Positions 1 through 64,000 of a DNA stretch of 64,000 nt are shown here, piece by piece. Each line of letters opens with the position of its first letter. The first letter of the stretch is position 1. Position numbers and translations under genes: made by a program. Below the pieces are notes generated by a model. The model was given only the letters and a program-made list of their open reading frames with translations, was not told where the DNA came from and did no database searches. This DNA comes from Ophelia neglecta (Eukaryota), in the NCBI GenBank assembly GCA_965285935.1, contig OZ260661.1:61752001-61816000 (forward strand), written 5' to 3'.

Positions 1-2037
1 AGCTGACCATTGATTGCTAGGGTTAGGTTCATTCTATCATTTTATGATGCTGTTGTTGTTTTCATAAAAGACACTACGCCATTGTGTGATATGATGCAAA
101 TCAAACCCAGCAGGCTGACAATTAAGTAGCTATAGTTGCGTGTTGGGCTGAACGTTGTGTGCATGTGCAAATATAACGGTGGCCTTTTTTTGTCAGGTGC
201 GAGGATAAAAAAGAAGCCAAATCAGCTGTTTTACCTTGCAATTCCATGATCGCGTTATGAACTGATGTTTACATATGTATGCATGTACATAGATATATCT
301 GAGGCCTATATTCCTATCAATATAAGAATATAGGCTTACATATTATTTCTATTCAGACCGCTACTGTCTTTTGAATGAACTGACATATTAGCACTGTTTA
401 GGCCTAAGATACCTTGAAGAATTACCTCTTACTTAGGTATGACATATGGTTCACACGTAAAAATCACTTTTATATTAGGCATATTAAATTACAATTCGGA
501 AATTGAGTTATAACAACAACAATAAAAACAGTTTGGCTTTAAGATTAGCAAGCTTAAAGTTAAGGACCACTATAAAGATGAACGGTAAATAAACGACTAG
601 AAATTACTGAAGTTTAAAAAATATAACAGAGTTATCGGTACGGGTGTTCTCTTAGCGGTGGGCATGGGACCAATCTGATTTTTAAGGTGTGAGCACGTCG
701 GTGACAAGAAATAGAGAACTCTGTGGTCTAGGCGGTCTGGATTTCAGTAGAAATATTTTGGTAAGTTTCAGTTCTCCTTGCAGTGTTGGGATATGGAAAG
801 AATGGAGAGCCTGCAGGACCACAGTCAAGGCCTTGAAAGCCAGTCTCATGGCCTCTCGCTGAATGGACTCGAGCTATTTAATCCGTCGTTTGGTCAACCC
901 CTCCTGTCCATTCAGAATTTATAGCAAACTTTGTGTTGTAGACATTTGCCATGCGGACCTATAGTTAGGTATATATGACTATAGATTTTTGAAACATTTA
1001 TTTATACAGAATAATAATAAGTTATCACCTAAGTCAATCATAATAATCATTGATACTCTTTGTACCCATAAATGGCGATAACATTTCGTTTTTAGTTCGC
1101 ACGAATTGAGATGAAACATGAAGACACTTGCCGATAGTTTTCAAAAATATAATCAAATATAAAAGTAATCTGGGGTTTAATCGTGTAAATTACTGTTCCC
1201 GGTGGTAGGCCGGGAAAAAAGCTTAAATGCGAGAGTCTCCTACCCAATGCGGGAGGCTTGTTAACATATACATGCATAGGTCTATTTATATGTTCAATCA
1301 CAAAGAGAAATATGTTACGTAATTTCCAGTTATAAGCACTTCGCCCGATTAATTCTATCTGTCAAAACTCAACAACAGCAGGTGGAGATAAGGAAATAGA
1401 CCAATAACTCACGAAACGAGAAGCATTAATATTGAAGGGTTCTATAGACCCCGGGGCCAAAATGAACTTATATTTTTAAATCATACTGAAAATAAATCAA
1501 TATGAAAATGGATTTTGTCGTAAAATGTAAAGATATGCGCCATTTTAGATTTATGCAAATAAGAACCTATGTGTGTGTGAAAGGCTCTCCAGGTTAATTG
1601 GAAGTACGACAGGACAGTGATAGATGGGAATAAAATATCAATGGCAAATTTGACAAAATTACATGACTAATTTGAGTGAATATAAGTGTTTGGCTCACGG
1701 GGAATATTATGCCCAGTTGAATGAACCTTTACACAAGAACAATCACAAGAAGACAAGTAATTCTGGTACTTTAACATTAAGCTCGAACCTTTATACAAAA
1801 CGTTTGCGTCTTAACAAATGATTGCAATCTCTCTTAGTCTGTTATAAAGCACGTCCATTGCAAGTGATTATTATTTTTTCATTAATTTTAAATTGCATAA
1901 TGTGTTTACTTTCTGCGTATTAATGTATCTGGGCCTGTGGCTGCTGGTTCCTGAGGACCAACTCGATGCTCTTCATTCTTAATGATTTTACCTTATCTAA
2001 CGGGTATACGTTTTCATTACATACATTTGGGGTATGT

Positions 2038-2168
2038 TGGTTGGTTGTTTGGGGTTTTACGTGGCTTTCACCACTTATCTGGTCATATCACCACGGTGTC
2101 TGTTTGTGACAGTGGGCTCAATTCCCTCTTTAGAGTGCTGCCTCACTGGAGTACCTGCCGTAGAGTAT
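2038..2168 (-). mobile_element. 5'-truncated SINE-like retroposon fragment with 13-bp target site duplication
   Basis: Direct repeat ATTTGGGGTATGT at 2025-2037 and 2169-2181. The minus strand ends ...GATATGACCAGATAAGTGGTGAAAGCCACGTAAAACCCCAAACAACCAACC, a short-repeat tail resembling the 3' ends of invertebrate tRNA-derived SINEs (family assignment from recall only). Confidence 0.6.
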
Positions 2169-5100
2169 ATTTGGGGTATGTATGAAATCTAAACTGGGTA
2201 CATAAGATATGGTTCAGTCCTGTGATACCATGGTCACTTGCTCAGTCAACCCTTAAGTGTAGCACATTACGAGATTTATTGAGTACTCAAGCGTCTCAGA
2301 AGAATAAATTGAAGCTTAAATATGCATTCTTCTGAAATCTATAATTCAATCTAAAATCAAAATATAAGTTTCCATGGCAACCACTAAATTGTTATTTACT
2401 TAAATACAACCAGAGTATTGTTAAGTAGTGTACACAGGTACGAGTGTCACTGTTATGAATAAAATACTATATATTATTGCGCTTTGTGCAGAGGCTAATT
2501 AAAAAAAATTTACAGTACATGAATGTCCCCATAACAACAAGGGATATTTTCGATTGGCCCCTTATCTGAAAATGTTCCTTTAAATGACATATACAAAAGT
2601 GCCGCGTTTCGTGCTTATATCTTGTTTTCTAAAGATGCGTATTTATTTTGAGGATGGATAAGGTACACCGACCTTTCGAGTTACCAAAGCCACAGCTGGT
2701 CAATTTTTATTTGTATTGCTCTTTTCCCATAACACAGTAATGCAACGTTATAATCCAACAAATAAAAATCAAACGGCCTTAATTACAATGGCGATAAAAG
2801 ATTATGGAGATAGGATCCTTTTCTAACAGTCTTTTTAGGGCTAAGATCTACAAGTCGCGTTTCGGGATTATATCTTTTGAACATCTGGACTCAGACAATT
2901 CTTGTGTTATTTTATTTAATAGCAGTTTTCTAGTATTCTTGCATAAATACAGCGTTAAGGTTAAAAATAAATGAACCAAGTCGTGGATAATAATTGATCA
3001 TTGTTGCCTGTATTTATGAGAAGTTGGGAGCCAAAGATTTGTTTGCATTGTATTAGACCACTGATGACATGACATGACTGTGCCAGTGGTTTATAGCGGA
3101 CTAGAACGCTACTGGTTCAGTGACCAATTTCTGTTAGCGTGCTCGGTACAAAGCGTTTTTAATTACAAAAAGGGTTCAGATCATCTGTCCGGTTGCCCTA
3201 GTTTTTTCATTAATGGTTCGTTATCATGGCCACTAATAGAGATGTTTTTTGACACAATGGTCATTTTATAGGCACGTTATTAGATATTAGGTAGCATTTA
3301 AAGCATAGGTAGTTGTTCACGAGGTTTACATTGCGTGCCACTATCATCGGTATCCATTATTATAGAAAATCACCTCACCTACATGTAGGTCATGCAGTAT
3401 ATCTTTGGGAGTGCAAATGCCTACTCTATTTATCTAACAATGCTAGTTTAATGACTCAGCTCAGAATTGGTACCAACATTGTCAGAAAAATGAAGGACAC
3501 TACTAGATTTAGGTTAAGCCTCCTTGCTAACCATCGTTACATGTGTAACATGCCTAGATGCAAGCTATGGCTAAACTTGGGTAATATCTGAAAAATGGCG
3601 GAAGCATGTTATTGCCATTGATTGTTATTTGTTTAAAGATCAATCAAACCAAGTACCGTCTATTTGGATGTTTAGTGCTATTTAGTTGCATGGCAACTAT
3701 GCATGTCTATTAAGACTTGACCCCATGAACAGAGTTCATCAGAAGTAGCAAATTCCATGCTTGTATATGGATTTGAACAATTAGGGTCCAATTAATGCCT
3801 TTCTACTATAATATAAAAAAAAATACACAATTGATCGTAAAATCTATTTTGTCGACAATAGAAATAGCTTAGGATTCTCTTTAATAATTGTGAGTTGACA
3901 ACGTAATTTACCCATGGAACAAATAACATTCCTATCGTTAAACAACGAACAGTGCGTGAAATAAAGTGGTTTTCCCCCATCAATAGACAAACAAGTGGAC
4001 AAGAAACCCCAAGGTCACTGTGTACAGGAAGCACAGAGACGCACATCTTGCCATTTATGAATATTGTAAATTTGCTGTTAAAACGATTGTATGTAAATCT
4101 GGAATTTATCATCTACATTTCTCTAGGGTATATATGGGAAAAAAGACCAAGGAAGAATATTGTTACGGCGTGCGCAAGCATTTCTTTAATGCAAATGTCG
4201 CGTTATTTCAGTTCCGGAATAATCAATGCTTCATTTAATGGCTTCACTGTTCTAATTTTAGAATCTTTAATCCCTTGGAATGGTCCGCTGTTTTCTTTTT
4301 TTTAGAAAGTTTCGCACTTGGGCTCAGTTGGTTGGCAGAAACTAGCTCACAAATTCTTCTCGGCTCACGTTGCGGAACTGTTAACTGCCACTCGTCGTCC
4401 GTTTCTTTCGACATCTCTGATCATTACATAAAGATTTACTCACCAGATAAGACTGTGTCTGCAATAAAAACAGTTTCCGAATGTCGACCAGGTACTTTCG
4501 TTTTGTTATGGGCCTAGTGTTTCGTATAATTGCAGTCAAATACAAACAAAATAGTACCAGTTGTTGCATGCTGATATACACACATGGATACAGGCTTGTT
4601 AATTATCTAAATCACCTTAAAATCAAGGAAGATTCCGAGTTGTTATGAAAAATGAATGCCAAAAAGTTTGTTGACTCATCCAGCCATTCAAACATTTAAA
4701 ACCGGTCGAATTCGATTCTGGGCTAAGAGACACGCAAACCAATCAGAACAATTCTAGTTTGGGAACAGGAGTAGAGTTGCCAATCGTTTGCCGATTGCAC
4801 AGATATAATGTTCGGCTTATGTTTGATTTAAACTGCCCTTTTCCTAAAAATATGGAAATTGTCAAACTATGAGCTTAAGACTATTGGCTTTTTAAACAAA
4901 AAGTAACACATTAAGGAATAGACATCCAAATTATTTTCTATTCCTATTGCTCCCAGTATATTTTTAAGCCCTAAAAGTTACTTTTGATATATTTTTCATT
5001 GTTTTACTAGATCAAGCAGAAAAGACACCTGTTTTTATCGAGCCATATAATATCACATGCTGTTGGGAAAGACTGTTGAGAAAGTGTTAGGCACGGGTAA

Positions 5101-6178
5101 ATTTTCATACCTGTTTAATGACAGATGCGCCACTTATTTTGGACAAAAGACAACTGAAGAAAACGTAAAGAAGTAACATGTGACTTTCTTTTGAGGCAGT
5201 AAACCCTTAACCTTTTCGTTTGAGTCCATTGCTCGCTGTCCTAGTTCAACTTAGATAGGCTCAAGGTTTAATGCCGTCAAACCGTCCAAATAAAGCGATC
5301 TAGTGGGCTATTGTAGAATAACACGGGATGTTATTTGATATTGCATAACAGTGGATGACCAAAATGTATAATTATAACGTCAACAGAAGGAGTTTAATAT
5401 ATCGGAGAAAATAAACAGCATGATATAGTAGGATACAGCCAAGTAAACCTTGTTTCATATTATGGGAAATTTGTGTGACATATATAGCGTTAGGGATATA
5501 ATAGGCTATACCACAATCATGAAGGCTTGTTGGTAAATTACTACTTTTTTCATGCTGGTAATCACATATATGCTGCAGTGCCCCCTCCCAACGTTGTCGT
5601 CGTAGTATTTAGTTTGATTTAATATATATGTACAAGTGATTTCCTTATTAAACTAGATCATCTGAAGAAATTATATTCATTTTAGATACTAGCATACATT
5701 AAATAACAAGTTGTTTACGAACGTATACTTAATGATATTACTTTAATACTTAAATTTTAGTAGGAGTTAATCCCTGGACATTTTTTATATTAATGTAGAT
5801 GTGTAGGTTTTTTATTTATTGGTTACAGTATAAATCGGGTTCAAATTTGATTAATTGAGGCGAAAATGGTTAATCCAATAACAGATCCATGTATCATGTT
5901 TTCAGTCTAAACAGGTCATCGCGGACAGACCGAAAGCTCATCTCCAGAAATTGAAAACACCTTTCTAAGAAACTTTCCCAGTATACGTTATAAATTTGAT
6001 TCATGTATGGGCTATAAATTATCTACATTAGACAACTTAAAAGCGGCCTAGCTTTAACTGACTTCACAATTGGTTGTATATTAAATTAGGAAGTGTCTTA
6101 ATCAGGTTTTATTTCATTGAATTCAGCAGTTATAATTTATTCGTACCCTGCAATCCCTACCCTGCTTGTTGTTGCAGA

Positions 6179-6376
6179 ATGAGGATGGTGTTGATGCTGT
6201 TATTGGGCGTCCTGGTTGTGCTGCTCGAGCTCCTACCCCAGTGTGACACTCAACTGACCCAAAGCCTAGGCTGGGGAAGCGCCGGCTCCCCCGGAAAACG
6301 ATCCACAGGCTACCTGTCTCATGACGACTGTCGTGTCAGCTCTGAAGCCTTCCAGAACCTTCTAATTCTTCTTGAG
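6179..6376 (+). CDS. GnRH/AKH/ACP-superfamily neuropeptide precursor, coding exon 1 (signal peptide, mature peptide, GKR, start of associated peptide)
   Basis: Acceptor TTGTTGTTGCAG ends at 6177; ATG at 6179. 24-aa hydrophobic signal MRMVLMLLLGVLVVLLELLPQCDT is followed directly by QLTQSLGWGSAGSP (6251-6292) and G-K-R (amidation plus dibasic cleavage). Donor GAG|GTAGG at 6377, phase 0. Confidence 0.9.
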
Positions 6377-7155
6377 GTAGGCTATTTTACAGCCGATATG
6401 AAAGATCGCCTACCATTAAAATTTATGATACCGGGGCCCAAAACGATCAAACTGACGCAGGTATATACACAGGAAATAATCCTATCCATGAATGCACGTA
6501 AACTTGGTAGGTGTTTCCAAAAGAAGGTGAACATTATTTTCAGTCCGACATATCTGCAAATTCGCTAAGGGCAGATACCGTATCCTTCATGGCGAGCCGC
6601 AATATTTTAGCCTAATTACAATTAATCGCCAAATTTTTCACTGCTTTGCGCGTAATTTTGAAGAATTACGTTCTTGTCTTTCGATAGCCATATTGTAGCA
6701 TGTGATTTTGCTTAAAGAAGTATAAGGTCCACCTGTTCCGTCTGAAAAGGAAAGAGACGGTTTCAATTGACAAAATTTTGAGACAAGAAAAAAATTGGTT
6801 GTGGGTGGGGGTGGGAGGGGCGGAGTTTTTTTTGACTTTTTTTTCGGCAAAATATCCAATACTCATGCAATTTTAAGTGTTTTAAGCGAAAATAATTTAT
6901 TTTTGGTAGGAATTAGTTTTATTTGCACTTGGTATATTCCGACAAAATATGCAATTTCCAGCGTTTTGTGTGCATAAATATTTTGTGGCTGTCTTTGGGG
7001 GGGGGGGGGGGGGGATCCCACCTTTGCATTGACTTTGTCACAAGCGATTGTTCGACGTACATATTCACTTTCCATTTCCATGGGAGACTTGCATTTCTAA
7101 GCGCAATGTTTATACAGTCGATCTCTAGTAAATTACATGTTTTGTTTCTCTACAG

Positions 7156-7188
7156 CGTGAAGCCTCGAGATTAAGGTCATGTCGATAG
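7156..7188 (+). CDS. neuropeptide precursor, coding exon 2 (REASRLRSCR*)
   Basis: Acceptor TTTGTTTCTCTACAG ends at 7155, phase 0. The spliced tail DDCRVSSEAFQNLLILLE-REASRLRSCR* has two Cys and an L..LL..EA.RL..C helix like AKH/ACP precursor-related peptides. Total precursor 76 aa. Confidence 0.85.
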   Translation, partial: REASRLRSCR

Positions 7189-7436
7189 CGTGGACAAGAA
7201 AATCGCGGTAATTAGGATGGCCTTAAGTATTTTTATGACTAGCAGTTACTTTTGCTGGAGACATCTCTGCTTATTGAAAACTAACATTTCATATTATCTG
7301 CCTGAAAATAATAGGAAAATGTTTTTAAGTGTAGAGGCCATTTATTATATTCGTTGTTATAGGTAATGGATGGACTTGAAACCTGACCAGTAAAGGATTA
7401 CAAGGGTTTTGTGACATATCTAGCATGTGAAAAAGC

Positions 7437-7442
7437 AATAAA
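7437..7442 (+). promoter_or_regulatory. candidate polyadenylation signal of the neuropeptide gene
   Basis: AATAAA about 250 nt after the stop, with GT/T-rich sequence (CAGTGTTGTACTTATTTTTGT) downstream. Confidence 0.45.
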
Positions 7443-8780
7443 AACATTGTATACTGAAATAATACCAGCAGAACAGTGTTGTACTTATTTTTGTCAAGCT
7501 AAAAAGAACAAAAAACAAAATTTTACATATTTCAATATACTTGTTTGTATTTTATACAAATTGTATACAAAACATGACGTTGGTAGTTTGTGTTTTATAC
7601 ACTATTTACAAAGTTACAATAATTACATAGACTTTTTGTTTTTACTTCATTGAAGCTACAGGCAGGTGTTGCAAAAATAAACACATGTTTGTAACTTCAG
7701 CACCAGAGAATGGTTGATTAAATAAAAAAAACTGATAAAACAAATTTAATATTTACCTGGCATATAAGTATGGCTTTATAACTTATTAAAGGATCGCAAC
7801 AATATTAGATAAAACAATTCTTTTGGCCAAACTCATTTCCTTGTATTGATAAAATATTATTTTAGTCCAAGTTCAAAACAATTATTTGTATTCAGATTGG
7901 CAAATGCTAAGAAGCTTGAAACATGTGTTCCAGTTGTATATCTCTAAAGTAAAGTGGAGTTCCGTCATTTAATAACATACACGTATTCAGAAATGCTTAT
8001 GTCAAATGAAAGAAGACAAAAGAAAGCTCTGATCATTATAAATTGAAATAAAATTCAGTTCATATGGTGCCCCACCCAATGAATTTGTTCACCCTGGTCA
8101 CTGGGTCATAATCTGTTTGCCTTAAGTGCTTTTTACTTATTTTTAAGGTTCATGAAATATAAAATATAAAAAGTATTATCAGCATACTATCAAATAATAG
8201 CTCAGGGCATTTCCTGACAGATTAGCTGATGCTCTCATGCAGTATGCCTGTCATGCAATGATAAGTTCTGTTTCAATGCATTTTTATGAGTTACAAAATC
8301 GGTTGATTACCAGCTATGTGCCTTACATAAATCAGTTTTACAGAATGACTCAATGGTGACCTGTGTCTTGGCAGGGTGGGCATACAATGTAAAATGATAC
8401 CATGTGAGGTAACGGATACAGGTATATACAAAATAACACCACATCAGCCAAAGCTAGGATATCACTAATTGCCTAATGACTTAAAATATATTGCACATAT
8501 ACAAAAATTAGATATTTATAAACAAAATATACATTTTCTGTACATTACAATTGATCAGATTAATTTTAAGAAGCATTCCCATTAAAACATTCTACAGGTC
8601 ATTTTCTTATTAATAATGCTGGAAGTGTTAGTTTACAAAAGGTTGTCAAGCAAATTTCATATTCCAATATGAATGCTGATGTTAGGAATGTAAATACATG
8701 TTATTTTACTTCATAAAAATGCCATCACTGGGTAATCTGATATGTAAAATTGCGTATGGTAGCCCAGGTCACACTGGACA

Positions 8781-8905
8781 GACCTAGCACAAAACTGACA
8801 TACTGGACTTCGCACAAAGCTGACCTACTTGACCTCGCACAAAGCTGACCTACTTGACCTCACACAAAGCTGACCTACTTGACCTCACACAAAGCTGACC
8901 TGCAT
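8781..8905. repeat. 25-bp tandem repeat, 5 copies, overlapping the RGS12 stop codon
   Basis: Units start at 8781, 8806, 8831, 8856 and 8881; consensus GACCTCRCACAAAGCTGACCTACTT; no spacers between units. Confidence 0.95.
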
Positions 8906-10191
8906 GTCCCCACTGGCTTCACTCCTGTCAAACACTAAGGTTTTCTTGGCTTTCTGATCTGAGTTTTCATGCTGCACAGAGATCTTTTTCTTCATGATAG
9001 AAGTTCTCACACTGGGTCTGGGTGTTGATTCACTTTCTGGACTACTTTCAGTTTCTAACACTAAATCATGAGTAGTTGGACTAGGGGTGGAGGATGTCAT
9101 GGAAACAACATCTTCCAACTTCTGATTGGCCAGAGTGTCTATTATTTCGTACTCAAGGTCTGATTCAGTCACCATTGGCTGCACTGTAGTGCTGTGGGGC
9201 AGTGAACTGTAACGGCCATTATGATTAGCAGTTGAACATTGGCCATGCGTCTGGCCAGAGCCCACTGGCCTTGGATGGCAATTGGTGTCAGGTTTGCTTG
9301 GACCCCCTGCCCATTTGCTTTTCCTAGCAATAGGAGTGGGTGGAGAGTCATCTGTCCCATCTGTAATGTCATAGGTGGCAGCCGCTGGCCACCGAGGTGG
9401 TGTCGGCTGTTGTTCTGCCTCACTCGAATCTGAAGATGGAGGAAGAAGGGTGATTTCTAGATCACTGCTGCTGCCACTGTGGGGTTTGCCCACCTCCTCC
9501 ATTTGTGTGCTGCCTGATGAGGGGTCAGTGAAGGCTTTGTGCGTGGGAGGATTCCTCCTGCGGGGAACCACAGGCCGATGATGGCGTGGTTTGGGCACAG
9601 GCCTTTCAGCCCCAGTCTCTTTGTTAGGAGTTTCTGCTTGCATTGGCTGCCCCCGGTAAGTACCAAAGGTGATTTTATGATGGCCCACACTGCCAGATTC
9701 AAGTCCAAGGTCTCTGAGGCTCCTGTCCATTAACTTGGAATCATCAAAGTTGGCTAACATGGACTTGTTTTGAACTTCGGAGAAATATTGTTCAGCCTCA
9801 CCATGAGTGGGGACTATTCCATCATGACTGAAGCTCATGTCTTCAAACTGGAACGACTGAGACATTGGAGTTCCAGTTGAGTGGACAGACTGGATGCTTT
9901 TGTCCATATCCGGGTTATGAGCCAGTCTCTCATGAGATTTAGACACTAATGAATTCCTATTTAGCACTGGTCCATTAGGAACTTTTCTGATTAAATTAGA
10001 GTCTGATAAGACAGTTTTCCTGATCCTAGGCTTGTGATTACCATTGGCCTGAGTATTATTTGCTTTGCTTGTTTCTTGTTGAGATTTCTCTACTTTTAGA
10101 AAATCTGGCAGTTCTAAATCCTTTGCCGTGAGTCCTCGTTGGTCATCAAACTGCTTACTGGCTTTTGACAGCAAATCAAGAAATTTGGTCT
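8885..10191 (-). CDS. RGS12: RGS12/loco terminal coding exon: GoLoco motif, long Ser/Pro-rich tail, C-terminal class I PDZ-binding motif (VSFV*)
   Basis: Acceptor CCATTACAG (10192), phase 1. Reads ETKFLDLLSKASKQFDDQRGLTAKDLELPDFL (compare RGS12 DDQRGLLRKEDLVLPEFL). Stop TGA at 8887-8885. Confidence 0.92.
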
Positions 10192-10473
10192 CTGTAATGG
10201 AAGTAAAAACAAAGAGAATAAAGAGACTGTGATGTTTTGTACCTACCCTGGACAGCAGTACAAGTATTAGCCATGTTTCTTACTTTAGGTCTAATCCAAT
10301 TTTGACTGAATAAAATTTTAATTGAATAAAAATCATTTTACTTTATCCAGCTCAAATTTTGCTGGACTTTTCCCAAATCTTAAAATGAAACAAATTTTAC
10401 CCTGCCTTTTGGTAATTCTTTACTTTACACTAAAGAATTCACATCTAATAAATTTTAAAAAACTTTGTTTTAC

Positions 10474-10702
10474 CTTCTTTGTCGAGCCGTGATCTTGGCA
10501 CAGGTAGCTTTCTGCCGTTCACATCAGGCGGAGGTTTTTTTGTGTCCGCCGCTTGAACTTTATTTTCTGTTTTATTTTCAGGTTGTCTTTGGGAAGAAAA
10601 CACTGCCTGTACTTTGTTCTTTATTTTCTTTCCATCCTTTTCTCCCACAGAATTTCTCCTGATGAAACCAAAGAGTCCAGAGTTTCTGTTTTCATCTGAC
10701 TT
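10474..10702 (-). CDS. RGS12: RGS12 coding exon (basic linker before GoLoco)
   Basis: KSDENRNSGLFGFIRRNS...SRLDKE. Tandem AAG/AAG acceptor, so the start is 10702 or 10699. Donor G|GTAAAA, phase 1, matches the next exon. Confidence 0.75.
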
Positions 10703-10821
10703 CTTGTCATGTAAAATGAAAAAAACAGGTTTATCACACAAAAAGGTAGAACACCCCATTTGCTTTTATTATTGTCACAGTCCTCATAACTAGGAAAGTG
10801 TTAAGACAAAGTAACATTTAC

Positions 10822-11027
10822 CTTTTTCTCAGGATCCAAAACTCCATTTTCATCAAAGCTAGACAGAGACACAGACTCGGAGACATCTTTGAAAAGGGTT
10901 TTGAGTACATCTTCTAGTCCACTCCCTGCGGAGGGTGCCTGTCGGACTGGGCTGGGGTCTCCTCGACCCCGGGGGATGGGGGGCTTCCCTGATAGGCTTC
11001 TGTGACTACCACCAAAACTACCCCACT
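10822..11027 (-). CDS. RGS12: RGS12 coding exon (post-RBD linker)
   Basis: Acceptor CTTTCATTGCCAG, phase 1; EWGSFGG...FDENGVLDPEKK; donor AAG|GTAAAT, phase 0. Confidence 0.85.
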
Positions 11028-11875
11028 CTGGCAATGAAAGAATGTTTTTATTGTTTACTAGACCATCTACTACTCACATACATTCATGTCTCATTTCACA
11101 GTACTTAAATATAAAAGGGGTCTGATATAAAAAGCAGTTTTTTAACTTGTTTAAGAAATTAATGACAGCCATAGAAAATGACACATGGACTTAACAGGGT
11201 TGAGTTAGTAGAAAATTGGTTATTGATGTCCTCCACTTGTAAAATATGTGCCAAATAAATTTTTTTGGGGAAAATTTGCATTTGTGATAAGATAAACTCA
11301 AGTTTCCAAATACCAAGCAGAGTATAAATAATACAAATACAACAGATGACTTCCACAGCTCCATTAAACAGGGCGCAGTGGCTTTCCATCTTAACAGAAT
11401 GTGCTTCAATGCAATGCATTAAACTTCTCACAAGGCACCAATTTGCAGTGAACATATAGGCTTTCTCATAGCAATGAAATTGTTGAAACGAACAAGTAAT
11501 AAACAGAACTTAACATCATTAACAAACCATAGCTGAACTAGACAAATACACGCCTAACTAGCATCATTAAACTAAAAAAGAATCAATTTTATCATGCAGG
11601 GGACAGGAATCAAGGAATTCAAACTAAAGCTGGAGTTGCCTTTATCAAAGCAGACCAAGCTACAATATCTGTCCAAATAATCTGTCATTTTCCCACATAA
11701 ATCTGTGATTGGGCAATTTAAAAAGTGAAAGAATTGAGCCCTATCACAAATCAGAAACTTTCTGGCCTGCAAATAATAGAGAGAAAGCAAACTGCAGCAC
11801 CCATACCAAACTAGGTCGACATGCAAGTGAAATAAATTAATCAGAAATTGAAAAGTGCATTCACTCAAGTCTCAC

Positions 11876-11890
11876 CTTTCTTCTTTTTCC
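11876..11890 (-). CDS. RGS12: candidate 15-nt frame-preserving microexon of RGS12 (adds GKKKK)
   Basis: CATTACTGTCCCACAG|GGAAAAAGAAGAAAG|GTGAGA: good acceptor and donor, length divisible by 3, located in a phase-1 intron. Confidence 0.6.
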
Positions 11891-12806
11891 CTGTGGGACA
11901 GTAATGTAAATAGTGGGGTAATATTGGTGACATATCTACTGAGTAGCCTCATTCATATAATCAACATACATAATACTAAAAGAATAAATATCAACCATTT
12001 TCTCTCTTACCAATAAAATCACCAGATACGATTATCATGAAATTGTAAAGTGTGAGGGCCCAATCACACCATTAGTTTCTCTGACATTCATTCTTTGATA
12101 TTGAAAATTAATGCTATATAACTACAAGAAAAGTTCCCAATATCAAGAGTATAACAGTGTATCATAGTCATATAGTCCTTGATATGTTAGTGGCACTGCT
12201 AATAATTTACAAGAAGCAATGTCCCAAACCACAAGGGAATTTAGGCAAGGTCCAACATATTCCAATGCTCCAAGCAAATTGTTCATGCGAACATGACATC
12301 ATAATCAATAAAACACGTATTTGAATGATTTAACGGGATACATAAATTATGCCAAAAAGAACTACATGGTAAGTCAACTATGGTAGCGTTTATGGGAAGC
12401 ATTGAAAAAGTGTTGAACCTGGCCTTATAGCCCTTGTGAAGGGTCACCAGTGGCAACCATCTATTAATTCTACAGGGGGCATTTAATATATAAGAATCCG
12501 ACAAAATGTCATACTGAAATAAGATTCATCAAATATATTTGAGTCATGCTTGTGGATCAGGAAGTTTGCATGCCTTCAACAACAATGATACAACAATAAA
12601 CATACAACAATATACATATAAATGTAAAAGGCTGGATCTTGGCCATTTGGCTCTTTTCTAAATATTGTAAAATTTAATATGGAGAAACTTTGACTGTACT
12701 CTAGAAAGAAGCTGTCCAACTAAAAAAATCCACTGCCTCATAGGATCAGCCTTGTGGAAATGCAATGGGAACATATCCATAAATGATTCAGACTTAATGA
12801 TGATAC

Positions 12807-12897
12807 CTTTAAATTCATCTAGGCTCTGTACAATGACATGCTTGCTTTCCAAGGTTGTAACATTTGTGTCTTCATTGAGCACAACTCCTGTACCAGC
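12807..12897 (-). CDS. RGS12: RGS12 coding exon (end of RBD2)
   Basis: Acceptor TTGTTTTTCAG; AGTGVVLNEDTNVTTLESKHVIVQSLDEFK; donor G|GTATCA, phase 1. Confidence 0.85.
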
Positions 12898-13018
12898 CTG
12901 AAAAACAATATATGAGCAGTGTCAAATCTCATTGGTTTCTGGTAGTTCAATTATAATAGTAATATATTTATATGTCCTTTTAAAGGAGAGTATTCTGCCA
13001 CAGTACAAGGCTCCTTAC

Positions 13019-13216
13019 CACATGAACAACTAGATTGTTATCCAGCTTAAAACCATAGTTGGCCAAAATAGGTCGGAACACATCACGTATGGTTCCTGAT
13101 TTTGCTTTTATTGCAAGACATTTCCGATTTGGTAAATCCAGGCGAAAAATGATGTACTTCTCAATGATAATTTCCTTAGAACCCAAGATGTAGATGTCAG
13201 CATTTATATTGATAGG
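13019..13216 (-). CDS. RGS12: RGS12 coding exon (RBD1 end and RBD2)
   Basis: PININADIYILGSKEIIIEKYIIFRLDLPNRKCLAIKAK... (FRLDL motif of the RGS12/14 tandem RBDs); T-rich acceptor; donor GTG|GTAAGG. Confidence 0.92.
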
Positions 13217-13340
13217 CTGAAAAAAAAAGACAGTACTAACTTGAAACACAACTTGTTTCTATAATAACAGGTCAATGACAAAATGGGAGTGGTGTTAATT
13301 TTACAGTCCTATGGTGATCACTAGAGTTGACTTCAGGTAC

Positions 13341-13571
13341 CTTGTCCTGCCCAGCCTGACGGATGTCAATGAGTTCCATGTTGATGTTCCGTCGGTCACA
13401 CAGTTTGGCCAGGCTCTCCCTGACCGTCTGACCTGGCTTGACATAGATCACAGTAGTAGATTTGTCAGGCAGAATCACGCGACAGAATTTCTGGTTTTCT
13501 TTCATCACACCGTCCTGGGTGCCTATTTCGGATTTTGGAGCCACAGGAGGTTTCAAATTTGTCTGTTTTTT
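13341..13571 (-). CDS. RGS12: RGS12 coding exon (Ras-binding domain 1)
   Basis: KFCRVILPDKSTTVIYVKPGQTVRESLAKLCDRRNI is a typical RBD; phase 0/0 splice sites. Confidence 0.92.
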
Positions 13572-13750
13572 CTGAAAGATAAACTTCATATTGCAGTATT
13601 TTCCACCAAACATCATGCAGGAAAACCAATGCATGGGTCTAAAACTTTTTTATTACTGCAATTTTGTTTCAGCTAGCGGTTTACAAGAATGTGGGTAGCA
13701 TTGAGAACAACAAGGATTTACTAATATAAGGGGTTGTCTTTTCAGCCTAC

Positions 13751-13905
13751 CTCATTGGCTGCCTGCACCTCTTTCCTCATAAGACTCAGGTCTGGTAAGT
13801 CGGCGGTGGGGGGAACGTCCTCCCCGGTCTGATGCTCAATGGTACCGTTAGCTTTCTTCAGGTCCTGTTCTGATCCCTGCTTGGTCAGTTTCTTTTCATT
13901 TTTAA
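13751..13905 (-). CDS. RGS12: RGS12 coding exon (RGS-RBD linker), not in the ORF track
   Basis: Acceptor CTGTTTTTATCAG, phase 1; VKNEKKLTKQGSEQDLKKANGTIEHQ...RKEVQAANE; donor GAG|GTAGGC; restores the frame between the flanking exons. Confidence 0.85.
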
Positions 13906-15046
13906 CTGATAAAAACAGATTGTACAGAATAAATGCAAGTTAAAATATCATTGTCATAAGTTCATTTTGAATTTTTTAATTTAAAATGAGTGTACATAGC
14001 AGTCGGGCGTCTCAGTAGGCTAAACCATTCAACACTGACAGGTCTGGTCAGTGAGCAGCCTCACTTTCATTTATGTTAGAAGCTCAAGTAATGCAAGGGT
14101 GAAACAGGTGGTACTGGCTTTTTGGTGGACACAGAGTGTGCAAGAAATTTAAGGGGATACATGGTGGGCATGGAAGAAGTTAATGTACTTATAGTATAGG
14201 TGGCAAATATTTGTGTTAGACCAGCCATTTGTGACAAACTTGGTATCTAATATAAATGTAAAATGTATTCCAGGCACCTATGTAACAGAGAGGTAGCTTG
14301 TTTGAACTGCTCCACCCATAACTATATTTTTAAAAACTAAGTTTCACATGTTAATAAATCAGATTTATCACAGGGACTTGTGTCAACATATCTGCATATG
14401 GTCCTATATAGATCTTAGTATACTTGTATATTCATACATAAGCTTTGACACAAGGCTCTGTGAGAATATAGGTACAATCTAAATATCCCATTGCCCAATC
14501 AATAAGAAGAACACTTTGACTGATCATTTAGACACTCAGGGTTCTTTATCAAACAGTGTTATGGTTACAAAAGAGATATACAATGTGTTTTCGCATGCAT
14601 CATTTCTTGTACTTATTTCTTCTGTATTCAAGACCAACCATCACTTTATATACATGTACATTTAAAATCTGTTCGGCTATGCAATATACAAAATACTTCA
14701 CTATTTAAGGGAATAGAGTCAAGAGATGTTATGCAAGGTCCAACTGCCAGGGAATAGCATATATCTATATCATACATTTGTGTTGCTGCTGAAATGGTAA
14801 ATAACTTTTGGAATATAAGTTTACAGTCTCTTTTAACCCTCCAAAATCAGCCCATTTTCCTACATTTATCAATGATGGGTCCTCATAAAAAAGTCTAATA
14901 CAGTAATTACATTATTAATAAATTCTATATACATTGCTCAATGTGCATTAGGCCTACAGGACATTATACCATTTCATATTCCAGGTCATCTAACAGTATT
15001 GCCTCATTTAGAATATTTAAGAGACTTTCACTCTCGTCCTCATTAT

Positions 15047-15790
15047 TTAAGTGATCATATACTTGTATATCAGACACAGTCGATACAGTTTATTTCCGCC
15101 TACCTCTGATTCAGAATCTGAGGAATCTTCAGGTGTTGGTTGTTTTACTAAGCATCTAGCACAATTCCCATTATCATTGTGGGGATTTGCACACCTTGCT
15201 TTACACAAACACCTGTTGGTACATGGTCTGCACATTTTGAAACATGCTAAGACACCATTGGGTATCCAGGTGTAAACATAAATTTACTTGAGTTGAAAGG
15301 AACCTTATGACAGATGAAGGGAATTTCAGGAGCCTCCGTATAACCATACAAACTGCAAATGATCCATATACATTTCCCAGTGAGGCTTGATTATAATATA
15401 ATCCTGAAAATCGCTTGTTCAAAAAGTCAGACTTCCCATAGCCCTCTCCATCCCATAAACCTTGAAATACCACTGGGGTATGCCTGTCTAGCTCATTGGC
15501 AGAAAGCAAAGACACTCCTAAATATATTGATCCAAAAAGAACAATCCATGATGTTGCCAAAATTTGACTTCTTGTGAGTCTTGCCTTCAATATAAATCTA
15601 CAAAGCCGAAAAATTACCCATACAGTACAAGTGAACACCGAAACAATCAACATGTTGATTCCAAACAATGTATTCTTATATGATTTGCAATATATGCCAG
15701 GGCAAGTATTAAAACGAATCCTATCATGCCTAAAGTGAGCAGATATTAATTTGACTTCCTTCACTGATATATGCCTTGCTCAATCAAGAT
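15047..15790 (-). mobile_element. degenerate, probably transposon-derived coding remnant with a Cys-rich (CXC-like) C-terminus, inside an RGS12 intron
   Basis: Overlapping frameshifted ORFs; CRPCTNRCLCKARCANPHN followed by an acidic tail (DSSDSESE) resembles the Cys-rich ends of some invertebrate transposon proteins. Termini not identified. Confidence 0.35.
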
Positions 15791-17450
15791 TTCAACCTCC
15801 CTATTAATAACCACAGGAGCATCATTTCATATTTTTACAGGAGTGTGTTATTTCAGGACACAGCCCCCTAGAGTTTGATTTCCTGGATTAAATGTATCAT
15901 GTGGGGCCAGTGTTTTGTCCAAAGATGAGGGGAGAGGTCAGGATGTTTTTCTTGTCAGCCCTGTTACCCTGCATGATTAGACATGATTAAAACTAATGTA
16001 CTGTACATGTAATCATGGTGATAGAACCCAGGTCATCTGGTGCTGGTGTGATGAAACATGTGGAGTGAGGCTTCACTCAGTCAACATATTGCTTGATGGC
16101 CAATCAGATCACTTCAAATGGTCACGTGGTTACCATTAATAGATGTAAACAAACAAATCCATGTGCTCACATAGTGACTTGTAAACAATCACTATAATTC
16201 ATTTGGGGTGGCCATCATAGGCTTGTTTCATATAATGAGGCATTCAAATTTGTTCTGAGGTATCAAAGCATCTAATACATCTAGTATGAATGCCTAGTTG
16301 TACTTGTTTTGGAACATTTGGACATCAAAGCAGTTGTAAACACATGAATCCTGTGGGGGGTAGAGGATTTGTGGTCAATTCAGGTCCATCAAAGTGATAA
16401 ACACATGGGTTCTAATGATTTTATCAAAGGCCTCTTGCATCTAAGAAACTGTAGGGGGATTGACCATCATGTAAAACTCATCCAAGGTTGTTGACAGGGG
16501 GAGTTTACCACTATGATTTTACACCCCAATCTGCACATAATACTGCTCTTTTTATTGTCCATGTCTTCTTTCCCTTGAGGGGTCATAGAATTCTAAAAAA
16601 ATGCTTGGCACTTTGTTCATAACTTAAGCTATGAAAAATTATCATTTACTAGATCTTAGTATGTATGGGCCAAAAGTGTCAAAATTATTTTGGTAGTCAC
16701 CCCCCTTTGGGACTGAAAGGCACACCCCATGTTAAACAAAGCTTCAGCTGGGAATAGGTTAACAGGGACCACTTCCAGTTGATTTTAATCAAGGGATGTT
16801 ATAAATATCTGGTTTCTGATAGTTGCTCTAAGTGATAGCTTCAGTATCTTAAACCATATTTATCAAAGAGAGCGTGCCTTCAAGTCTTTGACATCCGCCA
16901 TTTTGTTCAGACATTTTGGATTGAAAGCTGTGTGCTTTCTGGGGTCCTGCATTCGAGGAAATATGATGATTCCTGTGGACAGAATGTCACTGAATCCATA
17001 CAACTTAGTGTAAAGCCTGTGAAACACGTGGCCACATTTGTCAAAAATTATTTGTGACCAATTAACTGATTATTATAGAGGATATTATAAACATGTCAGT
17101 AATAGAGGGCTTTGTTTTTAATACAAATGCTTACGTTGGACAAACATTCATAAAGGCTATACATTTATTATTATCTAATGGACCTAATTCCAAGGTGAGA
17201 TTTTATTAAACTATATAAAACTACTTTAATTATGCAAAGATGGTGTACACCCTACAGCTCAATGATTGACTTATTTTGGCCATTTTGCTCAGCATGCTCA
17301 AGGCTACTTTTGAATGCTGATTGGTTGGTTCCCAAATCAGAACGAGGTTGGCTAAGGGCCAATGGCTGTTGAGGTGGGGACAGAAGTCTGACTGTAGGGC
17401 AGTCTCAAGTGTTTCCAAATCCTGTTTATATAAATTTAATATCCACTCAC

Positions 17451-17532
17451 CTCTATTCCACGGAAGTAATGACCGTCTTCGTTTTTCCTCACCATTATCT
17501 TCTGCATTTGTAGTAGATTTGCTCTTTTTCAT
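17451..17532 (-). CDS. RGS12: RGS12 coding exon (post-RGS, RRRSLLPW motif)
   Basis: AAG/CAG tandem acceptor; MKKSKSTTNAEDNGEEKRRRSLLPWNR; donor G|GTGAGT, phase 1. Confidence 0.88.
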
Positions 17533-17831
17533 CTGCTTTGAACAGGACATTAAGAACATCAATTTTCAACACCAATTGGGCTACAGCAATCACCAGGTCT
17601 TTATGGCACCATAATTTTTAGTCACTTGAAACTATCTGTCAGTCATTTTATCATTTCGGACAGGGGCAAAGTAAAGTAAAAAAGGATGGAGAAAGTTCAT
17701 CATAATAATACATCACAAAAACTTTATTATGGCTCAGCCAAAAGCAAGGACCATTCACTACACTCATCCCTGATATGTTTATAAATTGTTAAACCATACA
17801 AATGTCCATTAAAGAAGCATTGCAAACCTAC

Positions 17832-18005
17832 CTTATTTGCTTTCTCCAACTTTAAAACATCATTATCCTCGATAGCCCAATCATCACAGTCCACCTCCCC
17901 AGTGTGTGCCAGGGGTCTGCCCTCCACCTCAGCCACCACACACTCCTTGTACAACTCAGATTTCAGAAAGCGAGCATAACTGTCCTGCTTCATCAACTTG
18001 TAAAT
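17832..18005 (-). CDS. RGS12: RGS12 coding exon (RGS box C-terminal part)
   Basis: [32 protein letters not shown] carries the hallmark M..DSY.RFLKS motif and an R12-family tail. Confidence 0.96.
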
Positions 18006-18256
18006 CTGTCAGGAACAATTTAAGTACAGCCATTGTATGAATCATTTTTGAATAAGCTGTAAAACACACTTAATACATGGATGTCAGAAAAGAATTTAAC
18101 ATAGATGTATACCTCCCAATGTAAAAGTCTCTATTTTACATAGGATGGTACTTTTAAAATGCACTACATTTTTCTCTTTAAAAAAAGTTTTTCATTAGTA
18201 TTGTGTTTTATAGGGATATCATGTAAGTAGTAAATGGAAGTAGTATTGACTCTCAC

Positions 18257-18403
18257 ATGTAGTTGAGGAGCATCAAACAACTCGGGGCTTGGATTTTCCA
18301 AGCCTTCTTCAGCTTTCTTCCGTGATTCACTGTCGACATTGACTGGCTCTGATGCATTGGTGGCCAAGTGGGTGTTGTAGATTTCCCTGGCTTTTTTCTT
18401 TCT
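18257..18403 (-). CDS. RGS12: RGS12 coding exon (RGS box middle)
   Basis: RKKKAREIYNTHLATNASEPVNVDS...FDAPQLH; phase 0/0 splice sites. Confidence 0.95.
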
Positions 18404-18507
18404 CTGTAAGTTGAACATTACCACTGGAGGATTGGTACATGAAACCTACTGTGATATGAAGCTGTGGCCACAAAGTACCCATTATACATCCATAGGACAT
18501 ATATATA

Positions 18508-18685
18508 CAGTGAAACCTGTTTTAAAGACCACCTCTATAATCAGACCACCTGTCTATTCAGACCACCAATATGAGGATGTTGCTGTATACTTTCAATATT
18601 AAATAACCTGTCTAAACAGACCACCTCCAAAATCAGACCAGTATTCTCCAGTCCCTTTGGTGGTCTTAATCTACAGGTTTTACTG
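18508..18685. mobile_element. MITE (Tc1/mariner-pogo-like, TA target duplication)
   Basis: TA|CAGTGAAACCTGT ... ACAGGTTTTACTG|TA; internal GACCACC(T) repeats; related copies at 27313 and 27515. Confidence 0.85.
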
Positions 18686-18798
18686 TATATAAACTAGTAA
18701 CATTCCTTCAGTCATATCAAATATTTTGAAAAATTACATTTAAACATTTAAAGATAATGTATGGTACATCAGAAAAGTTCCTTATAATAAATACTTAC

Positions 18799-18885
18799 AA
18801 CATTTTCAGACTTGATCTTTTTGTACTTCACACATAGATTCCAAAATATGATATTTTCTTCACTGTATTCTTTTTTCAAAAATTC
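18799..18885 (-). CDS. RGS12: RGS12 coding exon (RGS box, EFLKKEYSEENIIFW)
   Basis: Hallmark RGS motif F.KKE.SEENI.FW; TTTTGCAG acceptor and GTAAGT donor; 87 nt. Confidence 0.96.
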
Positions 18886-19373
18886 CTGCAAAATATTGTA
18901 ATACACTGGCATAAGCATATATCAAGCTTTAATTTCTTTCCAGTAAATATTAAGCAGTGTAATCTGGTTGTTAGCTGAAGGCTAAACCCTTTTATAATTA
19001 TAGCATATATAAATGCATTTTAAAGCCCTGCTTTGATACCTCTTTCGGCCACCAATGTAAAGATTCCAGGCCCGCTTTTAAAGGTACAGGGTACAGGTGG
19101 AAACACTTGGTATCCAAATAATAGAAAATCACAATGAAAACATTGAAACAGCTAGCTCAAATTTGTCCCTACCATCTGATATTAATACCCCTTAAAACAG
19201 CTTATGGTTGTAACTATTTACAATGCTGGCTGATGTATAACCCAATTATGTGTTAACTAAATGGGCAAGACTTTTCTAGGGCACATATACCCTTGTAGAG
19301 GCATGCACATTATCACACAAAGGAATTAATTTAATTATATCATAAATATCTTTTATTTGAAAATAAAACTTAC

Positions 19374-19574
19374 AGTAAATGTAGCTAGGCCAGCACTGTC
19401 CGATAGCAATTTGTCAAAGTTGACAGCCCATCCTGCGGCCCTTCCCACTTGAAACTCTTGGCTGAGGGTTCCATTTTGGCGATTCTGGCTACTAGTCCGG
19501 TCGATTGCTGCTATACTGGTGGCGCCATTTAACTTCTGCTGGTTAGGAAACTCGGCATCAGACACAACCAGAGA
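19374..19574 (-). CDS. RGS12: RGS12 coding exon (VSDAE motif and start of RGS box)
   Basis: SLVVSDAEF...VGRAAGWAVNFDKLLSDSAGLATFT (compare RGS12/14 VSDGEL and RVASWAVSFERLL.D..G); donor GTAAGT. Confidence 0.95.
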
Positions 19575-19725
19575 CTGCAAATTAACATTCCCATTAAAAA
19601 TTTCGTTTAAGCTATGGTGGGCCATTAAATGTATTCCATGTTAAAAACTGGAAAAATGGTAACATGTATTCCAATGCTTAAGAAGACGGGCACACAGTTC
19701 CATACTGGTGACAACTTACACCTAC

Positions 19726-19932
19726 CTGTTTACCATCATTAGTTGGCTTACTAAGACTTAGCTTGCATGAATGGCAAACATATTTGGTCATCAAAATTCC
19801 ATCATCAAAGTTTAAATAAGTCACCGATTTGGTTCTTCTGATTTTTGTAGGAATCTGCAGTCCGGCACTGAGCCCCTTCCTCAATCTGACACTGACAGCA
19901 CGACTTATATTACTGTTTGGTTTACAAAACAT
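19726..19932 (-). CDS. RGS12: candidate alternative first coding exon of RGS12 (short isoform, 69 aa)
   Basis: ATG-initiated open frame MFCKPNSN...RRTKSVTYL...DGKQ ends at CAG|GTAGGT (a second donor GTAAGT lies 6 nt on); phase 0, 150 nt from the phase-0 acceptor at 19575. Confidence 0.6.
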
Positions 19933-22900
19933 ATTGGTCCAGGCGCCTCCTCCGTAAATAGATTTCCACCATTATGGCACATGATAAAAGTAAGAAACGT
20001 CTTCATAGTGCACACCTAATAAAAGTCTGATTATCAGATAGTTTGCAACTGACATTCACATTGTTACAAATACAAAGTCTGCAAAAACCAATATCATTTT
20101 CATTTCCAATGATACACTAATTACTTGATATCAAAACTTCCTGGGATGGAAATATCGTACAACAACTTGACGGAGGCCAGTTGATCACAACAGTGAATAC
20201 TGGCAAAATCTACTTCAATACTTCTTTGCCTCGATTTCCCTGAACTGAAACATTTTGCTGATATAGTTTCTCACTGAAATCAATTAAGTAACATCATCAC
20301 AACAACCACCGACAACCAGCTATATCCTTGTGAACAAGACACATGTCAAGTCAGGCTACATATGCCGAGATATGAAACCGAGTCACCTCCCATACAGGTA
20401 AACAATTCCAAATACACATAGCAGTTTGTTTACAGCCGGTTATCCAATATAACAATTAGTCTGTCACAGGGAACCAGCATTTAGCTGGGAGTTCAATGAT
20501 CAGATGATATCCAGAGATGTACAATTTGTTGTTCTAATGAGCTCAGTTCTCCCGGGTGAATGGTTAATACATGTTCCAAGTGTATGACAAGGTTATCACA
20601 AGGCTACTGGTCCTACCTACACATCTGTAACCCTTGAAACTCATTTACAGTGTCATAATTGCCAATCTTTAAGCACAGAAAAACTGTCCAGCTGACCTAG
20701 TGCTACCATCACATGCAATCTTAGGACATCATATGGCTCCGTCACAATCACTTGGGAAAGACACAACAGGATGGACAATAACCTATTACATATTTCTTTT
20801 AAATGTGCCTTAGCCCTTCAGTCTATCCATCAACTCTCGCAACAACACAGCCAGTGGTCTACCTTAGAATACTCTGACTTGAAAAGAACCCCACAAAGGC
20901 ATCTAGAACTAGACAAGCATAAAATGTCCATACCAATATGCAAGAGGTATATTATTTATCAAAAGGAATGATTTCTACAGTTAACATCACTCTCAATGGC
21001 ATATCAATTTAAAGGCAAATTGCCTCAGTTAACACAAATATATAGGAGTTTATAACAAAAAAAGTATGGGGACATCATGCCCATACATGAGATACAGTGT
21101 CTAGCCCAACACCTTAATGCTACCCTTTCATATGACATTATGATAGTTGATATGTATCACTGCATTCTATTATATTTGCAAATAAGCAAATACAATGAAA
21201 ATATGATAAATACAGACACCTGAGTAGCATTTTTTCCTATGGAAAGTACTATCAGCAGGGTTTTTGTCATATTAGTCAGACATGTTTTCAATCAATCCTG
21301 TCCTATTAGCATGAAGGCTACCTTTGGTTGTTGCATGTGGTGCTGTGATGCTCTGTGGCATTGCAACATATGTTTATACCACAGATAAACAAATCCTAAC
21401 TCTTCTCTAAAATCAACAAGCAGTATAGCTCTAACATCCCATTCCAATGACTTCTTAATATAGGAGTGTTCTTTGGATGAATTAAAATACTGTCTAATAC
21501 TAAAGAAATCCATTCAACCACACTTTTACAACTGTTCCAATTGGTTCTTAGCAAACTTAGGCAATGCAAAATTTGACAACACAAAAACTAGATATCTCAG
21601 ACACAACAGCAAAGACATCAAATTTACAAATTAATTTGACATTGGTCCACCTGAAGTAGCTGTTATCAATTAGTAGGAAATAAGAATAATAGTTTTATAG
21701 AGACTGGCCATCTGTAGCAAACACAGCTGTGGAAATAATTTGGTCTCTACGGTACATGGAATACAGAATATTTATACATTCATTAGCAGGGTATCAAAAG
21801 TTGGCAACAGCATGCAGACACAAGGTACAGAAATGAAATACACATTAAAATATCATACTTTGGAACATGCTACTTTCACAGATTCACATTCCACTGGAAA
21901 TAGTGTGATCACTCCCAACCAAACATTTAATACTTTTCCTAAGGTAGAACTTAAGATAAAATAGTTTTCAATTGTTTGCTTCTAGACTTAATATTTTTAA
22001 CCTGGAGTAGGATGGTTTTAAGTTCGTATTTCCTGTACATTGGTCACCTGGACAGCTAGATTACGCACTCGGGAGACCATGCTCGTCACAGAGCTATACC
22101 ACAAGACTGAAAGTCTCCAGATGACACAGAGTGCCCTGGTGTCATTGAAGGATAAATCAATTAAATCACCATAACAATTACTGCTATAAAATGTCTTCAT
22201 GTTTTCATAACCTTGTTCTTGTCATTTATTTATAATGAATCAGCATTGTAATGTTACCCAAAAGACACCTAAAAATCTTATATAAATTTGTGTAACAGCA
22301 ATGTTTGTTCCATAACTAGCCTACACCATGTTTTTCCTTCATTCTTTCTCTATGTCTTCAATATCAACATTTCTTAGTGGTTCAATAAATTTTTTTGGAA
22401 TAATTTATTGTTGAAGACTACTGACTTTATGATTATCATGAAAAATCAACATACAATGTATAGTGTATGTACTCCATTGTAATGTGGCTGCCCAGACATA
22501 CCGTAGCAGGAGTGAAGTGAGGCACTGGGTACTTCATACAGATTAAATCTATTTATATACAGTATATACTTACAGCAGAGTGCCCCATTTGTTCCGAGAG
22601 TCAATCTCATTAATCCAGGGAAAGACATTTCATTATATCCAGATCATGTCCAACCAATTATCAGATAAAGTTGTTGGGCAGTCACAAAACTGAATTTCCA
22701 CTATATTATACAAGTGCATTTTTTATATAAAATTCCTTGCTGGTACAGAGCTGAATGGTGATCAGGTTGTCAATTAATATCAATGTATGATATCTTCAGG
22801 GGAGGTATCCAACTGAATGGCACTTCCTGAGCTTCATATATCATTCCCCAACAAGATCAATGACAGGTTAGAGACCACTAAATTAGGTGTCACAGGCATT

Positions 22901-24843
22901 TTAAATTCCCAAGTCATCTCCAAACATTTCGAGCATTACATGTCCAAATACTTCCAGTTTAGCCACACACAAGGGAACTTAACAGAAACCTTAACTGTAT
23001 TCATAATGATAGCTACTGCGACTGGCATTCAGTCACATTTTTATGTTTTGACCAAAATATATGATAAATTCCTCATCAGCACCATGAATTAGTGACCATT
23101 ATATAGAACTATTTGAAAGTTTGACATCTAACAAATCCGACTATCTCCTGCATGTAAAATTCCATAACTATGAAACATCCAGCATGAACGTATTTTTTAA
23201 TCCTAAGCCATCGGCACCATGATTGCACGTTCGAAATTTAATGAAAACCAATCAAGCAGTTCAGATCCTCTTTGAATTTCTACCCTCTGAACCAATCACA
23301 CATACCCAATGCATATTGATTTCCACAGCCTGATTGAACATGATCCAAAGAGCACAAATATACATGTAACCATTTCAATTTAAACTGCTTGTAACACAGC
23401 ATGCCTTCCAAAATATGTATTCATTAATTTTTTCTACACAGGAGTATATATTAGAACCTATTATCAAGGTGCTACATGTATGTTGAATAACTTGTCTACT
23501 CTCTGTGATCAAATATCCTAAAAGATGGTTGATTTTTACTAAACCTAACAACAGAGAACTCGTGTCAACAGTGCCAACTTGACTGAAAGCCCTGCCCGCC
23601 TGAAAGCCCCAAGTCCCTACGAGTTCAGCACACACATATAAATACATTGTATTATATTATAATCTGGAATAATTTCTCTAGCTTCATGGATAAGCAGGTA
23701 AACCAGACACTTGCTGTATTGAAACTTGGGATCAGGCAGATAGTCACTCAATAGGCAATGCAAGCAACGGTCTATGTACTAATTCAATGTTGATCTTAAG
23801 TAAATAAATTTCTATTTACCACAATGAAAATCTGTGTGACTAAGGCACAATACTGGTCTATAAAATAGATATATCCTAATTCAGATTTATCTTATCCCAA
23901 TGACTGAATACACTTTATGGAATTTCTCATAGAAAAAATTCAAGAAATATGTGACAGATAACCAAGAAAAACTCACAATTAAAAAAAATTAATTCATCCA
24001 ATTCAAGTTTACTAGAAAATGTGCAACATCCTATTTAATTTTGATGATCTTATTTTAAACCCAAGAAAAAGAAGTATTATGTGAACATTTCAATAAAAAC
24101 AACATAACATTTTGCCAAGCACTCTAAAGCCTTGTAGACCCAACTAATTACCTAGGATTCCTATGATAATCAAACCTAGTGAGTGACCTAGTTAACTACC
24201 AGTTCATGGTAGGTCATGATGCCCGCAAAATTGTATTTCAGAACTTCATTTGGCCTAATTTTTAAGTATGCATGAAGCCTGATAACAAAAAACACAAAGT
24301 GACATTTTGTGATATCTTTGCTTTTGCCAGTCATGTTTATTTCTATACTTTTTAATAGAATTCACAATACTGCTTCTGTAATGAATTCACACTCTTTCAC
24401 CGTCATTGTAGATGGCAGCAGGTATTACAGAAGTAGTCTCTCTGCATTCTATTCATGTCATTACAGAAAGTAATGGTGTGGGTTCACTGACTTGGGCCTA
24501 CTTTGCACTACTTTACCAATTTGCCCACCAGGCCAATTGAAAAGGAACATTCCGGGGTCAAATCCATTCGGTAATATTCTAAGCTCACAGGCAGTTGGAT
24601 ATATCAGTGTAGGCTGCATTCCATGAGATGACAAAACACCATATTTCTCATAATTGATTCATTCCTTCATAACTTGTGTTTTACTAAACACCATACCAAC
24701 ATGTTTGTTTATGGAGTTCTATACTATTTTACCATTACAGTATTTAAATGAACTGCCACAACATTTGATTAAATAAATGTCAAGAACTTTAGTGGTTGTA
24801 AGTCAGAAATAAAGCAGGGAGAGCCCTAAGGATAAATACCTAC

Positions 24844-24939
24844 CTCATGAGAAGTACTGATGGCGGACTGTTTGTTCTTTCTTCCTCGGTTGAAAAACTT
24901 TGCAGCTCCACTCTTCAGTGATTTATTTTCTTTACTGTC
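24844..24939 (-). CDS. RGS12: RGS12 coding exon (DSKENKSLKSGAAKFFNRGRKNKQSAISTSHE), not in the ORF track
   Basis: TTTTTTTTTGCAG acceptor, GAG|GTAGGT donor, 96 nt, phase 0/0; joins to give ...TSHE-SLVVSDAE. Confidence 0.88.
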
Positions 24940-25797
24940 CTGCAAAAAAAAATTGTAACAATTTTAACATTTTTATTAGAGCATCATTGACAAACTCTGT
25001 AAATTTTTAATTCTCACAATGTTACCTCTCAAGTGGATAATACAATCTGAATATAACACTATATTTGGAGAACAGATTATGCACACAGTGGAAATGCATC
25101 CCCCCAGACAGCCTCAATAGGTTTACAGAGATAATTGAGGTTTGCTGACCAGTTGGAGACAGGCTTTCAATGCTAGGGAAAACTAGCTCCCTGACCCTGC
25201 TCCTACCTCCCTTTACTAAGTGCCTTTAAAATGGAATATGACAAGTGTGTCAACTGGTCTCAAAATTACATAGAAACAAATTGGCTTAAATTTCAGTGGA
25301 AAATCATATTTTCCTCTTTGTTTTACTTTTTTCTGAGCACCACTAGGCAAAATGAGCAATTGTCCAAAGACCATTATCTGACAGTTAGCGCATTAAAAAC
25401 ACTAATTTACTGGACACTATTATGCTTACATTTTAGGAGCACCGTTATCAATTATGCATTTCTGTTGTATACAATATCTCATTGTACCTGTCATGTTTGC
25501 TAAGCTTTTAAAATATCTGTTTAGGGTATACATCAGAAATTTGCAAGTCAGGATTCGTAAAATATGAAGGTTTCACTAGACTTAGGAGGACACTGGATTT
25601 TGGGGTATAATGATCAATGTGTAATAAAAACATATTTCTACATTTCAACTCCAAGAAAGCACCAACTCGAGAACTTTCCATGTAAAACACACTTCATAGC
25701 TAATAAAAAGTTATGTACACCAGGGGTAGCACCATATTTTATTCACTGAATGACCGTTCATTGAATGTCATTATTTTACTGATTAGAAATGACTTAC

Positions 25798-26196
25798 AGA
25801 GTTTGAAAAAGGTTCACCAGATTCTGATATTGCATTTGATACACTGATAATCCTGCCTGCTTTTGCTTGTAATAATCCGGCTGCCACGCTTGATCTTCTT
25901 TTAGTGTTTAAAAGTCTCAAAATATAATCTGGAGTTTTCGGTGTGAGGGGTGGAGTGGGTTGGTACAATACTTCAGCTTGTTCAGATGCCACACTAGATT
26001 CTGTGTAGCCAGAATCAATATTTTCTAGCAAAGGAAGTTTGAAAGAAGGACAGTCCTGAGTGATGTCCACAGGAAAATTCTTCAAAACACCACTTTCAAA
26101 CTTATGCGTCTGCTTCGAGAAGAGTGAAGGTAAACTGGTTGAATCTATATGACCTAAATGGCTTTTGTTATCCAACAGTTCTCTTAACGACTTCAT
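25798..26196 (-). CDS. RGS12: candidate alternative first coding exon of RGS12 (133 aa, isoform lacking PDZ and PTB)
   Basis: GCACCATG Kozak context; 399-nt open frame ending exactly at TCT|GTAAGT, phase 0, compatible with the 24939 exon. Confidence 0.65.
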
Positions 26197-27312
26197 GGTG
26201 CTTAAATTTCACATGTCACTTTCAGTCTCTCTTTACAGTTCATGGTAGAATCTTATTTCATGGGTATCCTGCACTGATTTTTGCTCTTTGTATTCCAGGA
26301 ATAGGCTTACCAGCTTCACAAATTCACTGTTATGTTCTTTTAACTGAAATAGTTCATGGCAGATGCCTCTGGCTACATAAGCTCTCAAGTTATTACACCC
26401 GACAGTAAAACAACATTAAGTCCTCCTCAGAGTTCTGCCTCCCCTCCTTTAGAACCAGTTGACATTTCCACACTCTTGGTAGAGATGATGACTGCCTACC
26501 TGACGCCAGTGGTGGCCAGCGCAGGTCTGAATTCAGACTGTTTTGTGATAAAGACCTCATGGAGAGCCTTTGTACCTGCTAGTGGCTGAGGCCAGCCATG
26601 GCTACAGCTTTGATCAGTCTCCAATTCACAGAGGAAGAGCTCATTATTCTGGTACCAACGTAACTTATCTGATTTTCTCAATTTCAACCCACTCAGATGC
26701 AGCTAATTAAATGCATTGTTCTATTCCAAGACAAAAGGCTATGATTTGCCATGCCTCTTATGAGATCATCACTTGGTTATCAAAATAAATAAATAGAAAA
26801 AACACTTGCATCCTGATTTAGATTCACACTTCCGAGAATGATGCATGTAAGGCTAACTGCTAATGACCAATTATAAGTGTAAACTGGGATAGCAGTTTGT
26901 CCGGTGTAACATCTTGCCCTGCTATTGTTTAGTTGCTAATTATCTCAAAACTAAAACGCATAAATAGTCCATAATACACACAGTTCCATCAACCCACAGA
27001 ATGAAATTTTATTCCTGAATTGCAGACCTCCCAGTCAAGTCAGTTATATAACCATTCCAAAGTTGAAACATTTCTCCGAGCCATGTAAAATATTAACAAA
27101 CAGGTACATGGACATTGTGCTCAGTTTAATGAAATCCTGATTAACGACATTATGTTGCTCATTGTAACATGTGATTACATCATGATATTACAACCTAACT
27201 GTTCCATGTTTGGATTCCATTAAATGGCTTTTGAATCAACATGTTATCTTTTCTTATATAGTCAGTTTAAAGTAAAGTCATAACACATGCATTGGTCTCT
27301 ATTCATTGTATA

Positions 27313-27487
27313 CAGTGAAACCTGTGAATAGAGACCACCCAAGACACTATAAATATTAGTCTGATTACAGAGGTGGTCTGATTAGACAGGTTGCTTATCA
27401 TTAAAAGTACATTGTATGGTTTCATTTTACTGGTCTGAATTGACAGGTGGTCTGAATACAGAGGTGGTCTAAGGGCAGGTTTCACTA
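27313..27487. mobile_element. MITE, same family as 18508-18685, opposite orientation
   Basis: TA|CAGTGAAACCTG ... CAGGTTTCACTA|TA; internal AGGTGGTC repeats. Confidence 0.8.
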
Positions 27488-27514
27488 TATACCCATTAAC
27501 TATGGATTCTTATA

Positions 27515-27693
27515 CAGTGACACCTGTCTAATCAGGTCAGTCAAGGGACTGGAAAAAACTGACCACATTATGCAGCAGTCCTTAATAAGCAGGTTAGTTA
27601 ACACAGGCATAAATGGGGATTGGCCTTTCATCAAGTGACCTTAGTGGGCAGGTGACCTATTTGCACAGGTGACCACAAACACAGGTTTCACTG
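27515..27693. mobile_element. MITE, related subfamily, 27 bp from the previous copy
   Basis: TA|CAGTGACACCTGT ... ACAGGTTTCACTG|TA; internal CAGGTGACC repeats. Confidence 0.8.
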
Positions 27694-28962
27694 TAACACC
27701 TAGCATTCTCTTGCCTCAATTTTCTGTCACTCATTCATATTTACTTAATTTTGTTTCCCGAATACCTTCTATATTGTTCATTTATATTATTGCCTTACAT
27801 TTAATTTATAGTGTTGTGTGATTTGCATGATTGTTAATATTTTCATTGAATTCATTGAACTGTATTGAATTAATTAAGAAAGAACCCTATAAACATGTAT
27901 TTGGCAAAATAAAACATAAATTCAAAGTATATGCCAAAACAAAGTCCTAAATAGTTCATCTACTTAATTTACCTTAGTTTAAAAATAACACTTTGTTTGC
28001 AAATTCAAAATATCTGTGATAAAAAGCCACTTGAGGGAATTTAAGCATATTACTATGAAACTGGACTAAATTTGGAATTGGTTTTCATGTACATCAGCTT
28101 ATAGCCACAGTTAGCTGAGCTATTATGTAAAAGTACCAAAGAGAGAATTGTTTCAGTTCCACCCGGAATTGAATGGTTTAAGCAGGTAGGTTAAGGTAAT
28201 TATTTAAGCCAAGTTGAGGGAGGGTATCAGATTCAGGATCAATTTCACCAACCTAAGTTTGACTGCTACCAAATGGCATATACAGTATACACACAAAGTA
28301 CTTTCAGTAAATAATATATGGGTTCAATCTAGTTCATAAACAAAGTGCCAAGATTCCTTACCACTTAGCTTCCATGGCAATAATAACAAGTAGTATTATA
28401 ATGATATGTAAAATTGGGCGACTGGAGTGAGGTGCAGTGGTGAGAGTGGACCACATGACTGGGGCCTTTTTGACATCTTTGGATGGCTTCTTTATAGTTG
28501 GTAAAATGGTGCTCCAAGCCTGTGTATATAATTGTTGTGTACTGGAAACAGGAATTATTATTACAAATTATTTTGATGTGAGATTAGCTTATTCTTTATC
28601 ATAAGAAAAATCTGGATTTTAATGTCAGCGTTTTGGGATGTGCTGCTTTTCTACACTGAGTAGTGGGAATGGGAACCCTCCTAACCTCCCCTCTCCCCAA
28701 GGTACTGTATGTAAGCCCTATGATTATTGGTGTCCAAATACTAAAACACACACAAAAGGGCATCCATTCCTAACCCTCAAGTTTATTTTTGTGATATCAT
28801 TATTTCAATTAAATGTCTATTTACATGTATATCCATATAAGTGTGGAATATCAAACTACTTATTACACTTGATTTTATTCTATTCTCTCCAGAATCAGTA
28901 AAATGTCTGCTTTATTAGTTTGTTTTGCTTTGCGAAAGCATGTGACAAGGAATCAATTACAT

Positions 28963-28990
28963 ATTATTATTATTATTATTATTATTATTA
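28963..28990. repeat. (ATT)n microsatellite, about 9 units
   Basis: Perfect ATT run. Confidence 0.95.
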
Positions 28991-29240
28991 GAATGAAATT
29001 TTGATCTTGGACACATGGACTTTCATCTAATTAATAACAAGACCTATCATTCCAGGCTTTGAAGCTAATGCCAGACTAGTAGACTGAGCCTAGTAAAAAG
29101 TAAACCAGCCTAGGAAGCTTCACGGTAAATAAATCCCATTACAGATAAGAGGCATATGCCAAATCTGCTTTCGCCTGATAAATGAAAAAAATTAGCTTCA
29201 AAGCCTGTCATTCTGATCAAATGCAAAGAGTTTCACTCAC

Positions 29241-32015
29241 TTGTTTATGCAAGTTGAAGCCCTCAGAGCGTCTTCTGTATTTGCTCTCAGTGGTTTTGTT
29301 GGCTGGAGTTTTAATTTCAGACACCTGATTTGTCCATTCCCCCACATCCATTAACGACTCTGCATAGCTGCTGAGCTCTCCTGGGTCAGAGTCATAGTCC
29401 TCGTTATTACTCTGCAGGGAAGACTCCACCTCTCGGAACGGAGGGGTGGATTTTGGTCTTTCTGGGTGTTGTGGGGTGCGTATAGGCGTTTTGATTCCAG
29501 AACGCATTGGCATGGGCTTCCTCTCCGGGAGTGGGGGGCGAGAGGCAGAACCTGGCCCCTTCTGTCTGGAAAAAGCACTGATCCCATCAGGCATAGCCCC
29601 GAAGCCACTGAGACGGGTACCACCTGGAGTCTGAGCGGTGATCTGCACAGGCTTGCTCCCCGGGGTGTCCACCGACTGAGTGCTATTGGTAGGGGCTGAG
29701 CCTCTGGAGGGGGTCTGCATTCTCTCCCTACCCGGGGGAGCTGGAGGCAGCGCTGGATTCATTACCGGCTGTCTAGGCTTCTTGATCTCATCAGATCCCA
29801 CAGGGTCACCTCGTGGACTCAGCTTCTTGGGTACAGGTTTCTGGTCAGAGTTTTGCTGGGTAATGGTGTGCAGACTAGAACTTGACTTGCTCGATTGTGA
29901 ATTTCTTGGAGGAAGTGGGGGTGGAGCTTGATCTGATGATGATCTCAAGTTTGACTGAGAGCTGGTGGTGCTGATCGGCAGCACAGGTACAACAAATTGA
30001 GTATTACCCTGACTAGACTCGGATCTCACAGACTCTGCATCGCTACCTGAAGGGTTTTCTGATGTTTTCTGCCTGGTTCTTAACATCTTATGCATGCTCT
30101 TGCGCAAATTGTCAGCACTGCTTTGCTGCTCTAGAAGATCACCAAAGCTGCCTGACATGTTGAAGCCCCGGGGGTTAGGCATTGCTCGGATGTTTAGCCT
30201 GCCCATTGTAGCAGAGCCTGGAACACCACTGGAATTGAGGCTGGAAGAAGTGGTGTCCATGGTGGACGAGAGAGCACTCGGCTCCCCCGAGCCCGGAACG
30301 ACCCTCTCGCCTGTTGATAAGAGAATGGAGCTGGCATCTCTGGAGCTATACATACTGGAAGCTAGGCTTGAAGAGGGAGTCACATAGACAGAATTGTCGG
30401 CAGAAGAGCAGCCTGTGCCAGAAATATCATGCTCTTGGTGCATCTCAACAACACAGACTTTGTCTGTTACCCCCCCAGGATCATTCTCATCATTGCCAGT
30501 ATTGCCCAATCCATGTCCACTGTCACTGTTACTACTGGTGCTTTCATTCCTCTGATGCTGATGAGCAAAGTTAGGACCGGCAAATGCACCTATCTGAGCT
30601 AGTTCAGCCTGTCCATAAATAGATTGTCTCTCATGATACAGCCTAGCAATACACTGAACAATAGGTGTGGATGAGCGAGGAAATTCTAAACACTTTTTAG
30701 TTTCAGCATGTACCGTGCAGCTAAATCCAAAAATTCTCGCTTTGCCAGCATGAGCTGAATGAGCATGTAGTTCTGGGTCCACCATGAAAACATGGCAAGA
30801 GCTACCACTGAAGCCATCTTCAAGAGTCCCTTGGTCAGTGGGGGGACCATCCCTTTTTGAATTGTGCAGAGTGACAACCCCAAAAAACCTTATATCATCT
30901 GGGCAGACTCCGCAGAAAGCTACCCTATCAGAAGGATACTGTGCGATGGTACAGCTCATTGTATTAATCAGTTTCACTCCATCTCCACTCACTTCCATCA
31001 GAACCAAGGTATGGATTTTTTGTTCAACTCTCAACCTTCTAACTGCACCACGTATTGATTGTAGACGGGAGTTAGGCAGCTTACGATCTCTGGGCATCTC
31101 AATAGAGCCGGCATAGCCAACCACCACCCTCAAGTCCTCCCCAACATACCAACACTCCTCAAAGTCCTCCTCAGACACTCTGGGGCTGGGGTTAATGTTA
31201 GGGGTGTGATGCCGGTTGGCTATCTGGGGATGTACATAGGGTTGGTGGTGACCCATACTTTGTCTGTTGTCTACCGCAGCTAAAGGAGCCTTTGGTGGCA
31301 GATCGACCGGAGTGAGAAATCCTCCCTCGGGGGTGCTCTGGCTTTTCTGGATACCTAACCTGGCCTCGCGGGTTATAATAGTATGTTTGGTGTTAGGACT
31401 CCTATACCGGATTATGCCATCATTTGAACTGATATGTTTAGCTTGCTTGGGCACAGCACCGCCATTGATGCGAGGGTTGACATTTTCATTGCCTTTTGAT
31501 CGGTTCTTCTGGTACCTTTGCTCAAACTCCCTACCAGGACTCAAGGCCCTGGCTCGAAGTTGTTCATACAAGTAGTCCTTCTTGTTACCAGAGTATTTGT
31601 TACCTCCGGAGTGGGGTGGGGCATACATGTCATCAAGAGCCCTCCCCTTGTGTCCCTCTCTCCGTCGGGCTCGGTTGGGGTACTTAGATTTGGGCCGGTT
31701 CTGAAACTCATCATCAGACGAATCTGAGCTGTTGTAATTCTCGGCTATTTGCAAAACCAACAGTCCACTGCTCGACCCTACTAATCTCACTACATCGTCA
31801 TGGGAAGACTTGGAGACATTCAGTCCATTGGCAGAGATAAGGAAGTCTCCTGTTTTAAGTCCAGCCCTGTCGGCGGGGCTGTTGGTCACAATAGAACTGA
31901 GAATACATGGGTGCTGTCCGGAGATGGTGAAGCCGTAGCCACTCTTGCCTCTCATCACCTCCACGGCTCTCAGCCCGTGGGTATGCCGCTTCTTCCTTCT
32001 CCTTGGCTGATACAT
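29241..32015 (-). CDS. RGS12: RGS12/loco first coding exon of the long isoform: PDZ, PTB and long low-complexity linker (925 codons)
   Basis: PDZ: VEVMRGKSGYGFTISGQHPCILS...ADRAGLKTGD. PTB with RGS12-type motifs VGYAGSIEMP, FCGVCPDDIRFFGVVT, SSCHVFMVDPEL and CLEFP. Acceptor just upstream of GCCATG (32019 or 32023); donor CAA|GTGAGT at 29240. Confidence 0.96.
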
Positions 32016-35000
32016 GGCCTACCTTAAATAGAAACAAAACCATTATAATATATCATTAGCACAGAACATAAAAATAACATTAAGGTAAATATTTCTATTT
32101 AGAAACAAGATCAGGCTTTGACCCTTACATCAGAATACTAGACTGGGTGTAGTAAAAATTTGGCCAGTTTAGTCAACGACAAGGTACACTAGTCCCTTAA
32201 CAGATGTGAGGCACAGGCCAAATCTCAATAACAGATGCCTCAGTAGAGAAGTTAGCTCCAAAGCCTCTAAGATAATAAAGTAAACAAGCTTTTTAAAAAT
32301 TTTACACAAGGAAAATATCAAGTAGCAACTCCCACTACGCTGTACGAGTAAGCAGGAAATCTCTGTGGTCTATACTACAAGGATGTTACCACTTTCCGGG
32401 ATTTCCTCAGGATATCTGTTTCACACAGTATTATTTATTCCATGTGTACGTATACATTGGATGCAGACTATACATGGACATGTATTTTTCTTAATCAATC
32501 ACATGATGATAAAAGTTCAATTGAGATAGAGTTTCTTGTGCCTAGACAACTCCATTGTGCTGCAGTTTGTGTGTATTTTTTTACGGACTGCCGTAGCATG
32601 TTTAAATGTAATGAATCTTGTTGGCCTTTAAGCTGTCATATGTGTACATGGACAGTCCTTATATATAGACAAGGTGTGGGTCACCTGGACTCATCTACAA
32701 GCCTTGTCCATCACTTCTGGTTTTGGTAGGTGCACTAAATTGAATATACTCCATATTTACACACTAGTTCCAACACACTATACAGTCATCAAGGTGTTGT
32801 ATTTACATTGCTAATGACTAGATATTGCATTTGGATCTCACAGCAAAATCTAAGCTTAAGAAGTATTGATCAAGCATGCCTTCTGGGACTATTTCTTTTG
32901 GCCTGAAATCTAATTGTGATGTTTTATTTGCTTGCATGTATACTCATTAAATCATCCTGTACAGATACCTGAATTGTGTGTCCAGGTGCCATGATGAAGG
33001 GAATACAGTATTCACCTATTTGTACTAATATCATGCCATATTCATTCAAAAAATGATGCTGCATAGCACACTAAAAAACAGTATTAAAAAGTGTTTACAA
33101 TACCATATCATATACACTGGGTAAACACCAAAAGTCTAATATGCAGCACACATCCTTCTAATTGCACACATATATATAAACATATGACAGATCTGCATGT
33201 ATATTAGTACACATGTGCATGTACATTGCATGCAATGTGACTGAAATACAATCATGACACACTATTATGAAGAACTGTGTGTCAGTTAGTCACTAACAAC
33301 TTTCAAATTATACCTCCTTGTTTTCATGGCAACATTTGTAACATATCACCGCCGTTTTCAAATATACATACAATTATGTTGGACAACTTTTTGGAAAAAT
33401 CTAAAATAGATATACTTCCTGCCTGAATTTGATAGTACATGCTTCTCATTTAATGTGAAGTTACTACAATTAAAAATATAAAGGTGAAAGACAATGAAAA
33501 AAACTTCAAAGAATGGTGGTGAACTTAAATGACTTCAACTCCCACTAGGATGGCAACTGATGACATCTCAACAGAAACTTGATGAGTGGGAAGTTAACAA
33601 GTCTTTCACTTATCTTGTTATCGAGTGGTATTAATTTCATCAATATTTTTAATAAATAAAATTTGCCATACTTACAATTTGATAAAACTCATATAAATGC
33701 CACCAAACTTAAAGTTACTGTGTCCATTCACCTTTTAGCTTGAAATGTGAAGGTAAGTATTGCTTTGATTTTTCCCATCTGAATGAATTCACTTGACAGT
33801 ATACAGGGATGTTATGGACCTAATGGTTTAAAAGGGGACCTTTGTACCTTCAATTGAAATGTGTTTAACCTGGCACACTTGAAGGAGAATGCAGCAGCAC
33901 AGTGACGGTTAATGTTTTTCAAACTTATCAACTATAGCCTTATCATTTAAAAGGCTAATCATGGCCTATGACAGAAAGCAACTTGTTGACATTATCCTGG
34001 TATTTTTTACCTAAGAACATCAAATCAAATATTGATGCACCTTACAATTATATATTCAGAAGATTTCTTTCAGCATATAATCAGGTAAAAATACCATTCA
34101 GTAAAAAAATTCAGGAAATGTTGCCAAAGCAAACTTAAAGAGAACCTGATATCAATGCATGCGTCAGAAATTTCCAAGGGAAATGCATGTAAAGGTATGC
34201 AAGACAAACACTATTTGGCTTGTGACTGAGGACAGATCAAAGATTGTACAAGAAATATAGTCAAACACACAGAGATGTACCTACTGAGATCCATGCTGTA
34301 AGGCACACAACACTCAGAGTTTAACTCCCAGCCCTGTTATTACTCTAATGATTTACAATACATGGTCCAGTGCTCTAGGTGCAACTGAATAACAGTCAGC
34401 TCAGAAATTACTTGTTGTAATCAAAACGATTCAAAGCTGCATTGAAAACTATAAATAATTCTATTGATGGATTTGGCACTCATTCAATATATGCCTTACA
34501 CCATGGAAAGCCAAGTAATCACATTTTGTTGACTGTGGTAAAATATCAACCCATGACACTATGATCCACCACTGTACTTATATTACACTAGGTCAAGGTA
34601 GTGCCAGTTTTGCTTTTGTTATCATTAGTCTTATTTACATAGTTCACCACAAAAGTGCATGTTTTTTTCTCTATTATTTACAGATATATACACTTACATG
34701 TATATTACTTCATTCAAATGACCAACTGATAGCTTATCAGTTCAGAAAGTTGCCATGCCAATGAAGGCTAATGTTGTATCTTCCTAGTATTCTGAGTAAG
34801 GATTTGGAGAGTTACCATTTTCACCCATCTGGGTCTTTAATACTATATTTTAATGCTTTGTGAACTTATTTCAAAATGACAAGGTTTACAAATAAGTGTT
34901 TGAGTAGTAATAAGTAACAGGAAAGCAGCTGAACGCCAACAAGGATAACAACATAGAAAAAGAGTCAAAGCCATTGTGAATTTTTTTTTACCAATCTCAA

Positions 35001-36575
35001 ATTTATTTGTCTGTGCCATTACATTACCACTATATGAGATGATTATGACAGTCATTCTGAGAAGTCAAATCCTCGCTAGATAGCCTATAGATACAATGCA
35101 GTGTAAACTGATCAATTTGCCATGGCAGGTCTATGAAACCCTGGTCAAGTGCTTGTAGAGCCACACAAGTTATTATGAAGCAGGGGCTTACCGGTACCGT
35201 GGTACCGTAACTGAGTTCTGCAGTGTCTTGGGGACAATGCAGACCCTGGGCATGGTGTACCTGGTCACATATATACAAACTGTCATGCACCCTCACTTAT
35301 TGACAAAATTTAATAAATTTGAAAGTCCAGACAGTATTTCCTACTTTGACAGAAATGAAAAACACAGTGTGATATTATGTACATATCCCACTAATGCCCC
35401 AATTATGAATTAAATGATCTATTTTGGACATAATTAAGTATAATAAAATACATAAGTGTCAACTGACTTTAAAACAATTGGAACAGGAGTTGTTTTAGTC
35501 CTTTAAAATGATTTGTTTCCGATTACCCAACTAACACTCAAAATTACCCCAAAACCTAATTTTTTCAGACGCGCCCAATTTTTCACCCATCTTTTACAGG
35601 TAAATACCGCAATGGACACCCACAAGTTTCAGGTGGTTCAAGGTCTGCTTGCCACAGCCATCGAGTTAACAGTAATCAAAAGTACATAGTTTCAGTGCAG
35701 ATCCCGCCTCTTTGTGAAAACCACTTATTCTCTCTGTTGAGTCCGAGCCGTCATGGCAATTGTGATTTCAGGCCAGTTCAAACATTATGGATTTCATGGG
35801 GTATAAATGCTACTAAAATTGGATCTAATTCAATCAAACCTGATAACCTAACAGAAGTTATAAAACAGCACCAGATTAGTTGAAAATTCTACATAACCAA
35901 GGCCGCTGCCAATGATAACTCCATGCACACAAAAATAAATGTGCCTACCTGCTGAACAGGAAAACTAAAATGGTGGGGCCATTTAAAACAGCATGCAGCT
36001 TTGATGTGTTGTGATTTATTTCCATATCCAAAGCATTGAAATGTGCCACTAAGGCAAATATTTTTTTCATGAACATTTCAGTTACAATTCAAGAGCCAAT
36101 GGCGAGTGGGCAAGTGCCAAGCTTCATCACTGATCTATCATTTTCTTGCTGAGCCAACCGTGATATAGGGAATACTACTGTTGTTACCATATATCCACGA
36201 TATACCCTACCATGATAAGTCAATAAAAAGTTTTGGCAAAATTTAATTATTTACTGAGCTACTGACCCTAGTTTTTTATGGCATATAATTGGAAACAAGC
36301 ATATTTTTCTAGGCCTTATCTTGTATTAACTGGAGTACCCCTGCTCTTGTATGCACCCATGAAACACCACTTTCTGCTTTGCTTTCAATTACCCATAGAA
36401 AAATAATCATGCAAGTGGGTGCTTACATGAAGGGCATACTAAATCCGAGTATGCTGTTACATGTCTATGCTGTTAAACCTAAAGTGATATGTTGGGTTTT
36501 GGTTAGGGCTTACATGAGTTGTGTTTAATCCCATGTCCAAACAGACTCCAATATATCTTATTTCTTCAACATATT

Positions 36576-37061
36576 CAGAGATTTTGTTACCTCTGCGTTC
36601 TGCGTTATTGGCGCATAAAATTATGAAATAACGCATGAAACTTCTTGCAGTGCGTCCCATACGGCGCACTCTAAAACCCAGCTTTGCGTCCGTCGTGTAC
36701 GGGTGATTGAATACGATCCTGTCCGTAATGCGTAAGCAGGTAAAGTTATGATGGAGTTTTCCATCCATACCGGCCGAGACCCACGGAAAGTAACGAACGG
36801 TGATCGCTACACTTCGTAACCAATGAGCGGCCAGCAGCAGTGGGCGAAAATAGAGGAGCGTTTCAGTTGCTAGCCGTCACCAGCCACTGCAGCAAAGATG
36901 CCTCCGAAGAAAAAATTGATTGCGTGTGTTAAAAATACGAATAAGTACTCTGATGGGACTCATTAATGTGACCTGGGACTCATTAAATTTTCCCAGGACT
37001 CATTGCAATAAATTCAGTGAGTCCTAGGACTCATTGATCTCAATTTGTAACAAAATCTCTG
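36576..37061 (+). mobile_element. 486-bp non-autonomous DNA transposon (hAT-like termini) with perfect 15-bp TIRs and 6-bp TSD
   Basis: CATATT|CAGAGATTTTGTTAC ... GTAACAAAATCTCTG|CATATT; four GGACTCATT subterminal repeats; CpG-rich interior. Confidence 0.88.
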
Positions 37062-37120
37062 CATATTATTCAACCCTGCCATTGCCAACTTGTGTGAATG
37101 TGTGTGTTTGTGTGTACGAA

Positions 37121-37202
37121 GGGTAACAAGTCAACTCAGCCCCCAACGTGCTTGCCCCCTAAACAATCGGCCCCCGTAAAATGCCTTTCATCTCAGCCCC
37201 TG
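37121..37202. repeat. short (A/G/T)GCCCC-motif repeat cluster, probable transposon subterminal fragment
   Basis: CTCAGCCCCC, CTTGCCCCCT, ATCGGCCCCC and CTCAGCCCCT within 80 bp; no partner end found. Confidence 0.35.
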
Positions 37203-40200
37203 CTGTTGTTTATACATGTATATATGCTATATATCTATACCTTGGATTTGATCCATAATACCTAAATATATTTCTGAACCAAATGAGTTTTTGTTATTCT
37301 TCCCTGATTGATGACAGGACTACCCGCTGTGAACACATTTAGCTGTTTATATCAACTTATCAAGAAAAGATAAAACGCCAATGTGTGGCAAAACAATGTC
37401 AAATGTTGAAAACAATATAGAAAAGTTTATTACATATAAAAAGGTATATTATGATTCTACGTCTATAGTTTGTCTTTATAAATTGATTTGAATTACAAGT
37501 ATAGCAATTCTGTAAGAAAAATGACAATATAGGACACCGACTATGTAAGGGTCGGTGCTTATTTGCACTTGTATGAAGGCGTCGGTCTCATGTTGAAAAA
37601 TTTTGGCCTTTTGTTGCAAAAATATGTTTTGTATTTATACTAATAATGCAAAATAGAGGCCCTGGTTTCAATAATCAACCCAGATGTAAGAATAAAAGCC
37701 ACAGGGGAAGGTAAAGTGTGATGCATAAAAGGCAACCATTTGTTTACATTTGTGAATGTCTGTCACAAGTTGTTATAATGTGAATTGTGAAAGTAACAAT
37801 TAATATGTTACAATTTGGCATAATTACACTTGGATAATATATCACAACGTTCCTACTACTAAAATTGCATAGGTAATAAACTGAGCGTTAAAGATGATTT
37901 ACATTGAACAGGTGAGCGATATTGAGAAGTTTCCTCAATCAAATGTGTGCTACGGGAAACAATACCCAGAGCCACCAGCCAACTTGTCCACTGGTGTCCA
38001 GTCGGAAGGACAAGCGTTGGACACCTGTCAAACGTTAAAAAGACATCAACTTACGATTAAATTGAGCTTGATGTGATCCCTCTCATAATCTCATTTCGTT
38101 AGCAGTGTACAACAGAAATCAACAATGCAATTCCATGTTAATGCATAGTTTACAACAGTTGTGTTTCCCTCCAACCACAAATTCGAATCGATCAACATTG
38201 CGGACGGTTTTAATCACGTGGGCGGAAGCCCATTTTTGGTGAAACCACGATGTCACTACTTGTAAGTAGTGGACATGAACATTTGCAGGTAAAATTCTTT
38301 ATGCAGTAGCGACATCTGGTGCCGCTTTTATTCTCCAGTAGAGGTCGTCTTGTTTAAAACCTGAATTATTCTAGTCATTCGCTAGAAGGCAGCACAAATT
38401 TGAATTCAGTCCAAGGAAACCCAAATATGACAATATAGGCTAATGTTGTCATATCAGGGTTTAGGAAACATATATTACAACAATGATAGGTACAGCTCAA
38501 ACTCAGCTAGTATAGAAATTACCAGAAGGCCTCACGACCAATACATGGAATCTTTATCAGAAAAAAGTCTGTTGTCAAAAGTCTGGAAATTAATTATTTT
38601 ATTGAGCATCTACATCTATTCATCCGGATAGTACCACTCAATACCTATACACTATGGAAAAAGATCAAGTACAACAAATCTCAAATCAAACACATGTTGT
38701 CAGCCATACATTTTTTTAAAAACATGTTCACCCTGTGATTATAAGCAGAATGATGTTTGTTACTTTTTACCCTTCTACACAGACCCGTATTATTAACTTT
38801 CCGTGTTTCATCATGTTAACAAAAAAATGGGTCACATTTTCTGAGCATGTTTCAGATCAGTGAGCTTCATATATGAAGAAATATTAAGAAATTCCCTATC
38901 ATCTATGATTTCAATGGATAACAGAGATTCATTAAAAGCTGTTTTAAATACACTCAAAGGATTAAAATTTGGGCTGTGGAAGAAAAATATACAAACTATT
39001 TTAGCTGGATGACATATCTAAAAACATAATTTGATGTCATAATTCTATTAAATATCAATTTTCCAGAAAATTAGGAAATAAAATGAATATTCTACTTCCT
39101 GTAAAGAAAAACACAAAACAATGCAAATGGGATATAATGTCATGGAAATGCACCTCCCAGCTGTTATGTTCTATAGAGATACAGCCGGGTGTTAGCGAAT
39201 GGTGTTAACATTGTTCCAAGGCCTGATGAAATTGAGTTTGCCTGTCACCAGTTATGCACAGGCTAGTGAACAATGGCTCACTTGATTGTCATATCAACCT
39301 ACTTTAATAATTCTTGCCATTAAAAATTTTGTATTTGCACCAATATTTAATTATCATTTAGGCACATACAGTAGTTCAGCATGAAAGTGCTCATTAATAG
39401 AGAGATAATGTAAAACAAAAAATATTTGGCATACTCTTTATTTTCTCAAGCAGCACTTGCTTTTCCAGTAATCATGAAAATAACATGCACAAAATTTTTA
39501 ATGTTGCGCATTCCACGAAAAATTTCACGCCAGGAAAATTTCATGTTTACATTATATTGTTAGGAACAAAAATAAAATTCAAATCTACATGCACCAAAAT
39601 TAAGCATGATATTGAAGAAGAAAACTATCTGCACCTTAAAAAACAAAAAGAATCCACATATTGCGGGGGAAGGGGGGGGGGGCAGTAAAAACAGATTGAT
39701 GCCATACCCCTAGCCAGAAACCAAGCATAGGAGACACCTTAAATTGGTATTTTAGTTTGCATTTTGAATGTTAAAGGGGACATATATAAAATGCGGGGCA
39801 ATCTGATTTTAAATCGATGGAGGATGGGAGGCAGCAGGTCTCTGATAGAGGGGAGGGTTCACAGAATTGATTTGGTCTTAGACGGGAGGGGAGAACAAAA
39901 AGTTCACTGAAAAGCAAGGATCTGTGGCCCCATAGCAAATGACCAGCCCTTTATTTCAGACTCCCAGGACCAGTCACAGGGTTGAAGGTTTAGGGCCAGG
40001 TGGTATCAACACTCATACATGTTATCTCACTTTCTCATGCACATTCTATGTAGGATTTTTTATTAGGCTGACGAAATGAAAAAACAACAATTCTGATTAG
40101 TATAACAGTAAAATACACAGTTTGGGAAGGCAAGCCTAAATATTTGACCAGTCATCCAATAATTTTTTGTCAACCACCTCTAGATTCTGGCCACCAGTCA

Positions 40201-40460
40201 ATTCAGACTTTTAATATGAAGAATATACTGTACACTTTCAATGTAAAATACGATAAAACATGAAAAATTCATGTGAACTTTTTTTCGCAATGTTAGTGAT
40301 GACTTGAAATAGCAATAATAAAGTGATGCAAAAATTAATTGCATCATTATCATCTAATTAATGACTCCATCCAGTAACTCCAAAATAACATGCTACAAAA
40401 ATTGAATATTGGCTGTTCCTTGAAAATTTGGTGCAGAAAATATTTCATGTTTTAAAGTTA

Positions 40461-40511
40461 CCTCTCTAACAGACCACCTGCATTATCAGGCCAGTATTTT
40501 CCAGTCCCTTG
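40461..40511. mobile_element. internal fragment of the CAGTGAAACC MITE family
   Basis: CAGACCACCTGCATTATCAGGCCAGTATTTTCCAGTCCCTT aligns to 18617-18658. Confidence 0.55.
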
Positions 40512-43500
40512 CTGCACATTTCACACAGCAGACCTTACTTCTAGGACTGGGCCTACTTCTCTGTTGCAGTCCAAATTTGCCAACAGCAAACTGAATGAAA
40601 AAAAAAACACATATATACTGGTTTATACAAATATTGGAGTACTAGTAATAATCATAGACAAATGTTCATTAAATTCAAAAGCTGTACAATAATTGTGCAT
40701 AAACATTAGCTACTCAAATCCCTAAATTATGTTACATTGATACATAGTGGCATATGAGCCTGAATCTAGGTTGGGTATTTTTGTTTTGTTTTATGATGTG
40801 TAATAAAATTAATGAATTCTTGTTACATATTACTATTTTTTAAATACATGCAGGTACAAGTACAGAATCTATTGTACATCCATGTTTAAGAGGTTACTCA
40901 AGCTTGTGGACAGCAGAACCTGATAAATGCCTCCATATTGGATCTTTGAATTGTTTGTCCATGAACAGACTTCCATCGTGTTCCATATAGGTAATATTCT
41001 AAATTATAGATTTCAAAGCAATTAATTCACCTCAAAAGTTTATATGTGAATCATGCCTGAGATGTTGTCTTGGTTGATTATGCTTTTTTCATTCTTTCCC
41101 TAAAGACCTACAGTTGTACACTGTTTTTCAAATTTAACTGTACACAAAATCAGTGCAGTAAATACTTAAAAGAATAGAAATGGAAAAAGTATAACACATT
41201 CCATGCTATATGCTTGCAAAATGAACTTAAACGGATGTTGCACACCTTTAAAGGAAAATAAATATTGTTATGTAATACTATTCCACACAGCAGAACTGCC
41301 ATAATTTAGGCCTCACTCATTATATCAATATCAAATCTTTTGGTCAAAAGGTTGATTAATTTAATGTGTTTGATGAAGAAGTGGAAGCATTGTAAAATTA
41401 ATTGCCAAATTCATCAATATAATGAGCACATGGGACACCAATGATCCACAGACTGTGAGGAGTATTAGCTTTCAGGCCGACACCACCTGCCACTAGTTTA
41501 ACACTAGCTAGCAAAAGTTCCCTTGGGTCTCAAATATAAAGACAATTAACAAATTATAAAGTTTTTAATATTGTGCTATGCTGGTGAGTGGCAAGAATAA
41601 GGTGATCAACCACTATTGAAATTTAGTTCATAAACCGGCATTCTTCTTTAGACATGTTTAAAAAGCTGATAATTCACATGACATTCATTATTCAGTGAGT
41701 AGCATCTATAGTCTACACCTTTAAAATCCTGTTAGAGACTTCTCTGAAAGGCGATAAACCTTTATTTGGTTAGACTAGACTAAACTGTGCATAGAAGCCA
41801 ACAAACTGTAGAAAAAGGAATCATTGCCAACAATTCCATCCTGGAATGGGGATCATAGAAACAACAGCATGTGTGCATGTAGAACAAGCTTTTTATATTC
41901 TAGAGCGCCAGGGCATGTGGTTGTTCAAGAAAATATCTTTCCATTCATTGGCAGGTTTCTGTGCATTTTGTATTTTTCTTCATGTACATTTACATACTGA
42001 TCAATAAATTTTCTAGGAAGACACTGACAGATTTGTCAGGCTATAATATATGAATATGAAATGAAACCCAAATTCAATTATAAAAAATCGGTGCTAAGAG
42101 CACATTTATATTAGATATAGTGGCAATTTTTACCATCAACAGGTACAGACACTTTTTTGGTATGCACAAGATGTGGTTTCCTCTGTAAGATTGATGGATA
42201 ACTATATCATTAGAGGGATCACAGGTAGTTAATGTGATATTATTACATTAGGCTGCTCAATAAAAGCTCAGCTTGCACATTAATTGTGAAATTCATCATC
42301 AGTAATGACTACCTGTCGAGGTTCTTACCTAAACCGAAACCTGATCGCAGGTAACCTTTAAGCAGTAAAAGACTGAGAATCTAAGCAGAGAATGGTTGGG
42401 AAAAAGAATGACCTCAATGTGATAATACACTGGAGTGGTTAACAGCCAAGGGTGGAAAGGTCCTGTGTTATATTAGAAAAAAGTCTGTTGTCTTTGTGTA
42501 TCTTATTTCCAAAATAGAAATCTATAACAAGGATAACATAGAGCTTATCCTGGGATGTTAAACACTTTTTGTTATAATTTGACACCATGACAGTGGTGAT
42601 ATTAACAATCCTAACACTACCTTTACATTGATGCCCCACCCTCCACACTCCAATACATGTCCTGACAGCCCCCTATTGTTTCAAGCAGAATCTGATATCT
42701 CTGGTAATAAGATATGTTAAAGGTATAGGAAAAGAGATCACCGAATTTTTGAAAACAAGAATAATAAATTCTTCAAGAAAGGGGTTATCTGAGAATGACA
42801 TAGGCCACTTTGGATGGGTTAACTCCCAGCTCAATTTATTGATTGAACAAACAGACTCTGCAAACAATTTTGACAAGTTACTGTCCAGAAAAAGGGTTGG
42901 CCGATTTGTTATATTAAGGCATCAAAACGGATGAATTTGCTTTTCCATTTTCTATACCTGGCATATCATTTTCCCTTGCATGCAAGCTCAATTTCCTTCT
43001 ACATCACCTATGTTCTACATCAATTCGGTACTGTCATGATTTGTAGCATTTCCATCGATCTGGCTGACCATTTCCCAATTTCATTCCCATGGAAATGGGC
43101 ACTGAGAAATAACAGGCGTTACACCTTTAAGACTCAGGCGTCTCATTAACATAACATATTCATAGTTTTACGAGCAATGTACGAGCACTTCTAATTCCTG
43201 TGACACTTTTCCTGATTACCCAAGCATTGCCATGGCTGTTCATTTTGGAGTATTCCACCAACTCTTCAGCAGTGGCAAACAGCAACTGCCATTTAAGGTA
43301 TTTACTGCATCAATAGGCACTATCTGAGATCCATACTTTATTGGCGTACCGGCACTTCATGCCGCTGCCTACTCATAATTGATTGTTTGCGAAGATAGTC
43401 GTAGGAATTGTGGCGTATTAACCGCGCAGGTTCGACCATTAAGGCAGCCATTCGGAGCCTCCCTCCCCCGTGGGAGGCGCATGCCATTTATTAACGTGCT

Positions 43501-46500
43501 AGAAAATAATATGAATACACCAGCGCATCCATGACATGAGAAATCATACCAATATTGCCATGTATTAGCCACCTAAATGGAAGAAATCAAATTGAAGAGT
43601 TTTGGTCCAGTGCTTCTTGGAATAGAAGATGCAAATATTGTGAAACCACAAGAGACCTCTCCAAGTGTTGTCATAAATTAAGGCAATAATCCAGAAAATG
43701 GCCAGCTCCCAAGAAATAAATTGTTGTTTGGATCAAACTTGTTCATGTGTATAATTTATTAAAAGTTCATATATACATGTATATATATATAATGGTAACA
43801 AAAATAGCAAAACCAGGCATTGCTATAGACATACATATATGTCTATTCAATTGTTTACATACATGCCTAACACTAATATAAGCAAGAGAAAGCAGCTACA
43901 GGAAGTGATCAGGAGACCTTTGGAATTTTCTCATTTTACAGCTAGGTATATAAGTGACACATTATCTGACATCTCATGCATATTCATAGCATTATTGGTC
44001 TGTCAGATTTTCTGATTTACCTTCTGATAGATTGAGACAGGCTCGAGCAATCATAGCGATAAAGATCATAATTAACTGAATAACTAAAAGGCCATTGAAC
44101 AGAATGGGATGATTGTGCAAGGCAGACATCGGTGCTCTTACTGGCCTCAGTCTGATCAAGATCTGGTTGTCTAAGATGAGGAAGAAGAAGCTTGAAATTA
44201 TGGGTCATAAAATGAATACTCTTTTTTCTCTGTCTTTGGTCATGTTATGATACTAAAAAGTAAACACATAAATGAAGACATACTGATACCTTTTTGGGGA
44301 GGGGGGGGGGGTTGGGGAGGGGGGGGGGGTAGTGTATATATGTACAGCCATTGTTCAATATTGAATTTGTATTTATAATACATCTATGGTAGAACTGGGC
44401 GTATTGCCATTATGAATGCATTAACACACGGATAGGTACGTGTACATATTGATTATGTAATTAACTTAGGTACAGTACAAAGAATTTAGCCTTTGGCTAA
44501 AACTACAGATATTTAATTTCACATTAAACATTTTCTCAATATTATTTTTGTAATTGACTTTCCTGACTTTGTTTCTTTTTTTTACCAGGCTAAAGTTAAT
44601 ATCTGTATTTAGCCCAATTGCTTGCTGGTTGGTACATAGCAAAAGATTACCTATAACAGAGAACCCGCACAAGTACTCCTGTTACCCCTGTGTCTAATAA
44701 CGCTAATAACATTAGTTAGATGATAAATGTACATCTACATTTACATGTATACATGTGCATATATTATTTTTTATTTGTTGGTATAAATTGCTGACCTCTA
44801 CAGTGGTATACTAGGGTTATATGTAGCATGAACAACATAAGGGACACACAGCACTTTTTTAAGTCAGTACCTTTTACATGGGACCTTTTATAAATCCATA
44901 TATTCGACACAGTTTAATTTTTTCCCATACAATGTCATGCACAGACACATGTTTTTGGCTTTTTTCAATGGACCTTAGTACATCCTGCTTAATGTCACCA
45001 GTTTTGCAGGACTTAATTATTATGCTGCCAATAAATAGTGTGCTGTTGACATATATGTACTCAGTAAAGGAATAATGTTTAAGGCCACCCTTGTGCCAGT
45101 AAGGCTTGACTTTTAACATACAGACTTTTATATACTAGTGAATTACCTGCAATAAAGTACATATTGTATATACAAATTATATTAATATAAGGTGTTACAG
45201 CAATAGCCAATAGTAAACAATTTAATTGCTACTAAATGGAGCTGAAATGTTCTAACTGTCAGTGGCTTATTTGCCATCTGTCTTGTGCGGAGCTGAACTC
45301 CACAGCAGTGACCAATATGAGGTGCATGTAGCTACCAACCTCTAAATTGATTACTATTCAATATCAAATTCACAGAAGTAAGGGTAGGTATTTGCCAAGC
45401 CATTGTACACCCCTACCAGCAGCAATAAATCAATGTGAGATGAGTATTCATTGCAATGAAATTGTGTCTTAATTGAGTGGTCCAAGTTTACCTACAGGCT
45501 TACCAATGGAATATTAGTGCATTTCAAAGGCATTAGCTCATTCGAGAGGGTTTTCCATGAATGGCTGATGAAGGGTTTTAATGGCAACTTCCCAGAAACA
45601 AAACAGGACAAACAAAGCAGAAAATGTTATTTAGTCACAGACTCATCCCTCACTAGTGATGGAGTACTTAACCAGATATTTAGCCTGAGTGTCTCACTGA
45701 ACAGAAATGTAACATGGTTTCAGACAAATTGCCCAATGAGCAATTATACCTGTTTATTACTTGCAAAATGTAAACCACCAACAGAAACTTTTAGGCATAC
45801 ATGTTCATATAGAATAATTGGTATAAAATCTTCAATTTATTAAAATGAAGTAATTACAGAAAATTATGAATATACATACCTGTACCTGTACAGGTATATA
45901 CCATTTATATGTTGTTAGGAAATATAAAAGAAAACTGAGTTTCGTAAGCATAAATATTAGGTAAAAATAGTGCACTGCCTAAGAAGGATGTGTTGGGAAC
46001 ATGAAACTAGATATGAGGTTGATACGAGATACATTGAAAAGATAAATGAGATAGGATTGGCCAGGGACAGGTTTAATATACAAGTACATGTATGCAAGGG
46101 ATGATGGTAACAACCTTACTGAAAATTTCTACTTTACCCTAACCCTACCCCAAACCTAACCTTGAAAGCTAGGTTTTTTATCTACCTGGTATTTTGTATT
46201 GTGGCCTTACATCTCGAATAAAGGTCTTTCAATATGTTACGAGCCTAACAAGGCTTTAAATGATATCAAGAAGGATGTATCTCAACAGATAGGCCTACCC
46301 TTTCACTTGTTGATGTTATGTCAACAATAAAACAACAATAAAAACATCAACAACAACAACAAAAATGACAGACTATAATGTAAACTAAGAAGAAATTTCT
46401 TTTGGAATGAGATTTTTTCTTATGTAGCCCTACTTTCCAAGCAAGACCACTCCCTAGCTTTACCGGTGCCCAGGGACAATATTTCATGTTTACAACATAC

Positions 46501-49500
46501 TACTTGACAGAAGCCAAATATCACATTTTTGAGAAAAAAAAAATCATTACAAATGTTCATTAAAACCAGCAATTTCTGTTTCCTCCAACCAGTGAGTTCT
46601 TAACATGCTGCACAATTGCTATTTTGTTGCAGAAAGTTGTTCAAACTGCCGTTTGATTAAAAACAGATTTACTAAGCAAAGCGACAAAGGCTTTACCACC
46701 CTCTCCCCTTTCATTATAAGAAAGAATTGTAAATTTACCGAACCCCAACACCCCCCACCCCCTCCCCAGCCCTCTCAACAATGAAAGTTGACAAAAGGTC
46801 ATTTTGTTTAACATTTTAAGGGACTAGGTTCTTATTGAATGGCATTAGCTGGAAAGGGGGGGGGGGTGCTTCTCAGATAGGGAGTCATGAAAAATAGATT
46901 CCATTTCCCAAAACTGGTACCCGAGCCTCGCTATCCCTCCACCAGAAATGTACATGATCAAATACATGCACATAAGAATAGAGATCAAAGTAAAAAATGG
47001 CAAAGATACAAATATCTTATTTAATAAACTGCATAAAAGTAGATGGTCTCCTCTTCATAATCTAGGACTCCAGTGCAATATACAATGTATACGATTAAGG
47101 TTTACAATTAAAGCTAAGCATGACCTAATTTTAGATAATTGTGGCAATACCATTGAAGCAAGTTTTGTGACTCCCCATTTTTCAATGAATACCCCTTTTA
47201 CGATGAATCAATGTCCATAGAGTCACCACTGTCAATAGATATAATCTCCCTCCAAGCTCTCTGATGACATCTTCTATTCTTTATCTTTTTTTTATGAAAG
47301 TAGTGTATCTGATTTCCTTCAAAACAGCCAATGACTTTGGGTTTTTCAGGCAGAGGAATACAGACTATGAATACCAGTAAAAGAATGGTTCCATATCACC
47401 CTTTCCATACTAAACATCAGGTAAACAAATTATTGTGGATTTTTGCATCATTAGCAATAATGTGGCACATAAAACGAGAGAGGGAGTAATAAAGTGGGAC
47501 AGGATTGTGCTGAACAACATTAGGATGGCATTGTATCCATTTATCTGGAAATGTGTCCATCTAAAATACCTGAGTAGTGGGGCTCACACCTACATTAAGC
47601 CATCTTAATTATGGCCCGTGCCTCAGTTGTAAAGGTCTACGGTGCACAATTAGCATCCTAAATGGGATTCTTCTACTTCCACTTAAATTGCTCGCATGGC
47701 AACCCACGCTTTCATTTTGTGACCTCAGTACCTAAGGTTTACATGATAAATTATACCTGCCCCTCAATACACAATGGAAAAGGCCACACAATAACAGCGC
47801 CAAAAGATATTATGGAAATATCATGCAAATGAATCAGCAGGCCACCCAATGCAATTACATTGGAGACTTTATCAGTTTATGACTTTTCACGGGGAAGAAG
47901 CGCAGTATGATTTAGCTGTCTCCGGGGACGTCTTCCAACTACAGTCGCCATAATAAAGGTAGTACTCATCTGAGACTAGCCATAAAATTGAATATCATTC
48001 AAATAATACAGTTTTCGTATTATCTGTGCAAATATTGCAAATCAAGTTAGCAGTTCGCCTTCCTTTGGCAATTTGCACACAAACCTGGATGGGTCTAAAT
48101 AAAGTTAGTTTAATGCTGGCGCCCCTGAATGCCATCATCTGAATGGGGGAAAATTAAAGACGATCAGGTACCCAGCACAAATAGACATTAATTGTGAAAA
48201 CCTGGACCACCGAGCACAATTAGTCCTGGTCCAAATCAAATTTAGATGAATACTTTTTAACCGAATTATTATGTGCGACCAGGTTTACAGCGATGAATAC
48301 AGCAAATTGCCCCCACTTCAATATCGATGATGAAAACCAAAAAAGAGTTGGGTCCCCTGCAGCCTCGGCTGGTTGAATTGGTTTGTATTGATCTGCCATC
48401 TCAAGGTGGATAGCAGTGGAGACAGAGCGGCGTGTTTCACATCCCACGGCCCGCGCTCAGATGCACCAACAATCATACGGCCACAATCTCCCTTCCCAGG
48501 GGAATGCTTTTATAAATATATTTGTCTCGCCTGACATTACATTCTCGGTGCACTTTAAACAGTTTTTGTCGCCGTTGATACATCCGATCTTGGTTAGTGG
48601 AAACATTTGCGACGACTTGGAGCTTCTCCGGCTGCCTAGCTGCATCAGTCCTCCTGTCCCATTCCCACATCAGCAACTCTTACAGGTTGAGACTAGCAAC
48701 TATGATGGATCTTAACAGGGTGGGTTTCCCATAAATGTGTTTATACATCCTTGTCTGGGAGGGATGTAGTACAAATCGACCAGTCAACAAAAATCCTAAT
48801 CTTTATTTGACCAATTAAACAAATTTAAATAGAATTTCCAACTCTGATCTAATGCAAATCGATAAAAGACCAAAAGTTACTTGCTTGGTGTAAACGTATC
48901 ATTGTTCTAACAGACATTGCAATCTCTTTGTCTGTATTGTCTACAGATAATGAGACAGATATTATATTTTCAGCCACTAAAATTATACACTGAACATAAA
49001 AGTCATATAACAGCTTCCAATATATGAGGATACAATGCTATTTATCAGTTTTTCTAACCAATTGCCCACCCAGCATTTGGCAGTGGTGCAGTTCATGCTA
49101 TAATTACCTAGATGAATACCTAGGCCAGTCCATGGACAAAACCTCAGCAGTGTGCGCATTAAAGTGATGGACATTCACTTCAATGGAAACAATAATTACA
49201 ATTTACATCCCAGATTATGCACTTAAGGTGTGGCTGGGGAGCCTTTGTTGATCACTTGAGCATGAATTCAGGCCCATTCACTGACTCTTCTGATCTGGTG
49301 AGTTTTAAACAAAACCCTTTGGCAATCCTCTCCAAATCTGTCCATATCTATAAAATGAAAGTTGTACAACCTAAGGCAACAGAAAAGATGGGCACATTCG
49401 AACAAATGCAATTAGGTCCGAAAAGGTAACCATGCATTTGGAGCTGAATACGTCAAATTCACCATAGTAATAATATCTGTGATAACACTGCCTCCCTTTG

Positions 49501-52500
49501 ACAAATATTATTCTTTTCCATCAGAGGTAACTTAATGTGATTACCTGCTCATAGCTCTGGGCTTGGATGGAAATACGCTCCACCATGGCACAGACCACAA
49601 GGGAAAGAATATCAATACAATCATACCCAGACATCACCTTGAGGTTTATGCGCATATATTCCCCTACGCAAGGTAATATTCTAATACAGTCATTTGAGTT
49701 CTGATGGTGGGTGATATTATTGAAATGCACAAAATTACTCGGGATACACCATTTTGGTTGTTCCCTATGGTGCAATTGGGAACCAAATAAAATTTGTGCA
49801 TGAGTGAGCCAATGTTATCAAAATGGAAATGCAAAAGGAGGAAAGATAAACTTTATGGCATACATAAACCAATGATGAGGACAGGGCAAAATACAGGGCC
49901 GCAGAACACAATATACCCGTTATACAGTTTTTCCCATTTTTAAACAAAAATTACTTGGTTATAAAAAGAAATGCATAAAGCTATTCCATGAGAGTACCAA
50001 TAAATGTATTCCACAGGGAAAATTTAATGTCATCATATGAAATTAATAAGATAATTGTATAAAACTAGCTTTATGCTAGATTGTACCTAATTCAACCAAT
50101 ATTTTACATCCTTGAGCACATCATAAAACCGTGAAAGGCTGCGCAAAAAAATGACAAGGATTCTTGATTCCTTTCAGAAAAAAGGAGAAATTGGACATAC
50201 ATGTATTTGAAATTGTGTGATGGTAAATAGCCAATAAAACAAGAATTTAAGGGCTTGGCTACCTGCTGTCATGTACATGTATCGTTTACTCTTTTAAAGA
50301 TAATTTTTTGGTCTAGGTGGTTTCTTGTCACCAAAAAACCACAATAATTAATGCCTTTACTATTACCTTAAATCAAAAGGTTTACTATGCATAAAAAGAT
50401 ACAATCCAGAGGTATTTAATTCTCATTAAAACACTAGCCGTGTTAAAAGCAGTAAAGATCACTATAGAAAATAGGTTAGAAATGAGTGTATTAGTATATT
50501 AGTGTGATTTTGATTTTTAAGCTTTCCATGTACAGCCCTCTGCCAGCAGAATACTCAGACATGATCCAAATAGAGATGCAGAAAGACTTATAGAGCAACA
50601 AGATGATACTTATGTGAGTATAATAGAAGCTGTCACAGTAAAAGTCAAGGTAAAATGCCTGCCAAGACCATCATTCTCTAATAGGGAAGGCAGCAGGGGC
50701 ATTTTTCTGGTCCCACTTTCCTTACAAACATCCCACCTAGAAGACATAACTGCTGACGAAACAATTCCCAGCACACCATTATGCTTCATCAGGCATGCTG
50801 ATGTGGTAACCAGGCTTGCCCTAACTGAGCTAAACATTGTGTGACCACCTATAATAAAATTCCATTTGATAATTTGGTAATTTACGTTATTATCACTTTT
50901 CAGGTTTGGTTAGATCCTCTTCTGAGCCATAATTGCTCCTTTTTGTATGGACACATGCAACAAAGACAGCAATAACGCTCAGGTGTCAGCCTTTGCGTGC
51001 TACATCAAAAACGATGCAGACTGCTCAAATTAACTCATAATTTGACATCAAATATCACAGCCTTTTTAACCCATAATGCAATTTACCTGCATGTCTTGCT
51101 TGGTTCTGGCAAGCCACGAGCGACCAGTCGAAGAATGATTGATCTGAAGTGTACCTCTCTACTAAAACAATCAACACTCTAACAGGGGACTACTGATGGA
51201 AAATTATATCAGAAGTGTACCTTCCAAAGCAATTACTCTTCTCTGCTACCTTATTATGACTAATGCGAGAATTGCATGCCGTGACTTGTTATGGATCATT
51301 TTATAAGGTGGAATTCATCATAAGCTTGTCAGTTTTTTAATAAAAGCTGACTAGAAGTGGCCTGTCTGATTCACCTGCTGTGGAAGCTGGTGCATGTCTA
51401 AGTATGGAGATGAGAATTCTCAGAATTAATTTTGATATGCAATACCTGATGTCTAAATATAATGATACATGGGGGAAGATGTAGCAGCATCTTCATAAAT
51501 GTGTCGCTGTTAAACCGGCCCCAAGGGCAAAACAAATTTGTGCTTTAGATTATTTCTTAAGTGTATAACAGATGGGGGATAGTTCATTTATACCCATTAT
51601 AGTAGATGTAACATCATACTTTGACTGAATGTAGCATTTGATAAAGGCAAATTTGGTTCAACATGGCCAAATATACATTCTGCCATCGAAGAAGGACCCT
51701 CTGGAAAAATATTCAAATTTCAGTTGTAAAAAAAGTGAGAACCATTCCAAATCAAAATGCTGCACAAAGAAACCATTGCAGTGGGACAGTGAGAATACAA
51801 AGACTTTAGAAAGCTCCATGCACAGATGACTGTTGTTTGAACAAGAAATTGCAATAAATTAAAACTCCTTTTAATATTAATAGTTGCTTTGACCTTTGAG
51901 GTCAAGCTGAATAAAAGATGGTGGTGTTACCTTGACCCTCCATGCGCAGAATACAATGCAAGTCAAAATGTGAAAAAATGCAAATATAGTGCATGTGTGG
52001 AAAGCGCACTGATTAGTTTTAGTTGATTGATGACTTGATTTTATTTCACAAGGTGTAGCTCACTGACAAAAGAACCTGTCTGATATCATCAAGTGGAGGT
52101 GATAATATTAAATACACCAAACACAATATCGCTGCGGGGTCGTCAGCAACCAAAATTGGGAGTCCGCCAGTTTTGATCACATTTTATGATAAATTGTTTG
52201 TTGTCACATTGACAGGTAAGCCTTTGTAAGGCACACTTTTACTGTTTGTTCTATTGTCAAAAGGTGTGCATTATTATTGTTCCACCCAATAGGAGAAATT
52301 CTGTGATTTTACGCCACATGAGCAACAATAATGCGGTCAGTAGAATTTGTAAGAGGACCTGTGAGAAGGTGGTCTGCATTGGATTAGAGGTCCATCTGGT
52401 CCAAAACCAATGATCTCCTCCTTTGTTCTGAAAACCTGAGCTGCTCCAGAATGGGAAATTTAAAGAACATGCTTTTTCCATTTTCCTTGATGAGTTAATC

Positions 52501-54934
52501 TATGCAAGGTAACGGATTGTTGGTGAAACAAGAGACTAGATTATGGACTAATATTTAGTGGGATGAATCAGTTTTCTCATAACCCTCTCTTGACAAGCAT
52601 GATGATTGAATAGGGGCAGGTGAGTGTCTCTTTCCAAGTGCTTCAAAGCAAACACCCCTGTCATTTATTGACAAGACCTCCAATGCTGAAACACCCACAA
52701 AAAGACAATGTGCTAATAGAAAACAGCACAAAGAAAATCTCCCATTTGGCCCTGATATTACCTGCAGCTATTGAAGATTAATTACAAACTGTGCAGAATT
52801 GAAGAAGTGAGGAGAATAGGAATGCACTCAAATGACTAGCCGGTCTTCACATATATCATATTGGCTTGTTTGAGGTGACAAGAGTGGAACAATTATTTCT
52901 ACACAGGCCAGGGAGCACTCTCTGAATTGAGGTGAAATGAACTACCTTCCCATTCTTCTTGTCTCTCGCTGCTAGTCCTAATGGGCTGGTTAGGTGAAAT
53001 TGATTCTCCTGCTTTTTAATGGGAAGGAATTAATTTCTATATTTACTCTGGATTTTTTTTGGCCAGTCCTTCCTTCCACCTGAACCCTGAGGGTACCAGC
53101 CTACTGAAGGGCAATTGTCTTCACTGTATTGATCTGAAAAATAAATGTTTACACAGTATATTTAGTAGGATTGACAGGAACAGACTCAGTGCCACTTACT
53201 GTGCAATCTGAGGACATCATCTGTGCATCACTTACCTCATCACACTGCAAGACAACCTTTTTTTTTCAGCCTTGCAATTTTATTTAGATTGTATTTAGTT
53301 CAGAAAATATTAACTACTGATGCCCCTAACTGAAATATCTTCAGTTTTAAGGGATAAACCAGGTGTGTAAATAACACAAGAATAAAAGGACTGTGTTGAA
53401 GCATTGAATGTTTCAACCATAGGCTCTGTCGGTCAGTGTTGGGCACATTGAAATATGTGGTTTTGATAAAACATCACTTATTTTGAAAAATCCAGGAGGC
53501 TAATATTATGCCAATTCCTAATAAGAAAAAGGGGAAGAGAAAGGCATGGCTTGCACCTATTAAATGTGGAAGGGAACATGCACTGCTTGACAAATGTAAA
53601 CCGAGAAAAAAACCCAGAGTGGACACATGGCAGACAAGCCAAAATCATCAAAAATGAATATTCCATTAAAACGATCGAAATCAGGCCTACCCCCCCCCCA
53701 CCCCCCACCCCCCCCCTCAACACAACAATTCCCAGTTCCAAAGCAAAATATAAAATTGACATCATTTGCAATGAGAAGAAGTAAACAGTTTCCATGATGG
53801 GAGTGAGATTTGTGCAGCGATAATATGTAGATTAAATTGTGTGCAGCTATAAGTTTGAATTTCCTACATTCTATGAAATAAAAAATAGACAGATAAAGCA
53901 TGAATTTGACACAGAACACAAAGATGGGATTCCAGAGGGAGCACTGATCAATGATATATCTAAAACAATAATCTGGGGAAATATATTTATTGTAATTGCT
54001 GACAGTTAACCACTAAAAGGGCATATGGTCAGAAGGGACAATTCCTAGTTATTGTGAAGATAATTTTCAAAAATGAATTATCATCAGAACCCTTGCATGC
54101 ATAAATAACATAAAACTACAAAACATTAATATTAACTTCATCATAAATTCAAGATATATCATTGTGCTTGCATGGGACATTAGTGAAGCAGCTAGATAGG
54201 TGAACAAATTGTCTGTTTGTGAATGGAAATTTCACTGGAAAATCTTTATATTGGGCATGATCGAAAATTGAAAGTGGGTAAACCAAAATTTATCTAAGTA
54301 ATAAAAAACCCTGAAGAGATTTGAAGTTCGATTTTTCATGTGGCAAAATACACAACAAATGTTGTATCTTCTTGTTGCCCTGTAGTCCGCCTATAGCTAC
54401 TTTTGCCTAATGAATACTAGAATTTTATATGGTGATGATCTGCAATTTTGATTATAGCAATGACATTTAAATTTGTTTGTTCTAAAACAATAACCTGACC
54501 CCTCCCCATTGATATCAAATGGTATGCCACTTAGCCAATACATGAATACAGGCTATAGGCCTACTTATAGGCCTAATTGGGGGTGGGGGTGGGGAGGTGG
54601 TTGAGTCGGTTAGGTGGGGTGCATGAGGAAATGTAATCATAGTTTAAAGGAAATGATATGCCTTTTTCACAACTCAAATATACTATATGAAAGAAAAAAT
54701 GAGTTTTTGTGAAAAGAGGTAAAGAATGATATGGTCACATATTATCCTTTTTCACATGAAAACTTTGGCTCTTTGCAGTTCACAAGTAAACTATCTGGAT
54801 AATCTACTAAACTTTACATGGTCAGTCATTTTTGCACGAAAGATGGTGAATAAATCCAAATTTCACTGTTTGGCAAGGAATATGTTTGTGACTATCACGG
54901 CTCACGAAAATACCCCCCCCCCCCCCAGATATTG

Positions 54935-55636
54935 AACCAGTCGCGGTGATGCATACAGTTTTGACCCCTGTTTGCACATGGCGCGCTAGACTTAGGCGAC
55001 ATCTGTTGGGAGTTACTTGAGATGCCTATCTACAGCCGCACAAGGCCCAGCGCACCACGCCTCACAATGCACTGTGAAGCCGACAGTGGTAAGATACAGT
55101 GGGAGCTGTTTCGGTAAAAAAAAGTGTAGTTTGTCAAAAAACGCTGAATACATATTTATGAACTAAATCGAAAGAAGGCCTCTTAGTACATATTAGACTT
55201 TAATGGAGAAAATGAATCAATCAAAACGAGTTGTTCTATTTTTTATATCAAAAGTGACAAACAAATAGGCACTTGTTAATGTTTGATACTTTGATCCCGG
55301 TACTAAAAAGGAGGCTTGCAACACTTTAAAGGTAGTGACAACAGTCGACGTAGATTTTGCTCAGGCGCAGCAGGAATCGGTCAATCCGCTTTCTAGACAA
55401 AGCGCTAAAGACACAAACCCAAAACTCGATAAAGCGCACCAGCCTTAATCCGTATAAGGACCGCTATCTTGAAAGGTACCTCAAGGTGTTCTGTGATAAT
55501 CAATGTACTGGGTTTGACTCAACCGTCATAAATTTGCTCTATGACAGTGATGGGACCGGAAACCAGATCTTGTTTCCAAGATTGTACATGCGCATTGTTT
55601 CCCCAGTCACATCACTTTGAATGAAATGATTCCACG
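54935..55636 (+). promoter_or_regulatory. CpG-enriched promoter/5' UTR region of the ZEB-like gene
   Basis: Local rise in CpG and GC immediately upstream of the ATG exon; TSS not defined. Confidence 0.45.
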
Positions 55637-55694
55637 ATGGCTGCTGAGTCCAGGTGGGGACGAAGAAAACAGAAAAATCCACGCAGGAAAGACG
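55637..55694 (+). CDS. ZEB: first coding exon of a probable ZEB/zfh-1 zinc-finger homeobox repressor (MAAESRWGRRKQKNPRRKD); rest of the gene presumably beyond the window
   Basis: ACGATGG Kozak context; 19 codons plus 1 nt, then a GTAAGT donor. Aligns without gaps to the ZEB1 N-terminus MADGPRCKRRKQANPRRNN (RRKQxNPRR, NuRD-interaction motif). Other RRKQ-motif families (FOG, SALL, TSHZ, ZNF423) start M-S/P-RRKQ and fit less well. Confidence 0.72.
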
Positions 55695-58600
55695 GTAAGT
55701 CAGCCTTTCACGTTGATGTTGATGGTTAGCTAGTAATGGTTCTTTGGGTTTGTTAACTTTGTATGGTTGTTTTTATTAGTTAAGACCTTAAAAGGAGTGA
55801 TTAATTGTCTGTCCACCGCGCCCAGTCATGGCACCTGGATTCTGGCATGGGATGTGTATTGATCTCTCTTCATCACTTGACTTGTCGGACAATCATGTCT
55901 GAATTATTTATAAACTAAGTAGCATCACTTGCCTCGAGCGATACCGTGTTCTGCTAGCTTTGGACATCTTTGGATTACATTCGTTACGAGTTTACTATAG
56001 TTTTTGACAAGTTGGAAGGTGTCAAAGTCCAGCAACCAGGATGCTGATAAGTGATGCTATGGCACAAGATGGAGTCGTGATCTAGTGAATGCGCGTCACC
56101 GTTGGATTACCAATCGGCTGCCATACCGAGTACAATGTAAGGTGGAAAGTCAGTGACAACATGTGGTTCTGTGGCAACGGTCTCTTTTTGAATAGATGTG
56201 TATCAGAATTATGTACTTAAGAAAGAATGGGTTATTTACCTTCTAAGTTGAAATTGTGCCTAACACATTTCATATACAGGTGTTCTTACAGAAAGTAGTA
56301 CTAGATCTACACATTTGTATTAACATGGACACTTGGTTGAAGGAAGGTTTTGTATTAGTTTCAGGAGAATTCCAATGATCATATGTAAATGAAATTTTGG
56401 CACATCTAATAAAATATGATAAAATTATATATAATACAAATAAATTTGCCATCTTAACTTTTATAAGATAAGACATGAAAAATTATCTGGAATAGATGGA
56501 TCTAATCCCAGTTGACTGATTCACATAAATTAGGTGCTATGGACTATGAAGGCCTATTCATAGCTGCTCTAATTAAGATCAGGAGAATAAACATATAATA
56601 ATATTAATTGCAAACTTTCCAAATTTTGAATATTTTCATTTCAATTGAAATGGATGTATGTGACATACCAATTGGCCATCATAGGTTTATCAAAATATAA
56701 TGTTCATTTTGTACAGGTTACTTGTTGGCCTATTTAAATTATAACCTATGCAGGTCTTTGAAGGAAAACAATATTGCCAATTATATATCTAATGAGTTTA
56801 TGATCTTTAAATGAGTTGAACTATATTGAGTAAAAGCTGACATATCCCTAAATTATCATGACATCTGTTTTGCCATCCTCAGTGAATGAGTTTATAAATA
56901 AGTATTGTCATCACACTGGCACTCCTCATATGAAGTGAGCGATCTGCTCTGTCTTATTTCTAAACTCAAATGTTGACACTCGGAGTAATGTGGCAACTTC
57001 AACCCCTAAATCAATTACTAGTATATATATGTGATCTTGTACACAGTTAATGTAGACCTACAATACATGTGTGTGTATGCAAATGGTCTTGTGTACCTAC
57101 ACAGTAGATGCACACTTCAGCCAGGCTTTGTTATTAACAATAAATATAGAAATGTTATTATTTTGGTCAATGAAGCTTTTTCATGAATTTTCATGAAGTA
57201 ATGTTTTAAGCTACTAATAACCTCCATTTATTAGCAATGGTGTAAACTTGTATGTTTTAAATCATTGGACTATTAAATCGGTGGAATTTCCCATTCAAAT
57301 GATTTTTTTTTTATAATTCCTTTACATGCAAGTTGATAGGTGCTGGAGATTATGTATGGTCTATTTGTATATTTTAAGAGGATAGCGATGTCTATCCTGA
57401 AAAGAAAGTCGCAAGACCAAATTACTTCCAAAAGTCCCTTTATTTCCTTCCTGATTAGGAAACTAAGTGAACTGTGGCTCCAGACTAACAGACCTGGATA
57501 TGTTACTATCTGGTGTAAACACTGTTTCCTCCCCTCCTCTAATTTAGAGGATAAGGTATCCTGCTGATCAGTGTTTTGCTTTTGGCTTATTGTCAAGGAC
57601 CTTTATCCGGCTGAGAAAAACCATATGTCATAGAGTAGAATTGATGTAATTTCTGAAACCTGTTAAGCTCTGTAACCTTAGTGACTGACACATCTGTATA
57701 CCCGGATTTAGAGTTTTGTTTTTGCCAATAAAGGTGGAGGTAATATAGCACTTTCAACATGTCTCCAATGCCCAAGGTGATGAGAAAATTGTGCTTTTCT
57801 GGTCCTATCTGGTGCCTTTGATTGTAATGAGCCAGGCTAGAACGAGCATTTATCAACATTTAAGGCAAAATGATATTAAGGATGCAGTGGGGTTCAGCCG
57901 GCAAAAGCATCTTATCTTTCCATTAAAATGCCTTTCCCAATCGTCAAAGGTAATGCAGCACAGTTTATCAAAACCAGGTGCCCTATGTCTTGGTGTCTCC
58001 AGACGAAACTCTAACCCAGTGAGAATAAGTTTTACGTGCCTTTGCTGGTTATCTTTGCCCCAGACCCTTGGCACTGGGTCCCACATCTGATATTGAGCAC
58101 CCCTGTGTTTTGTTATTTTTTTGCATACTAGAGTTAGTTCATACCTTTTGATGCTGCATGCACATGTACATGTGAATGTACATGTATGTTCAAATTCAGC
58201 TAACACCAGACAGGGCACCATGAACATGTACATGTTCATGTTCTGGTTGGTGTCTAGACTAAGAAAGGTATACAAGTAAAATCTACATCCCTTGTCACAG
58301 GTTTTATCACATTCAAAAAATAGTTTTCCCTTTGCCTCCATATCAAGGCACGGAGGGAATTGTTATGTTGATGAGACATAAAAAGTCAATTCATGTTGAA
58401 CTCTGTAGATGTTCTTTGCTTCATCCATCAACAGCATCAGTTACTAGTATTTGATATTCTGAAATAGTATATTTATGGAAGTATCATGAGATTATTTTTT
58501 GATGTACATTTACACAAATGATCACATATATAATTTGATATTAGTTGCATACAACTATCATTGTACATGAATTTTGATTATTAATGAGATTTATTTAACA

Positions 58601-58805
58601 GTTGCTAACTATCATTATTTATTTGAAAATAATTAGAAAACAAATTAAATGTTTGCCAGGCATCCGATAAGATGATGTTTTGGGCTCAGGAAATACTATT
58701 TTCCTTTTGCACTGTCTGATACTACACTCGACAGGCAAATATTTTCTTTGCGCCACGCCACCTGGCTATGGATTTGACATCACTCGCCGTTCCACGAAAT
58801 CCGAA

Positions 58806-58821
58806 ATGGAGGAGAACCAAG
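58806..58821 (+). CDS. candidate alternative first coding exon (MEENQ, phase 1) of the ZEB-like gene
   Basis: CpG-rich patch, GAAATGG Kozak context, strong donor AAG|GTAAGC, same phase as the 55637 exon. Confidence 0.35.
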
Positions 58822-61800
58822 GTAAGCCTTTCGAGTGGGGCATTGTTTGACCAAAATAATGGCTGCATTTTGTGTCAGGCCAGCCTTATGTGGTATTGCT
58901 GCACCTCAAGGTTAATTTAATGATATGTGTACAGAATAATGAGGCTTTTGCCTCTGAAAGAGCTGATTATCCAATTTCGTCACATTGGTCTTGTTTGGTG
59001 AAGCCCGATATGGTGGACTCCCCAGTTAAGCTATAAGGTAAATCATTGTTCAATTGATATAAAGTTGGCTGTATTATGCCAAGAAATGTTCACTTTGATC
59101 ATTGAATGGACTTAGCAGGATCTAGGTGTCTGATTCCTCGTGTCATTGAAGGCAACACCTTGCCGGAGAAGACAAAAATGGCAGAAACCATACAGTAAAC
59201 ACCTTTCTTTTCTGAGGAACGGATCTGATGAATTATTAATGTGCTGAAGTGATGGATAGAAGGCTTCAGCCTCATCACTATATGGAGTAGATTTCAGGGT
59301 GGCTGCTGCATCATCACTCTTTGGCATGTGTTCCCAAACTATAGGTACATCAGTTGTCAGGTTTATCAGCCTATTATGTTGTTTTGTCAGGAGAATGTTA
59401 ATGATATTCATGAGCATTTCACATACACATACATGTACAAGCACTGTACTCTAAACAAAATGCTGGGAATCCTGTAAATACAACCTGACTTCTGTTAGTA
59501 CAACTACATACAGTTTATATATAAATTAGAATCTGGAACTTAAATTGTGTATTCATAATTTAACACACCTTTGAATAATTGATTTTACCTTTTCACCTGT
59601 ACATTATGGATTTTTCTATTGAATTTTACCGTGAGATCCTGAGCTTTTTAGAGCAACCATTTGTTCAATTTATATCAATAATTGTAGTAATAAACATCAA
59701 GGTGTTTTGCTCTAACCTGTCTGCACATGTGTCACATATTAATAGGTATATATGCCATTCATGGTCAGAGATGATATTTGTTCAGTTTTCCTTCCTAAGC
59801 CTAAATGTCTAGTAGTCAGTTTCACCTGTGATAATCAATTATTTCCACGTGTGCATCCCATACCTACAGATGCAGTTCTTTGAATTCCAATTCAAGGTGT
59901 GCCTACATGTACATGTTGAATTGATTGACAAAGCAAGTCAACCTGATAAAAGATTAACAGCTGCCTTGAATTTCAATAAAAAAATAAGCTTTACGTGCTG
60001 TTTCAGGTGTGCTATTGGTAAAGTCATCAATAATGTCTTTAAAAGTGATCGCCACCTTCAGCAGGATTTATTATGAATTAATTTATTCCCCAGCACACTG
60101 AAGCTATGCATTGAGTCATTTTAGCTCTGGATTTAATAAGATATGTGTATATATTATAAGATTTTTTTACTGGGTGTTTATGTTTAGTTTGTATTGTAGC
60201 ATACCTGTTTATTGTCTGGGCATTGGAACTTTCCATTTTATTCAGGTGTTCATATTTATTAAAATTATAAGGTGGTAGCAGATGTGGAACTGTATGTTAA
60301 ATTGCCATAAGGATTTTGATTTTCAATAATCCATTGATTGTTTGTGTCATAAGGGAAAGTTTACACATGTGCATGCATAATATACACAGGTAAAAATAAA
60401 AGTCAGTTCCAACTTATTAGCAGCACCACCATTAGTCCCACCAAGAGCTAGCTTGATCAAGTGGGATTTAGATGGAATTATTTACCTGATAATGTCCAAG
60501 TTGTACACAGCTGTAAAAACTCTACTATAATCAACCGAACCAAGTCAGGATCAGGTAAAAAGCTGATATTATATTTGTATTATCTTCAATTTGAAGTATC
60601 TTTCATTTTCTTTTTATTTCTTGCAGTCCATTTGAGTCTGACCATCTCATAATGACCTCCTTGTTTTGCACAGCTGATCTATTGTCTTCTGGGTACATTA
60701 TCAGTTAGGGAGATAGGAATGGTGCTTTCTGAGGCTGCACTAATATACCCCAAGGCCCTGTTCTGTGACTGATTAGGATGTAGTCCAAAAGTAAACACAG
60801 ATAGGCACCTGGAAGTGAGGGGCGTGTTGATTCTAACTGTTTAGATAATAAGAGGTTTTGTAGGTTTTTATCTTGTGAATTTAAATGAAAGACATACTTG
60901 TCATCCCGACACTTTACATGTGTTATTACTGCGAGGTTTCATAAACATGGTTTTAAAACCAGCCAAGTAAGGAATATTTATCTATTTTTTATTGTAAAGT
61001 GCATAGCTGTGCATGTTTAGTGCAAGCACCATTGTGGCCGCTTCCCACTTTTCACTTGTCTTTTTTTTTGAGAGGCCCAACCATGTTGATTTTATACCTT
61101 GGTGATTTCTTGGGTACTAATGAAGTTTCAGAATCTTAGGAAAAATTGCATAATTATCAAATTTGTTTCTTTTGGTTAGTTGATTTTCATTGTTAATGCC
61201 TAGTAAGTTGTTTCTTTTCATTACATCCACTTAAAAATGTAAATATTTATAATTTGATAGAAATTGATTCCCTTTCACATTATCTATAAAATGGTTTCAT
61301 GAACAATTGAAATGATTGTGAAAAACCTTGAATGTAGCTGTGACAAATCATGAAATAAGATAGTGGACAAAACATGAAAGAATAATCCAATCATTTATGC
61401 TAATATAAATGGAAAGGGTGATGTAATGAAAGCAATGTGCTTGATGATATCTGGCAGATAGTGTGCTCACACTTTGACTTCTGATCAAAATAAAAGAGAC
61501 AAACCAAAAGACAACACAGTATAACTTAACAGCCCTTTCATAAAGAAGACCTCCAGTGGATAGAAAACCATTTTTCATTTAATCACACTTTACTGAGCAT
61601 TGTTCAAAGGCTGTACCTTTTATGCGGCAATAGGATGATGGCCACTTTAAGCAGATGATCCTGTCACCGAGGGACGAGGCATAATGCACCGCACCTGTTT
61701 AAGTAAGCTCGGAGCATTGTCACTTTCATTGGTGAGTCCGGGAACAGGTGATCACTGGCCGCGAGGGATCACAGATCAAAGACATGCGCCATGGACGCCA

Positions 61801-64000
61801 CAGCAAACCACCAACCTCATTGTCCTGTCAGCATTCATAAATTTTGATTACAGGGTTCTCTGGCAAACTATTACAGTTATATTCCTGCATGCTGTCCATT
61901 TTGAGGACATCTCTCTTGGGCAGACAGAGAGAGGACAGTAACATTGGGTCTCTGCTGCCAGCTATTGTGCTAAGTGATTCAGGTGTGTTTTTGATTATAG
62001 AGCACCCTCTGAACTGTTATTTTTTATTTGTACAACATGCAAAGGGGTGTTGTGTAGTAATTGTTTAATGAGTTGATATCTGCCCGGTGCAGAAGCATTG
62101 GTCTGGTGTCTGGGAAAGTGTGCGTCCTTCCCAGATTGCGTGTCATGCCATTGTCATTTTAATGCTGCATGTGCTGGGGTTCATTTACATGGAGGTATGT
62201 TTTAGTTACCTTAGCAGGTTTAATCGCCCATGCAAGTCTGTGGGATGCTGATAGGAGCTGCCAACAAAAGATTGACGTGTGCCTATTGTCAATATTTTGT
62301 GACCGTGATCTCAGAGATTTGCCGAGGGCAGCATGCCGAATGGCATGATAATATCCAATGTAATACACTGAACACCTTCTGGAACTACTGCCACAGAATT
62401 TCTTTTGTACTGGGCCTTATTGCCTGGGTAACTGTTAATGAACTTGATAAAAATGCAATCTTGAGACTAAAATATTACCATTCAAATTCATGCCACACAA
62501 TGATGCTTTGCCTGTCTACTCTTCAAGTCCAACAGTATAATACCACCTTAAGCCTAACACAGGTATCTGACACACACACAAATGCAAGAGTTCTTTACAA
62601 GGATAAAAAAAACCAAAGCAGATTTGTGTTTGTTTTTGCTGCAGAGTTGGGTAGATTTGGCCCATATAAGGCAGCGATGCCATTGATAGGTGCTGCCCTA
62701 GAGACCTGATCGAAGGCTGCATCCAGCCAAGATCCAATCTTCAATCAAGGTACCAGATGTCAACCTAGGCCATGTGGCTCTGCCCACTAATTAAATATTC
62801 TGCATTCAGTCCTTCTAATCAAGTTTTCTGTGAAAAGCTACTGTTTTTGATGAAATTCACAGGTCTAGCTGGTCATTTGCCTAATTGGAAAAACTAAAAG
62901 AAACCACAATTGAAAATGCAGCAGGGGTTATTGGAACAGTTAAGCCCAGGGTGAGACATGGATTGTGTCTTCCTGACATCTCCAGATCATTTGAATGTGT
63001 GTGAGAGAAATTGTCTGATCGGTGGATCAATAACTTTATATTAAAAATTAATCAAATGTATCAAAATACAAATTGATGTTGCTTTGTCTGTTTGGCGGGA
63101 TAATCTTCAGAGTATTAGACAGGGATTTCTGAAACTGACCAGGTTCATAGCAGACTGAATTTGTTATTAACATCCAATATCATACTTGTCACTGTAGATG
63201 TAGGTGACTAATCACAGTTTGTCATGTTTAAAGGCTAAGGGGCATCTACCCAATAGGCTCTACAGAGTAAACTCACCTCCTAAATTGTTTGAATGGTGAA
63301 TCACCTATCACAAGATTTCTCTAACTACATCAAATGCAGTATCCAATGAAGAAATTCTTGAACAGTTTGTACCTTTGTTTTGGCTTTGATTCATGATATC
63401 ACCTTTATTGCTGCATATTTATCATAAAATGCTGGGTGGCTGGTTCCATTAGTGGTTCCCCAAAGTGTTTAGAACATTTACCTATTCAGGCAGAAGTGAT
63501 GCAGGGACCCCATATGGGAGGCCCCATCTGTGAGGTAGATTACCAGGCTGGCTGGTCAGTCAGCCTGTCAACTTGTGACACATATTGTCAGATGAAATTA
63601 GAATCTAATAAGATTTTGGTCACTTTTCCCAGATATTTGTTAAGGTGTGTTTCTGTTGGCAAGCCAGGTTGCAGCAATTTAAGGCATCTACATTTCTCCA
63701 TTAAGCATGGTCGTTAAATTTATGCAGCCCCGATCAGAAGAAATCTGATCTAGTTTGCAGCAAACCCTTGGGTTCTCCATAATATGGTGTTATATGGACA
63801 TTTATCATTTTTATGTCCTACCAAATTTAGAAGGTGTTTGGTTAACATAGGGATTTATAAGAAAGGTTTTTTCAGGTACTTAATTTTACACGCCCATAAA
63901 CTCGAATGTATTACATTTTATTTCTGTAAAAATTTAGTGGTACATGCATATACTGACGTTATTAAAGCTAAAGGTGTGGAATTTTATTGAACATAAGAAA

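What the first reader, a model, noticed from the sequence alone, without database searches (positions are those of the whole stretch)
6179..7188. Atypical AKH/GnRH-type neuropeptide: pQLTQSLGWGSAGSP-amide lacks the position-4 aromatic and is 14 residues long
Seen: signal peptide followed directly by Q-L-T-Q-S-L-G-W-G-S-A-G-S-P-G-K-R, and a spliced two-Cys tail (C...FQNLLILLE/REASRLRSC). Established: the AKH consensus is pQ-[LVI]-[NT]-[FY]-[ST]-x-x-W-(G-x)-amide at 8-10 residues, with aromatic 4 and Trp8 important for receptor activation. This peptide fits positions 1, 2, 3, 5, 8 and 9 but has Gln4 and a 14-residue length. Inference: a divergent ligand class in the GnRH/AKH/ACP family, perhaps with its own receptor. 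The ORF track hides it inside a 164-aa ORF, so automated annotation could miss it. Similar GnRH-like paralogues may already be reported from annelids or brachiopods; I cannot check this.
Basis: partly seen in the sequence, partly recalled or inferred. Interest (0 to 1): 0.8.

Follow-up and report, generated by a model that had tools for sequence, protein, structure and literature searches.

The report
Known annelid GnRH2-type neuropeptide gene
This is a real, intact two-exon gene for a small brain hormone precursor, but the hormone was already described in other marine worms and its receptors are known in one of them, so it is an ordinary orthologue.

Summary
Window 6179-6376 and 7156-7188 (+) encode a 76-residue precursor: a signal peptide, then QLTQSLGWGSAGSP with a GKR site, then a two-Cys tail split by a phase-0 GT-AG intron.

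It is a real gene under strong constraint. Eleven other contigs or proteins carry the same 17 residues after unrelated signal peptides. Across 10 DNA loci, 19 of the 51 coding bases vary and none changes an amino acid. The donor and the small second exon ([RKE]EAxRLxxC directly after an acceptor) recur in four other species' loci.

It is not new.
- **Capitella teleta:** Li et al. 2016 list a "proto-AKH" with the identical peptide.
- **Platynereis:** Its peptide pQLTQSLGWGSAGSSamide (AKH2, renamed GnRH2/GnRHL4) differs only in the last residue. It is the only ligand tested that activates the two GnRH/AKH-type receptors (Andreatta et al. 2019).
- **Wider spread:** Thiel et al. 2021 describe this long-tailed "GnRH type 2" in annelids, nemerteans, brachiopods and phoronids.

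One small extra: a GnRH type-1-like gene (QFSFSLPGQWGGG) lies about 20 kb upstream on the same strand.

No RNA run was available, so splicing rests on comparison alone.

The parts
6013..6019 (+). Possible TATA box (TATAAAT). A second copy lies at 5989-5995.
   Evidence: Read. There is no ATG between 6013 and the start codon at 6179. This is inference only; no transcript data exist.
6179..6250 (+). Start codon and signal peptide, residues 1-24, ending ..QCDT.
   Evidence: It has a hydrophobic core. The residue at -1 is small (T, A, S or G) in all 9 aligned homologues, and conservation begins exactly at the next residue.
6251..6292 (+). The 14-residue peptide QLTQSLGWGSAGSP, predicted to mature as the pyroGlu, C-terminally amidated form.
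   Evidence: It is invariant in 12 independent sequences. It is identical to Capitella proto-AKH and 13/14 identical to Platynereis GnRH2/GnRHL4.
6293..6301 (+). G-K-R: the amide-donor Gly plus a dibasic convertase site.
   Evidence: Invariant in all homologues.
6302..6376 (+). First part of the associated peptide, holding Cys51 and ending ..NLLILLE.
   Evidence: The helix-like ..L..[ILM].L[IL][QE] segment and the first Cys are shared with homologues.
6377..7155 (+). Phase-0 intron of 779 nt, GT...AG, containing a long poly-G run near 7000.
   Evidence: A phase-0 GT donor lies at the homologous position in all ten DNA loci. It is G|GT in L007 and the window and CAG|GT in the other eight, as seen.
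7156..7188 (+). Terminal coding exon REASRLRSCR plus stop, carrying the second Cys.
   Evidence: The matching exons KEAKRLRSC, KEAMRLMKC, KEARRLRNC and EEAKRLKGC sit directly after an acceptor in L001, L002, L029 and L030. The motif occurred in 0 of 2000 shuffles of 10 kb.
7437..7442 (+). First AATAAA after the stop; likely polyadenylation signal.
   Evidence: Inference only.

Best explanation
This is the orthologue, in an annelid genome, of the spiralian GnRH type 2 neuropeptide precursor. Published names are Capitella proto-AKH and Platynereis AKH2, proto-AKH-2 or GnRH2/GnRHL4.

**Shown here**
- An intact two-coding-exon gene.
- A peptide block that is invariant across species and under purifying selection.
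- A conserved phase-0 intron and a conserved second exon.

**Inferred from the known processing of this family**
- The signal peptide is removed before Q25.
- A prohormone convertase cuts after K40-R41, and carboxypeptidase trims the basic residues.
- Gly39 is converted to a C-terminal amide, and Gln25 cyclises to pyroglutamate.
- The product is pQLTQSLGWGSAGSP-amide, calculated [M+H]+ 1370.67.
- The two-Cys tail is a co-released associated peptide.

**Inferred from the Platynereis orthologue**
- The peptide is made in a few brain neurons.
- It signals through the canonical GnRH/AKH-type rhodopsin-beta GPCRs, of which Platynereis has two.
For: - **Gene anatomy:**
- **Copy number:** single copy in the 762-Mb assembly.
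- **Homologues:** 8 database homologues and 3 further contigs carry the identical peptide plus GKR. The invariant columns are exactly Q25-R41.
- **Selection:** 19 of 51 bases vary among 10 loci with no amino-acid change.
- **Splice sites:** the donor is conserved, and the exon-2 motif sits directly after an acceptor in 5 loci, with none in 2000 shuffles.
- **Capitella and Platynereis:** Li et al. 2016 Suppl. Fig. S4 gives Capitella proto-AKH with the identical peptide and a tail ..MLE/REISRL... It also gives the transcript-derived Platynereis proto-AKH-2, whose tail ..LIQ/REVVRQRYC.. matches the junction proposed here.
- **Receptors:** Andreatta et al. 2019 Table S1 and Fig. S3 report that pQLTQSLGWGSAGSSa alone activates GnRHR1/AKHR1 and GnRHR2/AKHR2.
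- **Wider family:** Thiel et al. 2021 define the type with an extended C-terminus in four spiralian phyla.
- **Shared intron:** the annelid proto-AKH genes share the common AKH/corazonin intron organisation, whose conserved AKH intron is phase 0.
- **Repertoire in this genome:** the other GnRH-superfamily genes in this genome match the annelid repertoire.
Against: - No RNA run holds the locus, so expression and the splice junction are supported only by comparison.
- Signal-peptide cleavage, pyroGlu formation and amidation are predicted, not measured.
- Exon 2 was not found within 10 kb downstream in two related contigs, L026 and L027.
- The receptor pairing is taken from another species. The receptor genes of this genome were not examined here.
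Confidence: 0.93

Rival explanations
1. One reading: a divergent ligand class that in this species acts through a dedicated, still unknown receptor rather than the canonical GnRH/AKH-type receptors.
For: Gln replaces the aromatic residue at position 4 and the C-terminus is extended. Thiel et al. note unresolved ligand-receptor matching among annelid GnRH-like peptides and a possible further receptor.
Against: In Platynereis the 13/14-identical peptide is the only one of four ligands that activates both canonical GnRH/AKH-type receptors. The open question about a missing receptor concerns the type-1 peptide, GnRHL3, not this one.
Confidence: 0.05
2. The gene is not spliced as modelled. The product is the read-through ORF, or uses another 3' exon, so there is no second Cys.
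For: There are no transcript data. The read-through frame stays open to 6568. The published Capitella model ends without a second Cys.
Against: A phase-0 GT donor is kept at the homologous position in all ten loci. The [RKE]EAxRLxxC exon sits directly after an acceptor in five loci and is not expected by chance. The sequences after the donor are unrelated between species. The Platynereis cDNA-derived tail has the same junction.
Confidence: 0.03
3. A silent relic or chance ORF that is no longer expressed in this species.
For: No RNA holder was found.
Against: The frame, splice sites and processing sites are intact, and the gene is single-copy. All differences from other species within the peptide block are synonymous. 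The absence of RNA runs reflects missing data for this organism.
Confidence: 0.02

Closest known systems
Capitella teleta proto-AKH (Li et al. 2016, Sci Rep 6:32789, Suppl. Fig. S4; WGS AMQN01001098.1)
   Same: The mature peptide plus GKR is identical (QLTQSLGWGSAGSPGKR) and follows the signal peptide directly. The tail is similar across the junction (..MLE/REISRL.. against ..LLE/REASRL..). The genomic organisation is the same as in AKH and corazonin genes.
   Different: The signal peptide and the linker are unrelated in sequence. The published Capitella model ends without the second Cys that this gene has.
Platynereis dumerilii AKH2, also called proto-AKH-2 or GnRH2/GnRHL4 (Conzelmann et al. 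2013; Andreatta et al. 2019; KF515936.1)
   Same: 13 of 14 residues match, including Gln4, Trp8 and the extended GSAGS tail. It has a two-Cys tail with ..LIQ/RE..R..C. It is functionally characterised: it activates GnRHR1/AKHR1 and GnRHR2/AKHR2, is expressed in brain cell clusters and is up-regulated at maturity.
   Different: The last residue is Ser instead of Pro. Its linker between peptide and tail is much longer and acidic.
Spiralian GnRH type 2 of brachiopods, phoronids and a nemertean (Thiel et al. 2021; Lingula proto-AKH in Li et al. 2016)
   Same: It has the same architecture and an extended C-terminus. The Lingula peptide QWHQTLGWGAAGMV shares Q1, Q4, L6, G7, W8, G9, A11 and G12.
   Different: Only about 8 of 14 residues are shared. 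The annelid form is far more uniform.
True AKHs of arthropods and molluscs, and annelid GnRH type 1 (pQFSFSLPGKWGNamide)
   Same: They share the pQ start, an aliphatic or aromatic residue at position 2, a Ser or Thr at position 5 (in the AKHs), Trp followed by Gly, an amidated end, a single copy after the signal peptide, a Cys-containing tail and the shared intron.
   Different: True AKHs are 8-10 residues long with F or Y at position 4 and a W, WG or WGX amide end. This peptide has Gln4 and 14 residues, so it fails three of the six AKH hallmarks.

Membership tests
GnRH/AKH/corazonin superfamily precursor | A single bioactive peptide directly after the signal peptide, beginning with Gln | tested here: met
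   Conservation starts exactly at Q25, after a small residue at -1 in all homologues.
GnRH/AKH/corazonin superfamily precursor | Gly plus a dibasic site right after the peptide (amidation and cleavage) | tested here: met
   GKR at residues 39-41, invariant in 12 sequences.
GnRH/AKH/corazonin superfamily precursor | A Cys-containing associated peptide, with the shared phase-0 intron in the coding region | tested here: met
   Cys51 and Cys75 flank a phase-0 intron. The family feature is as described by Li et al..
Spiralian GnRH type 2 (Platynereis GnRH2/GnRHL4, Capitella proto-AKH) | Peptide with a Q-x-x-Q-[ST]-L-G-W-G core and an extended C-terminus, 14 residues long | tested here: met
   14/14 identical to Capitella and 13/14 to Platynereis. 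The extended C-terminus is as defined by Thiel et al..
Spiralian GnRH type 2 (Platynereis GnRH2/GnRHL4, Capitella proto-AKH) | Activates GnRH/AKH-type receptors | not testable with these tools
   Shown only for Platynereis. An earlier unverified note, s1-750833, reports an AKH-type receptor elsewhere in this genome.
True AKH (hallmarks of Li et al. 2016) | Length of 8-10 residues | tested here: not met
   14 residues (hallmarks).
True AKH (hallmarks of Li et al. 2016) | FS, FT or YS at positions 4-5 | tested here: not met
   QS at positions 4-5.
True AKH (hallmarks of Li et al. 2016) | pQ1, aliphatic or aromatic residue at position 2, Trp at position 8 | tested here: met
   Q1, L2 and W8. With 3 of 6 hallmarks and a length above 10, it falls in their proto-AKH class.
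True AKH (hallmarks of Li et al. 2016) | C-terminus is W-amide, WG-amide or WGX-amide | tested here: not met
   The end is WGSAGSP-amide.
Corazonin type (spiralian pQ.YHFS.GW.P-amide) | H-F-S-x-G-W-x-P core | tested here: not met
   The core is absent here. A separate CRZ2-type gene with that core exists at C1:106.56 Mb.

The most novel reading that the evidence does not exclude
The GnRH type 2 gene and a GnRH type-1-like gene lie 19.9 kb apart in the same orientation on contig C1. The type-1-like gene predicts pQFSFSLPGQWGGG-amide and starts at C1:61738200. If this pair is a surviving tandem duplicate, it would be direct genomic evidence for the type 1 / type 2 duplication that Thiel et al. 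2021 inferred only from presence and absence of peptides. I found no paper that mentions such linkage, but I did not search for it specifically. I could not show the linkage in any second species.
Probability: 0.3. Interest if true: 0.3.

Novelty: already known. Interest (0 to 1): 0.12.

Why it matters
The finding adds little. It gives one more annelid orthologue of a published and partly characterised neuropeptide, with a clean exon model that annotators can use, since ORF callers read through the intron.

The complete identity of the 14-residue peptide across many divergent annelid sequences underlines how tightly the ligand is constrained, even though it lacks the aromatic residue that arthropod AKH receptors need.

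The only possibly new point is the tandem position next to a type-1-like paralogue, which bears on how the spiralian GnRH expansion arose.

Tried and rejected
- **Pfam:** a scan of exon 1 found no family. This is expected for so short a peptide.
- **RNA evidence:** only three holders from one study were found, none on record as RNA, and all also hold the intron. Read laying was therefore not used, because contigs of genomic DNA cannot show a splice.
- **Full-text search:** searching for the peptide string found nothing relevant. The sequence sits only in supplementary files, which were reached through a topic search.
- **Corazonin-1 pattern:** Q.YHFS.GW gave one hit with an in-frame stop, no better than the control. 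A CRZ1-type gene was therefore not located.
- **HFS.GW.PG pattern:** besides the CRZ2-type gene, it hit a tandem HFCGGWCPG repeat on C8 that is unrelated.
- **Exon 2 in related contigs:** it was not found within 10 kb downstream in L026 or L027, by motif or by blastn. L027 carries a retrotransposon there.
- **Linkage in other species:** no type-1 paralogue lies within the flanks held (about 6-10 kb upstream and 10 kb downstream) of the type-2 gene in L001, L026, L027 or L030. Conservation of the linkage is untested.
- **Not run:**
  - The search of protein representatives, the second and third word searches, structure prediction and complex prediction, because the protein was no longer open.
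  - The exons were handled separately by reference.
  - A search for the receptor genes of this genome, because no receptor query was available by reference.

Full report
**1. The observation**

- An ATG at 6179 opens 66 codons, MRMV...ILLE, ending at 6376.
- A GT follows at 6377-6378.
- A pyrimidine tract and AG end at 7155.
- Bases 7156-7188 read REASRLRSCR then stop.

The joined model has 76 residues:
- a hydrophobic signal peptide, residues 1-24;
- QLTQSLGWGSAGSP, residues 25-38;
- GKR, residues 39-41;
- a tail with Cys51 and Cys75.

The mechanical ORF list shows only a 164-aa ORF, 6074-6568, that starts upstream and reads into the intron. A TATAAAT lies at 6013-6019, with no ATG between it and 6179. 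The first AATAAA after the stop is at 7437. Both are inferences only.

**2. It is real and constrained**

A word search with exon 1 by reference gave 8 unnamed proteins of 71-92 residues from metagenome assemblies. A scan of metagenome contigs gave 3 more loci. All carry exactly QLTQSLGWGSAGSPGKR. Their signal peptides and tails are only about 40-47% identical to the window's. In the alignment, the invariant columns are exactly Q25 to R41.

At the DNA level, 10 loci differ pairwise at 2-15 of these 51 bases. Nineteen sites vary: 15 at third positions, and the rest from synonymous Leu, Arg and Ser codon switches. No amino acid changes. The residue before Q is T, A, S or G in every sequence, and conservation starts at Q. 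This is the comparative signature of signal-peptide cleavage at that point.

The gene is single-copy in the 762-Mb assembly, at C1:61758179.

**3. The splice model**

No run on record as RNA holds the locus, so I tested the model by comparison.
- Every locus has a phase-0 GT donor at the position homologous to 6377. It is G|GT in L007 and the window and CAG|GT in the other eight.
- After the donor, the read-through sequences are unrelated between species.
- A short terminal exon follows directly after a pyrimidine tract and AG in five loci:

| Locus | Position | Exon 2 begins |
|---|---|---|
| window | 7156 | REASRLRSC |
| L001 | 13936 | KEAKRLRSC |
| L002 | 2266 | KEAMRLMKC |
| L029 | 2677 | KEARRLRNC |
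| L030 | 11444 | EEAKRLKGC |

- The strict motif never arose in 2000 shuffles of 10 kb.
- Two related contigs, L026 and L027, show no such exon within 10 kb. One of them has a retrotransposon there. Three contigs are too short to tell.
- The transcript-derived Platynereis precursor has the same junction..LIQ/REVVRQRYC.

The exons were used separately by reference.

**4. What it is**

Li et al. 2016 (PMC5024129) list in Supplementary Fig. S4:
- a Capitella teleta proto-AKH with the identical peptide and a tail ..MLE/REISRL..;
- a Platynereis proto-AKH-2 with QLTQSLGWGSAGSS;
- a Lingula proto-AKH, QWHQTLGWGAAGMV.

Their text defines six AKH hallmarks and calls longer peptides with 2-4 of them proto-AKHs. 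This peptide meets three: pQ1, L2 and W8. It fails three: length, FS/FT/YS at positions 4-5, and the form of the C-terminus. They also state that the annelid proto-AKH genes share the common AKH/corazonin intron organisation, whose conserved AKH intron is phase 0.

Andreatta et al. 2019 (PMC6969523) Table S1 equates pQLTQSLGWGSAGSSa with AKH2 of Conzelmann et al. 2013 and renames it GnRH2/GnRHL4. In their assays it is the only one of four GnRH-like peptides that activates GnRHR1/AKHR1 and GnRHR2/AKHR2. It is expressed in a deep brain cluster and near the anterior eyes, and is up-regulated in mature worms.

Thiel et al. [quoted passage not shown] They infer a duplication in the trochozoan ancestor.

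**5. How it most likely works**

These steps are inferred from the family's known processing:
- cleavage before Q25;
- convertase cleavage after KR;
- amidation from Gly39;
- pyroGlu formation at Q25.

The predicted product is pQLTQSLGWGSAGSP-amide, [M+H]+ 1370.67. From Platynereis, it should signal through canonical GnRH/AKH-type GPCRs. An earlier unverified note reports an AKH-type receptor elsewhere in this genome; I did not test it.

**6. Context in this genome**

Degenerate pattern searches found three further genes:
- a two-copy QFSFSLPGKWG gene on C2, with the same layout as Capitella GnRH-2;
- a CRZ2-type gene, QHVHFSTGWAPGFGV, on C1:106.56 Mb;
- a single-copy QFSFSLPGQWGGG gene at C1:61738200-61738410 on the + strand, with a likely exon 2 at C1:61739359.

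The last gene lies 19.9 kb upstream of the gene studied here, in the same orientation. Only a few unexamined open stretches of 130-190 codons lie between them.

This repertoire matches Platynereis and Capitella.

**7. Verdict**

The family assignment is right. The novelty is removed by the published identical (Capitella) and 13/14-identical, deorphanised (Platynereis) peptides.

The tandem position beside a type-1-like paralogue is the only item I could not find in the papers read. It is untested in other species.

Noticed in passing
L010:1429-1638 (+), which is G000:C1:61738200-61738409; likely exon 2 at C1:61739359. About 13.6 kb before the window start.: A GnRH type-1-like precursor. It has a signal peptide ending ..SASG, then QFSFSLPGQWGGG plus GKR, one Cys, and ..LYLLIK before a GT donor. 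The candidate exon 2 reads GEALRSLDDC.. . It lies 19.9 kb upstream of the type-2 gene on the same strand, so the two may be tandem duplicates.
   Followed up: partly
L008:1426-1719 (+), which is G000:C2 at about 72302105; exon 2 candidate at L008:2680.: A two-copy GnRH type-1 precursor, QFSFSLPGKWGN-GKR then PFSFSLPGKWGS-GKR, with the same layout as the published Capitella GnRH-2. The exon 2 candidate reads EEAMRISEC.. .
   Followed up: partly
L014:1326-1652 (-), which is G000:C1 at about 106562436.: A corazonin-2-type precursor, QHVHFSTGWAPGFGV plus GKR after the signal peptide. It is close to Platynereis CRZ2, pQHAHFSTGWTPGFGLa. No CRZ1-type gene was located with the patterns tried.
   Followed up: partly
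G000:C8:82203309-82206257 (+), loci L015-L025.: Eleven near-identical copies of a motif encoding HFCGGWCPG within 3 kb. This is a tandem Cys-rich repeat unrelated to GnRH peptides.
   Followed up: no
window 6790-6830 and 6997-7015.: G-rich tracts inside the intron, including a run of about 19 G. They are likely simple sequence and a possible source of assembly or length variation.
   Followed up: no
L027:8190-12295 (+).: An LTR-type retrotransposon (RVT_1, RNase H, integrase) is inserted downstream of exon 1 of the orthologue in another species' contig, possibly inside its intron.
   Followed up: no
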